From Eledone cirrhosa (Eukaryota): a stretch of 64,000 nt of DNA. The stretch covers positions 242,916,001 to 242,980,000 of the forward strand of contig OZ024743.1 of assembly GCA_964016885.1 (NCBI GenBank). The letters are read 5' to 3'. Below are positions 1-64,000 of this stretch, one piece after another. The translations under genes and the position numbers were made by a program. The notes below the pieces were generated by a model that saw only the letters and a program-made list of their open reading frames with translations, did not search any database and was not told the origin of the DNA. The number at the start of each line of letters is the position of its first letter. Position 1 is the first letter of the stretch.

Positions 1-113
1 TATATATATATATATATATATATATTATAAACAGTCAAGACACGACAGTTCAGCTCAGCCGTCTGAGTACCTTAATTACTGTGGTTACCCCCGATTGAAC
101 CCGGGACTCACAC

Positions 114-154
<41 letters not shown>

Positions 155-155
<1 letters not shown>

Positions 156-595
156 GGCGGTACTCAGTAACAGAGAAGACCCGCCTTACCTAAATATATA
201 GTAAAACCTACTCCAGCCAGTAGGCATCTCTAACAAAATACACCCCGTCCCACCACCCCCACCCCCACCCGATCCACACCACCCCGTTCTATGTAAAGTT
301 ATGTTGGTGCCGCGCCTTCGAGGCCGAAACAAATGAGATCGTGTAGGTGTCACGACAAAAAAACACACAGTCCACGCTGTAATGTGGCCGTGTAGGCAAC
401 ACGGTAAAAACCTCCCAGACCCACACTGTAAATGTGGTTGGTGTTAGGAAGGGCATCCAACTGTAGAAAACCTGCCAGACAGTCCTATGCGAGCAAGACA
501 ATCACTCTTGCCTCAAGTGGGACTACCCCTGTCCAAACCCATGCAAGCGTGGAACACGGACGTTAAACGTTGATGATGATGATGATGATGATGAT
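155..595 (+). mobile_element. 5'-truncated RTE LINE 3' end (last codons, 3' UTR, (GAT)n tail)
   Basis: Near-identical to 23469-23906, the 3' end of the RT-bearing RTE copy. Starts directly after a (TA)n tract and ends in (GAT)n. Confidence 0.88.
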
Positions 596-599
596 ATAT

Positions 600-763
600 A
601 AAATACAATATGTTGAAAGGGTAATACACTAGAGAGAGAGAGAGTGTGCCATCAATTACCCTTTCAACATATTGTATTTTAAAGACCTCAGGATTCCTTC
701 TCCTTTGAGCACATAATTTACAGGGAATAACGAGGGTCTATGGCTCCGTTAATTTATCGTGAC
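600..763 (+). repeat. Short fold-back element: 26-bp inverted repeat plus unpaired 3' extension
   Basis: AAAATACAATATGTTGAAAGGGTAAT (600-625) and its exact reverse complement (655-680). About 80 bp of unique tail follows before (TA)n. Confidence 0.7.
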
Positions 764-832
<69 letters not shown>

Positions 833-1016
833 TACACACACACACACAATCACCATCAGTTTATGTCTATTTTCCATGATGGCATGCGTTGGACAGATTG
901 TCATGATCCAAGACTGGGGAAGTCAGGGAACCACTCCATAGTCATACCTTCTGTTTTGGGCATGGTTTCTACAACCGAATGTCCTTTCTAACACCAACCA
1001 CTTTAAAGTATGCCAG

Positions 1017-1329
1017 AGATAAAGACTCCCTTCGGTCACGAATGACCATGGGATTTACACCTAGAAAGCTCTCCTCCGAGGTGCAAGTCCAGCAGTCGCC
1101 TATACATACCAGTCTCTCCTCTCCACGCCTCCGATGTTGTCCAAGGGAAAGGCAATGGCCGATACAGCTTGGCACCAGTGACATCGCAACTCATTTCTAC
1201 AGCTGAATGAACTGGAACAACATGAAATAAAGTGGCTTGCTCAAGAACACAATGCAGAGCCTGGTTGGAGAATCGAACTCACTATCTCACGATTGTAAGC
1301 TCGACGTTCTAACCAATAAGTCATGCGCC
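1017..1329 (-). mobile_element. tRNA-derived SINE (long-body family)
   Basis: Minus strand has a tRNA-like head (B-box GAGTTCGATTC) and a TTCTTGAGCAAG-CACTTTATTTC central motif. The body is shared with 32358-32670. Confidence 0.7.
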
Positions 1330-2119
1330 AGTGATAACACCTTACAGAATGTACTTGGTGCAATTTCATTTTAAACAACATACTGGGTGCATTTTATCAT
1401 GGTACCAGTACAACTTTACAGAATGTACTTGCTGTATTTTATCGTGCAACCAGCATAACTACTTATTGATAGTGAGAAGGGAGTGGTGTTGTTAGTAGTG
1501 AGAAAGAGTGAGTAGTGATGGGTGGTAGTGAGAAGGAGTTTATAAAAATGAAGAAAAGTTAAGATGAACTAAGAGAGGTAGAAAGAGAGAGAGAAGTTGT
1601 CTAACCCATGCTAGTGTGGAAGATAGATGTTAAACGATGATGATGATGATGACAAGAGCAGAAGGAACACTGAAAGATGAAAAAGAAAGAAAGGGACAAT
1701 AGAGTTATCTATCCCCAGGTCAGGCTGGTACTACTATTAAGGTTAATTAGGCAACCCCCTAGGGTGTTGACCTCAGAAAGGTGCATTATTCAACCATAAA
1801 GGTTGTATACATTTGTTTAATCCAATTAAATATATAATAATTTCCTACCATCTTTAAATAAATCACTAAATATCTTTGCTGCATAGAAACATTGGGGAAA
1901 TATACAAAGTCGTGAGTAACGTCATATGATGTTATAATCTGTCACATAATTTGTGGTGGCTGAGTGTGGACTGTGTAGTGGAAAATGTGGGCCTAGTAAT
2001 TTTTTAAATTCGATCAAAGCAAAGAGTGTCACAAACTAGGTTTATCAGCTTACCTAACTTTAAGTTGAAATTATTTTATTTAGGAGAATGAGGCATATAA
2101 CTGGGAAAAGGGGTCATAC

Positions 2120-2278
2120 ATTGTAAGACTGGTCTATGGCATTAAATACCCAGGCACTCATAGTAAGGCTAGCCTAAGGCACTAAATATCCAGGTTCACA
2201 CAGTAGAGCTAGATTAGTGTGATAAATACACAGGTGTCCATTGTAGGGCTATCCTAGGGTACTAAATACCTAGGTAAC
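2120..2278 (+). repeat. Degenerate ~40-bp tandem repeat, ~4 units
   Basis: Recurring tagtaaggctagcctaaggcactaaatacccagg-like unit. Confidence 0.5.
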
Positions 2279-2284
2279 TGGGCA

Positions 2285-2510
2285 TAGTGTATCTAGAACT
2301 ACATTATCCTATGTGTCCTTTCCTTTTGAAGATGGTAAGGTGTAGTTTGAGGGAGATTTGGCTACTATTTCTAGCAGGTCGAGCAGCCACGTAGACACTC
2401 ACTTGTTGGAAAAAAAAAGTTGCTGTTTAGTCCCAGGTCAATTTGAAGCAAGAAACTGCATGGTGCCATTCCAGTCATGACCATCCTGTCTTCTTTTCTT
2501 TTCAGGCATA
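2285..2510. mobile_element. Fragments of an abundant ~210-bp interspersed repeat ending in (AAC)n
   Basis: Motifs GAGGGAGATTTGGCTRCTATTTCTAGCAGG and GTTGTTTAGCCCCAGGTCA. These recur near 2900, 15580, 16000, 26160-26790, 40360-40660, 41020, 52260-52430 and 53355-53550. Confidence 0.65.
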
Positions 2511-3165
2511 GTATATATACATACATATATGGTCCCATAGCTCCTGATAGAGTCATAGGGGCATATTGACACAGCGTTTCTTGGGCATTTAAGCCTGGCG
2601 GAGTCCATCCTCTCCACTACAGCAGATTGCTTCCAGGGAAATATAGAAAGTGAGAAAGAGAAAATAAGAAAGAGATATAGAGGAAGAATCGATCTCACTA
2701 CTAGACTGGTACTTTTTTTATCGACCTCAAAAGGATGGAGGGCAAAGTTGACCTCGGTGGGAGTTGAACTCCGAGAGAAGAGAGCCGGAACAAATAGCAT
2801 AAAGCATTCTATCCAACATTCTAACTCTGCCAATTCGCCGTCTATGGTATATATAAGACTACATTATTTAATGTACCCGTACCTTTTTCATACAATAATG
2901 TGTAATTTGAGGGAGATGTAGCTGCTATTTCTAGCGACGACATAGTGGCTTCATTACGGGGTTTGAACAAAATAAGGTTTGTCAGAGTGGTAGGGGTGAT
3001 TAAGAAAGGACTCATTGTTGTTGTTTAGCCCCAGGTCAGTACTAATCATTCTATCTGTATTTGGACTGTATATCCATGACTATTTGTATATAAACATAAA
3101 CATAGATATGTGTATGTGTGTGTGTGTATATAGACATGGTCGTATAGTTAAGGAGTTCACTTCAC

Positions 3166-6100
3166 AGCATGGCCACAGTCTAATGACTGAACCTAGCAGA
3201 GAAATGTGGTGTCCCAGCATGGCCACAGTCTAATGACCGAACTTAGCAGAGAAATGTGGTGTCCCAGCATGGCCACAGTCTAATGACCGAACTTAGCAGA
3301 GAAATGTGGTGTCCCAGCATGGCCACAGTCTAATGACCGAACCTAGCAGAGAAATCTGGTGTCCCAGCATGGCCACAGTCTAATGACTGAACCTAGCAGA
3401 GAAATGTGGTGTCCCAGCATGGCCACAGTCTAATGACCGAACTTAGCAGAGAAATCTGGTGTCCCAGCATGGCCACAGTCTAATGACTGAACCTAGCAGA
3501 GAAATGTGGTGTCCCAGCATGGCCACAGTCTAATGACTGAACTTAGCAGAGAAATCTGGTGCCCCAGCATGGCCACAGTCTAATGACTGAACCTAGCAGA
3601 GAAATGTGGTGTCCCAGCATGGCCACAGTCTAATGACCGAACCTAGCAGAGAAATGTGGTGTCCCAGCATGGCCACAGTCTAATGACCGAACTTAGCAGA
3701 GAAATCTGGTGTCCCAGCATGGCCACAGTCTAATGACTGAACCTAGCAGAGAAATGTGGTGTCCCAGCATGGCCACAGTCTAATGACTGAACTTAGCAGA
3801 GAAATCTGGTGCCCCAGCATGGCCACAGTCTAATGACCGAACCTAGCAGAGAAATGTGGTGTCCCAGCATGGCCACAGTCTAATGACCGAACCTAGCAGA
3901 GAAATGTGGTGTCCCAGCATGGCCACAGTCTAATGACCGAACTTAGCAGAGAAATCTGGTGTCCCAGCATGGCCACAGTCTAATGACTGAACCTAGCAGA
4001 GAAATGTGGTGTCCCAGCATGGCCACAGTCTAATGACCGAACTTAGCAGAGAAATGTGGTGTCCCAGCATGGCCACAATCTAATGACCGAACCTAGCAGA
4101 GAAATCTGGTGTCCCAGCATGGCCACAGTCTAATGACTGAACCTAGCAGAGAAATGTGGTGTCCCAGCATGGCCACAGTCTAATGACCGAACTTAGCAGA
4201 GAAATCTGGTGTCCCAGCATGGCCACAGTCTAATGACTGAACCTAGCAGAGAAATGTGGTGTCCCAGCATGGCCACAGTCTAATGACTGAACTTAGCAGA
4301 GAAATCTGGTGCCCCAGCATGGCCACAGTCTAATGACTGAACCTAGCAGAGAAATGTGGTGTCCCAGCATGGCCACAGTCTAATGACCGAACCTAGCAGA
4401 GAAATGTGGTGTCCCAGCATGGCCACAGTCTAATGACCGAACTTAGCAGAGAAATCTGGTGTCCCAGCATGGCCACAGTCTAATGACTGAACCTAGCAGA
4501 GAAATGTGGTGTCCCAGCATGGCCACAGTCTAATGACCGAACTTAGCAGAGAAATCCGGTGCCCCAGCATGGCCACAGTCTAATGACTGAACCTAGCAGA
4601 GAAATGTGGTGTCCCAGCATGGCCACAGTCTAATGACCGAACTTAGCAGAGAAATCTGGTGCCCCAGCATGGCCACAGTCTAATGACTGAACCTAGCAGA
4701 GAAATGTGGTGTCCCAGCATGGCCACAGTCTAATGACCGAACTTAGCAGAGAAATCTGGTGCCCCAGCATGGCCACAGTCTAATGACTGAACCTAGCAGA
4801 GAAATCTGGTGTCCCAGCATGGCCACTGTCTAATGACCGAACCTAGCAGAGAAATGTGGTGTCCCAGCATGGCCACAGTCTAATGACCGAACTTAGCAGA
4901 GAAATCTGGTGCCCCAGCATGGCCACAGTCTAATGACTGAACCTAGCAGAGAAATGTGGTGTCCCAGCATGGCCACAGTCTAATGACCGAACTTAGCAGA
5001 GAAATCTGGTGCCCCAGCATGGCCACAGTCTAATGACTGAACCTAGCAGAGAAATCTGGTGTCCCAGCATGGCCACTGTCTAATGACCGAACCTAGCAGA
5101 GAAATGTGGTGTCCCAGCATGGCCACAGTCTAATGACCGAACCTAGCAGAGAAATGTGGTGTCCCAGCATGGCCACAGTCTAATGACCGAACTAAGCAGA
5201 GAAATCTGGTGTCCCAGCATGGCCACAGTCTAATGACCGAACTTAGCAGAGAAATGTGGTGTCCCAGCATGGCCACAGTCTAATGACCGAACCTAGCAGA
5301 GAAATCTGGTGCCCCAGCATGGCCACAGTCTAATGACTGAACCTAGCAGAGAAATCTGGTGTCCCAGCATGGCCACTGTCTAATGACCGAACCTAGCAGA
5401 GAAATGTGGTGTCCCAGCATGGCCACAGTCTAATGACCGAACCTAGCAGAGAAATGTGGTGTCCCAGCATGGCCACAGTCTAATGACCGAACTAAGCAGA
5501 GAAATCTGGTGTCCCAGCATGGCCACAGTCTAATGACCGAACTTAGCAGAGAAATGTGGTGTCCCAGCATGGCCACAGTCTAATGACCGAACCTAGCAGA
5601 GAAATGTGGTGTCCCAGCATGGCCACAGTCTAATGACCGAACCTAGCAGAGAAATGTGGTGTCCCAGCATGGCCACAGTCTAATGACCGAACCTAGCAGA
5701 GAAATGTGGTGTCCCAGCATGGCCACAGTCTAATGACCGAACTAAGCAGAGAAATGTGGTGTCCCAGCATGGCCACAGTCTAATGACCGAACTAAGCAGA
5801 GAAATGTGGTGTCCCAGCATGGCCACAGTCTAATGACCGAACTTAGCAGAGAAATCTGGTGTCCCAGCATGGCCACAGTCTAATGACTGAACCTAGCAGA
5901 GAAATGTGGTGTCCCAGCATGGCCACAGTCTAATGACCGAACTTAGCAGAGAAATCTGGTGCCCCAGCATGGCCACAGTCTAATGACTGAACCTAGCAGA
6001 GAAATGTGGTGTCCCAGCATGGCCACAGTCTAATGACTGAACCTAGCAGAGAAATGTGGTGTCCCAGCATGGCCACAGTCTAATGACCGAACTTAGCAGA

Positions 6101-6510
6101 GAAATATGGTGTCCCAGCATGACCACAGTCTAATGACTGAACCTAGCAGAGAAATGTGGTGTCCCAGCATGGCCACAGTCTAATGACCGAACCTAGCAGA
6201 GAAATGTGGTGTCCCAGCATGGCCACAGTCTAATGACCGAACCTAGCAGAGAAATGTGGTGTCCCAGCATGGCCACAGTCTAATGAATGAAACAAGTAAA
6301 GAAATGTGGTGCCCCAGCATGGACAGTCTAATGAATGAAACAAGTAAAGAAATGTGGTGTCCCAGCATGGCCACAGTCTAATGAATGAAACAAATAAAGA
6401 AACGTGATGCCCCAGCATGACTGCAGTCTCACAACTGAAACCAGTAAGGGAACAAAACAATGTGGTGCTCAAGCTTGGTCATAGTCTAATGACTGAAACT
6501 AGTGGAGAAA
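3166..6510 (+). repeat. 50-bp minisatellite, ~62 homogeneous units plus ~4 diverged terminal units
   Basis: Unit GTCCCAGCATGGCCACAGTCTAATGACYGAACYTAGCAGAGAAATSTGGT. There are no unique spacers. Confidence 0.98.
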
Positions 6511-6550
6511 AGAGGGGGATACAGAATGTAAGAAGAAAGTAGAGCAAAAG

Positions 6551-6920
6551 GAAGGAACGTCAAAAGTAAAGAGAGCTGTATAGAAGAGAGAGGGACGTCA
6601 AAAGTAAAGAGAATTGGATAGAAGAGAAAGGAACGTAAAAAGTAAAGAGAGTTGTATAGAAGAGAGAGAGGGACGTCAAAAGTAAAGAGAATTCTATAGA
6701 AGAGAAAGGAACGTCAAAAGTAAAGAGCGTTGTATAGAAGAAAGGGACGGATGTCAAAAGTAAGAGAATTATATAGAAGAAAAAGGAACGTCAAAAGTAA
6801 GAGAATTGTATAGAAGAGAGAGGGACGTCAAATGTAAAGAGTATTCTATAGAAGAGAAAGGAACGTCAAAAGTAAACAGAGATTTATAGAACGGAAAGAG
6901 ACGTCAAAAGTAAAGAGATA
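6551..6920 (+). repeat. ~38-bp purine-rich minisatellite, ~10 units
   Basis: Unit GRACGTCAAAAGTAAAGAGARTTGTATAGAAGAGARAG, with alternating GAACGTC/GGACGTC variants. Confidence 0.9.
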
Positions 6921-7408
6921 TGTAACAAAAAAAGTTATTAGTTATATACTAACACATCTATATAGATGTTTCTCTCCTAAACTTATGAAGTTTTATACAT
7001 TTTGATGTTCCCGAGGATCTAAATGTATAGATGATTCACATATGTATGGATATTTTCATTTTTCATCTTCCTTTCGTTCTTGTGGAATGTTACTTGAGTA
7101 TGAATGAATTTAATTTCCATATACTAAAATCATAAAATAATCTGTTTAATCATCCTTATCTATAGTTATTTTTTTCTTACATTTGGTAAAACGTACGTAA
7201 AACAAATAAAATGCTATAATTCTCCATAAACTCTTGGTTGTATTTTTATTTATTATTCATGCTCCGTGATTTTACATTCATAGAATTTTTTATTTTTATC
7301 ATGTGAACCTAGAGTTAATTTATTATTAGTATTTGCGGATCGTATGTACACACTGAGTTTTAAATCTTGGTAATTCTTTACTAAGTTGATCTTTCAGCTT
7401 ATTAAACT

Positions 7409-7443
<35 letters not shown>

Positions 7444-7561
7444 GTGTGTGTGTGTGTGTGTAAGAACTCATCCGTCGGTCTCTGACTCTCTACTATCCCA
7501 AATATCGAGTACTCTTATGAATAATAGTGTTACTAGTTTAAACTGGTAAAATTCTGACCTG

Positions 7562-7611
<50 letters not shown>

Positions 7612-7846
7612 CATACGTCAAGACGGGCGGTCTCAAAAGTGAAAGTAAATTTATTTTCATTTTCGAACGTCGTGTTTACATTTTGTGTGTGTGTTTAGAT
7701 CTAAATTAGTGTCGTTTTAACTGATTATATGTATATGTGTGTGTGTGTGTGTAGTTGACGGTTGAAAGAAGAGTACTCAATACTGAAGTAATCTTATATA
7801 TATATATATTTATATATATATATATATAAAGAGAGAGAGGGAGGGG

Positions 7847-7979
7847 GTAAAATCCCAACCGCGGCGCCAAGCGGTTTCAGCACACAAACCGAAACTGCTT
7901 GGCGCCGCGGTCGAGATTTTACACATCTCTATACAGACACTGCATCTCTACATAGATTGTATATTCCCATGATTAGTGG

Positions 7980-7980
<1 letters not shown>
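7847..7980 (+). mobile_element. Fold-back PLE-like fragment containing the 3' half of a hammerhead ribozyme
   Basis: GC-rich ~32-bp inverted arms (7847-7878 / 7891-7922). The right arm reads GAAA-CTGC-TTGGCGCC-GCGG-TC. A unique tail follows, and both flanks are microsatellites. Confidence 0.6.
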
Positions 7981-8056
<76 letters not shown>

Positions 8057-8220
8057 AACGTGGTTTCGCATTAAGGTTGTTTATTGATTATACACAGTTA
8101 CGACCGTTTCACAGTTAGGTGGCTCAGGATCCATGTAGCATATAGACTCTGCCATGGCATAGGGTGCTGATTTGGGTACCTTCCTCTGCAAACCACGAAT
8201 CTACTGAACAACTTAATATA

Positions 8221-8348
8221 TTCCTGATGATTTCCTTCGAATAAACAGTTCTAGTCCTGTAGAAGCCATTTCTATATTAAATTTGATGTTTACACTCTAC
8301 TAATTTTTTCAGTACCTTACTGTGGTTACTCCTGATTGAACCTGGGAC

Positions 8349-8352
<4 letters not shown>
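8221..8352 (+). mobile_element. PLE-type terminal fragment with degenerate HHR (family B)
   Basis: TTC-CTGATGA-TTTCCTTCGAAT-(G lost)AAA-CAG-TTCTAGTC-CTG-TA-GAA. Homologous to 14663-14714 and 37907-37959. The tail is shared with 69-111. Confidence 0.65.
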
Positions 8353-8403
<51 letters not shown>

Positions 8404-8497
8404 CTTTGGTATGTTCATATCCATGGAGCGCTTGTCTACACAATACGGAAGTTGCGTTTCGCTAATTTCTACGATTCTCGCTAAATTTATATTTGTG

Positions 8498-8595
<98 letters not shown>

Positions 8596-9336
8596 TATAC
8601 ACACACACATATATATATATATACACAGACGTATGTATACATATATATATATGTGTGCGTGTGAGGGTGTGTATATAATATATATATTTACATATATATA
8701 AGGAGAAAAATAGAATAATAAAGATGAATAAAGAAAAGTGTGAGAAAGGGAGGAAGGAGAGAAGGAGAGCGTAGAGAATAGAGGTAGAAAGGAAGGAGTA
8801 TACGATAGGGGGAAGGGTGTAAGGGAGAGTAGAAAGGAGTGTAACGGAGGGGAGAAAGGAAAAGAAGGTTAGAGGAGATAGTAGGAAGGGGTGTAAGGAA
8901 GTGGAGAAGGGTGTAGGAGAGAGTAGAAAGGAAGGAGGAGAAAAAAGGATGGAATGAAGGAAGAAAGATGAGAAGAAATGAAAGAAAATAGAAGGGGGAA
9001 AATGAAAGGGGAGAGAGCAAAGTAAGAAGGGGTGCATATACATTATATATATGTGTGTGCTGGAATCCGTCAGTTCCGACGATGAGTGTTACGGTTAATT
9101 TGACCAACGGAACAACCAGCTCATGAAATTAGCATGTAAGTGACCAAGCATTCCAAACATGAGCACGATTAACGTAGTTCTCAGGGAGATTTAGTGTGAC
9201 ACAGGGCTGGCAATTTTAATGACAAGTACAATTTTGTCTGAGTTGCTCTCAAAAGTGTTAAATGAACCCATTGACTGTGTATATATATATATATATATAA
9301 TATATAAGATCAAAAGATGGTTAAAAGAGTTCCAAG

Positions 9337-9404
9337 TATTTTATTATGCGCATTTCAAAAACAAATATCATGGGATGATATCTGCGTTCTCATCAGATAA
9401 AATA
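9337..9404 (-). ncRNA. Type I hammerhead ribozyme (PLE left arm)
   Basis: Minus strand: UAUUUUAU-CUGAUGA-stem II (GAUAUCAU ccc AUGAUAUU)-GAAA-UGCGCA-UA-AUAAAAUA. The core is intact, stem I is 8 bp and stem III is palindromic. Confidence 0.85.
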
Positions 9405-10634
9405 GGGAGACGTGATATGAAGCTTAAAAAACACTTGTGAGCAGTGAAGTTTTAAATCAACATATGAAAAATAAATTAAGATGGATGTATGAGATTGGGA
9501 AAAAGTGAGGGGGGAAGTAAGGAAGAGGAAGAAATAAGAGTAAAGGATGGTGGGGGAGGAGTATAAGAAGGAAGGATGAGAGAAGAGGAGAAATCGGTGA
9601 TAGAGAGAGAGAGATAGCCTTTACAACTGAGAAAATATTGTCTCACAGAGAGAAATTAAAAAGCCGTTGGAAGATAATAGATAATTTAAAAGATTTTGAA
9701 ATTAAAAGTTAATGAGGTTTATGCATGAAGAAAAAGGAATTAAGAATAGTATTAAATTAAGGTTTGTATATTGAAGGGTTTAATAATATGTGCGAAGAAA
9801 AGAATTTATTAATATGTATTATTAAAATAAAAATATTAATGATATTAAGGATATAATGTGAAAAGAAGGAGAGGAATAGATGAGTTATGAATTTAGGGGC
9901 ATTTGTTAGGGTTTAAGTTTGTTTTTATGTATTGTAATATGTATACGTAAATAGTATGTTTAAAATGAGTGTAGAAGGAGAGAAGAAAAAAGAATGTTTA
10001 AGGAAGAAAATATCTAACATCAAAAAGTATATATGTTTACGAAATATTTTCTAATGGTAATATTATAATATATTAAAAAGAAATTAGTTAGGGTTTAAGT
10101 TTGTTTTTATGTATTGTAATATGTAAAAGTAAAAGTAAGTAGTAGGTTTAAAACGAGCATGAAAGGATAGAAGAGATAAGAAAAATTTAAGGAAGAAAAA
10201 AATCTAACGTCAAAAAGTTTATGTTTACGAAGGACTTCTAATGGTAATATTATAATGTATTAAAAAAATAGTTTTTATGGCCAATAATATGAGGAAAGAT
10301 GGAAGAATGGATAATGTTGTAGTGAGTAATAATATGAATTGAGAAGTAGTTGGGAAGAAAAAGTACAGATTAGAGATTAGAAATTAAAAAAGAAAAAAGG
10401 AAGAAAGGAAAATGATAAAGAAGAATGACATAGAATGAGTAAATTGTATTATATAATATATAATACTGAAATAAGGTAGAAAGATGGGTATATTTGTAAA
10501 AGATATATAAGCCTTTGAGAAAAGGATTTTAAACTAGTAAGGTATTGAGATATTAGCTGTATACTTTATGGAATGTTTTATGGGATTTATGCAAGCAGAG
10601 CGAAAATAAATCTGTGCGTCTATTTATTATAGAA

Positions 10635-11716
10635 CTAGCAGAGGTACCCGGCGTTGCTCGGGTATTAAATAGCAGTTGTGTATACCATTTATGTCAATAC
10701 TTCAGTGCTACTTCGAAAACTATACTTTTACAAAATCATCGGCTTTTTCCAAAAGAGGATTCCTGCCCCCAGGGGTCCCCTACTCAATATGTGCCAATTC
10801 TGAGAGTTCACATTCATCTGTAGGACAAACGTAGCCCATGTGTCAAGTTTTGTGAAAATCGGTTGCGAACTCTAGAAGTTATGACGTTTTGTTGCATTGC
10901 ACTGCAGTTCTTCAGTCGACTCCAAGGAAGTGGTTAAAGGGGGTCATCTGCTGGGAGGCCCTGTAATCAATATCTGTAAAAATGAAAGTGCCCATGACCA
11001 TCCGGAGTACATAAGTAACCTATGTCTTAAGTTTGGTGAAAATACTGTAGAAATGCATAAGGTTTATACACGCGCGCGCTCGTGTGTGTGTGTGTTTGTG
11101 TGTGTGTGGGGGGCATGTATTTGTGTGTGCGTCTGTATGTGTATGTCCGTCGGGGCATGCGTAACGTATGTACTGGCCTAAATCTTCACTATTTACTTTT
11201 ACTATTTTAATAACCTCTGTCATTTTCGTTTTCAATTTTATTTACATCGTTCTTAAACTCCGGCGCTGGAAATCATTCTGTTATGTTAAATAGAATATTA
11301 GTCTAACGACTCCATTTATACCATAAACTTGGTCTTGTCTTTGCATGAAATTGTTCTTCTCGCTCCACATAACGACGTATTATCCTCGCTTTTTTTCCCG
11401 TTCATTGCCAGGGAACGTCTTCACGGACCAAAACATCGTCTTGCTGTTTTCGTTCGGTTGGAACGTTTCTCGGAATATTGACTTCTGCGTTCACAGATTA
11501 CACTCAGTTCAATTTGAATGGGAAATTCCTGTTTCATCGATTTTCTCCGTAACCATGGAAGCCTGTACCCTAAAAGTCGACCCAACGCCTCCTCGGGTCA
11601 TTCTGCATAACTGTGTAAATTTTCGCTGCATTCCACCAAGCCGTTTCGACGTTTATCCGACTATACCTACTTACTTAAATATACAACGTCCGACCACTTC
11701 CACTTTATATAGTAGA
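10635..11716 (-). mobile_element. Non-autonomous Helitron (1082 bp)
   Basis: Minus strand starts 5'-TC and ends CTAG-3', with the subterminal hairpin ACCCG-AGCAACGC-CGGGT. It sits between A and T with no TSD. The empty site is present in the right PLE arm. Confidence 0.93.
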
Positions 11717-12400
11717 TTGAAATTAGATATAATGGTAAATTTCTCGGCTAGGCAGAGATTACATGTTCTGGATAGGGAAGAATTCAGGTAAGGAAAGGCG
11801 GAACAAACCTTCCTCCAAGATATGTTATAGTTAATATTTTTGTTTTTCAAGGACCATATGAGTTCCGAGAGTGCCGTGTTAGTTCTTTTAAGTTGGTATC
11901 TAAAAGACGATTTGTGATTATAAAATCTAGCTTTAAAGGAAGTGGAAGTGGAACCGAAATAGGTAAAAGAATTAGTATCAGTTATAACCTTACATTCATA
12001 GACCAAGTTTTTATCAAGACAATGGTTATTAAGAGGACATTTAGTTTTAATAGGGCAATTACAATTACGTTTAGAGAAATTAACAGAGTTATTAACAAGT
12101 GACCTAGTATTCTTTATAGAAGGAATTGGATTGGAGAAGTTATTTACGATAGGAACAATAGTTTCCTGATTTAGATTGGTATTATGAACATTCAACGAAG
12201 TTACGTTTGACGTCGTATTTAAATTTACAGAATCTAGCCTAGAGTTAACAATGACGTCGGGTATACTACTGCTATTATTATGACGCTCAGTGTTGGAAGG
12301 ATGTAATTTATTATTTAATATTATATTTTATTGTTGTGTTTAGAGATAATGTTAGAGATGTTGGAAGTGGTGGAATAAGAAAATTTAATTCTATGTTTTA
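11717..12400 (-). pseudogene. Penelope GIY-YIG endonuclease and linker region (disrupted)
   Basis: KHRIKFSYSTTSNISNIISKHNNKI linker, then a frameshift, then CNCPIKTKCPL..NLVYECKV..YFGST..FKARFYNHKSSF..TALSELIW..CNLCLAEK. The C-terminus resumes left of the Helitron (10634 to ~10549). Confidence 0.9.
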
Positions 12401-13688
12401 CAATTCTTCCCTATCAAGAACATGTAATCTCTGCCTAGCCGAGAAATTTACAATTATATCTAATTTCAATTCTATAATAAATAGACGCACAGATTTATTT
12501 TCGCTCTGCTTGCATAAATCCCATAAAACATTCCATAAAGTATACAGCTAATATCTCAATACCTTACTAGTTTAAAATCCTTTTCTCAAAGGCTTATATA
12601 TCTTTTACAAATATACCCATCTTTCTACCTTATTTCAGTATTATATATTATATAATACAATTTACTCATTCTATGTCATTCTTCTTTATCATTTTCCTTT
12701 CTTCCTTTTTTCTTTTTTAATTTCTAATCTCTAATCTGTACTTTTTCTTCCCAACTACTTCTCAATTCATATTATTACTCACTACAACATTATCCATTCT
12801 TCCATCTTTCCTCATATTATTGGCCATAAAAACTATTTTTTTAATACATTATAATATTACCATTAGAAGTCCTTCGTAAACATAAACTTTTTGACGTTAG
12901 ATTTTTTTCTTCCTTAAATTTTTCTTATCTCTTCTATCCTTTCATGCTCGTTTTAAACCTACTACTTACTTTTACTTTTACATATTACAATACATAAAAA
13001 CAAACTTAAACCCTAACTAATTTCTTTTTAATATATTATAATATTACCATTAGAAAATATTTCGTAAACATATATACTTTTTGATGTTAGATATTTTCTT
13101 CCTTAAACATTCTTTTTTCTTCTCTCCTTCTACACTCATTTTAAACATACTATTTACGTATACATATTACAATACATAAAAACAAACTTAAACCCTAACA
13201 AATGCCCCTAAATTCATAACTCATCTATTCCTCTCCTTCTTTTCACATTATATCCTTAATATCATTAATATTTTTATTTTAATAATACATATTAATAAAT
13301 TCTTTTCTTCGCACATATTATTAAACCCTTCAATATACAAACCTTAATTTAATACTATTCTTAATTCCTTTTTCTTCATGCATAAACCTCATTAACTTTT
13401 AATTTCAAAATCTTTTAAATTATCTATTATCTTCCAACGGCTTTTTAATTTCTCAGTTGTAAAGGTTATCTCTCTCTCTCTATCACCCATTTCTCCTCCT
13501 CTCTCATCCTTCTTTCTTATACTCCTCCCCCACCATCCTTTACTCTTATTTCTTCCTCTTCCTTACCTTTTCCACCCCACCCCCTCACCTTTTCCCAATC
13601 TCATACATCCATCTTGATTTATTTTTCATATGTTGATTTAACACTTCACTGTTCACAAGTGTTTTTTAAGCTTCATATCATGTCTCCC

Positions 13689-13759
13689 TATTTTATCTGA
13701 TGAGAACGCAGATATCATCCCATGATGATATTTGTTTTTGAAATGCGCATAATAAAATA
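13689..13759 (+). ncRNA. Type I hammerhead ribozyme (PLE right arm)
   Basis: TATTTTAT-CTGATGA-stem II-GAAA-TGCGCA-TA-ATAAAATA. Predicted cleavage is after A13751. Confidence 0.87.
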
Positions 13760-13879
13760 CTTGGAACTCTTTTAACCATCTTTTGATCTTATATTATTTA
13801 TACTCCAGTCCTACAAACTGCAGAGTGCTACTTATCCGATATTTGCATTGCTTTATTGTGCTACAATAAAACTCACCTC

Positions 13880-13991
<112 letters not shown>

Positions 13992-14148
13992 ACTATATCA
14001 TTTTTAAGACATTTTATGACATTATGTGCATCATGTATTCTGTCTTTTTTCATATAGCGCTGGCCTCGGGACCCCCCTGCTGGTCATTTAACCTTGTTCT
14101 GGTGACGCAGCTCGATGGAGCATGCAACTACTGATATACTCATGTTTA

Positions 14149-14198
14149 TAGGCTCTGAAGGTTCCTGCCATGGTGTATGGATGAAACACTGTTAGCTA
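14149..14198 (+). ncRNA. Degenerate hammerhead-like motif
   Basis: TAGGCT-CTGAAGG-TTCC...GGAT-GAAA-CACTG-TT-AGCTA, with one core substitution. Followed by AATAAA, a short tail and (TA)n. Confidence 0.45.
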
Positions 14199-14251
14199 AT
14201 AAAACAATGTATTTCTAAGCACTCTTTGGTTATTCCTATAACTATATATAT

Positions 14252-14325
<74 letters not shown>

Positions 14326-14332
<7 letters not shown>

Positions 14333-14605
14333 AAAAGAAATCGAAAATGCAACTGGAGTATTTTAAAGTATATTTATTTATTTCCTTTACCGGTTTCACA
14401 GTTCTTATGCTTTTCAAAAGTAGAATTAAGATGGGGGAGGGTTTGTGGTTTGTCTTAAACTACAAACCTCCATCTCAATTCTACTTTTGAAAAGCATAAG
14501 AACTGTGAAGCCGGTAAAGGAAATAAATAAATATACTTTAAAATACTCCAGTTGCATTTTCGATTTCTTTTCCTTATACTTTCACCCGTGTAGGACATCT
14601 GGGTT
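14326..14605 (+). mobile_element. Fold-back PLE-like element (~125-bp inverted arms) with decayed minimal HHR
   Basis: 14326-14451 and 14457-14578 are near-perfect reverse complements. The arms contain CTT-TTGAAAA-GCAT..TGT-GAAA-CCGG-TA-AAGG. A 27-bp unpaired tail follows. Confidence 0.7.
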
Positions 14606-14649
14606 TTTTTATATTAAAAAAAAAAAACCTGCTTTTCTTATATATATAT

Positions 14650-14714
14650 TTAATATAGAAATGGCTTCTACGGGACTAGAATTGTTTCATTCGAAGGAAA
14701 TCATCAGGAAAGCC
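14650..14714 (-). ncRNA. Hammerhead ribozyme family B copy (stem III partly decayed)
   Basis: Minus strand: GGCUUUC-CUGAUGA-UUUCCUUCGAAU-GAAA-CAAUUCUAGUCCCG-UA-GAAGCC. Confidence 0.65.
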
Positions 14715-15150
14715 CATATACTATATTTGTGGCCCTTTTTACATATGCACACAGAGTGAAATAAATTGTCCTGCTGAAAGACACGACACAACACCGGCGT
14801 AGATCGAACACACGACCGTTATGATTGTGAGCTGAACACCGTAACCTTTAAGCCACGTGCCTTCACAGTATAGAGAAATAGAAGCAAGAAAATCAGGAGG
14901 AAAGAGAGGAAAGGAGAGATAGAGCGGAAAGAGAGAATAGGAAGAAAGAATTAGAAAAGGGGAGGGGTGAGGAACAGAGAAGAGGAAGGGGGGGGGTAGA
15001 AAGGGAGAAATGGCAGGGGAGTAAACGAAAGATTGAGATGAGTAGAGAGAGAGAGAGATGAGTATAGGGAAATGGAAAAATAAGAGAGGAAGATAGATAA
15101 ACAGAGAAAGGAAAATGAAAGTAGAACAAAAAAGGAGAAAATAGAGACGT

Positions 15151-15206
<56 letters not shown>

Positions 15207-15651
15207 AATAAAGATTCAGCGAGAATCGCATTTTCGGCGGGCAGGAAAAGCGAAACGAAACGCAATTTTCTCTATTTTCTTCTCTCTCTCATACACAACT
15301 TTGTATCTCCCCCTTTCTATTTATATTTGTGGATGTGCATATATATATATAAATGCTTTCTTGACCACCTTTTCAGTTTTGTATGGCTTCTTAACACATT
15401 GTTTAGCTCTTGTTTTTAACTATTGAGCACTTTGACAGTATCATTTCTGATTTTTGCGATAGAGAAAAATAGACAGAGAGAAATTGATATTGAGAAAAGG
15501 TGAAAAAGAGAGATGAAGTGTGTAACACAGGCTACATATGTATGTGTATATATTTATGTAGGCATGAGTTAAAATTCATTGTTGTTGTTTAGCCCCAGGT
15601 CAGCCTCGAGCAAGCAGAGTTGTGATAAAAGATACTGCAACCATAACCATC

Positions 15652-15696
<45 letters not shown>

Positions 15697-16378
15697 TCCA
15701 CAAAGTATGCATATATAAAGGGCCACAAATATAGTGTATATATATATACAATTACCCAATGGTTTTATTTAACACTTTTGAGATCAACTCAACCAAAACT
15801 GGCTCTCATTCTATGAAACAAAACCACCCATTTTAAAGGATTCCATTTAAATTTAAATATTCCAACATAATTTTAAATAAGAACCATTTAAGTTACTATC
15901 TTAGTAATGAAATAACTAGTGATTTTAGTAAATCCTTCGAAATTCTTCATTAATTCATTAAAATTAAGAATATTTAAATAGAAATGTGTGAGGCAGATTT
16001 GGCTATTATTTCTAGCACAATAGGTGACTATATAGAGGCCTCCCTTATTGGCTCTTTAGCAGTGTTTGTGTGTCATTGATTGAGTGTGAAGTGTGAGTGG
16101 AGAGAAAGAGAGAGAGAGAGAAAGAAAGAGAGAGGGGAGGAGGAATAGTGTGAGGGAGGTAATCTGTAGTAATAACTAGGTCACAGCAATGATAAACTAT
16201 ACTATAGCAATAATTATTAATCCCAACTTGGCTATGCTGATGATGTACTACTAGTAATATTACTAAAACAGTCACATACATACATGGCAGGCTCTGGAGC
16301 AGTAGCAAGAGGAAGGGGAGGTAGAGGTGAAAAATGCAAGCATACACATATATACATTCATATACATACACACATATA

Positions 16379-16436
<58 letters not shown>

Positions 16437-16460
16437 CACATATACATATATTCAAATATA

Positions 16461-16503
<43 letters not shown>

Positions 16504-16784
16504 TCATATATATATATCTATACAGATATATACATATACATTCATATATACATATATATCCATATATATTTTTATATACACACACATATAAGTACATATA
16601 TATTTGCTTGTTAGTCTGTAAATGCATTTATATTTATCTGAGGAATAGAGGGGGAGAGAGCCTTTTCTTAGGATGGGGATGGGGATGGTGAGGGGTGTCG
16701 TTCTTCCCTTTTTACCAAAGAAATAAATCACATGGCTCCCCAACAGAAATTAATTATTTATCTACAGCATCAATGCAAAACTAT

Positions 16785-17185
16785 CATTACCATTACAATC
16801 ACAACCACAACCATCATCATCATCATCACAACCACCACCATCATCACCATCACAATCACCATCATCACCATCACAATCACCATCATTACCACCACAATCA
16901 CCATCATCATCATCATTACCATCATTATTACTATCGCCCTTTACGGTCTGAGTTCAAATCCCGCCGAGGTTAACTTTGCCTTTCATCCTTACGAGGTCGA
17001 TAAAATAAAGTACCAGTAATGCACTGGGATGATTGCTGGCCTTGTGCCAAAAGTAGAAATAATTATTACTATCATTACCATAATCATTACCATCACCATC
17101 ACCACCACCATCACCATCACCATCACCACCATCATCACAACCATCACAATCAAAGCCATCACCACCATAATCACCACCAATGATA
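16785..17185 (+). repeat. (CAT/CAC)n trinucleotide tract interrupted by a 5'-truncated Nin/Deu-type SINE (~16935-17060)
   Basis: Direct reading. The SINE part matches 48510-48695. Confidence 0.8.
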
Positions 17186-18192
17186 GCAATAAAATGTTGA
17201 CAAGAAAAAGTCTCCAACATCAAGTAAATTCACCTTAGGTAATTCAAAGTACCCCAGATTATTTTGACACAGAAACAGCAAAAAATACCTTCTGCCTGTT
17301 TTTTTATAGTTGTATAATAGAAATAGACCAACTTAGACTTCTCAATCTCATTATTTCAGCCACCTTTCATTGAATAGTGGCATCATCCTCTTCATCCAGA
17401 GATACTTGATGAAGAGGAAGAGAAGGCTTGGCATAGCGATGAAAGGTCCTACCCTCAAACCATAACCATCACACAACTTCTTTTGCCATAAGCCACCAGA
17501 GAAAAACTAATCAGCCTTTGTTATTAAAGGAAGATGGTGGGTTGATCACCATGATTCAGCTGATAATTGGATCAACCCTACACATGATAGCATGTTTGAT
17601 ACAACAATATAAGTACACAGAACAGTCGATATATCGACAGTCGATCGACAAGATCCCAGATCTCGTGCACTTAACAAGGGGGTGGAGCTCGTCATATCAG
17701 ACCAAGCAAACAATGTTTCCATTGGTCTTTCTAATTGTTAATACTATCTATCAGTCGCAACTCCATGCAGAAGGAGCAATGTGAAATAAAGTGTCTTGCT
17801 CAAGGACATAACACATCACCCGGTCTGGGAATCTAAGTCCCAACCTCATGATTGTGAATCCAATTCTCTAACCACTCAGCCACATGCCTTCGTATATATG
17901 AGTTTAAATACTCTGCATGTCTTCTCCCAGCTGTTATTCTTGGGTCTACAGGTACATACTGAGAGTAAACACATTCCCACAGGTCGTGCTCACCATTTTC
18001 ACCTACCTTTTGATAAATTAACTGAAGGGCAGCACCCTCACCCCCACAGCTACTTTCCTCTCCATGTGGAACTTGAAAACATCAATGAAAGTATCTGTCT
18101 CCGGTCTTTTGAGGCACATTCTTTTACTGGTTTCACTCGTTAGACAGAGACTATGGTGGGGCACAGCCGTAAATTCAATCATATCATTCTAA

Positions 18193-18403
18193 CCCTTTAG
18201 CATTTAAACCTGCCATATCCAGCCAGAATTCATTCACCTTTTTCTGTTCAAACTGGCTGCTCATACTTATGTTAAGATATTGTACTCAAAACAAATGATA
18301 TCAAAATCCTATAGATTTGATATTATGTGAGATAATTATGTGAGGTAAAGCCTTTACGATGAAAATACAATAGTATATATAGAGCAATGTAAATGCTAAA
18401 GGG
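18193..18403. mobile_element. piggyBac-like MITE
   Basis: TIRs CCCTTTAGCATTTA / TAAATGCTAAAGGG, flanked by (C)TAA and TTAA. Confidence 0.75.
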
Positions 18404-18699
18404 TTAATATGTATTTTTTATGTTTGGGACTTATATTATCACTCTCTTTTTGTCAAACCACTATGGGTTAAAGACCCACACACACACACACACTAAAGTT
18501 TCTGTGAACCAAATTTTACTCACAAAACGTTGGTCAATCTAAGCCAATATAAGACTCTTGTCCAAGGTGTCACATAGTGGGACTGAATCTGAACTCACTT
18601 GACTGCAAAACAAACTCCTTCACCATTCAGTTATGTTTGTACCTGTTACACAGTGACAGAAAACAACACATTTGTTGGAAAGGAGTATACAATTGATTG

Positions 18700-20748
18700 G
18701 ATACTCCAGTATATGGAGTGGAGACTCTAGTATGTTGAGTGGAGACTAGTATATTGAGTAAATACTCTACCATGTTGAATGGACACTCTAGTATATTGAG
18801 TGGACACTAGCTTATTAAAGGGACACTCCATTATATAGAGTGGACACTCTAGCATATTGAGTGGATGCTCTAGTATATTGAGTGGACACTCTAGTATATT
18901 GAGTGGACACTCTAGTATATTGAGTGGACACTCTAGTATATTGAGTGGACACTCTAGTATATTGAATGAACACTCTAGTATATTGAGTGGACACTAGTAT
19001 ATTGAGTGGACACTCTAGTATATTGAATGAACACTCTAGTATATTGAGTGGACACTCTAGTATATTGAGTGGACACTCTAGTATATTGAGTGGACACTCT
19101 AGTATATTGAATGAACACTCTAGTATATTGAGTGGACACTAGTATATTGAGTGGACACTCTAGTATATTGAGTGGACACTCTAGTATATTGAGTGAACAC
19201 CCTAGTATATTGAGTGGACACTCTAGTATATTGAATGAACACTCTAGTATATTGAGTGGACACTAGTATATTGAGTGGACACTCTAGTATATTGAATGAA
19301 CACTCTAGTATATTGAGTGGACACTCTAGTATATTGAGTGGACACTCTAGTATATTGAGTGGACACTCTAGTATATTGAGTGGACACTCTAGTATATTGA
19401 ATGAACACTCTAGTATATTGAGTGGACACTCTAGTATATTGAGTGGACATTCTAGTATATTGAGTGGACACTCTAGTATATTGAATGAACACTCTAGTAT
19501 ATTGAGTTAACACTCTAGTATATTGAGTGGGCACTCTAGTATATTGAGTGGACACTCTAGTATATTGAATGAACACTCTAGTATATTGAGTGGACACTCT
19601 AGTATATTGAGTGGACATTCTAGTATATTGAATGAATACTCTAGTATATTGAGTGGACACTCTAGTATATTGTGTGGACACTCTAGTATATTGAATGAAC
19701 ACTCTAGTATATTGAGTGGACACTCTAGTATATTGAATGAACACTCTAGTATATTGAGTGGACACTCTAGTATATTGAGTGGACACTCTAGTATATTGAG
19801 TGGACACTAGTATATTGAATGAACACTCTAGTATATTGAGTGGACACTCTAGTATATTGAGTGGACACTAGTATATTGAATGAACACTCTAGTATATTGA
19901 GTGGACACTCTAGTATATTGAGTGGACACTCTAGTATATTGAATGAACACTCTAGTATATTGTGTGGACACTCTAGTATATTGAATGAACACTCTAGTAT
20001 ATTGAGTGGACACTCTAGTATATTGAATGAACACTCTAGTATATTGAGTGGACACTCTAGTATATTGAGTGGACACTCTAGTATATTGAGTGGACACTAG
20101 TATATTGAGTGGACACTCTAGTATATTGAGTGGACACTAGTATATTGAGTGGACACTCTAATATATTGAGTGGACACTCTAGTATAATTGAGTGGACACT
20201 AGTATATTGAATGAACACTCTAGTATAGTGAGTGGACACTAGTATATTGAATGAACACTCTAGTATATTGAGTGGACACTCTAGTATATTGAATGAACAC
20301 TCTAGTATATTGAGTGGACACTCTAGTATATTGTGTGGACACTCTAGTATATTGAATGAACACTCTAGTATATTGAGTGGGCACTCTAGTATATTGAGTG
20401 GACACTCTAGTATATTGAATGAACACTCTAGTATATTGAGTGGACACTCTAGTATATTGAGTGGACACTCTAGTATATTGAATGAACACTCTAGTATATT
20501 GAATGGACACTCTAGTATATTGAGTGGACACTCTAGTATATTGAGTGAACACTCTAGTATATTGAGTGGACACTCTAGTATATTGAGTGGACACTAGTAT
20601 ATTGAATGAACACTCTAGTATATTGAGTGGACACTCTAGTATATTGAGTGGACACTCTAGTATATTGAATGAACACTCTAGTATATTGAGTGGACACTCT
20701 AGTATATCGAGTGGACACTAGTATATTGAGTGGACACTCTAGTATATT
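18700..20748 (+). repeat. 21-bp minisatellite, ~100 units with 19-bp variants
   Basis: Unit AGTATATTGAGTGGACACTCT with variant AGTATATTGAATGAACACTCT. Units are diverged at the left edge. Confidence 0.98.
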
Positions 20749-20835
20749 CAGTATATTAATAGACCACTGGGTAGTGCACAACAGTAAACTAGAACCTGGC
20801 TTGATCTTTTTTTTTCTTTTACAGTCCACATTAAT

Positions 20836-21240
20836 GTAGGTTTAGCTGGCCTCCTACAAGGTTGTATCTCATAGGAGGTTTCTAGGGTGTTTTAGAAAGA
20901 GACTCAAGTCCTCTCATGTTGTTACAGTTCACATCCATGTAGGATTAGCTGGCCTCATACAAGGTTGTACACCATAGGAGGTTTCTTGTGTGATAGAGGC
21001 CCCAGTCATACCATATTGTTGTTACAGCTCAGATCTATGTCGGTTTAGCTGGCCTCCTACAAAGTTGTATTTTATATGAGGTTTCTTGAGTGTTTTAATG
21101 ATAGGTGGTCCCAGTCCTATATTGAAAAGCAATATGAAATTAAGTGTTTTGCCCCAGAACATACCATGCTGCCCAGTCCACAAGTCAAATCTTATGGTCA
21201 TGAGTCCAACACCCTAACCACTAGGCCACACACCTTCACT
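20836..21240 (-). mobile_element. Three tandem ~100-bp SINE-body modules followed by a minus-strand tRNA-like SINE head
   Basis: Unit TGTAGGTTTAGCTGGCCTCCTACAAGGTTGTA...GATAGGGACCCCAGTCCTATCAT. The same module occurs at 24670-24905, 25200-25280 and 28775-28900. Confidence 0.65.
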
Positions 21241-21345
21241 GGTTTGATTTGATTGAATACAAATGATAGAGAGACAAAACTAATTACTGTAAAACATTCT
21301 AGCATTTATGCTAACTCACCACTCACCATTTTAACCAATAATAAT

Positions 21346-21378
<33 letters not shown>

Positions 21379-21944
21379 AATAATAATACTGATTAAAGCT
21401 GACGCAGTGATTTCTAGCAGTAGTTGAATTAATTGAAAACTAATCAATTTTATCACACAAAAGACACTAAAATTAGAAGGATGGGGGAGGAAATGGGGGA
21501 AACAAATGGTCAGAGAAAGGAGACAGAGATAGATAGACATAGCAACAGAATGAGAGAGGGGGAACAGAGAGAGAAAGGAAACAGAGAAGGGGAAAAGCAG
21601 AGAGTGGGAGAACAGAGAGGGACACATAGAGAGAGAAAGGAAAGGCTGGGAGGGGGAAACAGAGAGAGAAAGACAGAGAGAGTGTAAGAGAAAAGCTGAA
21701 CCATATATCTACAATGTATTTAGTTCACTCATTAAATCTTTTAAACTGAAATTTCATTTTGCAAACTGTAAAATTGTTTATAATCAGTAGACCATTGTTA
21801 TAATCTTTCTATTTCTATGTAGTTAGAAATAAATTCTAGTTTCTCTTAAACTACACAAGTAGCAGACTGATGTTTGTTATCATATAAAAAGAAAAACAAT
21901 ATATACATATATATATATACACACACATACACATACATATATGT

Positions 21945-22285
21945 ATCATCATCATCATCATCATCACCGTTTTACGTCCGTTCTTCCATGCTAGCATGGG
22001 TTAGACGGGTTGTCCTATTGTGGGCAGTGTCTGGTCGGCTGACCATGCCTTGCTCATACAGGAACTGATTTGGCTTGATTTCTACAGCTGGATGCGCTTC
22101 CTAACACCAACCTCATTTACAGTGAGTGGTGGGTGCTTTTTCGTGGCGCCTACACGTCCACTTTACAGTGTGGGCTGGGTGCTTTTTTGCCGTGGCACCT
22201 CCACGACCACCTTGCGGTGGGGGGTGTAGGGGCATATTGTCTATATGCTTCAGCTTGTACCCATGGGAGGTCGGGTACTCTGTAT

Positions 22286-22290
<5 letters not shown>
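21945..22290 (-). mobile_element. RTE 3' UTR-related retroposon fragment
   Basis: (ATC)n followed by the reverse complement of the GTTGGTGTTAGGAAG-GCATCCAGCTGTAGAAA tail motif. Confidence 0.7.
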
Positions 22291-22329
<39 letters not shown>

Positions 22330-22342
22330 TATATACACACAT

Positions 22343-22403
<61 letters not shown>

Positions 22404-22500
22404 TTTATATGTGTGTGTGTATATATATATGTGTGTAAGAGAAAAGCTGAACCATATATCTACTTGTATTTAGTTCACTCATTAAATCTCTTAAACTGAA

Positions 22501-22536
<36 letters not shown>

Positions 22537-22539
<3 letters not shown>

Positions 22540-23507
22540 GAACTCCTATACGCAGACGACCTGACACTCATAGCGGAATCAATGGCCGAGCTAGAGAAGA
22601 AATTCCAAACATGGAAGCACGGCCTAGAGTCAAAAGGACTTAAAATTAACCTGGCTAAGACCAAAGTTCTAGTTTGTAGGAAAGAAAATAAGGCGGCGGT
22701 CCCTTCTGGGAAATGGTCGTGCTTGGTGTGTAGGAAAGGCGTAGGTAGAAACTCCATTTTATGTCCTAAATGCAAAGTATGGGTGCATAAAAGATGTAGT
22801 GGGATCACAGGTAAGCTAACTAAGAACATAGATTTTACATGTGGCCGGTGCTCTGGTGCAATAAGTAGCAGCAAGTGCCCACAAAATACTAGCTCTTTCA
22901 ATTGCGCAGAGGGTTCTATAGAAATAGTGGACAGTTTCCGTTACCTGGGTGATAAAATCAGCAGTGGGGGGGGGGATGCTCTGAAAGTACAGTAGCTAGA
23001 GTCAGAACTGGTTGGAAAAAGTTCAGAGAGCTTATACCACTATTAGCTGCTAAAGGGTTCTCCCTAAAAATGAAAGGCAGGTTGTACGATGCCTGCATAC
23101 GAACAGCAATGTTGCATGGCAGTGAGACCTGGGCATTGTGTGCAGAGGATATACGCAGACTAGAGAGGAACGAAGCTTGCATGCTCCGCTGGATGTGTAA
23201 CAGTAATATACGTGAACGGCAAAGCATAAACGAACTAAGGAAAAAATTAGAAATAAGAGGGATCAGATGTTGTTTACTCGAGAGAAGGCTACGTTGGTAT
23301 GGACACGTGATGCGCATGAAAGTCGATAGCTGTATAACAAAGTGCAGGGCAATAAAGATAGACGGTAGTCACGGAATAGGCAGACCTAGAAAAACCTGGG
23401 ACGAGCTGATAAACTCCGACCTCACACACTTACACCTCTCCAAGACAATGTCACTGGACCGAGACCTTTGGCGGTACTCAGTAACAGAGAAGACCCGCCT
23501 TACCTAA
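22537..23507 (+). pseudogene. RTE reverse transcriptase C-terminal part with embedded PHD finger; one frameshift in the poly-G at ~22966-22976
   Basis: ORFs 22582-22995 and 23070-23507 join across the G run. C4HC3 motif at 22720-22851. Confidence 0.9.
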
Positions 23508-23906
23508 ATACATAGTAAAACCTACTATAGCCAGTAGGCATCTCTAACAAAATAAACCCCCCCCCCCGTCCCACCACCCCCACCCCATCCACGCCACCCC
23601 GTTCTATGTAAAGTTGTGTTGGTGCCACACCATCCAGGCCGAAACAAATGAGATCGTGTAGGTGTCACGACAAAAAAACACACAGTCCACGCTGTAATGT
23701 GGCCGTGTAGGCAACACGGTAAAAACCTCCCAGACCCACACTGTAAATGTGGTTGGTGTTAGGAAGGGCATCCAACTGTAGAAAACCTGCCAGACAGTCC
23801 TATGCGAGCAAGACAATCACTCTTGCCTCAAGTGGGACTACCCCCGTCCAAACCCATGCAAGCGTGGAACACGGACGTTAAACGTTGATGATGATGATGA
23901 TGATGA
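22537..23906 (+). mobile_element. 5'-truncated RTE-clade LINE
   Basis: RT motifs WELLYADDL, GLKINLAKTK, FRYLG, MLHGSETW, RLRWYGHVMR and GRPRKTW. Stop at 23507, then a ~400-bp 3' UTR and (GAT)n tail. Confidence 0.95.
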
Positions 23907-23946
23907 TATGTTTTGTGGTTAAATGGTGAGTCTTGTTATTATGGAG

Positions 23947-24080
23947 TTTCACCTGTAGATTCACAGGTTCATTAGACATCTGATGATCCTGTGAGTATGC
24001 AGGTGAAATATAAATGAATACCTAAACTCTACTTCAGTATTGAATACTCATTCTCACGTCTGTCAACAGTACACACTCTC
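23947..24080 (+). mobile_element. Fold-back fragment with two inverted HHR cores
   Basis: TTTCACCTGTAGATTCACAGGTTCATTAG pairs with CTGATGATCCTGTGAGTATGCAGGTGAAA. The downstream TACTTCAGTATTGAATACTC tail resembles 7752-7795 on the minus strand. Confidence 0.55.
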
Positions 24081-24102
24081 GGACACACACACACATACAT
24101 AC

Positions 24103-24151
<49 letters not shown>

Positions 24152-27100
24152 TACATATAAATAAACACATCATTTTATGCTTTCTATGCTGGGTTGGATG
24201 GGTCATCATAGTCCAAGTCAATTCTCATTCGGAGTTATTGCCCTTTTTGTTGGGGTCAGGGGCTGTGTCACACTCAAATGTTCCAATTTTACCCTTCCTA
24301 CTGTGTGCATTTTATTGTAGCAACAACACTGAAGAGTCCTTCTTACCCTCGGTTGTCACTGTTCAATCACCAACCACTTTACAGAGTGTACTGGATGCAT
24401 TTTATCATGACACCAACATCAGAAAAGTTGGTGAGTTATTTATACTCCAGTAAATGGCCCTTTCATCTGCATATCCTAAAACCATATATTTTATATATTT
24501 AAAATATTTGCATTTCCTGTTTCAGATTGTTATCTATAGTTGAAAACCATAACTTAGTAGAAGAAAGAGAAGTAGAGAATGTAAAACTCCAGCAAATATA
24601 TTGTTATGTTTGCAAATATTATGTTGTAAACAAGAAAATATATAAACTTGTGAATGATAACTTAGTGGTTTTAATGATAGAGACCCCAGTCCTATCATGT
24701 TGTTGTTACAGTTCACATCTGTATAGGTTTAGCTGGTCTCCTACAAGGTTGTATTTCATAGGAGTTGTTCTCGGGTGTTTTAATGATAGGGACTCCAGTC
24801 CTATCATCTTGTTCTCACAATTATGTAGGTTTAGTTGGCCTCCTGCAAGGTATCTCAGAGGAAGTTTCTTGTATGTATTAATAATAGGGACCCCAGTACT
24901 ATCATAAAAGACTCCTTTCCCCTGTGAATGCCCAGCTCCTACTGGTAATCATGCTTTTCTCAGTTGAGATACTGGAGCAATGCAAAATGAAGTATCTTGC
25001 TGAAGAAAACAACATGCTGTCCAGGACAGGAGCCCACAATTATATGATCGTGAGTCTAACATTGCAACTGCAGGCCACATAAATTCACTTCTTACTGTTT
25101 TTTTTTTTTCTTTGTGGTGGTGGTGGTGCTGATGCTGGTGCTGGTAGTAGTAGTTTTACTATCATCATTATTACTATAAAAAATGTAGAATTTTGCAATT
25201 ATGCAGGTTTAACTTGCCTCCCACAGAGTAAAATAGGAGGTCTTTTGGATGTTTTCATGATAGGATCCCCCAGCCTATTATAAAAAGTAATAAGAAATGA
25301 AGCATCTTGTTCAAGAACATAATGCATCCCTTGGTTCAAATCAAATTCATGACCTTATAGTTGTGAGTCAAAAAAACTAACAATTAGGCCATGAACAAAG
25401 GGGCTAGGGTGTTGGAAATGATAAGTGAAAAAATAATGGAAAGATTATACATACTGAGCAGAATGGTAATTAAAAATAAACACACACATACACACCATTA
25501 TATAAGATAATACTTACTAGAATGGTTAAGTGTTGATGTTGTTAGTTGTACTAAAGAAAATAAGTGACCTACATGAAGTGTTATAGTAAAAGGTGACAGT
25601 GAGTTATAGCTAGCAGCTAGAAGTATAAAGTTGTTACTATAAACAAATACACATAGCAAGGCATATAAACACCTACAGTGATTGATTAGTAAAGTAATTT
25701 GTCAACTAGTAATTGTTGTTGTAATTAGCAATGTTTTAAAAGGGCGGTGGATTGGCAGAATTGTTAGAGCATCTGACAAAATACCATACAGTATTTGTTT
25801 CAGTTCTTTACATTCTGAGTTCAAATCCTACCGTGGCCTACTAGGATGGTAGGCTTAATCTAGTAGCTGTTTTAACACCACCATCTGATCCTTGGTTACT
25901 GTTATCACAGTCCACGCAGTAAACTTAATCCATTGCCCACTTTAACACCACCACCTGAGCCTTGGGTACTTTTAGCAGAGTCCACTCTGTTGCAAGCAAT
26001 CAAGTAAAACCTCTAGTTTGAAGATACCTTCCTCTCTTTCTCCAACCAGCCTCAAAGGCTCTGAAAAGTGTCATGGACACTTCCCCTCCCTCCCTTGCTC
26101 CTTCTGTCTAACTAACCAAAGAAAATAATAATTAATCCATTGAAGCAACAAGTGAACCTCAATGTGGTTGTTTCACTGCTAGATCTCTCTTAAATAACAT
26201 ACTACCATCATAATAAAGAAGAACACATTGTATAAAGTAATCCTAGATACACTATGTCTGGAAAAAAGAGATGATGGTCATGACTGGAACATCCTTGATC
26301 ATAGGACTCCTTCACTAGGAATTACCTGGGGCTAAACTACAACAAAGACAGAAGACATATACAAGATTTTGTAAAGATATATAATGCAGAAATGAATCCC
26401 TATTTCCAATACTCTGAGTTCACTTTTACATCAAACCAATGAAGGAGCCTTTTGTGGTTACTTGACCTGCTAACCATAACAACCTAGTCTGCCTCAAATC
26501 ACACCCTACAGTCTTAAGAAAAGGAATGCCAGATTGGATAATGTACATCTACATACACTACACTGGTAAAAAAAACGACAGGATGGTTATGGTTGGAACA
26601 TCTTTGATTACAAGTCTGATTAAACAGAGATGTGTTCAGGGTCTCTGAGACTGGTGGAAGAAAGGGCAGTGCCCATGACACTTTTCATGGCCTCTAAGAC
26701 TGGTATGGGGGAGGGAGGGAGTTATGGTTAGAATGTCTTTGATTATAGATCAACTTAAACAGAGATGACATTGAACTAAACTACAACAATCTACTTTCAG
26801 CTCATCATACACATCCAGACATAACCTCACCTCTAGCTACATGCTCACTGGTGTTTACAAGAAATGAATGAATGGCTAATACAGGATCTATCCTCGATAC
26901 ACCAGTTGGTTACCTCTGACACCTACTTCAATTGCAGTGGATGTCACTGGCCATTGGCCGCGGAAATGCTTTTGCCGTCTTGTCCGAGGGGCGCAGCACT
27001 TCTCCCCTCTTGCCCTAGGCCCAAAGCTCAATCACCCTCCCCTCTCTTCTGCAACACCAGAGCTTTTGCCATCCCCTCCCCTTCCCATTCTTTTTCTTTC

Positions 27101-27239
27101 TCTCTTTCTCCCTATTCTTTCTTTCTTTTTGTTTCCCTTTTTTTTAGTATTGTTGTCATTATTATTAAATATGAAGTCGGTATTTATACTGTGTATATCT
27201 GGTTTACAATATGAACACTGTATCTCTATGTGTCTGATT

Positions 27240-27495
27240 TAGAATAGGTATCTCATATCTCTGTATTTGGCCAAGAATAGGTACACCATATCTCTGTATT
27301 TGTTGATTTGACTGTCTTCATCTTTCATTCTCATATGCAAGAAAAAAATACCTATGTTTGTGGTTTAGAATAGGTACACTATATCCTTGTGTGTCTGGTT
27401 TAGAACACCATATGCCTGAGTTAATCTAGTTTAGAATAGGTACACCATATCTCTGAGTTTATCTGGTTTAGAATAGGTACACTGCATCTCTGTGT
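27240..27495 (+). repeat. Degenerate ~35-bp tandem repeat
   Basis: Recurring TTAGAATAGGTACACCATATCTCTG. Confidence 0.7.
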
Positions 27496-28889
27496 GTGCT
27501 AAGAGAGGAATAAAGGGGTTGGTGCCAGGAAGAGCATCCAACTGTAAACCATTGACTCAAAAAAGACCCTATAATGAGTATGAGGAGGGGGAGTAAATTA
27601 TTTCAATCCCAGTACTTCATTTTATCAATATCGGAAGGATGAAAAGTAAAGTTGACCTCTAATGATTATGCCATCTCACTGCTTTGCTGAAGTCATAGGA
27701 CTTGAATCTTTGTTAGCCACCATCTTGGAGTTTCATAAAACTAAAATTCTCTAACCTTTTTGATACCAACCTGACCAAAACTGATGCTGGTCCTATGAAA
27801 CAAAACCACACATTTTAAGGGCTTCCTATTTAATCATTTTTATAACAAACTGGGACAGCTAACTCTGATTTTATGAAACAAAACCACTCATTTTAGAGAG
27901 TTCCAGTTCAAACTAAAATCCTCCAACATAATTTTATATAAAATCTATAAGTTCAGTTACTATCTTAGTAGTGAAATAATTAATATTTTTAGTAAATTCC
28001 TCAAAATTCCTCATGAGTCATGCAAGGGCTAGAACAAATTTAGATATTTCAAATCGTCCCATTTTGAAGTAGCTTTACACTAGAGTCTAATAAAAAAAAA
28101 AAATAGATTCTATTCATATGATGATCCTTAAAAGTATTCAATGAACTATAGATAAATATAACTGACTAGTTTGCAGAAATAGCAGAGTCACATTTATAAA
28201 ATAAATGGTATTTACTTACTGACATAAATGACAATAAAAAAGACTAACTACTTTAACATGATCGAAATACAGAACTATTTAGTTACTGTTTTCTTTTTGA
28301 TAATACTAGTGCAGTAGTGGTAATGTTGCTATTTAGACAATTGTATATGTATTTTTGTAATTTTACAATGGGCTGCCCTTTACTAAAACTAATTCTTCAC
28401 TATCTCTCCCTCTCAGCCCCAACAAACAAAATACACACACAGAGACACAATCAATAGCCTAATTGGGTCCTAGACAGTTTAGGGATGTAAACCATCAACA
28501 ATAACTGTTGTGTGCTAAATCAATCCATCTATCCCACATCTGCTGTGGCTACCACCATAATCCAAGATCACACAGAAATAGACTGGACATTGGACAGAGA
28601 GAGATACAGAGCTAGATATAGAGAAAGAGAGAGCAATATGTCCAAACCTTCACACAACACCTCAAACATCAGAGTATACAGTGTATTATGAGACATAGTA
28701 TAACAGGAAATTGTTTTGCCTTGTCATAACACTGCTTGATTAGGGCTATAGTAGTAGTAGTTACAGTTCAAAGCTATGTAGGTTTAGTTGGCCTCCTATC
28801 TAGTTGCAGTTTCTAGGGTGTTTTAATGATATGGACCTCCTATTAAGTTGGATCTCGTAGGAGGTTACTTGGATGTTTTAATGATAAAG

Positions 28890-29332
28890 ACCTCAGTCCT
28901 ATCACATACATCAGTCCTATCGTGGGTCTCAGTCTTGTGAAAAATTTGTTTTATGATGGGCCTCAGTCCCATGATAGGTCTCAGTCCTATGATGGGTCCC
29001 AGTCCTATGATAGGTCTCAGTCCTATGATAGGTCTCAGTCCTATCATGAGTCTTGGTCCTATCATGGACCTCAGTCCCATGATAGGTCTCAGTCCTATGA
29101 TGGGTCCCAGTCCTATGATAGGTCTCAGTCCTATGATAGGTCTCAGTCCTATCATGAGTCTTGGTCCTATCATGGACCTCAGTCCCATGATAGGTCTCAG
29201 TCCTATGATGGGTCCCAGTCCTATGATAGGTCTCAGTCCTATGATAGGTCTCAATCCTATCATGAGTCTTGGTCCTATCATGGACCTCAGTCCTATCACA
29301 TACATCAATCCTATGAAGGATCTCAGTCCTAT
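28890..29332 (+). repeat. 18-bp minisatellite with a 108-bp (6-mer) higher-order repeat, three copies
   Basis: Unit ATGATAGGTCTCAGTCCT. The variant ATCATGAGTCTTGGTCCT recurs at 29043, 29151 and 29259. Confidence 0.93.
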
Positions 29333-30317
29333 AACAACCTGCGATTATACAATAAAAACATCAGTTTAACCTTTTAACTAGGTCACAGAACCTTTCATTA
29401 AGTAAATAAATATATGCATACACAGCAGGTCCGAACACAAATGGAACCTGTTGTCATGTACCTCACAACTATACAGTCAATAAGGTAGGACCTTAAACTG
29501 AAAGCTACATCACCTCAGTGGTAACTAATGTCCTTTACTTTAGTGACCAGTGAAATATTTAAATTACTTGGACAATCATCTACTTACTAAAACCATCAGC
29601 TACTTTGTCTATTGCTTTATCAAGTCTTGTACTCTTAACAATATGACCATTGTTTTGCTTTTGGTGGTAATGTTAGTAGTGCTGCTGATATCGATAGTGA
29701 ATATGGTGATGAATAGCTGAAGAAAGAGGAAGAAAAACAAAATCTCTCGCTCTCTCTCTTTTGTAATTACTACACATAAGAGATTATATCTGTAAGCAAT
29801 AAACATGTTATCTTGAGACATCAGTTCCTAATAATATCTCAAATCAATATGCTACCTTGATATATTGGTAACTAATAATGATATCCACCAACAATAAAAA
29901 CGGTATAGTCAGACATCATCATCATCATCATTTTTACATCCACTTTTCCATGCTTGCATGGGTTCTAGTTACTAATAATATCTATAAAAAAAAAATCAAT
30001 AAATATTATACTTAGACACACCAGTTACAAATAATTCTATTTTATTTCATTTATCTCATAAGCACTTTAGACAGGTGATGGTAGTGTTGATTCTGATCAG
30101 ATAGAATTATTTTGTTTACATTTATTTATTATTATTATTTTGAAAGATGAGATGACACCATTTTTCATTAATTTGTCCATTCTAGCATCGGTTGTGGGGG
30201 GGAGGGGGGGTTCATTATTTTGAGTATTTACAGATTGTTGAAATAAGACGTTTTTTTTCTTTTTTTTTTTTGTAGAATGGCCTTCCTTAAGTTAACTTGG
30301 GACAGTACTGCTGCTGT

Positions 30318-30348
<31 letters not shown>

Positions 30349-30350
30349 GT

Positions 30351-30422
<72 letters not shown>

Positions 30423-30433
30423 TACTACTACTA
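30318..30433 (+). repeat. (TAC)n microsatellite
   Basis: Direct reading. Confidence 0.95.
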
Positions 30434-30749
30434 TACAGATACACAAACATCCTACACTACATCAAGTAATTGCCATGAAGTTACTCACCAATACACTTCA
30501 ACCTCTGATCCTCAGACATCCAGTCTCTTCTACCACTACTACTGTTGCCACTATTCCTCACAGGTGGATGGTCCTATACCACCTACACACAGACATTCCC
30601 AATTAACTTGTTGTCTTCTTCTCACCCATATTACATCCATTCTCATATTCCTTCCTCCTACAACAACAGCCATCTTACAATTCCCTCTCTCTGCATGTTT
30701 TACCTATAATTGTTGATATGTAAATATTCATGAAGAACATCAACTATAT

Positions 30750-31082
30750 TAATCTAACAGGTCTTAAAGAGCTTGTGAAGACCTTCAAATTCATTGGCTT
30801 GCAAAGGGCCAGCAAAATCCATCAATCTAACAAAACTCAAAGGCCCTGTAAAGTGATCATCAATCTAACAGGACTCAAAGGGCCTGTGAAGGCTATCAAC
30901 AGGTCTTGAAGGGCCTGCTAAGACCATCAATCTAACAGGTCTTATTAAGTCTGTAGAGGCCACCAGCACCGTCTCAAAGGGTCTGTGAAGGCCACTATCA
31001 ATCACAAAGATCTCAAAGAGTATGTAAGGGTCAGCATTCTATCAATGTTACTAATCTTCATAGTCATGTGAAGGCTATCAAC
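30750..31082 (+). repeat. Degenerate ~30-40-bp tandem repeat
   Basis: Recurring ATCAATCTAACAGG..TCAAAGGGCCTGTGAAGG. Confidence 0.6.
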
Positions 31083-31169
31083 ACAGCTTTTTCCTCTAAA
31101 CAAGAGTTTCTCAAACTTTTTTCTCCCACCATCCCTAGAGAATATATTACATCAGCATCCCTCACTGTA

Positions 31170-31825
31170 AAGCAGATAAAAAATTAATCATTCTTTCATA
31201 ACTTGGTCCATCAGTTTTATTCCTCTATAGTTTCTCCTTTCTAGAGCATCCCCTTTGCCCTTGTAAATTTATGATTGTACTGCTGCACCAGTCATTAGGT
31301 ATGACTCTGTACTGTATTACCTGATTGACTATGCAGATTGACAGTCCGGCTCCTACTTCTCCTAATACTTTAAGCATCTTGGCAACTATCTCTGATGGTC
31401 CCCGCGGCTTTACCATTCTTCATCTCCTTGATTGCTTCTTTGACCCTATGCCAATTTCAATAGCTGGTCCCTCTATTGTGTAAGATGGGTCGGAATAGTT
31501 TCTTTTTCTCCCATTCATTCTCTACATTCATCAACCTCTTTCTTTTGAACATCAGTAGTTGCTACCATGTAACATTGTTGTTCATATACAAGCATCATAC
31601 AATCAGCCTTTCATTTTTAGGGAGAAACCTTTTATGACCAACAGCAGTATTAGCTCTCTGAACTTTTTCCATCACGTTCTTACTCTGGCTACAGTACTTT
31701 CAGAACATCCTCCCCCACTGCTGATTATGTCACCCAGGTAACAGAAAGTGTCTACTATTTGTATAGAACCATAGGAGCTAGTATCTTGTGGGCACTTGCT
31801 ACTTACTGCACCTGAGCATTGGCCA
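31170..31825 (-). mobile_element. Decayed, internally deleted RTE LINE (same family as 22537-23906)
   Basis: GPSEIVAKMLK..VIPNDWCSSTI..KG, and [44 protein letters not shown]. Confidence 0.8.
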
Positions 31826-31882
31826 TATATATGTATATGTGTATATAAATACATATATATATATAGATGTATATGTGTATAT

Positions 31883-31955
<73 letters not shown>

Positions 31956-32357
31956 CATAAATAGATGTATATGTGTATAAATATACATATATAGATGTAT
32001 GTGTGTGTGAGTGTGTAAATATATATATATCCTGACACTTAACAAAGGCAGTCGACATTAAAACATACAAATTTATACAATTAGTTTAGTTATAAAAACA
32101 TTTATAATCATATTAAAATAATAATCATATTACAATAATGCTATTTATAACAAGCTGTTTATCCTTGGAACAGAGACACCCATCTACATGTCCCTGGGGT
32201 GCATTGACACCTTTACTACACTAACAAACAGGCTGATGTATGAACTAACAAGGTAGCTTTGATATGGTCAATTAGGCTGAGAGAAATAGGAGGCAAATTC
32301 TATAGTCATGTGCTAATATCTAAAAACACAAACTGATAATGCAGCCCTAGCCGCAGT

Positions 32358-32670
32358 GAAGGTGTGTGGCTTAGTGGTTAGAGGCTCGTGATTGTAATAG
32401 TATGAGTTGGATTTTCAAATTGGGCAATGCTGTGTCTTTCTGTAAGATGCTTTATTTTACATTGCTCCAGTCCATTCAGCTTGCAAACGTATGAGTTACC
32501 ACAACACTGGTGCCAAGCTGTATTGGTCTTTGATTTTCCCTTGGACAAAATGTGTGTCATAGAAAGGGGAGACTAGAATGCAAAGGTAACTAATATGCTG
32601 GTCTTCTATAAAGCACTGACCTTGGAAAGGCAAAGTCACAATCAGTCATGACTGGAGGGGCCCTTTCCTT
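32358..32670 (+). mobile_element. tRNA-derived SINE (long-body family), diverged
   Basis: GGTGTGTGGCTTAGTGGTTAGAG head. The body CACTGGTGCCAAGCTGTAT..TTCCCTTGGACAA is shared with 1017-1329. Confidence 0.65.
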
Positions 32671-33479
32671 TTTAAATAACTAAAAAAAAAAATTTTAATG
32701 AACATAAAAAAAACAGGCGGTGACAACTGGAATATATTGGATGATAGACCTACTCAGTCAAAGAATACCTGGGGCTAAACAACAACAACGCGGTTAACAC
32801 TTGCACATACAAGTAGATAAATCACACAGATACAAGTACTATTAGCTAACAGTGGATCGCTGAGTGGTGTGTATGGAAGAAAAGGAGAAAAAAAGAAAAA
32901 CTCAGCGTTGTTCAACAGCAGTTAGAAACATGGTAAGCTGCTAACAATCTTAAATATGGCACACAAACATCCAAAAGTACATTTTAGTTAGATCTATACT
33001 AGATTAGGTTAAATGTACTTTACTAGCAGTCTACTAACAAACAAACAATAATAAATAAATAAATAAAAAAAATTTTAAAACCTGCCTCATGCTCACCAGA
33101 TCTTTTATATTATTTACACTTACTAAAAGTGCTTTTTTGCTTATGAGGTGTTGATGGGAGGTGTTGGGTGACATGTTAATCCAGCAACCAGTAAATATTA
33201 ACAGAAGTAAACTATTTGTCTGACTGAAATGTCAAGTAGAAACTCACACAGCAAATAAATAAAATTTATATAAATTGCGTGTATGTGTGTGTGTGAGAGA
33301 GAGAGAAAAAGAGAGAGTGAGGAGAAAGAAAGAAAGTGAGAGAACAGGGATGCTGTTTAGTCCTGGGGTAAGCCCTGGTTATGCAAACTCATATACATTA
33401 AAGCATTCTAACTGGGGCCATCTAGTTTTATTATTCAGTCACCCTGTTTCTAGTATCTAGTGATTACATGTCTCCTTTT

Positions 33480-33843
33480 TTAACCCTTTCGTTACCATAT
33501 TTCTAATGACCGACATTGCCTATGTTATTAACCCTTTCATTACAATATTTCTAATAAAAGACACTGCCTATGTCATTAACCCTTTTGTTATCATATTTCT
33601 TATAAAAGACACTACCTGTGTCTTTAACCTTTTCATTACTATATTTCTAATGACAGACACTGCCTATGTTCTTAACCCTTTCGTAACACTATTTCTAATA
33701 AAAGACACTGTTTATGTCCTTAATTAACCTTTTCATTACCATATTTCAAATAAAAGACACAGCATATGTCATTAACTCTTTCATTGCCATATTTCTAATG
33801 ATAGACACTGCCTATGTCTTAACCCTTTTGTTACCATATTTCT
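33480..33843 (+). repeat. ~45-bp tandem repeat of a piggyBac-like MITE terminus, 8 units
   Basis: Unit TTAACCCTTTCGTTACCATATTTCTAATRAMAGACACTGCCTATGTC. An inverted array of the same unit lies at 44690-44876. Confidence 0.85.
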
Positions 33844-35241
33844 TTGCTGATCTCCTAAACCCTGTCACAACAGCATCTTCTGATGTACATGAGGGGCATC
33901 TGGGAGTGATGACTAATTTCTTGGAGGCTGAGATCACAAGAGCAATTAAAAAACTCAAATGTGGCAAGGCTGATAGGGAGGATGAAAGTCTGTCCAAGAT
34001 GTTAAAAACCTTAAATAGAGAAGGTATCATCTGGCTGACTCATGTGTGCTGATTGGCCTGGATCTGTGGAAAGGCACCTAAGCAATGGCAATCGGATGTG
34101 ATAATCCCAATTTTCAAAAAGAGAAACAAGACAGTTTGCTCCAATTATAGAGAGCTCCTTGTTATGCTTCCCTGGTAAAGTCTATGCTAAATGTCAGGCA
34201 AAGTGATGTAGGAATATTGTTGGGTCCAAGCTAGCTGACGAACAGTACAATTTTTGCCCAAGATGCAACACAGTCAACCAAATATTCACACTTCATCAGC
34301 TCTTTGAGAAATTGTGGGAGTCCTTGTAAGAGGTGTATGCTTGTTTCATAAACCTCAAAAAGGCATATGACCATGTTATACATGACCTGCTGTGGAAGGT
34401 CCTGAAGGAGTATGGGATCGATGGACAGCTTCTTGTTGCCCTGATGTCTCTATATGAATGCCCTAGAATTTGTGTTTGGATAAATGGTACTAAATCAAAA
34501 CCATTCAGTGTGGGAATTGGACTCTGCCAAGGATGTGTAGTCACCTCCCCTGCTCATAATCTTCATGAACTGGATTGACATGTGCAGCTGGGTTGGAAGT
34601 GGTATCATAAATGGTGGGTGTAGGATCAGCCGGCTGGATTTTGCAGATAACATGGCATTACTTATCTCGCCAGAAGAAGATCTCCAATTTGCACTTAATA
34701 GGTTTTATGTGGAGAGCTGCAAGGCTAGAATGAAAATCAGTGCTTCGAAAACTGAGACACTCATCCTTTGAAAGAAGCCTGCACAGGGAACGCTCCATGA
34801 GAGTGGAGTTCCACTGAAGTAGGTAGAGAAGTTCAAGTAAAGAAGTTCAAGCCATGTTCACAAGTGATGGAAGGCAGGAAGCAGATTTAAGTGCAAGAAT
34901 TGCAGTAGCTGGTGCAGCAATTCACCAGTTTCAGCAATCAGTTATGAGAAGGGAGGTAGGTGTAAATGCCAAACTCGCTATCTTCAATTCGGTATTTGTG
35001 CCAACCCTTACTCATGAATTTTGACCAAAAGAATACAATTGCAAATACAAACAGCCAAAATGGGGTTCCTTCAAAGGATTTTTGCAGTAAGGTTACTCAA
35101 TAGTGTAGCTCAGAGATCGCAGTTCCAATACTATGGGCATGTGGTTAAAATGTCTCAGGAAAGAATCGCTGAACAGATTTGACTGGAAGAAGAAGAAGAA
35201 GAAGAAGAAGAAGAAGAAGAAGAAGAAGAAGAAGAAGAAGA
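33844..35241 (+). mobile_element. Decayed RTE LINE RT region (second family) ending in (GAA)n
   Basis: EITRAIKKLKCGKA, IIPIFKK, CSNYR, YACFINLKKAYDHV, GLCQGCV-SP, FADNMALL and MKISASKTE, with multiple stops and frameshifts. Confidence 0.88.
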
Positions 35242-35508
35242 TAATGTTTTATGTGTTGTTTGAAATATTTTAAATGTTCAATATGTTGTTTAGAGTTGTT
35301 GATTCACAACTTCATTATATAATGATTTTTTTGCCAATTTCCAACTGTTTTGGGGGTCATATTCATTGAAAACACATCAAAAACAAATTTCACATCAAAA
35401 GTAACCTCAAAAGTGAAAATATTCTAGTACTTCATTTACATAGAATTTTGAAGTTGTAAGCCAAGCCCCCATTCTACCATTGATTTTTTTTTGTCATATA
35501 TTTCTTGG

Positions 35509-35545
<37 letters not shown>

Positions 35546-35557
35546 TGTATATATATA

Positions 35558-35599
<42 letters not shown>

Positions 35600-35672
35600 T
35601 ATATATTTGTATACAAGCCAAGAAATATGATAAAAACAACAATAGTAAAATGGGGGCTATATATATATATAT

Positions 35673-35884
35673 ATCATCATCATCATCGTTTAACGTCTAT
35701 CTTCCACGCTAGCATGGGTTTAGACGAGAATTGTCCCACTTGAGGCAAGATTAGTTGTCTTGCTCGTATAGGACTGTCTGGCTTGATTTCTACGGCTGGA
35801 TGCCCTTCCTAACACCAACCACGTTTACAGTGTGGACTGGGAGGTATTTACCGTGTTACCTACATGACCACATTACAGCGTGGA

Positions 35885-35889
<5 letters not shown>
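35673..35889 (-). mobile_element. RTE 3' UTR fragment
   Basis: Reverse complement of 23684-23900 with divergence, flanked by (TA)n. Confidence 0.8.
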
Positions 35890-35915
<26 letters not shown>

Positions 35916-37116
35916 CAAAAAACACCCAGCCCGTCCTGCATGGTGGTAATGCTGGTGCCACAAAAAAAATGTACTCAGTCTACCATGTAAGGTGATCGTA
36001 TTGGTGCCACAACAAAAACGTAGCCAGTCTATGATGTAAGAGGGTTGTACTGGTGACATGACAACAAGCAGCTAATCACCGGTTAAGGTGGTTAGTATTA
36101 GAAAGAGCATCCAGCCATAGAAAGCCAAGCCAGAAACAGATCGTATGAGCAAGACGTAATCACCTGACCTGTCTGGCCTCATAATGTGACAACCCATTTA
36201 ATACATGCAGGTACAGAAAATAGATGTGACAAAGATCAGGATTTCATTATTAAAATTGCATTTTATATTGCTTAACAAAAGGTTCTTAAATTAAATTATT
36301 TCAGAAAATTTTAATTGAAATAGGAACCCTTTAAAACAGGTGATTCCCTTTCATACAATCAGAGCCAGGTTTGGCCAGGATGGTATTAAAAGGGTTAATT
36401 ATCAGAGACAAGCATGAGGCAGGTGACTAGAAACTGTTTCACTTGAAGGTTTTATATCATGAGAGAGCCTTCTAGACTTTCCCAGTTAAAAAATGCCAGC
36501 CACTTAGTAGAGATTTCATTTTAGAGATTTCCTTCTCAAAGTCATTTTACGGCACATTCTAACAAACATTGGCTTTTCTACATCACAGTTGGTTTTTTGG
36601 AAATACCTATACCGGGTTGGTGTCTGATGTAGTATAACTCACCTCATGTTGACAAACTATCTTTGAGATGGAGAAATGTGTGGGTGTGTGGGTATGTGTG
36701 TGTTGGACACAGCATGGTCGAAAGATTAAGAACTTCATTTCGCAAACAAGGTCTCAGGTTCAATCCCACTGCATGGCACCTTGGGCAAGTACCATTTACC
36801 ATAGCCTAAGGTCAACACAAGCATTGTAAGTGAAATTGGGTAGATATAAACAGCTTAGAACTTCAGGTAGACTGTACTTATAATTCAAAGGGTTAGCCAT
36901 GTCACACACTGTGTCATGTGAAATCTCCTTGAGAATTACACTGAAGGAGCAAGAATCAGCCACTGGCATATTAATTTCAGAAACAGGCTGTTACAGTGGT
37001 TGAATCTGACAGAGGCCCATTTCATTTCATTCCAATACTAGTTGTATATCAGTAGCTATAGTACAATAAGAGCTGACGTTGGGTAGTTTATATCTAGGGT
37101 GGTGTAGGGTTCTATA

Positions 37117-37315
37117 TGAGAGTCAGTTGAAAAGTTCATAAGTTGACCAAGATACTCTCATGGAATGATTAAATTGCGTTTATTTTTCAACATCGTGCCT
37201 AGAGAGCAACAATCCAATTATTCAGAAGTGTTGAAATTAATGCATGCAAGATTTCACAGTTCTAGCATCACTCCTTCATAATCAGTCAGCCTATGAGCTT
37301 TTCAACCCACTCTTG
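37117..37315. mobile_element. Mariner-like MITE
   Basis: Imperfect ~30-bp TIRs GAGAGTCAGTTGAAAAGTTCATAAGTTGAC / GTCAGCCTATGAGCTTTTCAACCCACTCTTG, with TA on the left. Confidence 0.6.
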
Positions 37316-37893
37316 GGTGGTTATATGTAGGGTGATGTAGGGTGGCTGATGTGTGATTATGTGAAGTGAAATGAAATTTAGGTACTACCATTAAGGTCCC
37401 CTAGGAATCCACCTAGGGTGCAAACTTCTAGGGGGTGCATCACAGTTTTATACAAATGTCTAGAGTTAAATCAAGTATATAATAACTTCCTGTGATTAAA
37501 AATCTTTTTCCAGAGCAGTTTGTGGAAATATCAAAAAGTATATGGTTTGGTGTGGGTGAGAGGGGATTTTGTAGTGGCGGAAAATAAGTATTCTGCACAT
37601 GATCAAATAGTTGTGATATAAAATTCTGGCAATACATTGTCCTTGAGCAAGACACTTTATTTCACAATGCTGGCAGAAGTGGATTGAACCTGTAATTCAA
37701 AAGGCCAAACTTGTCCCACACTGAATCATGCAGAATCTACCTGAGGGTACGTTTTAGTGGTATGCTCAGGCACTTGCACAACAATTTGTAGAGCAGACTG
37801 TTCTGCTGATTGATCAAATAGAACACTGATCGTCGGAACTGACAGAGGTGCAACATACAAACACACAACACACACACATACATACATATATTG

Positions 37894-38040
37894 TTTGAAA
37901 TCATCAGGCCATTCCTGATGATTTCAAATGAATGAAACAGTTCTAGTCCTGTAAAAGTCATTTCTATATGAAATAAATATATACCATCTCTACTAATGTA
38001 TTGAGTACCTTATTTAACTGTGTTTTCCTTCGGTTCTGTA
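37894..38040 (+). mobile_element. HHR family B element with 5' fold-back
   Basis: TTTGAAATCATCAGG-CCATT-CCTGATGATTTCAAA hairpin, then GAAT-GAAA-CAG-TTCTAGTC-CTG-TA. The tail is homologous to 8266-8325. Confidence 0.7.
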
Positions 38041-39221
38041 TTATATATATACATATGTATATATATATGTATGTGTGTGTGTACACATACCTATATATTT
38101 ATTCTGGACATAGATTAAGCAGAAGTGTTGACATTCAAGTGGTGGGTGAAATGTGAACTTGTGGACTGCATGTATCTTTTCTCAGGACATTAGAAACATA
38201 AGAAGAATGTTGAATATTGAAATAGCATTCTCTGCAAATGGAAACCGAATCTGGGAATCAACTCACTGATTGAAGGAATCTCTCTCTCTCCCTCCCTCTC
38301 CCCAACCTCTCTCTCTTTCCTTCCCTCCCCCAACTCTTTCTCACTCACTCTCTTTAACAGTATTCACCACATCTCAGATATATTGCAGCTGACAGTCTCT
38401 GCTGAACATTTCATGCAGAAAGGCGTTTGCTGCAGAAATAACCAGCTGCTATTCTATGTATGTGTAGTAGTTCTATTTATAGTTACTGGGTCATTAGAAC
38501 GAGCTTTCCTTTCATTTCCTTTGTTGTTGTTATTGTTATTCCTTATTTTTATATCTACACACGTATCTATTATATCTATATATGCACACATATATGGGTC
38601 AAGCATTCAACCTTCAACTGATGCGAATGTATCGATTTGTAGAAATAAGAGAACACGAAACTGCTGTGTGGGTAGAAAGAGGAAGTATTCCATAAAATTT
38701 ACACCAATATATTACTGGTATTTTATAGAATCAATAATAATACCGCCACCACCACCCCACCACAACAACCACAAATACAACAACACAACAGCAATATTTT
38801 GACAGAAGGCTACAAAAGTCGTAATTTCCTAAACACAAAGACAACTTAATTTAGATGAAGATTTAGTAAACAAAATTCACCTCAATTTATTACTGGTATG
38901 TATTTTATCTAAATTGTGGGACTATAACTAACATCCAAATACTGGATGAAAAGGAAAAGGCAGCTTGTGGAATGTACTAATTTGATTTTAAGTACAATAT
39001 TAAATTGTAAATGAGAAAGGTATAGTTGAGTAAAAAGGACAGAAATTACTGGTATCATTATCAACATCTTTATTGATTTCAGTTATTAAACTGCAGCCAT
39101 GCTGGAGCACCACCTTCATTTAGTCAATTATAACGAACCTAGTACTTATTCTTTTAAGTCTGGTACTTATTTTATCGATTTGTTTTTGGCAAACTGCTAA
39201 GTTACATGTCACACACACACA

Positions 39222-39560
39222 CATCATCATCATCATCATTTTACGTCCACTTTTCCCTGCTTGCAAGGGTGGGACGGGAACTGATTCTGGCTTGATTTCT
39301 ACAGCTGGAGGCCCTTCCTAACACCAACCTCATTTACAGTGAGTGCTGGGTGCTTTTTGGCCGTGGCACCTACACGTCCACTTTACAGTGGAATGATAGG
39401 GACCCCAATCCCTATCATCTCATTTCTACAGCTGAGTAAACTGGAGCAATGTGAAATAAAGTGTCTTGCTCAAGGAAACAACACATCACCCTGTCTGAGA
39501 ATTGAACTCACAACCTTTCGATTGCAAGGCCAATGTTCTAACCACTAAGCCATGTGCCAC
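39222..39560 (-). mobile_element. Composite tRNA/RTE-tail SINE (young family A)
   Basis: Highly similar over the full length to 42641-42980, 47468-47810 and 55158-55495. Confidence 0.9.
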
Positions 39561-39660
39561 ATATATATATTCAGAAGTAGTTTACCTAAATTTTTTCAGC
39601 CATTATATATAGTGGTTGACTATTATTATAGTCGTCTAGACTGGAACGTCTACTTTTCAA

Positions 39661-39754
<94 letters not shown>

Positions 39755-39757
<3 letters not shown>

Positions 39758-39841
39758 AAAACATGTTAAATATTGATATATATTTATTACTCTATTATGT
39801 GTTCCAGCCAGCCGGCAAGGTGAGACCATGCTGGGGCACTG

Positions 39842-39875
<34 letters not shown>

Positions 39876-39962
39876 CAGTGCCCCAGCATGGTCTCACCTT
39901 GCCGGCTGGCTGGAACACATAATAGAGTAATAAATATATATCAATATTTAACATATTTTCCC
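39755..39962. repeat. Near-perfect palindrome: two 90-bp arms around a (TA)n centre
   Basis: 39755-39844 versus 39873-39962, with one mismatch seen. The arms contain the GGCAGTGCCCCAGCATGG retroposon tail motif. Confidence 0.93.
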
Positions 39963-41126
39963 TATATATATACAATGGGCTTCTATCAAACTCCACTCAC
40001 AAGACATTGGTTAACCCAAGACTATAGAAGGCACTTGCCCAAGGTGCCACGTAGTGGGACTGAACTCAGAACCACATTGTTGCGAAGCAAACTCCCTAAC
40101 CTCACAACCATAAAGGCACTCAGAAGAAGGTACTAAAATAATAGTATTTTCTCTAGTATACTTATCATAAAATTTAAGTGAGGGTGGGGGCAGGTACTTC
40201 TATTCCATATATGAACTAATAGAAGAGATGGAGAATAAGTGTGAACAGGAATGGAGAAAAGATGAGGGAGAAAAGCAGAAACAGCAGAGGGTGCAGTTCA
40301 TAAGTAAGGCAGCATTTATATAGTTTTTAACATTGAAATCCTGATAGACTTGTGGGACATGAAGTTGTTATTGTGTTTAGCTCCAGATCAACTCACATTG
40401 AGCAGGCCTATAACTAAAGGTATTCCAGCTATAAACATAGCTTCTTTTTGTATATCTAAAACTACATTCACCAATGTACCCTTTCATTTTTTAAAAAGTA
40501 AGTAGAATATGATTTGAGTGAAATCTGGCTACTATTTCTAACAGATATAGCGACCTATGTAAAAGAAACAGGAAGGAAGCTGTTATTTTTGTTGTTTATC
40601 CCCCAGATCAGCTCTGATCAAGCAGACATGATCAAAGATATTGCAAATGTGACCATCCCATCTATTTGTATATATGCAATGAATTAACGCAGTCGTTAGG
40701 CCATCAGATTAAATGCCTCGGTATCTGTTACGGGTTTCTGCACTTTGAGTTCAGGTTGACTTTGCCTTTCATTTTTTTTGTGAATCAATAAATAAAGTGC
40801 TGGTTCGTCCAAGGAGTGGTAGGTATCTTTTCCGACTCTGTACGTTTTGAGTTCAAATCCCACCTTCATTCACCAGAAACATCTGTCAGGAGTTGTGACC
40901 AATAGATAGCATCTGCAATGGAAACCTACTTTCTGTTGATCCGATCTGATGATTGGCTTCTTTCATTTTTTGTATATTTGTCCAATGTGTTTTTTCTTTA
41001 TCTTTTCTTTTTAAAGAAAGATGTAATTTGAGGGTGATTTTGGTTGCTATTTCTACCAGATATAGTGGATAAGTACACAGTCCCTTGACTCAATCTCTTA
41101 GTGGAGGAAAGCCTGAAGGATAAGAC

Positions 41127-41127
<1 letters not shown>

Positions 41128-41159
<32 letters not shown>

Positions 41160-41598
41160 ATATGTATGTCAGTGTGTGTGTGTGCATGTGTTGCTGTGTG
41201 TATCTGAGTGCATGAGTACATGTGTTGGTGTGTGAGTGCATGACTGTGTGTGAGTGTGTGTGTCACTTTGTGAGTGTGTGCGCGTGTGTTGTGTGTCTGT
41301 GTATCTGTGAGTGTTGTGTGTGACTGTATCTGTGTGTGTGTGTGTGACTGTATCTGTGTGTGACGAGTGTTGTGTGTGTGACTGTATGTGAGTGTGTGTG
41401 TGTGTGACTGTATATGTGTGTGTGTGTGTGACTGTATCTCTGTGAGTGTGTGTGTGTGACTGTATCTGTGTGTGTGTGTGTGTGACTGTAACTGTCAGTG
41501 TGTGTTGTGTGTCTGTGACTATCTGTGTGTGCGTGTGTGACTGTATCTGTATCTGTGTGTGTGTGTGTGACTGTATCTGTGAGTGTGTGTTGTGTGAC
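41128..41598 (+). repeat. Complex (TG)n / TGTGACTGTATC repeat
   Basis: Direct reading. Confidence 0.85.
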
Positions 41599-42068
41599 AA
41601 CCAGCTATCTGAACAATGAAATGCAATAAGGGAAGGGGCGGGCGGTATAACAGTGGAAGAGAGGGGAAAGGGGGGTTGTTGATGAGAACGAGGCCAGTTG
41701 TGGTGACGATGATGATGATTATGATAGTTTCACTGATTGTGAGTGTTGATAATTTTTAAAGAAAATACCCCAGTGAATAAATTGCAAGTTCGACCTCCTC
41801 CCCCCACACTCACCACCACCACCTAGTAAATGCTGTTTAGAGATGTTACTCTTAACCCCTCCCCCACGAATGTAGGTGTTATGGGGGGGGGGGGGTATTT
41901 AAAAACAAAAACAAAAAAAAAAGATTTAGAAAATATTTCAGTTTCTGATGCCATAGTACCATTACACTGCATATATACTATGTATATCCTAATTATATAC
42001 ACTACATAAACTATGTATAACCTAATTATATACAGTATATATACTATGCATAACCTAGTTATATATAC

Positions 42069-42121
<53 letters not shown>

Positions 42122-42494
42122 TATGTATATATATCATCATCATCATATATATACATAGTATATATATATATATATGTATATATATATACTATGTATATAT
42201 ATACTATGGATATATATATATATACTATGTATATATATATACTATGTATCACCAGGTTATATACAGTACATATATTATGTATGTATACTATATACAACCT
42301 GTTTATATATATATAATATATCTATATATGTATAACCTAGTTATATAATATATCTATATATGTATAACCAGGTTGTATATAGTATACATACATAATATAT
42401 GTACTGTATATAACGTGGTGATACATAGTATATATATATATATATATATATATACATAGTATATATATATATATATATACATAGTATATATATA

Positions 42495-42532
<38 letters not shown>

Positions 42533-42555
42533 TATGTATATATATATATATATAC

Positions 42556-42606
<51 letters not shown>

Positions 42607-42640
42607 TATGTATCACCAGGTTATATACAGTACATATATT

Positions 42641-42980
42641 CATCATCATCATTTCATTTTATGTCCACTTTTTCCCTGCTTGCAAGGGTGGGACGGGAAC
42701 TGATTCTGGCTTGATTTCTACAGCTGGATGCCCTTCCTAACACCAACCTCATTTACAGTGAGTGCTGGGTGCTTTTTTGCCGTGGCACCTCCACGACCAC
42801 TTTGCAGTGGAATGATAGGGACCCCAGTCCCTATCATCTCATTTCTACAGCTGAGTAAACTGGAGCAATGTGAAATAAAGTGTCTTTCTCAAGGAAACAA
42901 CACATCACCCGGTCTGAGAATTGAACTCACAACCTTTCGATTGGAAGGCCAATGCTCTAACCACTAAGCCATGTGCCTCC
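42641..42980 (-). mobile_element. Composite tRNA/RTE-tail SINE (family A) with ATATT TSD
   Basis: Full length. ATATT at 42636-42640 and 42981-42985. An empty-site paralogue lies at 42241-42345. Confidence 0.92.
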
Positions 42981-43351
42981 ATATTATGTATGTATACTAT
43001 ATACAACCTGTTTATATATATATAATATATCTATATATGTATAACCTAGTTACATATAGTATATACACTATATATAACCTCGTTATATATGGTATATGGT
43101 CATGACAAAGCGTCCACCCTACACTGTAAGCTGGTTGTGTAAGTGTCACAACAAAAAGCACCACCACTCACTGTAATGTGGTTGGCGTTAGGAAGGGCAT
43201 CCAGCTGCAGAAACCGAGCCAAAAGCAGTTCTGTTTGAGCAAGACATGGTCACCTGACCTGGTCTATCTCACAACAGAACAACTCGTCTAACCCATGCTA
43301 GTGTGGAAAATGGACATCATTAAATGGTGATGATGATTATATATATATATA

Positions 43352-43994
43352 CAGGTGGCTTGCTGTCTCATCCAAAGACGTGCGCAGAGTCATGCAGACA
43401 AAGTTTCCAGCGACAACATTGGTCTTAGGTGTCGTCAGCAGTCAAGGTGACGTCATGTCACCTCACTTCTTCCCTGAGGGCCTCAAGCTTAACACCGATG
43501 GCTACATCCGCATTCTGAGCGAGGTAGTAAAGCTCTGGATCGACCAGGTAGCTGCAGGTAGGCCGTACGTGTGGCAGTAAGACTCAGCGCCCTACCATAC
43601 CAGCCGAAAGACCCAAGCCTGGCTGTCAGAGAACTTTGTCGACCACACTTCACCTGACATCTGGCCTCCCAGCTCGCCTGACTGCAACCCCCTTGACTTC
43701 TTTGTGTGGGGCGCAGTGGAACGAGACACCAATAGATCTAGCTGCAATACGTAAGACGATCTGAAGGCCAGGATCACAAGTGCCTTTAGGGGCCTAAGTC
43801 GCAGGACAGTGACGAAGGCCTGTAGCCGCCTTGAGGCCGTCATCAAAGCCAATGGTAGGTTTATCGAGTGAGATTGAAAGAACAAGTCATGAAGACAAAC
43901 TGACCCAAGTTTGATAAATAAATCTAAAAAATAAAACTACTGTGTTATTTTTTCCTAGACAGTAATCTTGCGAACAAATATCGTCCGCACCCTG
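43352..43994 (+). mobile_element. Tc1/mariner DD37D (maT) transposon remnant
   Basis: RWLAVS..MQTKFPA..VLGVVSSQG..WQ*DSAPYH..WPPSSPDCNPLDFFVWG, with 37 residues between the 2nd and 3rd Asp. In-frame stops are present. The right end is ..GTCCGCACCCTG-TA, embedded in (TA)n. Confidence 0.92.
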
Positions 43995-44453
43995 TATATA
44001 TATATATATATTTAACCATAAGAGGCTCATACTATATAGTGCAACATTGCACACTATATAGAGTATGAAAAAATAAATTTATAGTTCACACCTATGTAGC
44101 TTTACCTGGCCTGTGAGGTTACACCTCATAGGTTTCTTTGGTATTTTAATGTTAGGGAATCTCAACCCTTTTTGGCATTTTACAGAATATTTAGTGAGTG
44201 AAAATTGGTAGGCAGAAACAGCAAAAGCTTGTATATACTAATAGAAATCTCTTGCCCAAGGTTTTACACAGTGGGACTAAACCTAAAATCACACGGGTGT
44301 GAATTGAACTCCTTAACAACACAGTAATGCCTGTGTGTATTTTGGAATTTTAATGAATTAATCATTACCTTATAATGCCAGATTCTCACAGTCTCATGTT
44401 TTCAGCATTAATAAGGATGGATTCAGCCAGGCTAAATTCCCTTAAATATGTCA

Positions 44454-44876
44454 ACCCTTCTAATACCAAACCGGTTAAAACCATCTCTGGTTCTACAATA
44501 CAAAGCTGTTTAGTTTCAAGTATATATATTTATCTAAAAATCTCCCATTGTAATTTCATACAAGGACCTTTGTTAAATTATATCTCAAACACCAACTTAA
44601 TAAGAAAGTTTATATTTACTAAATCCCTCCAGATTCTTGATTATTTTCAAGATTATTTGAAAATCATAAGCAGTTTCTTTTAGTAAAGATATAAGAAGTG
44701 TTTTTCAGTAAAAATATAGTAATGAAAGAGTTAAGAACATAGACAGAAATTTTCAATAGAAATATAACGAAAGGTTTAAGGATATAGGCTGTGTCTTTCA
44801 GTAGAAATATAGTAACGAAAGGTTTAAAGACATAGGCTGTGTCTTTCAGCAGAAATATGGTAATGAAAGGTTTATA
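44454..44876. mobile_element. piggyBac-like MITE family member with tandemly reiterated right end
   Basis: Starts AACCCTT..ATACCAA and ends with four AAATATRGTAAYGAAAGGTTTAA-like units. Relatives occur at ~15770, 27752, 36300-36398, 50560-50768, 52665-52935 and 54047-54397. Confidence 0.6.
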
Positions 44877-45926
44877 TTTGTAAAATAACAATTTCAATGA
44901 ACCCCCCAAAGAATCAATTATTCTGAAAAAGTAAATTGCTGGAGTCAAATTTTTAAAAAAACTGTGATCCACTAAGATCTCTTGCCACTGAGCAATCCAC
45001 TGAGCAATACCAAGAGATTTCAGTGGAAGGAAGATGCAGTAGAGGAAGATCTGGGCACAATTGATGAGAAATTATCACATAACGTTGAACCGCAAATTGG
45101 TGATGACGAAGAAATAAGTGGAGGAAGGCTATGCTGGAAAAGACTTGTCCACCCATACCAGTATGGAAATGTAGATATAAGCTGATGACGGTGGTGGTGA
45201 TAATGATAGTGGGGGTGGGGGTGATAATGGTGGTGGTAATGATAGTGGGGGTGATAATGATGGTGGTGGTGGTCGTGGTGATAATGATGATGGTGGTGGT
45301 GGTGGTAGGGATAATGATGGCAGTGGTGGTGGTGGTGGTGGTGGTGATAATGATGATGATGGTAAACTATTCCATTTCTAGTCGGGCACATTAAACAATT
45401 TTATTTTTTCTAATTCTATTTCATTTATTTAGTTTGTCTTTTTTTGTTTATGTTTACTTTTGACATAGAAATCTTTTAGCAACAACATCAACAACATCTG
45501 AACTATTTTTGTTATGTAAAGTAAAATAAATTTGTTTTAATATTTTTTTTCCTCTAAAGTACAGTTCAGTTCAACACAGTAATTCAATAGGACACACATA
45601 CATATTTAAAGTTTTCCCAGATGTTAGTTATAATTGCCTTCTGGTAAGTAAATGAATATGTGTGTGTGTATATGTATGTGTGCACATGTATGTGTGTATA
45701 CATACATTTAAAAAATGTTTAAGTCACTTCAAATATCTACATAACTAACAAAATCACAGTATTATACACAACTCAATACAAGAAAAATAATTTAAAAAAT
45801 TAATTCAGTAAAAAAATCACTACAAATACAATTGAACCTTGGTTCACAAACTTATTTCATTCCTGAAGGCCATTTGTCAGCCGAAATATTCATAAAAACC
45901 AAAACTATTTTTCCATACAAAATATT

Positions 45927-46110
45927 TGTTTCTACTTTAGGCACAAGGCCAGCAATTACCCAGTGCATTACTGGTACTTTATTTTATCGACCCCGTAAGG
46001 ATGAAAGGCAAAGTCAACCTCGGCGGGATTTGAACTCAGATCGTAAAGGGACGTAACTATGCTGGAAAGCATGGCGTCCGAACCTCTACCGATACTGCCA
46101 ATCCACCGCC
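45927..46110 (-). mobile_element. Nin/Deu-domain-like tRNA SINE with 20-bp TSD
   Basis: Contains CTTTGCCTTTCATCCTTACGGGGTCGATAAAATAAAGTACCAG. TSD ATTTTTCCATACAAAATATT at 45907-45926 and 46111-46130. Confidence 0.9.
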
Positions 46111-46319
46111 ATTTTTCCATACAAAATATTGAGAGAGGGAATGTGTGTGAAAGATAAATAGATATCATCATAGTAACTAACTACACAGCAAGTAACGTTT
46201 TCCCGCCAATACTCCAAGTTTGTTGCTGGCTTGTGTGTTCTTTATTCAAGACATCGTTTGTGAACTGAGACGTTTTATGTTCGGAAAAATTGTTTGTGAA
46301 CCGATTTGTTCATGATTTG

Positions 46320-46870
46320 TTCAGAGCCATGCAGCATAGCACTTCACACACAGGTGACATACAGCAGGCATTTCATTTAGAGGGAGAAACCTTTTTTGTC
46401 AACAGAAGTAGTTCCCTAAACTTCTTCCAACTTATCCTTATACTAGTTACTATGATCTCAGAGCACCCTCCTCTACTACTAATTAACTCACCTAGATAGC
46501 AGAAGCTATCAACCACTTCTATGGATCCCTCATGGAAAAGATTTATATCATTGTCTCTGAACATTAACTCTGAACATTTTCTACATACAAAATTTCCTTT
46601 CCTGTTAGTCTGCCTGTTATCCCACTATATCTCTTGTGTACCCCAAATTTTCATTGTGTACATTGTATAGAGTTTATGCCTTATCCTCTTCTACATGTTG
46701 AGCAGGAACACTTCTTTGAAGGAATCAGGGTCCTATCTTCTTTCCTACTTACTAACACTCATTCTTCACCCAACATTATAATACATACACATCACATGTC
46801 CTTACCAGCACAGTCTTCTTTCCTGCACACTATATCTGATTCCTCTTATATCCAGTTTTTCTCATGCTGA
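46320..46870 (-). mobile_element. Decayed RTE-PHD LINE fragments
   Basis: GSIEVVDSFCYLGELISSRGGCSEIIVTSIRISWKKFRELL, plus remnants of the CSTCRRG..NSIQCTQ finger. Confidence 0.75.
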
Positions 46871-46974
46871 TCATCTCATTCTTTGCTCCCAAAAGATCAT
46901 CATACAAACACATATAGTATATTATTATCATTGAGTGTTTACTGTTCTTGTCTGTTCTTTATTTTTTTCTGCAG

Positions 46975-47105
46975 GTAATGCACATATGCCCAAAGATCGA
47001 GTCACCCAGAGCCACCAACGTTATGGGTTCATAGAGTTCATAGAAGATGATGCTGACTATGCAATAAAAATTCTGAACATAATCAAGCTGTATGGCAAAC
47101 CAATA
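46975..47105 (+). pseudogene. SF3B4: Isolated SF3B4 (SAP49) RRM1 exon fragment
   Basis: [43 protein letters not shown] matches the remembered SF3B4 sequence [44 protein letters not shown]. It is preceded by a polypyrimidine tract and CAG, carries a G>R change and a one-codon deletion, and is truncated by a LINE tail. Confidence 0.88.
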
Positions 47106-47107
47106 GA

Positions 47108-47307
47108 TATCTTCTTCTTTGCCCACTTATTCCTGAGAGGGTCATGTGGTAGAATTCCTCAAACACTCCTTCCAGCGGGTCCTGTCTTAAACTGATCCAG
47201 CTGGATCCTCAAGTAAGACCAGCCAAGCTCATGGATGTTATCCAACCATCTTGCTTGGGGTCTACCCCTGGGTCTGTTGTCGGTTGGTTTTGCCCATAAA
47301 ATCTGTC
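47108..47307 (-). mobile_element. RTE LINE 3' end
   Basis: Minus strand encodes QILWAKPTDNRPRGRPQARWLDNI and ends in (GAA)n. Confidence 0.8.
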
Positions 47308-47467
47308 CAAGATTCATGATCATAGGTAAGGGTTGACACCAATAGGTTTGAACAAGGTAAATATTATTTCACTTGCCTCATTCTGCTTGACATTTTTAAC
47401 ATAAGCAACAACAAAACATACACTACATTGTATATATAACTTTATCGTTTTACACCAAACATACACT

Positions 47468-47810
47468 GGAGGCACATGGCTTAGTAGTTAGAGCATTGGC
47501 CTTGCAATCGAAAGGTTGTGAGTTCAATTCTCAGACCGGGTGATGTGTTGTTTCCTTGAGCAAGACACTTTATTTCACATTGCTCCAGTTTACTCAGCTG
47601 TAGAAATGAGATGATAGGAACAGGTCCCTATCATTCCACTGTAAAGTGGACGTGTAGGCGCCACGGCAAAAAAGCACCCAGCACTCACTGTAAATGAGGT
47701 TGGTGTTAGGAAGGGCATCCAGCTGTCTGTAGAAATCAAGCCAGAATCAGTTCCCGTCCCACCCTTGCAAGCAGGGAAAAGCGGACGTAAAATGAAATGA
47801 TGATGATGAT
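47468..47810 (+). mobile_element. Composite tRNA/RTE-tail SINE (family A) with ATACACT TSD
   Basis: tRNA head with A box TGGCTTAGTAG and B box GAGTTCAATTC, CCTTGAGCAAGACACTT core, RTE-like tail and (GAT)n. TSD at 47461-47467 and 47809-47815. Confidence 0.9.
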
Positions 47811-48509
47811 ACACTATACTGTATATACAACTTTATTATTCTATACCAAACATACACTACACTGTATACAAAATATACATTACACTGTATACAACTATTT
47901 ATACAAAACACACTACACTAGTCAACTTTATTAGTGTAGTTCTGCATTTGAAAAAGTTTGGGAAACCCTGCTCTATACCAAACATACACTAGACAACTGT
48001 ATTACTTTATACAAAGAAACAATCAACAACCAGAACCGAAATAATTTCTGTACTTTCCTACTCCATCCTGTGGTTGGTATGCAAAGTTATTAGTGTAGAA
48101 CAGAATACTATACAGTATTTCTTTACTGGTTTCAGACAGTGGTCATGCTGGGCACTACCTTTGAGTAATTTGGTCGAGTAAATCGAACCATGTACACATT
48201 TTTGTTTGAAGTCTCATATTTATTTTATCAATCTCTATTTGTCAAACCACTATGTTACAGGACATAAACCCAGATATGAACACACACACACACACACATA
48301 TATTGTTACCCATCTGCATTGTCGAGGCTTCCAAAAAGACTATTTCAAAATATATATATATATATGTACACAGTGGTATCACACCCGACCTAAATTCAAG
48401 CGACATGAATTTCAATTCTTTGTAGTGCCTGCCTGCTGGTCACCTTTTCTGTCCCTAGGGGTAATTTACCTGGTTCTTTAAAGCTATTATTATTTATAGT
48501 AATTTCAAG

Positions 48510-48695
48510 GGCGGTGATTTGGCAGTATCGGTAGAAGGTCAGGCGCCATGCTTTGACATATAGAGTTACGGCCCTTGCCATTCTGAGTTCAAATCCTGCC
48601 GAGGTTAACTTTGCCTTTCATCGTTACGGGGTCGATAAAATAAAGTACCAGTAATACACTGCCGAATTGCTGGCCTTGTGCTAAACGTAGAAACA
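48510..48695 (+). mobile_element. Nin/Deu-domain-like SINE with 18-bp TSD
   Basis: ATTATTTATAGTAATTTC occurs on both sides. Confidence 0.88.
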
Positions 48696-49781
48696 ATTAT
48701 TTATAGTAATTTCTGCATTAGGATTCCAACATTTCAAATATATCATCATCATCATTATCATCATTTAATGTCCATGTTTCCATGCTAGCATGGGTTAGAC
48801 GAGTTATCCTATTATTAGACAAGTCAAATCAGGTGACTGTGTCTTGCTCATACAGAACTGTTTCTGGTTTAGTGTCTACGGCTGGATACCCTTCTTAGCG
48901 CCAACCACATTTAAAGAATGGACTAGATACATTTTATTGTGGCATCAAAACAACCAACTGACATAAATATATATGTGTGTGTGTAGAGAGAGAGAGAGGT
49001 GACAAGCTTTTGCCGTTTCCACCCACCAAATTTCAATCTCAAGGTATTGGTCAACCTGAAGCTACAGATGAAGATACTTGCTCATGGTGCATGGTTGGTT
49101 GCAAAACAAACACCTTAAACATACAATCATGCCTGCACTTATTTCTTCCAGTTCTTTGCACTCTCAGTTCAAATCCTGCTGAGGTCAACTTTACCTTTCC
49201 TTAATTTAGAGGTTAAGAAAATAACAGTATGGTGAGGTCTAAGTCTAAAGTCTGTCTCAAGCCCGGTGGCTCATCAGACCAGTACTTATCCCGGTTTCCA
49301 TGACGTGAAGTGACTGAGAGTACAAGACTTGGACAGGATTAAACCCCCCAGCTATTGCTGGTACTCATTTTTATCTGAGTATACTGGAGCAACATGAAAT
49401 GAAGTGTTTTGCTCAAGAACACAACACACAACCCAGTCCAGAAATCAAACTCATAACATTATGATCATAAGTCCAACACCCTTACCACTAGGCCACACAC
49501 CTCCATAGTCTAGGGTGGTGGATAGGTGGGATTGTTAGCAGTATATGTTCTCGTTCTTTACATTCTGAGTTCAAATCCTGCTTTGGCCTGCCTGGGTCAT
49601 GGGCTTAATCCATCACGCAATTTAACATTTCCACATAGCACTTGGGTACCTTCAGCAGAGTCCACTATATTGTAAGTATTCAGACCAAATCTTTGGTGTC
49701 AAGACACCTTCCTCTCTCTCTCCCTCTACACACACACATACATGCACACATATATACATACCCATACACGCATATATACAT

Positions 49782-49826
<45 letters not shown>

Positions 49827-50194
49827 CACAAACACACATACATATATATAGAGAGAGATATGTTTATGTGTGTGTGTATATATATAAACTTTAAATTTCA
49901 TTCTATGTACAACATTCTTTAGATCGATGTGAATCGAGTCTGAAATCACATTAGTCTGAAAACGGTTCTATTTATCATGAGAATTAAATATTCTAATTAA
50001 TGAGACCATATTTAAGGCACTATGCATTAAAAATCTAATAATATTAGTCAATGACTAATATTATCTTTTCCCTATCACATAATTATTTCTAATTACCATT
50101 TTACTGCTTGCTGTATTAAATATCTTAACACTAACTTAACTGATGTCCTATTTAGTTATAGGAGAGGAGACAGGCCTGTATGTTTTAAATCACC

Positions 50195-50282
50195 AATCAT
50201 TTAGCTCAATGGGACAGAGCGCACAGCCAGAATTTGAGAGGTACAAAGTTTGATTCTCTGTAGCAGCTGCTGGCCACTTTTT
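50195..50282 (+). pseudogene. Decayed tRNA-like sequence or SINE head
   Basis: TAGCTCAATGGGACAGAGCGC (D arm/A box), GTTTGATTCTC (decayed B box) and a downstream T run. The acceptor stem does not pair. Confidence 0.45.
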
Positions 50283-50294
50283 AACCTGAGGGCT

Positions 50295-50530
50295 CTCTAC
50301 ATGGGGTGGATGTAGATGTTTTCAAGAAACATCTCAACATTCTACTGACCAAGATCTCAGATGAACCAACAGTACGAGATGAAATACAAATAAGGGCAGC
50401 AGCAACAAACTCCCTCTAACATCATTGGCTAACCAAGGAAGGCTAGCTAGAGAAAATTTAGCAGCAATGGCAATGCTCCAGAATGGTCTCAGTCAATCAG
50501 CTGCAACAGGTAAAGGAGTGAAAGAGTAAA
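50295..50530 (+). mobile_element. CR1-like LINE 3' end
   Basis: LHGVDVDVFKKHLNILLTKISDEPTVRDEIQIRAAATNSL resembles CR1-group ORF2 C-termini. A tail GGCAATGCTCCAGAATGGTCTCAGTC..CTGCAACAGGTAAA follows. Confidence 0.6.
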
Positions 50531-51685
50531 TGTTAACCAGTCCATGACTGTATTTCTAATGAAATACACTTTATTTCAATTAATTAATGGGGAATTTTGA
50601 AAGATTTACTAACATTTTAACAATGTTATTACTAAAATAGTAACTTAACATATAGTTCTTATCCAAAATTATGTTGGTAGATTTTGTTTAAAAAGGAGTC
50701 CTTTAAAATGTGTGGTTTTGTTTCATAGATCCAGAACCATTTTGGACCAAGTTGGCCAAAAGGTTTAATTCATACAATAGTGAGTTGAATTAAAATAGTG
50801 TATTGTCCACACTGGCAAAGAATATCACTGAGTTAGTCATAGTTTATCTGACTATGTTATGCACAAATATCATATTTTAATAGATTAGCAGTGAGAGGGA
50901 GGGACATCCAGACATTAACTAACAGAATTGCTTTTAAAATATGTAAATATTCAAATTTGAAATATGATATCACTTATTTTGATATGAATGCAAAAAGAAA
51001 AATAGAAAATGCTATCATATAAAATAACTGGCAAAAGGTTTAAATATATATAAAATATTCTTAATTTCATATCAGTAGTGACTGTTTTATACTGTTAGCA
51101 TATATTTCTACCCAAGATGTTGATGAAAATATCCTTTAATATAAGAAAGAAAATAATTTTGTCAATAAAACCCAATTAAAAATTTCAACTTTTATTCATA
51201 AAATTTATTAACCAAATTATATTGTAATTTTTAAAATAAATGTTTTGTTGGTAGAGAAAAAAATCTATATTACTAAAAAACCATTTTTTTTATTTGTTTT
51301 GGTTTTAAATTCAAACTAGCTCATTGAATTTGATCTGATTATCGTCATCAACATTCACATGCAAAAAACATCTAATGAATATTTAAATAGCCCATTATTT
51401 ATTGTTTTTATTATTCTATGTTATTGTCTCAGCAGTTCATTATTTATGCCAGCCATTCCACAAATGAATCAACAAGAAGAGGAAGATATAATATATAGGA
51501 TACTTTACACATAGTGCCAACATTAAATGCAAATGTTAGGGGTCTGGGGAGCTGAGTCATTGGTGCACAAGAGTTTATCAAGTAAGGAATTATTGATTGA
51601 CAATAGTATAATTCCTGGTGAAAAGCATTGGTGGAAGAAGTAGGTTTCCTAATCCAATGGTCTGTGCAGCATCCTCTCTATTTTT

Positions 51686-51965
51686 CCTTTCATCCTTACG
51701 GGGTCGATAAAATAAAGTACCAGTAATGCACTGGGTAATTACTGGCCTTGTGCCAAAAGTAGAAACAATTTTTATGCTGGTGGATTGGCAGTATCGGCAG
51801 AGGGTCGGACGCTATGCTTTGTAGCATAGAGTTACGCCCCTTTACGGTCTGAGTTCAAATCCCACCAAGGTTAACTTTGCCTTTAATCCTTACAGGGTTG
51901 ATAAAATAAAGTACCAGTAATGCACTGGAATAATTGCTGGCCTTGTGTCAAAAGTAGAAACAATT
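51686..51965 (+). mobile_element. Tandem Nin/Deu-domain-like SINEs (one partial, one full)
   Basis: Two consecutive matches to 48510-48695. Confidence 0.85.
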
Positions 51966-54164
51966 ATTATCCTGATAATTACTAAGTTACATTTATCCAT
52001 ACTGGCAATGGTTGGATGAATCTCACAGAACTTCAAAACCCATTTGTGGTCCTTTGTCATCTGATACAGTAACAGAGAAAACTGGCCAACTTTGTTGTAT
52101 ATGTAATATTTGGGGAATGTGTGACATGATTGTTATGACTGGAGGTTCTTTCTATCACCAACCACTCACTAAACAGCAAGGACTGGCTGCATTTTATCAT
52201 GCCACCAGAACAAAAGTTAATATTCATTTAATGTGTCCTGGATGAAGATGAATACTAGCATTGACCAGCCAAACAGACTTATGATCAAAGATTCACAACC
52301 ATCCCTATCTTTTATTCAGACATAGTATATCTAAGACTACATTATCCAATGTATCCTTTCATTTTTAAAGATGGTGGTATAATTTGAAGGGTAACTGACT
52401 GATATTTCTAGTAGGCCAAGTAACCACACAGGCTCCCCTGGGTTGTATATATCTAGGATAAGTTAGCTTGGTGGCACCTATCTTTTCTAAAGTTTATCTT
52501 AGAAAAGAACAGGCTCCACTAAGCTAATTTCTCCAGAAAACAACTAACAAACAAACAAGACACTTGATCAGTTGCAAACTGCAGTTTACAGCATCGGCCT
52601 CTAGTGCTAACTCCTGAGTGTTATAGTAGGTTTTTACAGCTCAGTTGACTGAGCTACTAAATATTAACCATTTTGATTTCAAATTGCCTGAAACTGTCCC
52701 AGGTTCTGATACTAGGATGTTTATTCTCATCATCATCACCATTATATTTATCTAAAAACATTCCATCATAATTTTATGTAAGAACCTTTGTTATGTTCCA
52801 AATACCAATTTAATGAAGAGAACTCCAGTTATATTGTTAAATCCCTCCAAATTCTTGATTATTTACAAATTAATTGAAAACCATAGGTGGTATAGGTGGT
52901 ATCTTGCATTAGAAATATGGTGACAAAATGGTTAAGAATTATTGTTAGTGGCATATAACTCTTCTGTTGACTGTAATTTAACTGCAACCCTCAAAATATC
53001 TAAACAGGATTGTCACAATTGGAATTATTTGACTATTGATTTTTATTTTATTTTACTATTTATGTAAAATGGAAGTTCTGGTACTACAACAAAATGCACC
53101 CAGTTCACTGTGTAAAGTGGTTTTTAGTGCTCTTGTCATAAAAAAAAACATCCAGTACACTCAGTAAGGTAGAGGGTGTTAAGAAGGGCTTCCAGCCACA
53201 GAAACCATAACAAATATGGAATGTATGAGCATGACAGAGTCACCTGACTGGTCTAGCCTCAGTATGTGACAACCAGTCCAACCTATGCCAATATGGAAAG
53301 CAAAAGAAAAAATGATGATGGTTACAAAAACATCCTACTGTTCAAATACAAGCCACTGAGGAAGCCTCTAGCTGATTGCTCCACTTACAAGAAATAGTAG
53401 CCAAATTGCCCTGAAATCACACCACCCTATCATCTTTGGAAAGGAAAGAACACATTGGATAATGTAGGCCTACATACTTTTAACAAAGGATGGCCATGGT
53501 TGGAATACCTTTCTTTATAGACCTGCCTTAATTAGGTTCAACTAAATAACAACTAAATAACAACTCAACATCACATTTAGTGTTGTACTCAGAAACAAAA
53601 TTATGCACCAACAACAGATTTAAATTCAGATATCATTAGCTGAAAGTTTAATATTTTATCTACAGATGTTTCAGAGAGACAGAGGCGATGACAGTGGAAG
53701 TTTGGTTCCTGTGTTCGGACTTGGTGTACATGTGTAATTTTACACTATCGACCCTTTCTTTTCCTCTTTCCTTGTAAAGCTATGCAGAGTCTGTTTACCA
53801 GTTATAACTGCAGATGTCAGCTAGGAATCAAGACCAGAGAGGAACTCAACAGGAACTTATGATGGAGCTTCTGTTGGTTTTCATAGTAAGCATTTAATTG
53901 TTTGATCAACTTAACATCTTATTTCTTATTTTAACATCTAAGTAGCTGAGTATTCCAGACATGAGTGACCATAACATAATTCTGAGACAGAATCAGTGTG
54001 ACACAATAAGTGACATAGCTAGACCCTTGATACAATCCACCCATATTAACCTTTTTTTATGCCAAACCATCTGCATACAGAACTGTTTGTTTTTAAGTGT
54101 TTATATTCATGTAGAAACCTTCCATCATAATATTATGTAAAAATCTTTAAGTTATCAAACTTAA

Positions 54165-54740
54165 TAATTGTTTCTACTTTTAGCACAAGGCCAGTAATTA
54201 CCCCCATTGCTTTATTTTATCGACCCCGTAAGGATGAAAGGCAAAGTTAACCTTGGCGGGATTTGAACTCAGACCGTAAAGGGCCACAACTCTGTACTGC
54301 AAAGAATGGCGTCCAACCCGCTACCTCTTGATTATTATCAAAATTAACTGAAATTTATAAGTAGTCTTTCATTAAAAATATAGTAACAAAATGGTTACAA
54401 TGCTTATAATCAAAAATGAAAATTTCATTGTAACATGAATGATATGAGACATGAAGAGGTCAACACCTACATAATATAAAGCTATATAAAGTCTGAGAAT
54501 GTGTAGTTTGTCTTGAACAGAATAATAATGGTTTCAGATTTAGGCACAAGGCCAGCTATTTGGGGGGAAGGGAAAGTCGATTAAATCAACTCCAGTACTT
54601 ACTGGTGCTTTATTTTATCGACCCTGTAAGGATGAAAGGCAAAGCTAACCCCAGCAGGATTTGAACCCAGAACGTAAAAGGCCGTAACTCTACCACAAAG
54701 CAGGATGTCCAACACTCTGCTGATACTGCCAATCCAACAC
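54165..54740 (-). mobile_element. Two Nin/Deu-domain-like SINE copies (54165-54325 and 54530-54740)
   Basis: Reverse complement of the same consensus. The first copy is nested in a piggyBac-like MITE. Confidence 0.75.
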
Positions 54741-55157
54741 CGAATAACAATATAGTCTTTTTTAGTTATAATGTTGTCCAAGTACTGGTCGCTCTCTGAT
54801 AGGTTTGTGGTAGAGCCTGTAGCACTGGAGACTTCCACCGTTCTTGCACCCCCCCCCCCCCCCGACCACATCCCTACTCACTGCCATCGGGGCAGAGTTG
54901 GCTGCCCGCAGGTACAAGCCCCGCATGGTGGAGTTGGCTACCCACAGGTACAAGTCCCACGAGGTGGAGTGGCTGTTCTAATACATCTCCCTCACCATCC
55001 TCCAGGGCAGTATATTCTCAATCCTGGGATGATGAGGTGGAGGGTAAGTTAGTTGGAGGTGGAGGATACTCCTTCAGACATCACACATATACACAAATTG
55101 TTTACAAACATCTTTTAATTCACTTTCTTGTTTATATTTTCATATTTTAGTTCTAGT

Positions 55158-55495
55158 GGAGGCACATGGCTTAGTGGTTAGAGCATTGGCCTTGCAATCG
55201 AAAGGTTGTGAGTTCAATTCTCAGACCGGGTGATGTGTTGTTTCCTTGAGCAAGACACTTTATTTCACATTGCTCCAGTTTACTCAGCTGTAGAAATGAG
55301 ATGGTAGGGACTGGGGTCCCTATCATTCCACTGCAAAGTGGTCGTGGAGGTGCCACGGCAAAAAAGCACCCAGCACTCACTGTAAATGAGGTTGGTGTTA
55401 GGAAGGGCATCCAGCTGTAGAAATCAAGCCAGAATCAGTTCCCGTCCCACCCTTGCATGCAGGGAAAAGCGGACGTAAAATGAAATGATGATGAT
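55158..55495 (+). mobile_element. Composite tRNA/RTE-tail SINE (family A)
   Basis: Nearly identical to the reverse complement of 42641-42980. Confidence 0.9.
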
Positions 55496-55932
55496 TTCTA
55501 ACAAATATTCCTTCTGTCGTATTATGATGTTACTAGCAGAAAAACCACCCTTTGGGTGATTTTCTGCTAGCATGTGTAGTGTGTATATTGATATTATACG
55601 CAAGTGTATATACATGTAGATATGATACATCAAATAAAATCGTAATTGACAATATACACAGAAATTGAATGAGGACTGTGTTACATTGTCTTATGTATTC
55701 CGTAACGTAATCCATGATACATTAAAAAAAAGACGATATTATATATAAACGGCATTAGGAGAAAATTAGTGACAGAAATATATGTTTATTTAAGCGATCG
55801 CTAACCGGAAATGTTGACATTTGAAAATTTTAAAGAAGTGAATCTTTAAATAAACAATAAAATATATTTAATACACAGCTACGAAATTTAGTAGATAAAT
55901 TATGTAATAATCATTCATTATTTATTCAAAGT

Positions 55933-56115
55933 GGCAGTGGATTGGCAGTATCGGTAGGTCGGACGCCATGCTTTGCAGCATAGAGTTACGACCCTTTACA
56001 GTCTGAGTTCAATTCAAACCGAGGTCAACTTTGCCTTTCATCCTTACAGGGTTGATAAAATAAAGTACCAGTAATGCACTGAGTAATTGCTGGCCTTGTG
56101 CCTAATGTAGAAACA
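55933..56115 (+). mobile_element. Nin/Deu-domain-like SINE with 16-bp TSD
   Basis: ATTATTTATTCAAAGT at 55917-55932 and 56116-56131. Confidence 0.88.
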
Positions 56116-56628
56116 ATTATTTATTCAAAGTAATCCAACTTATTTTACTAATGGGATAAAAAATTATAAACCGTACGCAGTCCCGCACTCCTTACTTTAT
56201 TATAGATTGTGGTACCTGGATATTTTTCTCCAGATTTCCTACTATATTTCTGAATCTTATAAAATCTCTGAAGATAAATAAGTAATGTGAAACTAAGTGC
56301 TAAATTAAACTAATCAATTTAATTCTCAGGTTACAAGATGTTGATATATTTCTATATATTGAAAATGGAGCTTAAGTGAAATTCTTGCCATTTCCTTATT
56401 TCACATTTCTCTTGTTGAAACATGTGTAAGACAAATAAAATGTCTTAAATGTTTTCATCTTTCTTGTTTATTTATGGTATGTTTATATATGTGTTTAAGT
56501 AGCAAAAGATATCAACAACAATATATATGCTAGCGTGGAAGATGGACGTTAAACGATGATGATGATGATATATATGAAGCAAAGTTTTTTGGTTGTTGAT
56601 TTCTTTTGCTACATACATATATATATAT

Positions 56629-56661
<33 letters not shown>

Positions 56662-56667
56662 CATACA

Positions 56668-56717
<50 letters not shown>

Positions 56718-56866
56718 AACCAGTAAGACCCCGACAGCTGAGCTCAAGCCGTTTCGACGGCTAATTCTGGACCTATATATATTCTGGACATATATATATA
56801 TATGTATATATATACATACATATATATATTTACATACAAACATATATATATACATAGATATACATA

Positions 56867-56948
<82 letters not shown>

Positions 56949-57978
56949 GCATAGATAGATACACATATCTCTATATATGCGTTCATATGTACATAAACAT
57001 AGGTATCTATGTATGTATGTATGTGTGTAAGCATATATTTAAGTGTGTATATATATCGTCATCATCATCATTTAACATCCATTTTCACGTTGAGACAAGT
57101 CAGGTACGGAGATCGTCATGCTCATACGGATCTGTATTTTTGGCATGGTTTCTACAGCTGGATGCCCTTCATAACACCAACCACGTTATATATATATTGT
57201 TAATATATGTGTGCATGTATGTATGTGTGTATGTATGTATGCAGGATCTTTAGAGAAATTTTTGAAGGCGAAACATGACTGATTGCTTTCAGGCCCCAGG
57301 CAAGGGGGAGTTTCGTTCAAAATTTGGGAGGGAATGGCTGTAATATGGGGGTGGGGGTCCTCGTATGACTCCTCGGGACACTGACTGATGTAGAGGCCGG
57401 ATATATACTAAACTAAGGTAATAATCGTATAAGTTGTGACGAGAACAAAGCTGAGTTTGCTGGGATAGTGAAAGTTGTACAGGACGTCATTGATTAAATT
57501 TTTCAATCAGAATAGTCGTGACTATGGCTATTGAAATGGTCTTCATGATTGTCAAAAATAAAGTACTGGCATAGTTATTGAACTGGTTTTTATGTTTATC
57601 AAAAATTAAAACAGACTGCACTGAAAATGAACGATTCCAAGTTTACCATCGTTGTAAATATTTTCTATAAAATTAATGAAATCAACATTGTTTAAGAATG
57701 ATTGTATGAAATCTAATACAAGAGTAGAAACTAACAAATTAAATCACTGAATATTCTCTCCTTGTTCACCACCGACACCACAAATTCTCTGGCTTCCATA
57801 CAGAAAACCTACTTCAACACAAAATTTCTAAATCGACAGCAGACAAAGAAAAAAAGCAGGAAGAATTGATCGACTAAGTTTATTATTAAATTCAAAAATA
57901 AAACAAGGAACTGAACGGTAGGGGTAGGGAAGAGGGACAGTGACAGACATATAAGAGAGAGAGAGAGAGAGAGAGGGG

Positions 57979-58032
<54 letters not shown>

Positions 58033-58651
58033 AGACAGAATGGTTTGAAAGAGAATGTCGGCGCGAGGATAAAGTGTAATTAGTAACGATAATGAAAAAG
58101 CTAACGAAACTTGGTTTTAATCGATTATTTTAAATTTAAATCGATACAAATAACTTGTTTTGGCATCTATATCGGTTAAAACTGAAGCGATCAAAGATGT
58201 TGTAGACCATTCAATTAAAGCCAGTCCGCAGAAGACTCTCCTCTCCTCCTCTTCATTGTCGACATTAATACGTTAAAACCAAACGCCTAACTGCGTATGT
58301 TAATTAAGAATATTGAAAATCACCAAAATATATATTATAGAAGTCGAAATAAACATCGAAATATAGAGCTTCTATCCTCTCCTGACATTTACCCAATAAT
58401 GCCAACTCAGCATTATATAGAATCTTTGGGCGATATACTTTGTTATTTTTGTCTTGTTTTCAAACCATCACACCTCCTCTCCCCATATACCTAAAATGTA
58501 CTTTCACTATCTTTTTCAAAACAGTCTTTCTCTTTCGCTTCTTCCTTCACACACTCACTCGTTTCATCACACACACACATATACTGTGTTGCTCTCTCAC
58601 TCTCTTTCATTTCATTTTCATTCATACTTTTCTTTCTTATAGCAGCTCAAG

Positions 58652-58723
<72 letters not shown>

Positions 58724-58788
58724 TATATACATATACATATACATATATATATACATATATATACATATATATATATACATATATATAC

Positions 58789-58874
<86 letters not shown>

Positions 58875-59146
58875 ATATATATGAATTGAATTGAAAACAA
58901 ATGTAGAACGGTATTAGAAAGGATTTCAAGATTTTTAATCAGAAATTAGTTAATTAAATTAATAATTATGGCGATAATGATGACGTGGTGATGATCATCA
59001 TATTGATGACTAAGATGATAATTTAATAAAAAGAATTAGATTCTCTTTTTAAAGGGAATAAATAAATGAACCTGGAAGAGATAACGTTCAATTGGAAAAG
59101 TTATGGACTTATTATTAATGAAAGAAACATTTGACCTTAGGAAGGG

Positions 59147-59189
<43 letters not shown>

Positions 59190-59201
59190 CATATCTACAC
59201 C

Positions 59202-59299
<98 letters not shown>

Positions 59300-59325
59300 C
59301 ATATATATATATATATACATACATA

Positions 59326-59420
<95 letters not shown>

Positions 59421-59427
59421 CTACACC

Positions 59428-59489
<62 letters not shown>

Positions 59490-59490
59490 C
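58652..59490. repeat. Two long compound (TA)n/(TACA)n/(GA)n microsatellite blocks
   Basis: Direct reading. They are representative of dozens of such tracts in the window. Confidence 0.9.
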
Positions 59491-61001
59491 AGATAGATAT
59501 AGTTAACTATAATGCAACAAGCTATGTTGTATCTATCAAACCCTTCAAATAACTCGGAGCGATTTGGGACTCCTAATTAATATATATGCAAAAACAATGA
59601 ATTTAATTGTGATTTAGCCAACACAGCAAAGTTTATTTCCACAAACAATATGTATATATAAATGTGTGTGGTGTGTGTGTGTCTGTTTTCTATTCTTTGA
59701 ATGTATGTATGTATAATTGTGTGTTATAAAAAGAACAATTTAGGAGAGCCTTATAAAAAAAATTAAACATTTCCCCCAAAAAGGTGTAAGGGTTAAAAAA
59801 TAATATAAGAAGGAAGAAATGTATGGTGAATGGAAAGTGTGTTATTGTGGCAAAGAAGGAGAGAAAGGAAGAAAAGGTGGACACTGGAAGACAAACATGA
59901 CACAAAAACACACTGGACTACTACTAACTAACACAGTTTAGTAGCAGGAACTGGAACACATTTTCCAATTGACTATTTCCTTGCTCCCTTAAGACAATTA
60001 CAGAACCCTCCCGCCTCCAAAAACGATGAAGCTTAAAATCATAGAAATGACTTACAAAATAAATATATAAACATTAACAAGAAATAAAGAGAAACATTCG
60101 TATGGTAATCATAATAAATATGTGTATTTACGTAAACGCGAACATTTAACAGGATCTTGCAACAGGAAAAAGGGATATAAAGAATAAGTTTGTTTTGTTT
60201 ATAGATACATACATATCATAATTTTACAGCATAGTGGAGAGTCAACTGATCTACCTCGTACATTACTGGTATTTTATTTTATCGGCTCAGTAAAATACGT
60301 GACAACGACTGTTTTACCGGGATGTATAAAGGTTCATCTATTATTTACACTGGCGTCAAAAAAATGTCTAAATAATGGTAAAAACAGCCACGAGAATATT
60401 TTTTTATGAACTAGGAAACATTGCGTATTTACAGTATGTGTGTGAAAATTAATTAAATCAATCTTCATCGAGAGAAGTGTTAAGGAAATATTAAAAAGAA
60501 AATTAATGCGTAGTTAAATATACACACATGCTCAAACACACATACAAAGTAATTGCATTTATTTGCACGTGTGTTGATGTTTGAACTGTGTGTATACATG
60601 CAACATCAGCGAAATGACAAGAAAATCCCAGTTCGGAAGTAATGTAAGTGAATGTAAGAAATAGAAGTAGTCTTCAAAGGTAAATAAAAGCAAAAATAAG
60701 AAAATATATTCCGGGGTAATGAAGGTCTAAAGAAGGATGGAGAAAATGTGTAGAGAAGTCGGCTTGCAAATCTGATGAAATGAGAATAAACAGAAAGAAG
60801 AGGAAGGTGTATGTGTGTATGATAGATACGGTTTAGATGTCGATCAATGTGTACTTTTAAGAGCAGAGCAAAACACACACACACTCACTCACACAACTAT
60901 CCATACACATTGGGCGCGATTATACACTCATACATTCTCTCTCTTTACACACATGCGCCTGTATACACACTCACACACATAAATATATACTATATATATA
61001 T

Positions 61002-61057
<56 letters not shown>

Positions 61058-61662
61058 TTGAGAAAAAGAGAGAGACTCCGCTCATATGTTCGAAAAGATA
61101 TAATAATACTCTACAAATATAAAGTTTAAACAAATAAATTTAGATACTGGCAAGGGGTAAATTGCCCGTAAGTTGTGTCATATCTACCCCACCCCAAATT
61201 TACAAAAACGATTATAAAATCTGACAGTGTAAGGGTCCGAGTGTGGTAGTTCCCCGTACTGGTTCACCCCAGATTCATATCACCTCCTTAACACATAAAA
61301 CATATATGTATACGTGTGTTTACAACATAAACATACGTATACACGCGTGTGTGTGTGTATCTGATTGATAGATAGAGAAAAGCAAATACAACCGTCTGCG
61401 CTTATGTAAACGATAAATTACAAATTCGAAAATGTTTCTGAATATGTCACAAAAGAAAAAAGAAAAAAAAACGCGGAAGATGTGACTGCAAAAAGAGGAT
61501 AAAGAAAAGATGGGAAAGTGATCCGCTGCCGGAGTGAAGGAAGTAGAACAAAAGGAAACAAAGCATTTATGGAACTACAGCGAAATAAATAAATAAAATT
61601 CCAACCCCTAAAAGAGCCGTTAACAAATAAATCATATATTGATTTAAATAAATAAATACATG

Positions 61663-61709
<47 letters not shown>

Positions 61710-62639
61710 TGGAGGGGGGGGGGGCGGTAGAAGAATTGGACTAGAATCGGTGGACGAATTGCCGGTTTCATTTCCTAACCGCAAGGAATATCAACACGAG
61801 AGAAAGATTTATAAAATACCCTGAAAATATAAAGAGAAAGGGAGAAGGAAGAGCAAACACCATACAATAAATACTTCAGATGACTATATTTAATTCTTTT
61901 TAATAAATGTTAAGACAATTTCAACACTTGGGCCTACCTATTGAATGTATAGGAGCCAAAATTATAAACCACTGATATTATTGTTTTTGTACTCGTATTT
62001 CATAAAATTCTAAAATAAAACTAAGCCTTACATGTGCGTGAAGATACAAAAAAAATGTATTAAATCAGCCGGGAAAGAAATTTTGAAAAAAAAAATCTAA
62101 ATACACTGTGCGTGTTTACAAAGTAGAAAGAAGTATTTGTATTTATTTTAAAGGTTGTTTAGATAATAACAAACATATATAAAACAACACAAACGGAATT
62201 TTCTTATCCGCGTTTTTCTTTTTTATGCAGTTTAAAAAGAAGGATCCAACGATTGTTTGACAAAATATTTACAACGTACTTTCTCTTTGACAATTTACAT
62301 ATATTTTTTTTCTATCTTCTTTTACGACTCAACATCATATCATTTTTCTTTCTTTTCGTGATTAGTATTGTTTTGTTATTCTTTTGTGTGGTTATTATTT
62401 TTGTTATTATGAGACTTTCCTTGGTGACAAAGAGATGTTCTCCCCTTTGTGAAGTGATGATAAGTGTGTGCGCGTGTGTAGGTGTACAGTAGTGCCTGTC
62501 CAACTTTGTCTGCACGATCTATGTGATTGTGCGCAGTGTAGGTGTGCGTGCTGGAGATAGATAGATAGATAGGAAGGAAGGAAGAGAAATAGAGATACAT
62601 ATAAACTATATATACAAGCAAAGTAGCACAAAAGAACGT

Positions 62640-62830
62640 AACTGTTAACTCGGCCTGACACGCTAACCGTTATTTCAGGGTCCTAAACGGGCCCTCTTAG
62701 CCCACAACAAATTACTCACCTTCGCTGTCATAGCTTGCAATCGGCGCCACGGGCCCCAAAAAAGCTGCGTTTTCACGCCGTTCCAGTTTAATAGCGCACC
62801 ACGTTAGCACTCCGCCATGTTGGTTTAATA
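62640..62830 (-). promoter_or_regulatory. Probable promoter-proximal first exon of a minus-strand transcript
   Basis: Locally CpG-rich and repeat-free. YY1-type CAACATGGCG at ~62814-62823. Strong donor AAG|GTGAGT at 62720/62719. Confidence 0.6.
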
Positions 62831-63908
62831 ATAATGTTAAGAGTGACCCACATAATAAATCAGCTTGGTTAATGATAGGTTAAACTAAGAATGGGGGAAG
62901 CTGGAGAGAGAGAAAGATAGAGAGAGGGAGTGCGTAGAGGGGGGAGCCTGCTGCTGCTAACCTCTTTGCTTACTACTCATCGATACGGGACAGCATTGAA
63001 AGGTTCACAAAAGTAAAAACATACTCCTGCAAATAAAATAAAATGAACGGCTACTAATGCTCCTTTGTATTCTTTCCCCATTGATAACTTTATTTCAATA
63101 TTTTAAATACTGGAAATGTCGATTATTCAACCATAATAGTACTTAGTACGGCGATATATCCATTCATAGACAGCCATTTTAGGAATTTCGTAGGAGGTAA
63201 AAAGAACAGCTGAGTTACGCCGGCGAATATTTAGATTTTTAATTGACAAAAAATAAAATTTACAAACAGAAAGTTTTCAGATACATATATATAATTTAAA
63301 TGAAACTGTTTGACAATTAAAAAATGAAATTTAACTATTTTTTTCTTAGTTAAAACCTATTTTTTTTCTCTCAGTATATCTGCCGCGGGGGTTATTATAA
63401 CAGCTGAAATTAACCAATTGGGTTTTAAGTTGTGAGTTGACACTGTGTGTTTGGTAACTAAATAAAAGATGAATTGGGAGGAGGGATGGAGATTTATTTG
63501 TTTATTTTTCTTTTATTACTTCTATGCGATGTCTTATGTACTTTTCGGTGCTTTCTTAGACCCAGTTTTTTTTTCAGCTTTACGATGTTTATCTCTTCCA
63601 TTCATACAGTATTTTCCAAACTATTACAAATATATATTATTTTAGCAAACCAGTTTACGTTATACTGATAGCTGATCTAGGGATGGTATGGTGAATAATC
63701 TGTAGTAGTTTGCGTTAAAATACACTACCCTAATTATAAAGAGCATCCATTTTATATTTAACCATGTATGTGTCGATTGAAATTAATTTTCCAAGACAAA
63801 ACACAGTAAATTTAAATTACTGGATGACTAAAATAGAATATATATATAAGAATAATATATGTGTTACATATACATATATGTGTAATATATATGTCAGAAT
63901 GTATGTAT

Positions 63909-63942
<34 letters not shown>

Positions 63943-64000
63943 TTATATATGTCATATATATATATATACATAGAAACATATATGTGTGTGTGTGTATATA

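Follow-up and report, generated by a model that had tools for sequence, protein, structure and literature searches.

Results

Organisation of the locus

The window analysed is a stretch of 64,000 nt from Eledone cirrhosa (contig OZ024743.1). It contains a head-to-head pair of Penelope-like 3' ends, both truncated at the 5' side and lying between two microsatellites, with the following features:

9280-9301, no strand: target microsatellite, a (TA)n run at the tail-less left end, seen in the sequence and overlapping the ambiguous element end
9292-10634, minus: left arm, outer piece, with the ORF end (10634-10553), 3' UTR and hammerhead motif, without tail
9337-9404, minus: type I hammerhead motif of the left arm, by alignment (fold -12.2 kcal/mol, z -1.72; predicted cut after 9345)
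9650-10634, minus: identical tract, left, with the same letters as 12470-13454
10635-11716, minus: non-autonomous Helitron, 1,082 bp, inserted in the ORF of the left copy; its flanks rejoin to uninterrupted right-arm sequence
11717-12398, minus: left copy, inner piece, 94-97% identical to four of the long family copies (L061, L063, L064 and L067)
12399-12401, no strand: head-to-head junction of both truncated 5' ends, by comparison with L063, L064 and L067
12402-13802, plus: right arm, with the final 49 ORF codons (stop codon at 12551), then the 3' UTR
12470-13454, plus: identical tract, right, with the same letters as 9650-10634
13689-13759, plus: type I hammerhead motif of the right arm, by fold (-15.7 kcal/mol, z -2.71), family variation and dimer fold; predicted cut after 13751
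13803-13881, plus: one-sided tail, by end counts among family matches and fold; 79 nt, or as many as 87 should the short end lie at 13794
13882-13988, no strand: target microsatellite of the tailed end, (CT)n followed by (TA)n, seen in the sequence

The outer arms (9292-10634 on the minus strand and 12470-13802 on the plus strand) align at 96.6% identity over 1,356 columns with 10 mismatches and 5 gaps, and an additional inner inverted piece of 69 nt (11716-11784 against 12402-12470) matches at 97.1%. The first-pass annotation had described two near-identical opposite arms; they do align, but their differences are spread unevenly, with none in 985 nt and 12 substitutions in the remaining 417 nt. 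Nor is the left arm an unbroken piece, since it continues past 10634, is split by the Helitron and resumes at 11717-12398. This inner piece holds a 5'-truncated ORF with an Asn-rich insert, a Cys-rich linker, GIY-YIG (LVYEC...TYFG) and most of a CCHH motif, and has a 4-nt insertion at 12319-12322. The outer boundary of the left arm lies between 9292 and 9302. The junction consists of 3 nt of uncertain origin, and the 5' ends of the arms otherwise abut.

The right arm has a private 21-nt deletion near 13449; a 20-mer from inside the deleted piece occurs 48 times in 92 family loci. Its 3' UTR contains an internal tandem duplication of about 185 nt (12838-13021 and 13025-13203). Both arms carry a 3' UTR of 1,251 nt with 73% A+T, so the ORF end followed by an AT-rich 3' UTR of more than 1.2 kb, noted earlier for each arm, is confirmed. 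The same holds for the last 85 bp or so being kept in the right arm only, as a tail of 79-87 nt, and for the missing reverse transcriptase (RT), the longest family frame here being 218 aa. The overall reading as a 5'-truncated inverted Penelope-like insertion with hammerhead motifs was right.

The insert in the left arm starts with TC, ends with a hairpin followed by CTAG, lies between A and T and has no target duplication, all of which agrees with non-autonomous Helitrons as described in the available text of PMC4344730. Among other copies the end is CTAG in 10 of 11 and CTAA in one, and the next base is T in 11 of 11. The family, with 1,847 first-look candidates, is not matched to a named Helitron, and a Helentron-type identity was rejected on the TC/CTAG ends. 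Neither the Helitron nor the split left arm figured in the earlier sequence-only reading.

Family identity

In family copies, as distinct from this locus, a single frame of 715-760 aa comprises RT (YRDDGL) together with a GIY-YIG domain at its C terminus (LVYEC...TYFG); nearly the whole GIY-YIG endonuclease domain is held by the left copy. The CCHH motif (H of FYNH, CNLC and the last H of CLH) aligns with 19 homologues, and both cysteines are invariant. Homologues numbered 204 at E <= 0.001 among 8,000 scored, some with Pfam GIY-YIG or RVT_1; among 23 aligned members GIY-YIG was matched in 2 and RVT_1 in 1. The profile check for GIY-YIG that had been proposed gave no Pfam match for the two ORF pieces of the locus, nor for two long family ORFs, and a PDB sequence search with the family ORF gave no match up to E 10. 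An atlas search gave clusters at 0.95-0.98, and in some of these 26-38% of the members carry GIY-YIG, which is to be taken as a lead only.

Motifs and layout identify the family as a high-copy Penelope-like retrotransposon with a C-terminal endonuclease; its 3' end has 2,241 first-look candidates. The linker between RT and endonuclease has a conserved CxC-x5-C-x5-C pattern. Compared with the Neptune and Nematis elements, it fits the 'cysteine-rich domain' of PMC3846280 and not the literal CX2-5CxxC of PMC8557442, as far as the available text of both papers goes, and the family may be Neptune-like or Nematis-like. The family sample used below is the best-scoring part of thousands of candidates and not a random draw.

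Hammerhead motifs

The hammerhead assignment is based on alignment, folding and family variation. Both arms have the core CUGANGA...GAAA...UH with three helices, a pattern kept in 127 of 152 family copies, here as CUGAUGA, a 16-pair stem II with one mismatch, GAAA, a palindromic UGCGCA and an AUA triplet. In the right motif, stem I is formed by 13689-13696 and 13752-13759, the core by 13697-13703 and 13740-13743, stem II by 13704-13739 and the palindromic stem III by 13743-13750. The claim of an intact type I hammerhead in each arm stands for the core, but stem II of the left motif is 3 nt short at its top, and both arms have G-U instead of G-C at pair 10.1-11.1; U occupies position 11.1 in 152 of 152 copies. 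The G-U pair and the AUA triplet are family-wide features, and CpG decay was therefore rejected as their origin. The covariance-model search suggested earlier failed to support the motif, as an Rfam scan gave no hammerhead match in 8000-16000 up to E 1 or in 13600-13850 up to E 10. The Rfam matches that were seen were microRNA-like, lay on simple repeats and a nearby palindrome, and were all below gathering scores.

Stem I and II variants present in at least 6 of 153 copies keep pairing in 8 cases and break it in none, whereas the rarer ones keep it in 8 and break it in 50. Judged from these sequences, the fold is conserved among source lineages, and because the rare variants mostly break pairing, the hammerheads of inserted copies appear to decay after insertion. 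In 11 hand-picked hammerheads no two-sided changes were found; all stem changes were one-sided, and covariation did not exceed the shuffle control.

In the monomer fold stem III closes a 2-nt loop, while two same-strand copies cofold at -42.3 kcal/mol into a dimer whose stem III has 8 bp. The motif is thus predicted to be a dimer-type hammerhead, its active stem III requiring two copies on the same strand. It shares with known dimer-type hammerheads the conserved core, a long helix II, a small palindromic helix III, dimer action and neighbours on opposite strands. It differs in that helix II has 16 pairs instead of 7-8, helix I has 8 pairs, there is no bulged base after position 9, the triplet is AUA, and all 15 classes listed have G-U or A-U in place of the highly conserved G-C at 10.1-11.1. 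A non-LTR retrozyme, described in the available part of a preprint (bioRxiv 10.64898/2026.07.22.740005) as tandem non-coding units each with a same-strand hammerhead, was rejected: the two motifs here occupy opposite strands, and both are attached to pieces of ORF.

Layout and 3' ends across the family

Two 3' ends dominate among 161 hammerhead-bearing matches, 73 ending at 13881 and 64 at 13802. A dinucleotide run follows 69 of 72 short ends, against 222 of 1,840 random 30-mers, and 70 of 77 tailed ends. Because a (TA)n stretch adjoins the short end, its position can be given only as within 13794-13802. At its terminus the tail has a small predicted hairpin and an AC-rich run. In the tandem copy L064, where the upstream repeat is in tandem, the tail sequence continues toward the ORF start, and about 80 nt past the tail there is a likely start codon.

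When 39 other copies were picked by their tailed end, 24 had a tail-less inverted partner upstream, 23 of which end at 13800-13802. The sequences thus place the family among elements with tandem or inverted pseudo-LTRs and an optional one-sided tail, and the inverted pair with a one-sided tail is the family norm, a layout already published in the available text of PMC8557442 and PMC3846280.

Arm divergence has a median of 3.4% within a locus (21 pairs) and 7.6% between loci (120 pairs). This lower divergence of same-locus arms is as expected for a single insertion event. That the arms are independent insertions of the same family, head to head by chance, is scarcely credible. The family is dense, and a neighbouring copy of another subfamily occurs in L061 (75-86% match, opposite direction), but here the 5' ends abut within 3 nt, the pairing of tail and no tail recurs in 24 of 39 loci, and arms of one locus are about twice as alike as arms of different loci; independent insertions were rejected on this arm divergence.

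The identical tract

Zero differences in 985 nt, where the other 417 nt diverge by about 3%, has a probability of 5e-13 at the outside rate. The tract is bordered by the Helitron on one side and the 21-nt deletion of the right arm on the other. The inner border can be placed only as near the Helitron.

Seven letters that are rare in the family are common to both arms within the tract, five of them clustered at 13200-13231, and none is common outside it. Among 40 scored candidates, 13170-13260 is fully matched by these two arms alone, the next best reaching 95%. Because these letters are retained, the tract did not arise by collapsing to the majority sequence of the family. The density of rare letters is 0.71% in the tract, 3/426 in the left arm and 8/495 in the right arm; from such small counts the donor arm cannot be named, and the tract is nearer to the left arm.

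Arm-to-arm gene conversion, in which one arm was overwritten by the other, is the likely origin of the perfect tract, judged from these sequences. The alternative is an equally ordinary Penelope-like insertion in which an assembly or polishing artefact wrote the letters of one arm onto the other. This is the less likely explanation, but one to be taken seriously. The tract ends at two large indels, where read alignments would clip too, and its length is the extreme of the sample, the longest perfect run in 38 other arm alignments being 423 nt. Inverted structures of this kind are also known to trouble assemblies, according to the available text of PMC8557442, and no long exact piece of the locus was found among matches in DNA sequencing runs, which were to other family copies only, with the longest exact pieces listed at 46-63 nt, which speak neither for nor against the tract or the junctions. 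Against an artefact, the seven family-rare letters show no collapse to the majority, and in the same assembly the arms of most long-armed pairs still differ by 2-7%, so no general homogenising step acted. Shorter perfect blocks at two other loci (316 and 423 nt, P < 0.01 each) form a graded pattern that suits sporadic conversion. Among published work on gene conversion between inverted repeats, none was found on Penelope arms, although a search is no proof of absence.

Discussion

The preferred reading, held at a probability of about 0.65, is an RT-less head-to-head pair of 5'-truncated Penelope-like 3' ends between microsatellites, probably from one insertion event, later split by a Helitron and then probably subject to copying of the tract. 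From the observed anatomy, family, two fixed 3' ends, microsatellite targets, Helitron and perfect tract we infer the remaining steps. The RT and GIY-YIG protein of a full copy would have cut a (TA)n site, and reverse transcription would have started at two fixed points about 80 nt apart, giving a tailed and a tail-less arm. Both strands would have ended early and been joined at their 5' ends. The arms may then have drifted about 3% apart while the Helitron landed in the left ORF and the right arm lost 21 nt, after which homologous repair or template switching between the arms could have erased the differences between the two large obstacles. The hammerheads would be passengers, selected in active source elements where same-strand copies pair through stem III, and are predicted to be silent here.

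Inverted insertions of endonuclease-positive Penelope-like elements have been described (Craig et al. 2021, PMC8557442; Arkhipova et al. 2013, PMC3846280). In the available text of these papers the tail is 30-40 nt, compared with 79-87 nt here, and rotifer pLTRs are about 200 bp, far shorter than the present arms with their 1.25-kb 3' UTR; the nested Helitron and the homogenised tract are extras at the present locus. The closest parallel to the two ends is PAc, a Poseidon element of Anolis carolinensis (Frangieh et al. 2024, PMC11167929). The available part of that study reports two RT start points bounding the tail, and PAc has likewise two fixed 3' ends, AT-rich targets, an AC-rich stem-loop at the far end and an upstream hammerhead. 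Its hammerhead and tail overlap the ORF start, whereas the likely start in L064 is about 80 nt past the tail. PAc belongs to the Penelope/Poseidon clade, which lacks a Zn-finger-like linker according to the accessible text of PMC8557442, whereas the present family has a Cys-rich linker.

Should the locus be transcribed, a read-through hairpin can fairly be predicted; the open frames listed in the window identified no host gene, and a search of sequencing runs listed no RNA run that contains the sequence. The whole-arm duplex is predicted at -2,115 kcal/mol, compared with -94 and -186 for single arms, so the first-pass claim of a long dsRNA hairpin keeps its duplex while its self-cleaving sense motif in the 3' arm is predicted to be locked. 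Paired with its antisense twin the sense hammerhead reaches -105 kcal/mol, against -15.7 for the motif alone, and because this pairing outcompetes the fold, no cleavage is predicted. One head-to-head transcript moreover cannot supply an active stem III because two same-strand copies are needed.

A functional unit, in which the transcribed hairpin feeds ADAR or small-RNA pathways and is cut by its sense hammerhead, is therefore very unlikely. The predicted duplex is very stable and would include a perfect stem of 985 bp should the tract be real, and siRNAs matching Penelope inverted regions exist in Drosophila (PMC3681739). But besides the sequestered motif and its requirement for a same-strand partner, single minimal motifs did not cleave in vitro (PMC4209133), the anole motif depended on the element's own protein in the available text of PMC11167929, rare stem variants mostly break pairing as inserted copies decay, and nothing sets this locus apart from many alike. 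Hyper-editing of paired inverted repeats is strongest in octopus and frog (PMC5625713), so both the small-RNA and the editing fate are already published in general form. It is doubtful that, with most insertions arising as inverted repeats, the head-to-head Penelope insertions of this genome are a large, self-renewing source of near-perfect dsRNA whose stems are returned to full identity well after insertion by conversion halted at large indels and which feeds editing and small RNA.

The layout, the hammerhead type and the possible dsRNA fate are all published, and little is added as a system. The family allows the two-start model of the Penelope tail to be tested cleanly at population level, in a seemingly Neptune-like element whose tail is about double the length in print. 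The tract, if real, would be a natural record of gene conversion between inverted arms that ends at large indels, and it would caution against dating such insertions by the identity of their arms.

Structure of the inverted pair

The left arm (9292-10634, minus strand) and the repeat portion of the right arm (12470-13802) are 96.6% identical over 1,356 columns, which bears out the inverted repeat claimed by the first-pass annotation. Each arm holds the ORF end, a 1,251-nt UTR with 73% A+T and a hammerhead motif. The extension to 13881, the tail, is found in the right arm only; it measures 79-87 nt because the short, tail-less end (equivalent to 13802) sits in TA-rich sequence beside (TA)n. The ~85 bp previously given for the tail is a fair figure. 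RT is missing at the locus, as stated earlier. The earlier two-arm picture is right as to arms, UTRs and motifs, but the left arm continues past 10634 to 12398.

Main features of the inverted pair
9292-10634, minus strand: left arm, outer piece, aligning to 12470-13802
10635-11716, minus strand: insert of 1,082 bp assigned to Helitrons, with TC/CTAG ends and rejoined flanks
12470-13802, plus strand: right arm, repeat portion, aligning to 9292-10634

Beyond the insert and up to 12398, the left copy codes for an Asn-rich insert, a CxC-x5-C-x5-C linker, the GIY-YIG motifs and most of CCHH. The truncated 5' ends of the copies abut at 12398/12402 with 3 nt in between, and the unit is therefore a longer and a shorter 3' fragment placed head to head.

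On the minus strand the insert has a 5' TC and a 3' hairpin followed by CTAG. It sits between A and T without duplication, and joining its flanks restores the unbroken sequence of the right arm. These are Helitron marks according to PMC4344730, and on its sequence the insert is a Helitron. The genome has 1,847 first-look candidates for the 3' portion of the insert; the 39 others that were scored are 96-98% alike, and among 11 copies examined the CTAG end is present in 10 and the next base is T in all.

The Penelope-like family

Searches of the genome (3.0 Gb, 1,796 contigs) gave 2,241 first-look candidates for the family 3' end (40 scored) and 55,129 for the endonuclease piece (150 scored). 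Long copies encode RT and GIY-YIG in a single frame of up to 760 aa, and their RT, linker and endonuclease motifs correspond to those of 19 aligned homologues out of 204 in the database. The sequences of this genome's family gave no match in Pfam, PDB or Rfam, and the Rfam hammerhead and Pfam GIY-YIG checks proposed earlier likewise came out empty; of the 23 aligned members, Pfam GIY-YIG is found in 2 and RVT_1 in 1. From motifs and alignment the family is putatively assigned as Penelope-like with a Neptune-like linker.

In one tandem copy (L064:2843-2930) the tail leads, after a further ~80 nt, into a likely start codon in a frame that agrees with the N-termini of the homologues; the tail therefore lies in the 5' leader, outside the ORF. 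Two loci on separate contigs, L061:3210-8622 and L062 (C4 182.7 Mb, C2 392.1 Mb), have a long family ORF in common, with the same deletions and the same adjoining copy of another subfamily, and could reflect either recent copying of the segment or its duplication in the assembly.

The head-to-head layout with a one-sided tail is the family norm. Within 10 kb around each of 39 other scored 3'-end matches, best-scoring copies rather than a random draw, a head-to-head pair is present at 25 loci, and 24 have the exact form seen here, in which one arm has the tail and its inverted partner lacks it. Such a pair was found at 21 of 40 endonuclease-query loci, likewise best-scoring copies, a proportion that leans high because three of these were picked or placed for two close opposite matches. 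At 92 loci, with L062 excluded because it nearly duplicates L061, the 161 hammerhead-bearing matches stop most often at 13881 (73) or 13802 (64). A dinucleotide run follows 70/77 tailed and 69/72 short ends, compared with 222/1,840 random 30-mers. Median arm divergence is 3.4% within a locus and 7.6% between loci.

This type of layout is already published. PMC8557442 reports that the 5' end carries a 5'-truncated copy in inverted orientation and that one end has a tail, of 30-40 bp as opposed to 79-87 nt here; PMC3846280 gives the same arrangement, with the copies head to head, and PMC11167929 has two reverse-transcription starts delimiting the tail.

The 985-nt perfect tract

Between 9650-10634 and 12470-13454 the arms show no difference over 985 nt, compared with 12 substitutions in the remaining 417 nt; at a uniform rate the probability is 5e-13. 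Seven family-rare letters within the tract are present in both arms, and outside it none is common to both. The cluster at 13200-13231 is matched in full by the two arms alone among 40 scored candidates. One end of the tract coincides with the Helitron and the other with a 21-nt deletion private to the right arm; no other difference confined to one arm is as large. Large heterologies typically halt conversion tracts. These observations point to arm-to-arm copying in the genome, with a probability of about 0.65-0.7. That the identity is an artefact of assembly ranks second and is rather unlikely; the sequencing runs examined share no long exact stretch with this locus and weigh neither way.

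In 38 other arm alignments of at least 300 nt, perfect runs reach at most 423 nt. Perfect runs at P < 0.01 occur in 4/20 other same-locus pairs versus 6/120 cross-locus pairs; of those four, L067 and L133 are true zero-difference blocks, and in the remaining two the signal comes from a divergent block. Candidate shorter conversion tracts are seen in three inverted pairs: L133:3068-4387/5532-6913 (perfect block of 423 nt), L067:2249-3457/5563-6778 (316 nt) and L164:4128-4669/5458-5999 (400 nt).

Hammerhead motifs

The hammerhead previously noted in each arm holds as a core, with CUGAUGA, a long stem II, GAAA and the palindrome AUGCGCAU retained in both. The pattern is kept in 127 of 152 family copies. 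Pairing is kept in 8/8 stem I and II variants present in at least 6 of 153 copies and broken in 50/58 rarer ones, which argues for selection on the fold in source lineages, followed by decay in inserted copies. Stem changes are one-sided throughout, and in a test for covariation 11 hand-picked copies scored no better than shuffles. Pair 10.1-11.1 is G-U or A-U in the family, unlike the usual G-C.

In folding, stem III of the monomer cannot close over two bases, and two sense copies cofold as a dimer with an 8-bp stem III (-42.3 kcal/mol). This matches the dimer action proposed for such hammerheads in PMC4209133, where single minimal motifs failed to cleave. Read-through RNA has only one sense copy, and its duplex with the antisense arm is far stronger than its own fold (-105 versus -15.7 kcal/mol). 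The inverted layout is therefore predicted to silence the ribozyme instead of using it. Of the hairpin with a self-cleaving sense motif suggested at first, the strong pairing is predicted but the motif would be locked.

Other features of the window

A near-perfect palindrome of ~250 bp (14326-14580, 91.7% to its own reverse complement) directly follows a (TA)n run and could be a MITE or the stub of another inverted-repeat family. Two open frames of 166 and 183 aa (22495-23507) may derive from an RTE-type LINE, of which they resemble the RT end and the 3' part, and a related piece lies at ~31672-32085 on the minus strand. Tandem arrays start at 3015 (50-bp unit, 94-98% identity, about 64 overlapping windows) and 18681 (21-bp unit, occasionally 19 bp). 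A dispersed ~320-bp repeat (94-99% identity, both orientations) occurs at 39236-39558, 42670-42981, 47456-47624 and 55157-55483.

Double-stranded RNA

A transcript spanning both arms, if made, would pair strongly; no host gene was recognised among the open frames of the window. In PMC3681739, siRNAs match inverted regions of Penelope copies, and PMC5625713 reports that paired inverted repeats are hyper-edited, with octopus and frog showing this most strongly. It is improbable that perfect hairpins maintained by conversion are a genome-wide source of dsRNA. As a dsRNA substrate the locus would be one among very many alike. The layout, the model for the tail start, and the siRNAs and hyper-editing of inverted repeats are already in print, and this locus adds one more case.

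What the first reader, a model, noticed from the sequence alone, without database searches (positions are those of the whole stretch)
13689..13759. Hammerhead with loopless palindromic stem III (AUGCGCAU) and an unusually long stem II
Seen: perfect CUGAUGA/GAAA core, 8-bp all-AU stem I, AUA cleavage triplet and self-complementary stem III. Stem II differs by a 3-nt indel between the two arms. Established: minimal PLE hammerheads with palindromic stem III are proposed to cleave as dimers. Inference: activity needs two sense copies (tandem pLTRs or in trans), so it may be weak as a monomer in this inverted configuration.
Basis: partly seen in the sequence, partly recalled or inferred. Interest (0 to 1): 0.7.

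Follow-up and report, generated by a model that had tools for sequence, protein, structure and literature searches.

The report
Hydra retrotransposon hammerhead, dimer type
This is a real hammerhead ribozyme motif at the end of a broken copy of a known kind of jumping gene, one of about 18,000 such copies in this genome; it likely cuts only when two RNA copies pair up, so it is probably silent at this spot.

Summary
The hammerhead is real and as described. It ends the + arm of a head-to-head pair of 5'-truncated Penelope-like elements with Hydra-clade protein motifs. About 18,000 copies of this family carry the same long stem II (control 0); the 3-nt indel is a private deletion in the left arm's loop and leaves the stem intact. 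Across 21 sister motifs stems I, II and III covary, and the central stem III pair stays self-complementary (CG, UA, UG, AU), which fits a dimer better than a monomer. Inserted copies decay neutrally in the core, so selection acted on parent elements, not here. Long stem II is ordinary in this genome. The conserved oddity is a C·Y mismatch at pair 4 of stem II (108,194 motifs against 7,162). Nearly all copies span the cut site, so most templates were likely uncut, but 5' ends are about 3-fold enriched exactly at the cut. The scan noted the mismatch and a cut-site excess before on other DNA of this genome. Cleavage is untested. Verdict: new member of a known kind.

The parts
13689..13759 (+). 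Type I hammerhead motif; predicted cut after A13751
13704..13739 (+). Stem II: 3 bp, C13707·U13736 mismatch (positions 10.4/11.4), 12 bp, 4-nt loop
13743..13750 (+). Palindromic stem III (AUGCGCAU); predicted 8-bp duplex between two molecules
12402..13880 (+). Right arm: 5'-truncated PLE copy (last ~50 codons of the endonuclease, 3' UTR, hammerhead, tail)
13803..13880 (+). One-sided tail; equals the start of the 5' leader of the next unit in a tandem copy
11716..12398 (-). Left arm, 5' part: linker and GIY-YIG endonuclease (residues ~464-681 of a near full-length relative), with a frameshift near 12325; no RT
10635..11716 (-). Helitron-like insertion in the left arm (5' TC, 3' hairpin and CTAG, between A and T); repeated in the genome
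   Evidence: the Helitron end features are recalled knowledge
9292..10634 (-). Left arm, 3' part: 3' UTR and hammerhead, ending at a TA microsatellite
9337..9404 (-). Second hammerhead copy with a private 3-nt deletion at the stem II loop
13881..13988 (.). (CT)n/(TA)n microsatellite at the right insertion edge
9279..9300 (.). (TA)n microsatellite at the left insertion edge

Best explanation
This is a type I hammerhead motif at the 3' end of a truncated, head-to-head pair of Penelope-like retrotransposon copies with Hydra-clade protein motifs, and it is predicted to cut after A13751 only when the palindromic stem III of two sense RNAs pairs, so it is likely inactive at this locus. Shown: the fold, the element anatomy, the copy numbers, covariation of all three stems across sister families, neutral decay of inserted copies, two fixed 3' ends about 50 and 130 nt past the cut, and a ~3-fold excess of 5' ends at the cut. 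Inferred: selection acted on the RNA of parent elements; the partner comes from a tandem unit 3.7 kb away or, more often, from another transcript; cutting is slow or gated (probably helped by the element's protein), because reverse transcription that starts downstream of the cut had to read through it to make almost every genomic copy. At this locus a transcript carries only one sense copy, and read-through of both arms would bury it in a 1.3-kb duplex.
For: Anatomy: inverted arms, one-sided tail, TA flanks, matching Fig. 2 text of PMC8557442. Clade motifs in near full-length relatives: DKT, CxCX5C, CxxC-E...N-CxH, no CCHH. Covariation in 21 hand-picked representatives: 87% of cells paired, 15 of 20 pairs with two-sided change, 0 of 500 shuffles as high on cells paired, slid controls 30-56%; central stem III pair standard in 20 of 21 (UA 8, UG 8, CG 3, AU 1), next pair AU 15 / GC 5. 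Monomer stem III probability 0.0009; dimer MFE -48.7 against -37.8 kcal/mol for two monomers. 58 of the first 100 family copies sit in divergent pairs; 12 have a same-strand copy within 6 kb. 3' ends at 13880 (37 of 75) or 13802 (33 of 75). 16,098 exact copies read through the cut site; estimated 87 begin at it against 24-31 at four neighbouring positions.
Against: No cleavage or RNA data. Nearest-neighbour energies ignore tertiary contacts, and hammerheads with 2 bp plus a tetraloop in stem III cut well alone in corals (PMC7229834). Dimer energies in sister families are weak (AUAUGUAU duplex -2.2, AUAUAUAU -3.2 kcal/mol against -10.5 here). Only 2 of 20 long-ORF loci had an upstream same-strand pLTR, and in L066 that upstream hammerhead is broken in the core, so cis dimers look rare. 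Shuffle control (a) ignores relatedness, and the search patterns fixed pairs 15.1-16.1, 15.2-16.2 and part of stem I. The cut-site excess rests on samples of 30-50 loci per position; 4 of its 19 cases are fold-backs at a TTTT|ATAAAA palindrome, two of them one locus, and position 13753 was not tested.
Confidence: 0.7

Rival explanations
1. The motif cuts well as a monomer: 2-3 bp of stem III are enough because the conserved C·Y site in stem II docks on stem I and takes the place of the usual loop 1-loop 2 contact.
For: C·Y at 10.4/11.4 in 134 of 140 motifs with an 8-nt stem III, unpaired in 21 of 21 representatives; U at position 1.7 in 125 of 140; invertebrate hammerheads with 2 bp plus tetraloop cut efficiently alone (PMC7229834).
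Against: The central two letters of stem III covary as a pair, which one molecule cannot form; monomer stem III probability 0.0009; more than 99% of sampled-pattern copies span the cut site, hard to square with fast co-transcriptional cutting.
Confidence: 0.15
2. The fold rarely or never cuts in vivo and is kept mainly as a binding or positioning structure for the RT-endonuclease protein near the two reverse-transcription start sites.
For: In the anole PLE, ribozyme mutants did not affect insertion in vitro and no RNA reads ended at the cut (PMC11167929); 3' ends lie at fixed distances past the motif; nearly all copies came from templates continuous across the cut.
Against: All catalytic core letters are invariant across 21 divergent representatives (partly by pattern); the ~3-fold excess of 5' ends at the predicted cut.
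Confidence: 0.12
3. The motif at this locus has been co-opted by the host, or is a chance or assembly product.
For: The arms are 100% identical over 985 bp, which polishing of an assembly could produce; no laid contig bridged the inversion junction (uninformative).
Against: 17,959 family copies; the motif equals the family majority; no excess conservation among inserted copies; the hammerheads lie in the part where the arms differ.
Confidence: 0.03

Closest known systems
Hydra-clade PLEs and their hammerheads (Craig et al. 2021, PMC8557442; abstract, passages, section 11, supplement parts 2-3 and search hits seen), e.g. Hydra-1_Obim
   Same: C-terminal GIY-YIG, DKT, CxCX5C linker, CxxC and CxH, no CCHH, (TA)n targets, inverted 5'-truncated arm, one-sided tail, type I hammerhead near the 3' end with a self-complementary stem III of 3-4 bp and a 1-3 nt loop.
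   Different: Unit about 3.7 kb (published ones mostly under 3 kb); RWI for RWK; stem II 15 bp against about 3-8 bp in File S2; fixed C·Y mismatch at pair 4, which I do not see in the File S2 Hydra rows; U15.2-A16.2 and AUA triplet where those rows have C15.2-G16.2; tail 78 nt against 30-40.
PLE hammerheads with a small palindromic helix III (Cervera and De la Pena 2014, PMC4209133; parts 1-2 of 4 read)
   Same: In pLTRs; larger than usual helix II; palindromic helix III; opposite-strand pairs 100-700 bp apart; proposed dimers with low in vitro activity.
   Different: Not the strict minimal form (helix III is present); no extra base between 9 and 10.1; no conserved G10.1-C11.1 (G·U here; A-U, G·U, U·U, G-C in relatives).
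Axolotl and newt retrozyme hammerheads (PMC7229834; passages and section 15 read)
   Same: Weak helix III, more efficient as dimers; 126,247 motifs in axolotl, similar to the 108,194 pattern matches here.
   Different: Those are short tandem non-coding repeats with canonical loop 1-loop 2 contacts; this is the end of a protein-coding element, mostly in inverted pairs.
Poseidon PLE of the green anole (Frangieh et al. 2024, PMC11167929; passages read)
   Same: Two fixed 3' ends defining a tail downstream of the hammerhead; templates continuous across the cut.
   Different: Another clade; its ribozyme overlaps the ORF start, here the ORF starts about 300 nt past the cut; protein assistance is not tested here.

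Membership tests
Type I hammerhead ribozyme | Core CUGANGA and GAAA with NUH triplet | tested here: met
Type I hammerhead ribozyme | Three helices, open ends in stem I, supported by covariation | tested here: met
Type I hammerhead ribozyme | Match to an Rfam hammerhead model | tested here: not met
   no model reached threshold, not a defining failure for long-stem variants (inference)
Type I hammerhead ribozyme | Self-cleavage after H17 | not testable with these tools
   indirect only: ~3-fold excess of 5' ends at 13752
Canonical type I hammerhead | 6-bp stem I and 4-bp stem II with loop 1-loop 2 contacts, G10.1-C11.1 | tested here: not met
   8-bp stem I, 15-bp stem II, G·U at 10.1; definition from PMC4209133
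Minimal PLE hammerhead (strict, no helix III) | No helix III or loop 3; extra base between 9 and 10.1 | tested here: not met
   8-nt stem III present, no extra base
Dimer-type PLE hammerhead | Short palindromic helix III, located in a pLTR | tested here: met
Dimer-type PLE hammerhead | Faster cutting as dimer than as monomer | not testable with these tools
   energies only
Hydra-clade PLE | Single ORF, RT then C-terminal GIY-YIG, DKT motif | tested here: met
   L061, L066 translations read by eye; Pfam and PDB gave no hit
Hydra-clade PLE | CxCX5C linker, CxxC and CxH around E and N, no CCHH | tested here: met
Hydra-clade PLE | RWK motif | tested here: inconclusive
   RRLRWIAFF here, RRMRWKAFF in Hydra-1_Obim
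Hydra-clade PLE | Insertion in (TA)n | tested here: met
Hydra-clade PLE | Generally shorter than 3 kb | tested here: not met
   about 3.7 kb between the two hammerheads of L066; a tendency, not a defining trait
Hydra-clade PLE | Placement in the RT phylogeny | not tested
   published sequences were seen only as cut text
Naiad PLE | N-terminal endonuclease, no canonical hammerhead | tested here: not met
Non-LTR retrozyme | Short non-coding tandem repeats | tested here: not met

The most novel reading that the evidence does not exclude
This lineage of about 100,000 hammerheads is a distinct gated subtype: the invariant C10.4·Y11.4 mismatch in stem II is a docking or protein-binding site through which the element's own RT-endonuclease switches on cutting of a trans dimer late in the cycle. 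Most cDNA is made from uncut RNA, and the small excess of copies that begin exactly at the cut is the genomic footprint of cleavage in living cells.
Probability: 0.2. Interest if true: 0.65.

Novelty: new member of a known kind. Interest (0 to 1): 0.3.

Why it matters
What PLE hammerheads do is still open (stated in PMC8557442 and PMC11167929). This locus itself is a dead fragment, but its family offers a clean test set: a strong 8-bp palindrome with natural compensated variants for the dimer model, one invariant mismatch to mutate, and thousands of dated insertions whose ends record whether the template RNA was cut.

Tried and rejected
Rfam: no hammerhead match. Pfam and PDB sequence searches on the ORF fragment and on near full-length relatives: nothing. 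No RNA holder listed. Contigs of four runs did not bridge the inversion junction; uninformative. A pattern for purine-closed stem I gave 1,945 matches against 3,013 in the control, so no signal; its 20 loci (L141-L160) were left out. Lunse et al. (RNA Biol 14:1499) could not be read; I saw only its title and the summary in PMC6765202, so it may already describe the stem II mismatch. The supplements of PMC4209133, which hold alignments of PLE hammerheads, were not read and may bear on the same point. Searches for the mismatch in print and for cephalopod PLE hammerheads found only the papers cited. Rejected: Naiad (endonuclease is C-terminal); the 3-nt indel as a functional variant (private, in the loop); long stem II as a defining trait (7-15 pairs among sister families, up to 22 pairs in unrelated ones); hammerhead cutting as the maker of the element's 3' ends (they lie about 50 and 130 nt downstream); record copy number (axolotl has 126,247).

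Full report
Observation. The motif is present as written: 8 A-U pairs in stem I (13689-13696 with 13752-13759), CUGAUGA, a 36-nt stem II, GAAA, the palindrome AUGCGCAU (13743-13750) and the triplet AUA. Stem II folds as 3 bp, a C·U mismatch, 12 bp and a 4-nt loop. A second copy lies on the minus strand at 9404->9337. Rfam does not recognise either.

Surroundings. The two copies end the arms of a 1.33-kb inverted repeat, 9292-10634 and 12470-13802, 96.6% alike. Between them, on the minus strand, lies the 3' part of a GIY-YIG ORF. The left arm starts at 12398 and the right arm at 12402; both are 5'-truncated and lack the RT. A Helitron-like repeat splits the left arm (10635-11716; its end features are recalled knowledge). 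The left arm stops at a TA run; the right arm carries a 78-nt tail to 13880, which in the tandem copy L066 is the start of the leader of the next ORF. This is the layout described for PLEs in PMC8557442.

Family and clade. The window lies in a 3.0-Gb animal genome (an earlier scan note calls it octopod, not tested here). I fetched 20 loci chosen for long open frames among 150 scored endonuclease hits. Their proteins show RWI, DKT, YRDD, CxCX5C, CxxC-E, N-CxH and no CCHH, the Hydra features of section 11 of PMC8557442, apart from RWI for RWK and a longer unit. No tree was built. Of these 20 loci, 12 have an inverted arm at the 5' side and 2 an upstream same-strand pLTR; in L066 that upstream hammerhead has lost two core letters.

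Copy numbers. Family pattern: 17,959 matches, control 0. Wider patterns: 39,433 with a U-rich stem I (control 0); 20,215 with a C-G closing pair (control 51); none above control for purine closing. With stem I free, 108,194 motifs have C at 10.4 and a pyrimidine at 11.4 (control 55) and 7,162 have another letter at 10.4 (control 592); many of those listed look like decayed copies. Axolotl has 126,247 hammerheads, so this is no record.

The indel and the long stem. 94-99% of 77 aligned copies keep the 3 nt, so the left arm is the derived form. It still folds 14 pairs. Sister families have 7-15 pairs in stem II and unrelated families in the same loci up to 22. Published Hydra hammerheads have about 3-8 bp (File S2). 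Long stem II is thus real but variable.

Covariation. My descriptor found 167 distinct motifs in the fetched loci (L141-L160 left out), against 0-1 in shuffles; 140 have an 8-nt stem III and 134 of these have C·C or C·U at 10.4/11.4 (pairs 10.2, 10.3 and 15.2-16.2 were required by the descriptor). In 21 hand-picked representatives, 87% of cells pair, 15 of 20 pairs change on both sides, slid controls give 30-56%, and 10.4/11.4 pairs in 0 of 21. The central two letters of stem III form a standard pair in 20 of 21 (UA, UG, CG and the transversion AU), a pair that can only form between two molecules. The shuffle control ignores relatedness. Among 54 copies in loci picked by the protein, 41 keep an intact core, and private changes are no rarer in the core (13 of 594) than in the flanks (43 of 2392; 20 of 1522). 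Selection therefore acted on parent elements and not on inserted copies (inference).

Monomer or dimer. In the monomer ensemble stem III has probability 0.0009; the best fold of two strands has swapped stems I and the 8-bp stem III duplex, -48.7 against -37.8 kcal/mol. Published tests agree for related motifs: no cutting as monomer and low cutting as dimer (PMC4209133; review PMC6765202; axolotl). Against: hammerheads with 2 bp plus a tetraloop cut well alone when loop contacts exist, and sister palindromes give weak duplexes. Of the first 100 family places, 58 are in divergent pairs and 12 have a same-strand copy within 6 kb, so cis partners are scarce.

What the ends record. In 75 copies, 3' ends fall at 13880 (37) or 13802 (33), about 130 and 50 nt past the cut; in the anole PLE such ends are the two RT start sites, and uncut RNA was the main template (PMC11167929). 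Here 16,098 exact matches run through the cut. Counting matches whose likeness breaks one base upstream gave 230 at 13752 against 141, 122, 157 and 131 at 13750, 13751, 13754 and 13758. Of sampled loci, 19 of 50, 5 of 30, 10 of 40, 6 of 30 and 7 of 30 were true truncations (13752, 13750, 13751, 13754, 13758), giving about 87 against 24-31, ratio 2.9 (95% range 1.7-4.8). Four of the 19 are fold-backs at a short palindrome, two of them one locus, and one is a fold-back at stem III; without these five the estimate is about 64. 13753 was not tested. This is a hint of occasional cutting in vivo, about 0.5% of copies.

Mechanism. Shown: fold, anatomy, covariation, end positions. Inferred: in parent elements two sense RNAs pair through stem III, swap stem I strands and cut after A13751, slowly or with help from the element's protein; most cDNA is made before cutting or from religated RNA. 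At this locus only one sense copy exists per strand and read-through would form a long duplex, so it is probably silent. No RNA run was listed, which says nothing either way.

Novelty. Dimer-type hammerheads in pLTRs, opposite-strand pairs, larger helix II and Hydra elements are all in print. I found no paper on the C·Y mismatch, but could not read Lunse et al. and did not open the supplements of PMC4209133. I reached the mismatch before consulting the scan's notes, which had recorded it and a cut-site excess on other DNA of this genome. Verdict: new member of a known kind, interest 0.3.

Noticed in passing
window 12470-13453 against 9650-10634: The arms are identical over 984 compared columns and share 7 letters rare in other copies, while they differ on both sides (2 of 68 columns; 23 of 349). 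Other inverted pairs are mostly 92-97% alike. Gene conversion between arms, or assembly polishing.
   Followed up: partly
window ~13617-13636: Many short family copies start here (19 of 75; 17 of 29), about 60 nt before the hammerhead: possibly the 5' end of the template RNA.
   Followed up: partly
window 10635-11716 (-): Helitron-like insert; its 3' end has 1,666 candidate matches, the top 40 98-100% identical, so it is young.
   Followed up: partly
L066:8580-8675, L070:8465-8560, L131:410-507, L125:1780-1882, L168:3987-4088: Unrelated type I hammerheads with stem II of 50-59 nt and palindromes such as ACUAAUUAGU, ACCGAUCGGU and ACCAUGGU.
   Followed up: no
L073:7329-9617; L068:8628-9098; L077:6619-7535: A short hammerhead family (stem III ACUAGU) in same-strand repeats about 420 or 840-860 nt apart; looks like a retrozyme.
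   Followed up: no
window 12838-13203: A ~185-bp tandem duplication (83% alike) inside the 3' UTR, shared by family copies.
   Followed up: no
window 18638-19900 and 16750-17215: Two 21-bp-period tandem arrays.
   Followed up: no
G000: The endonuclease fragment has 55,228 first-look candidates; Hydra-type elements appear to be a major repeat class in this genome.
   Followed up: no
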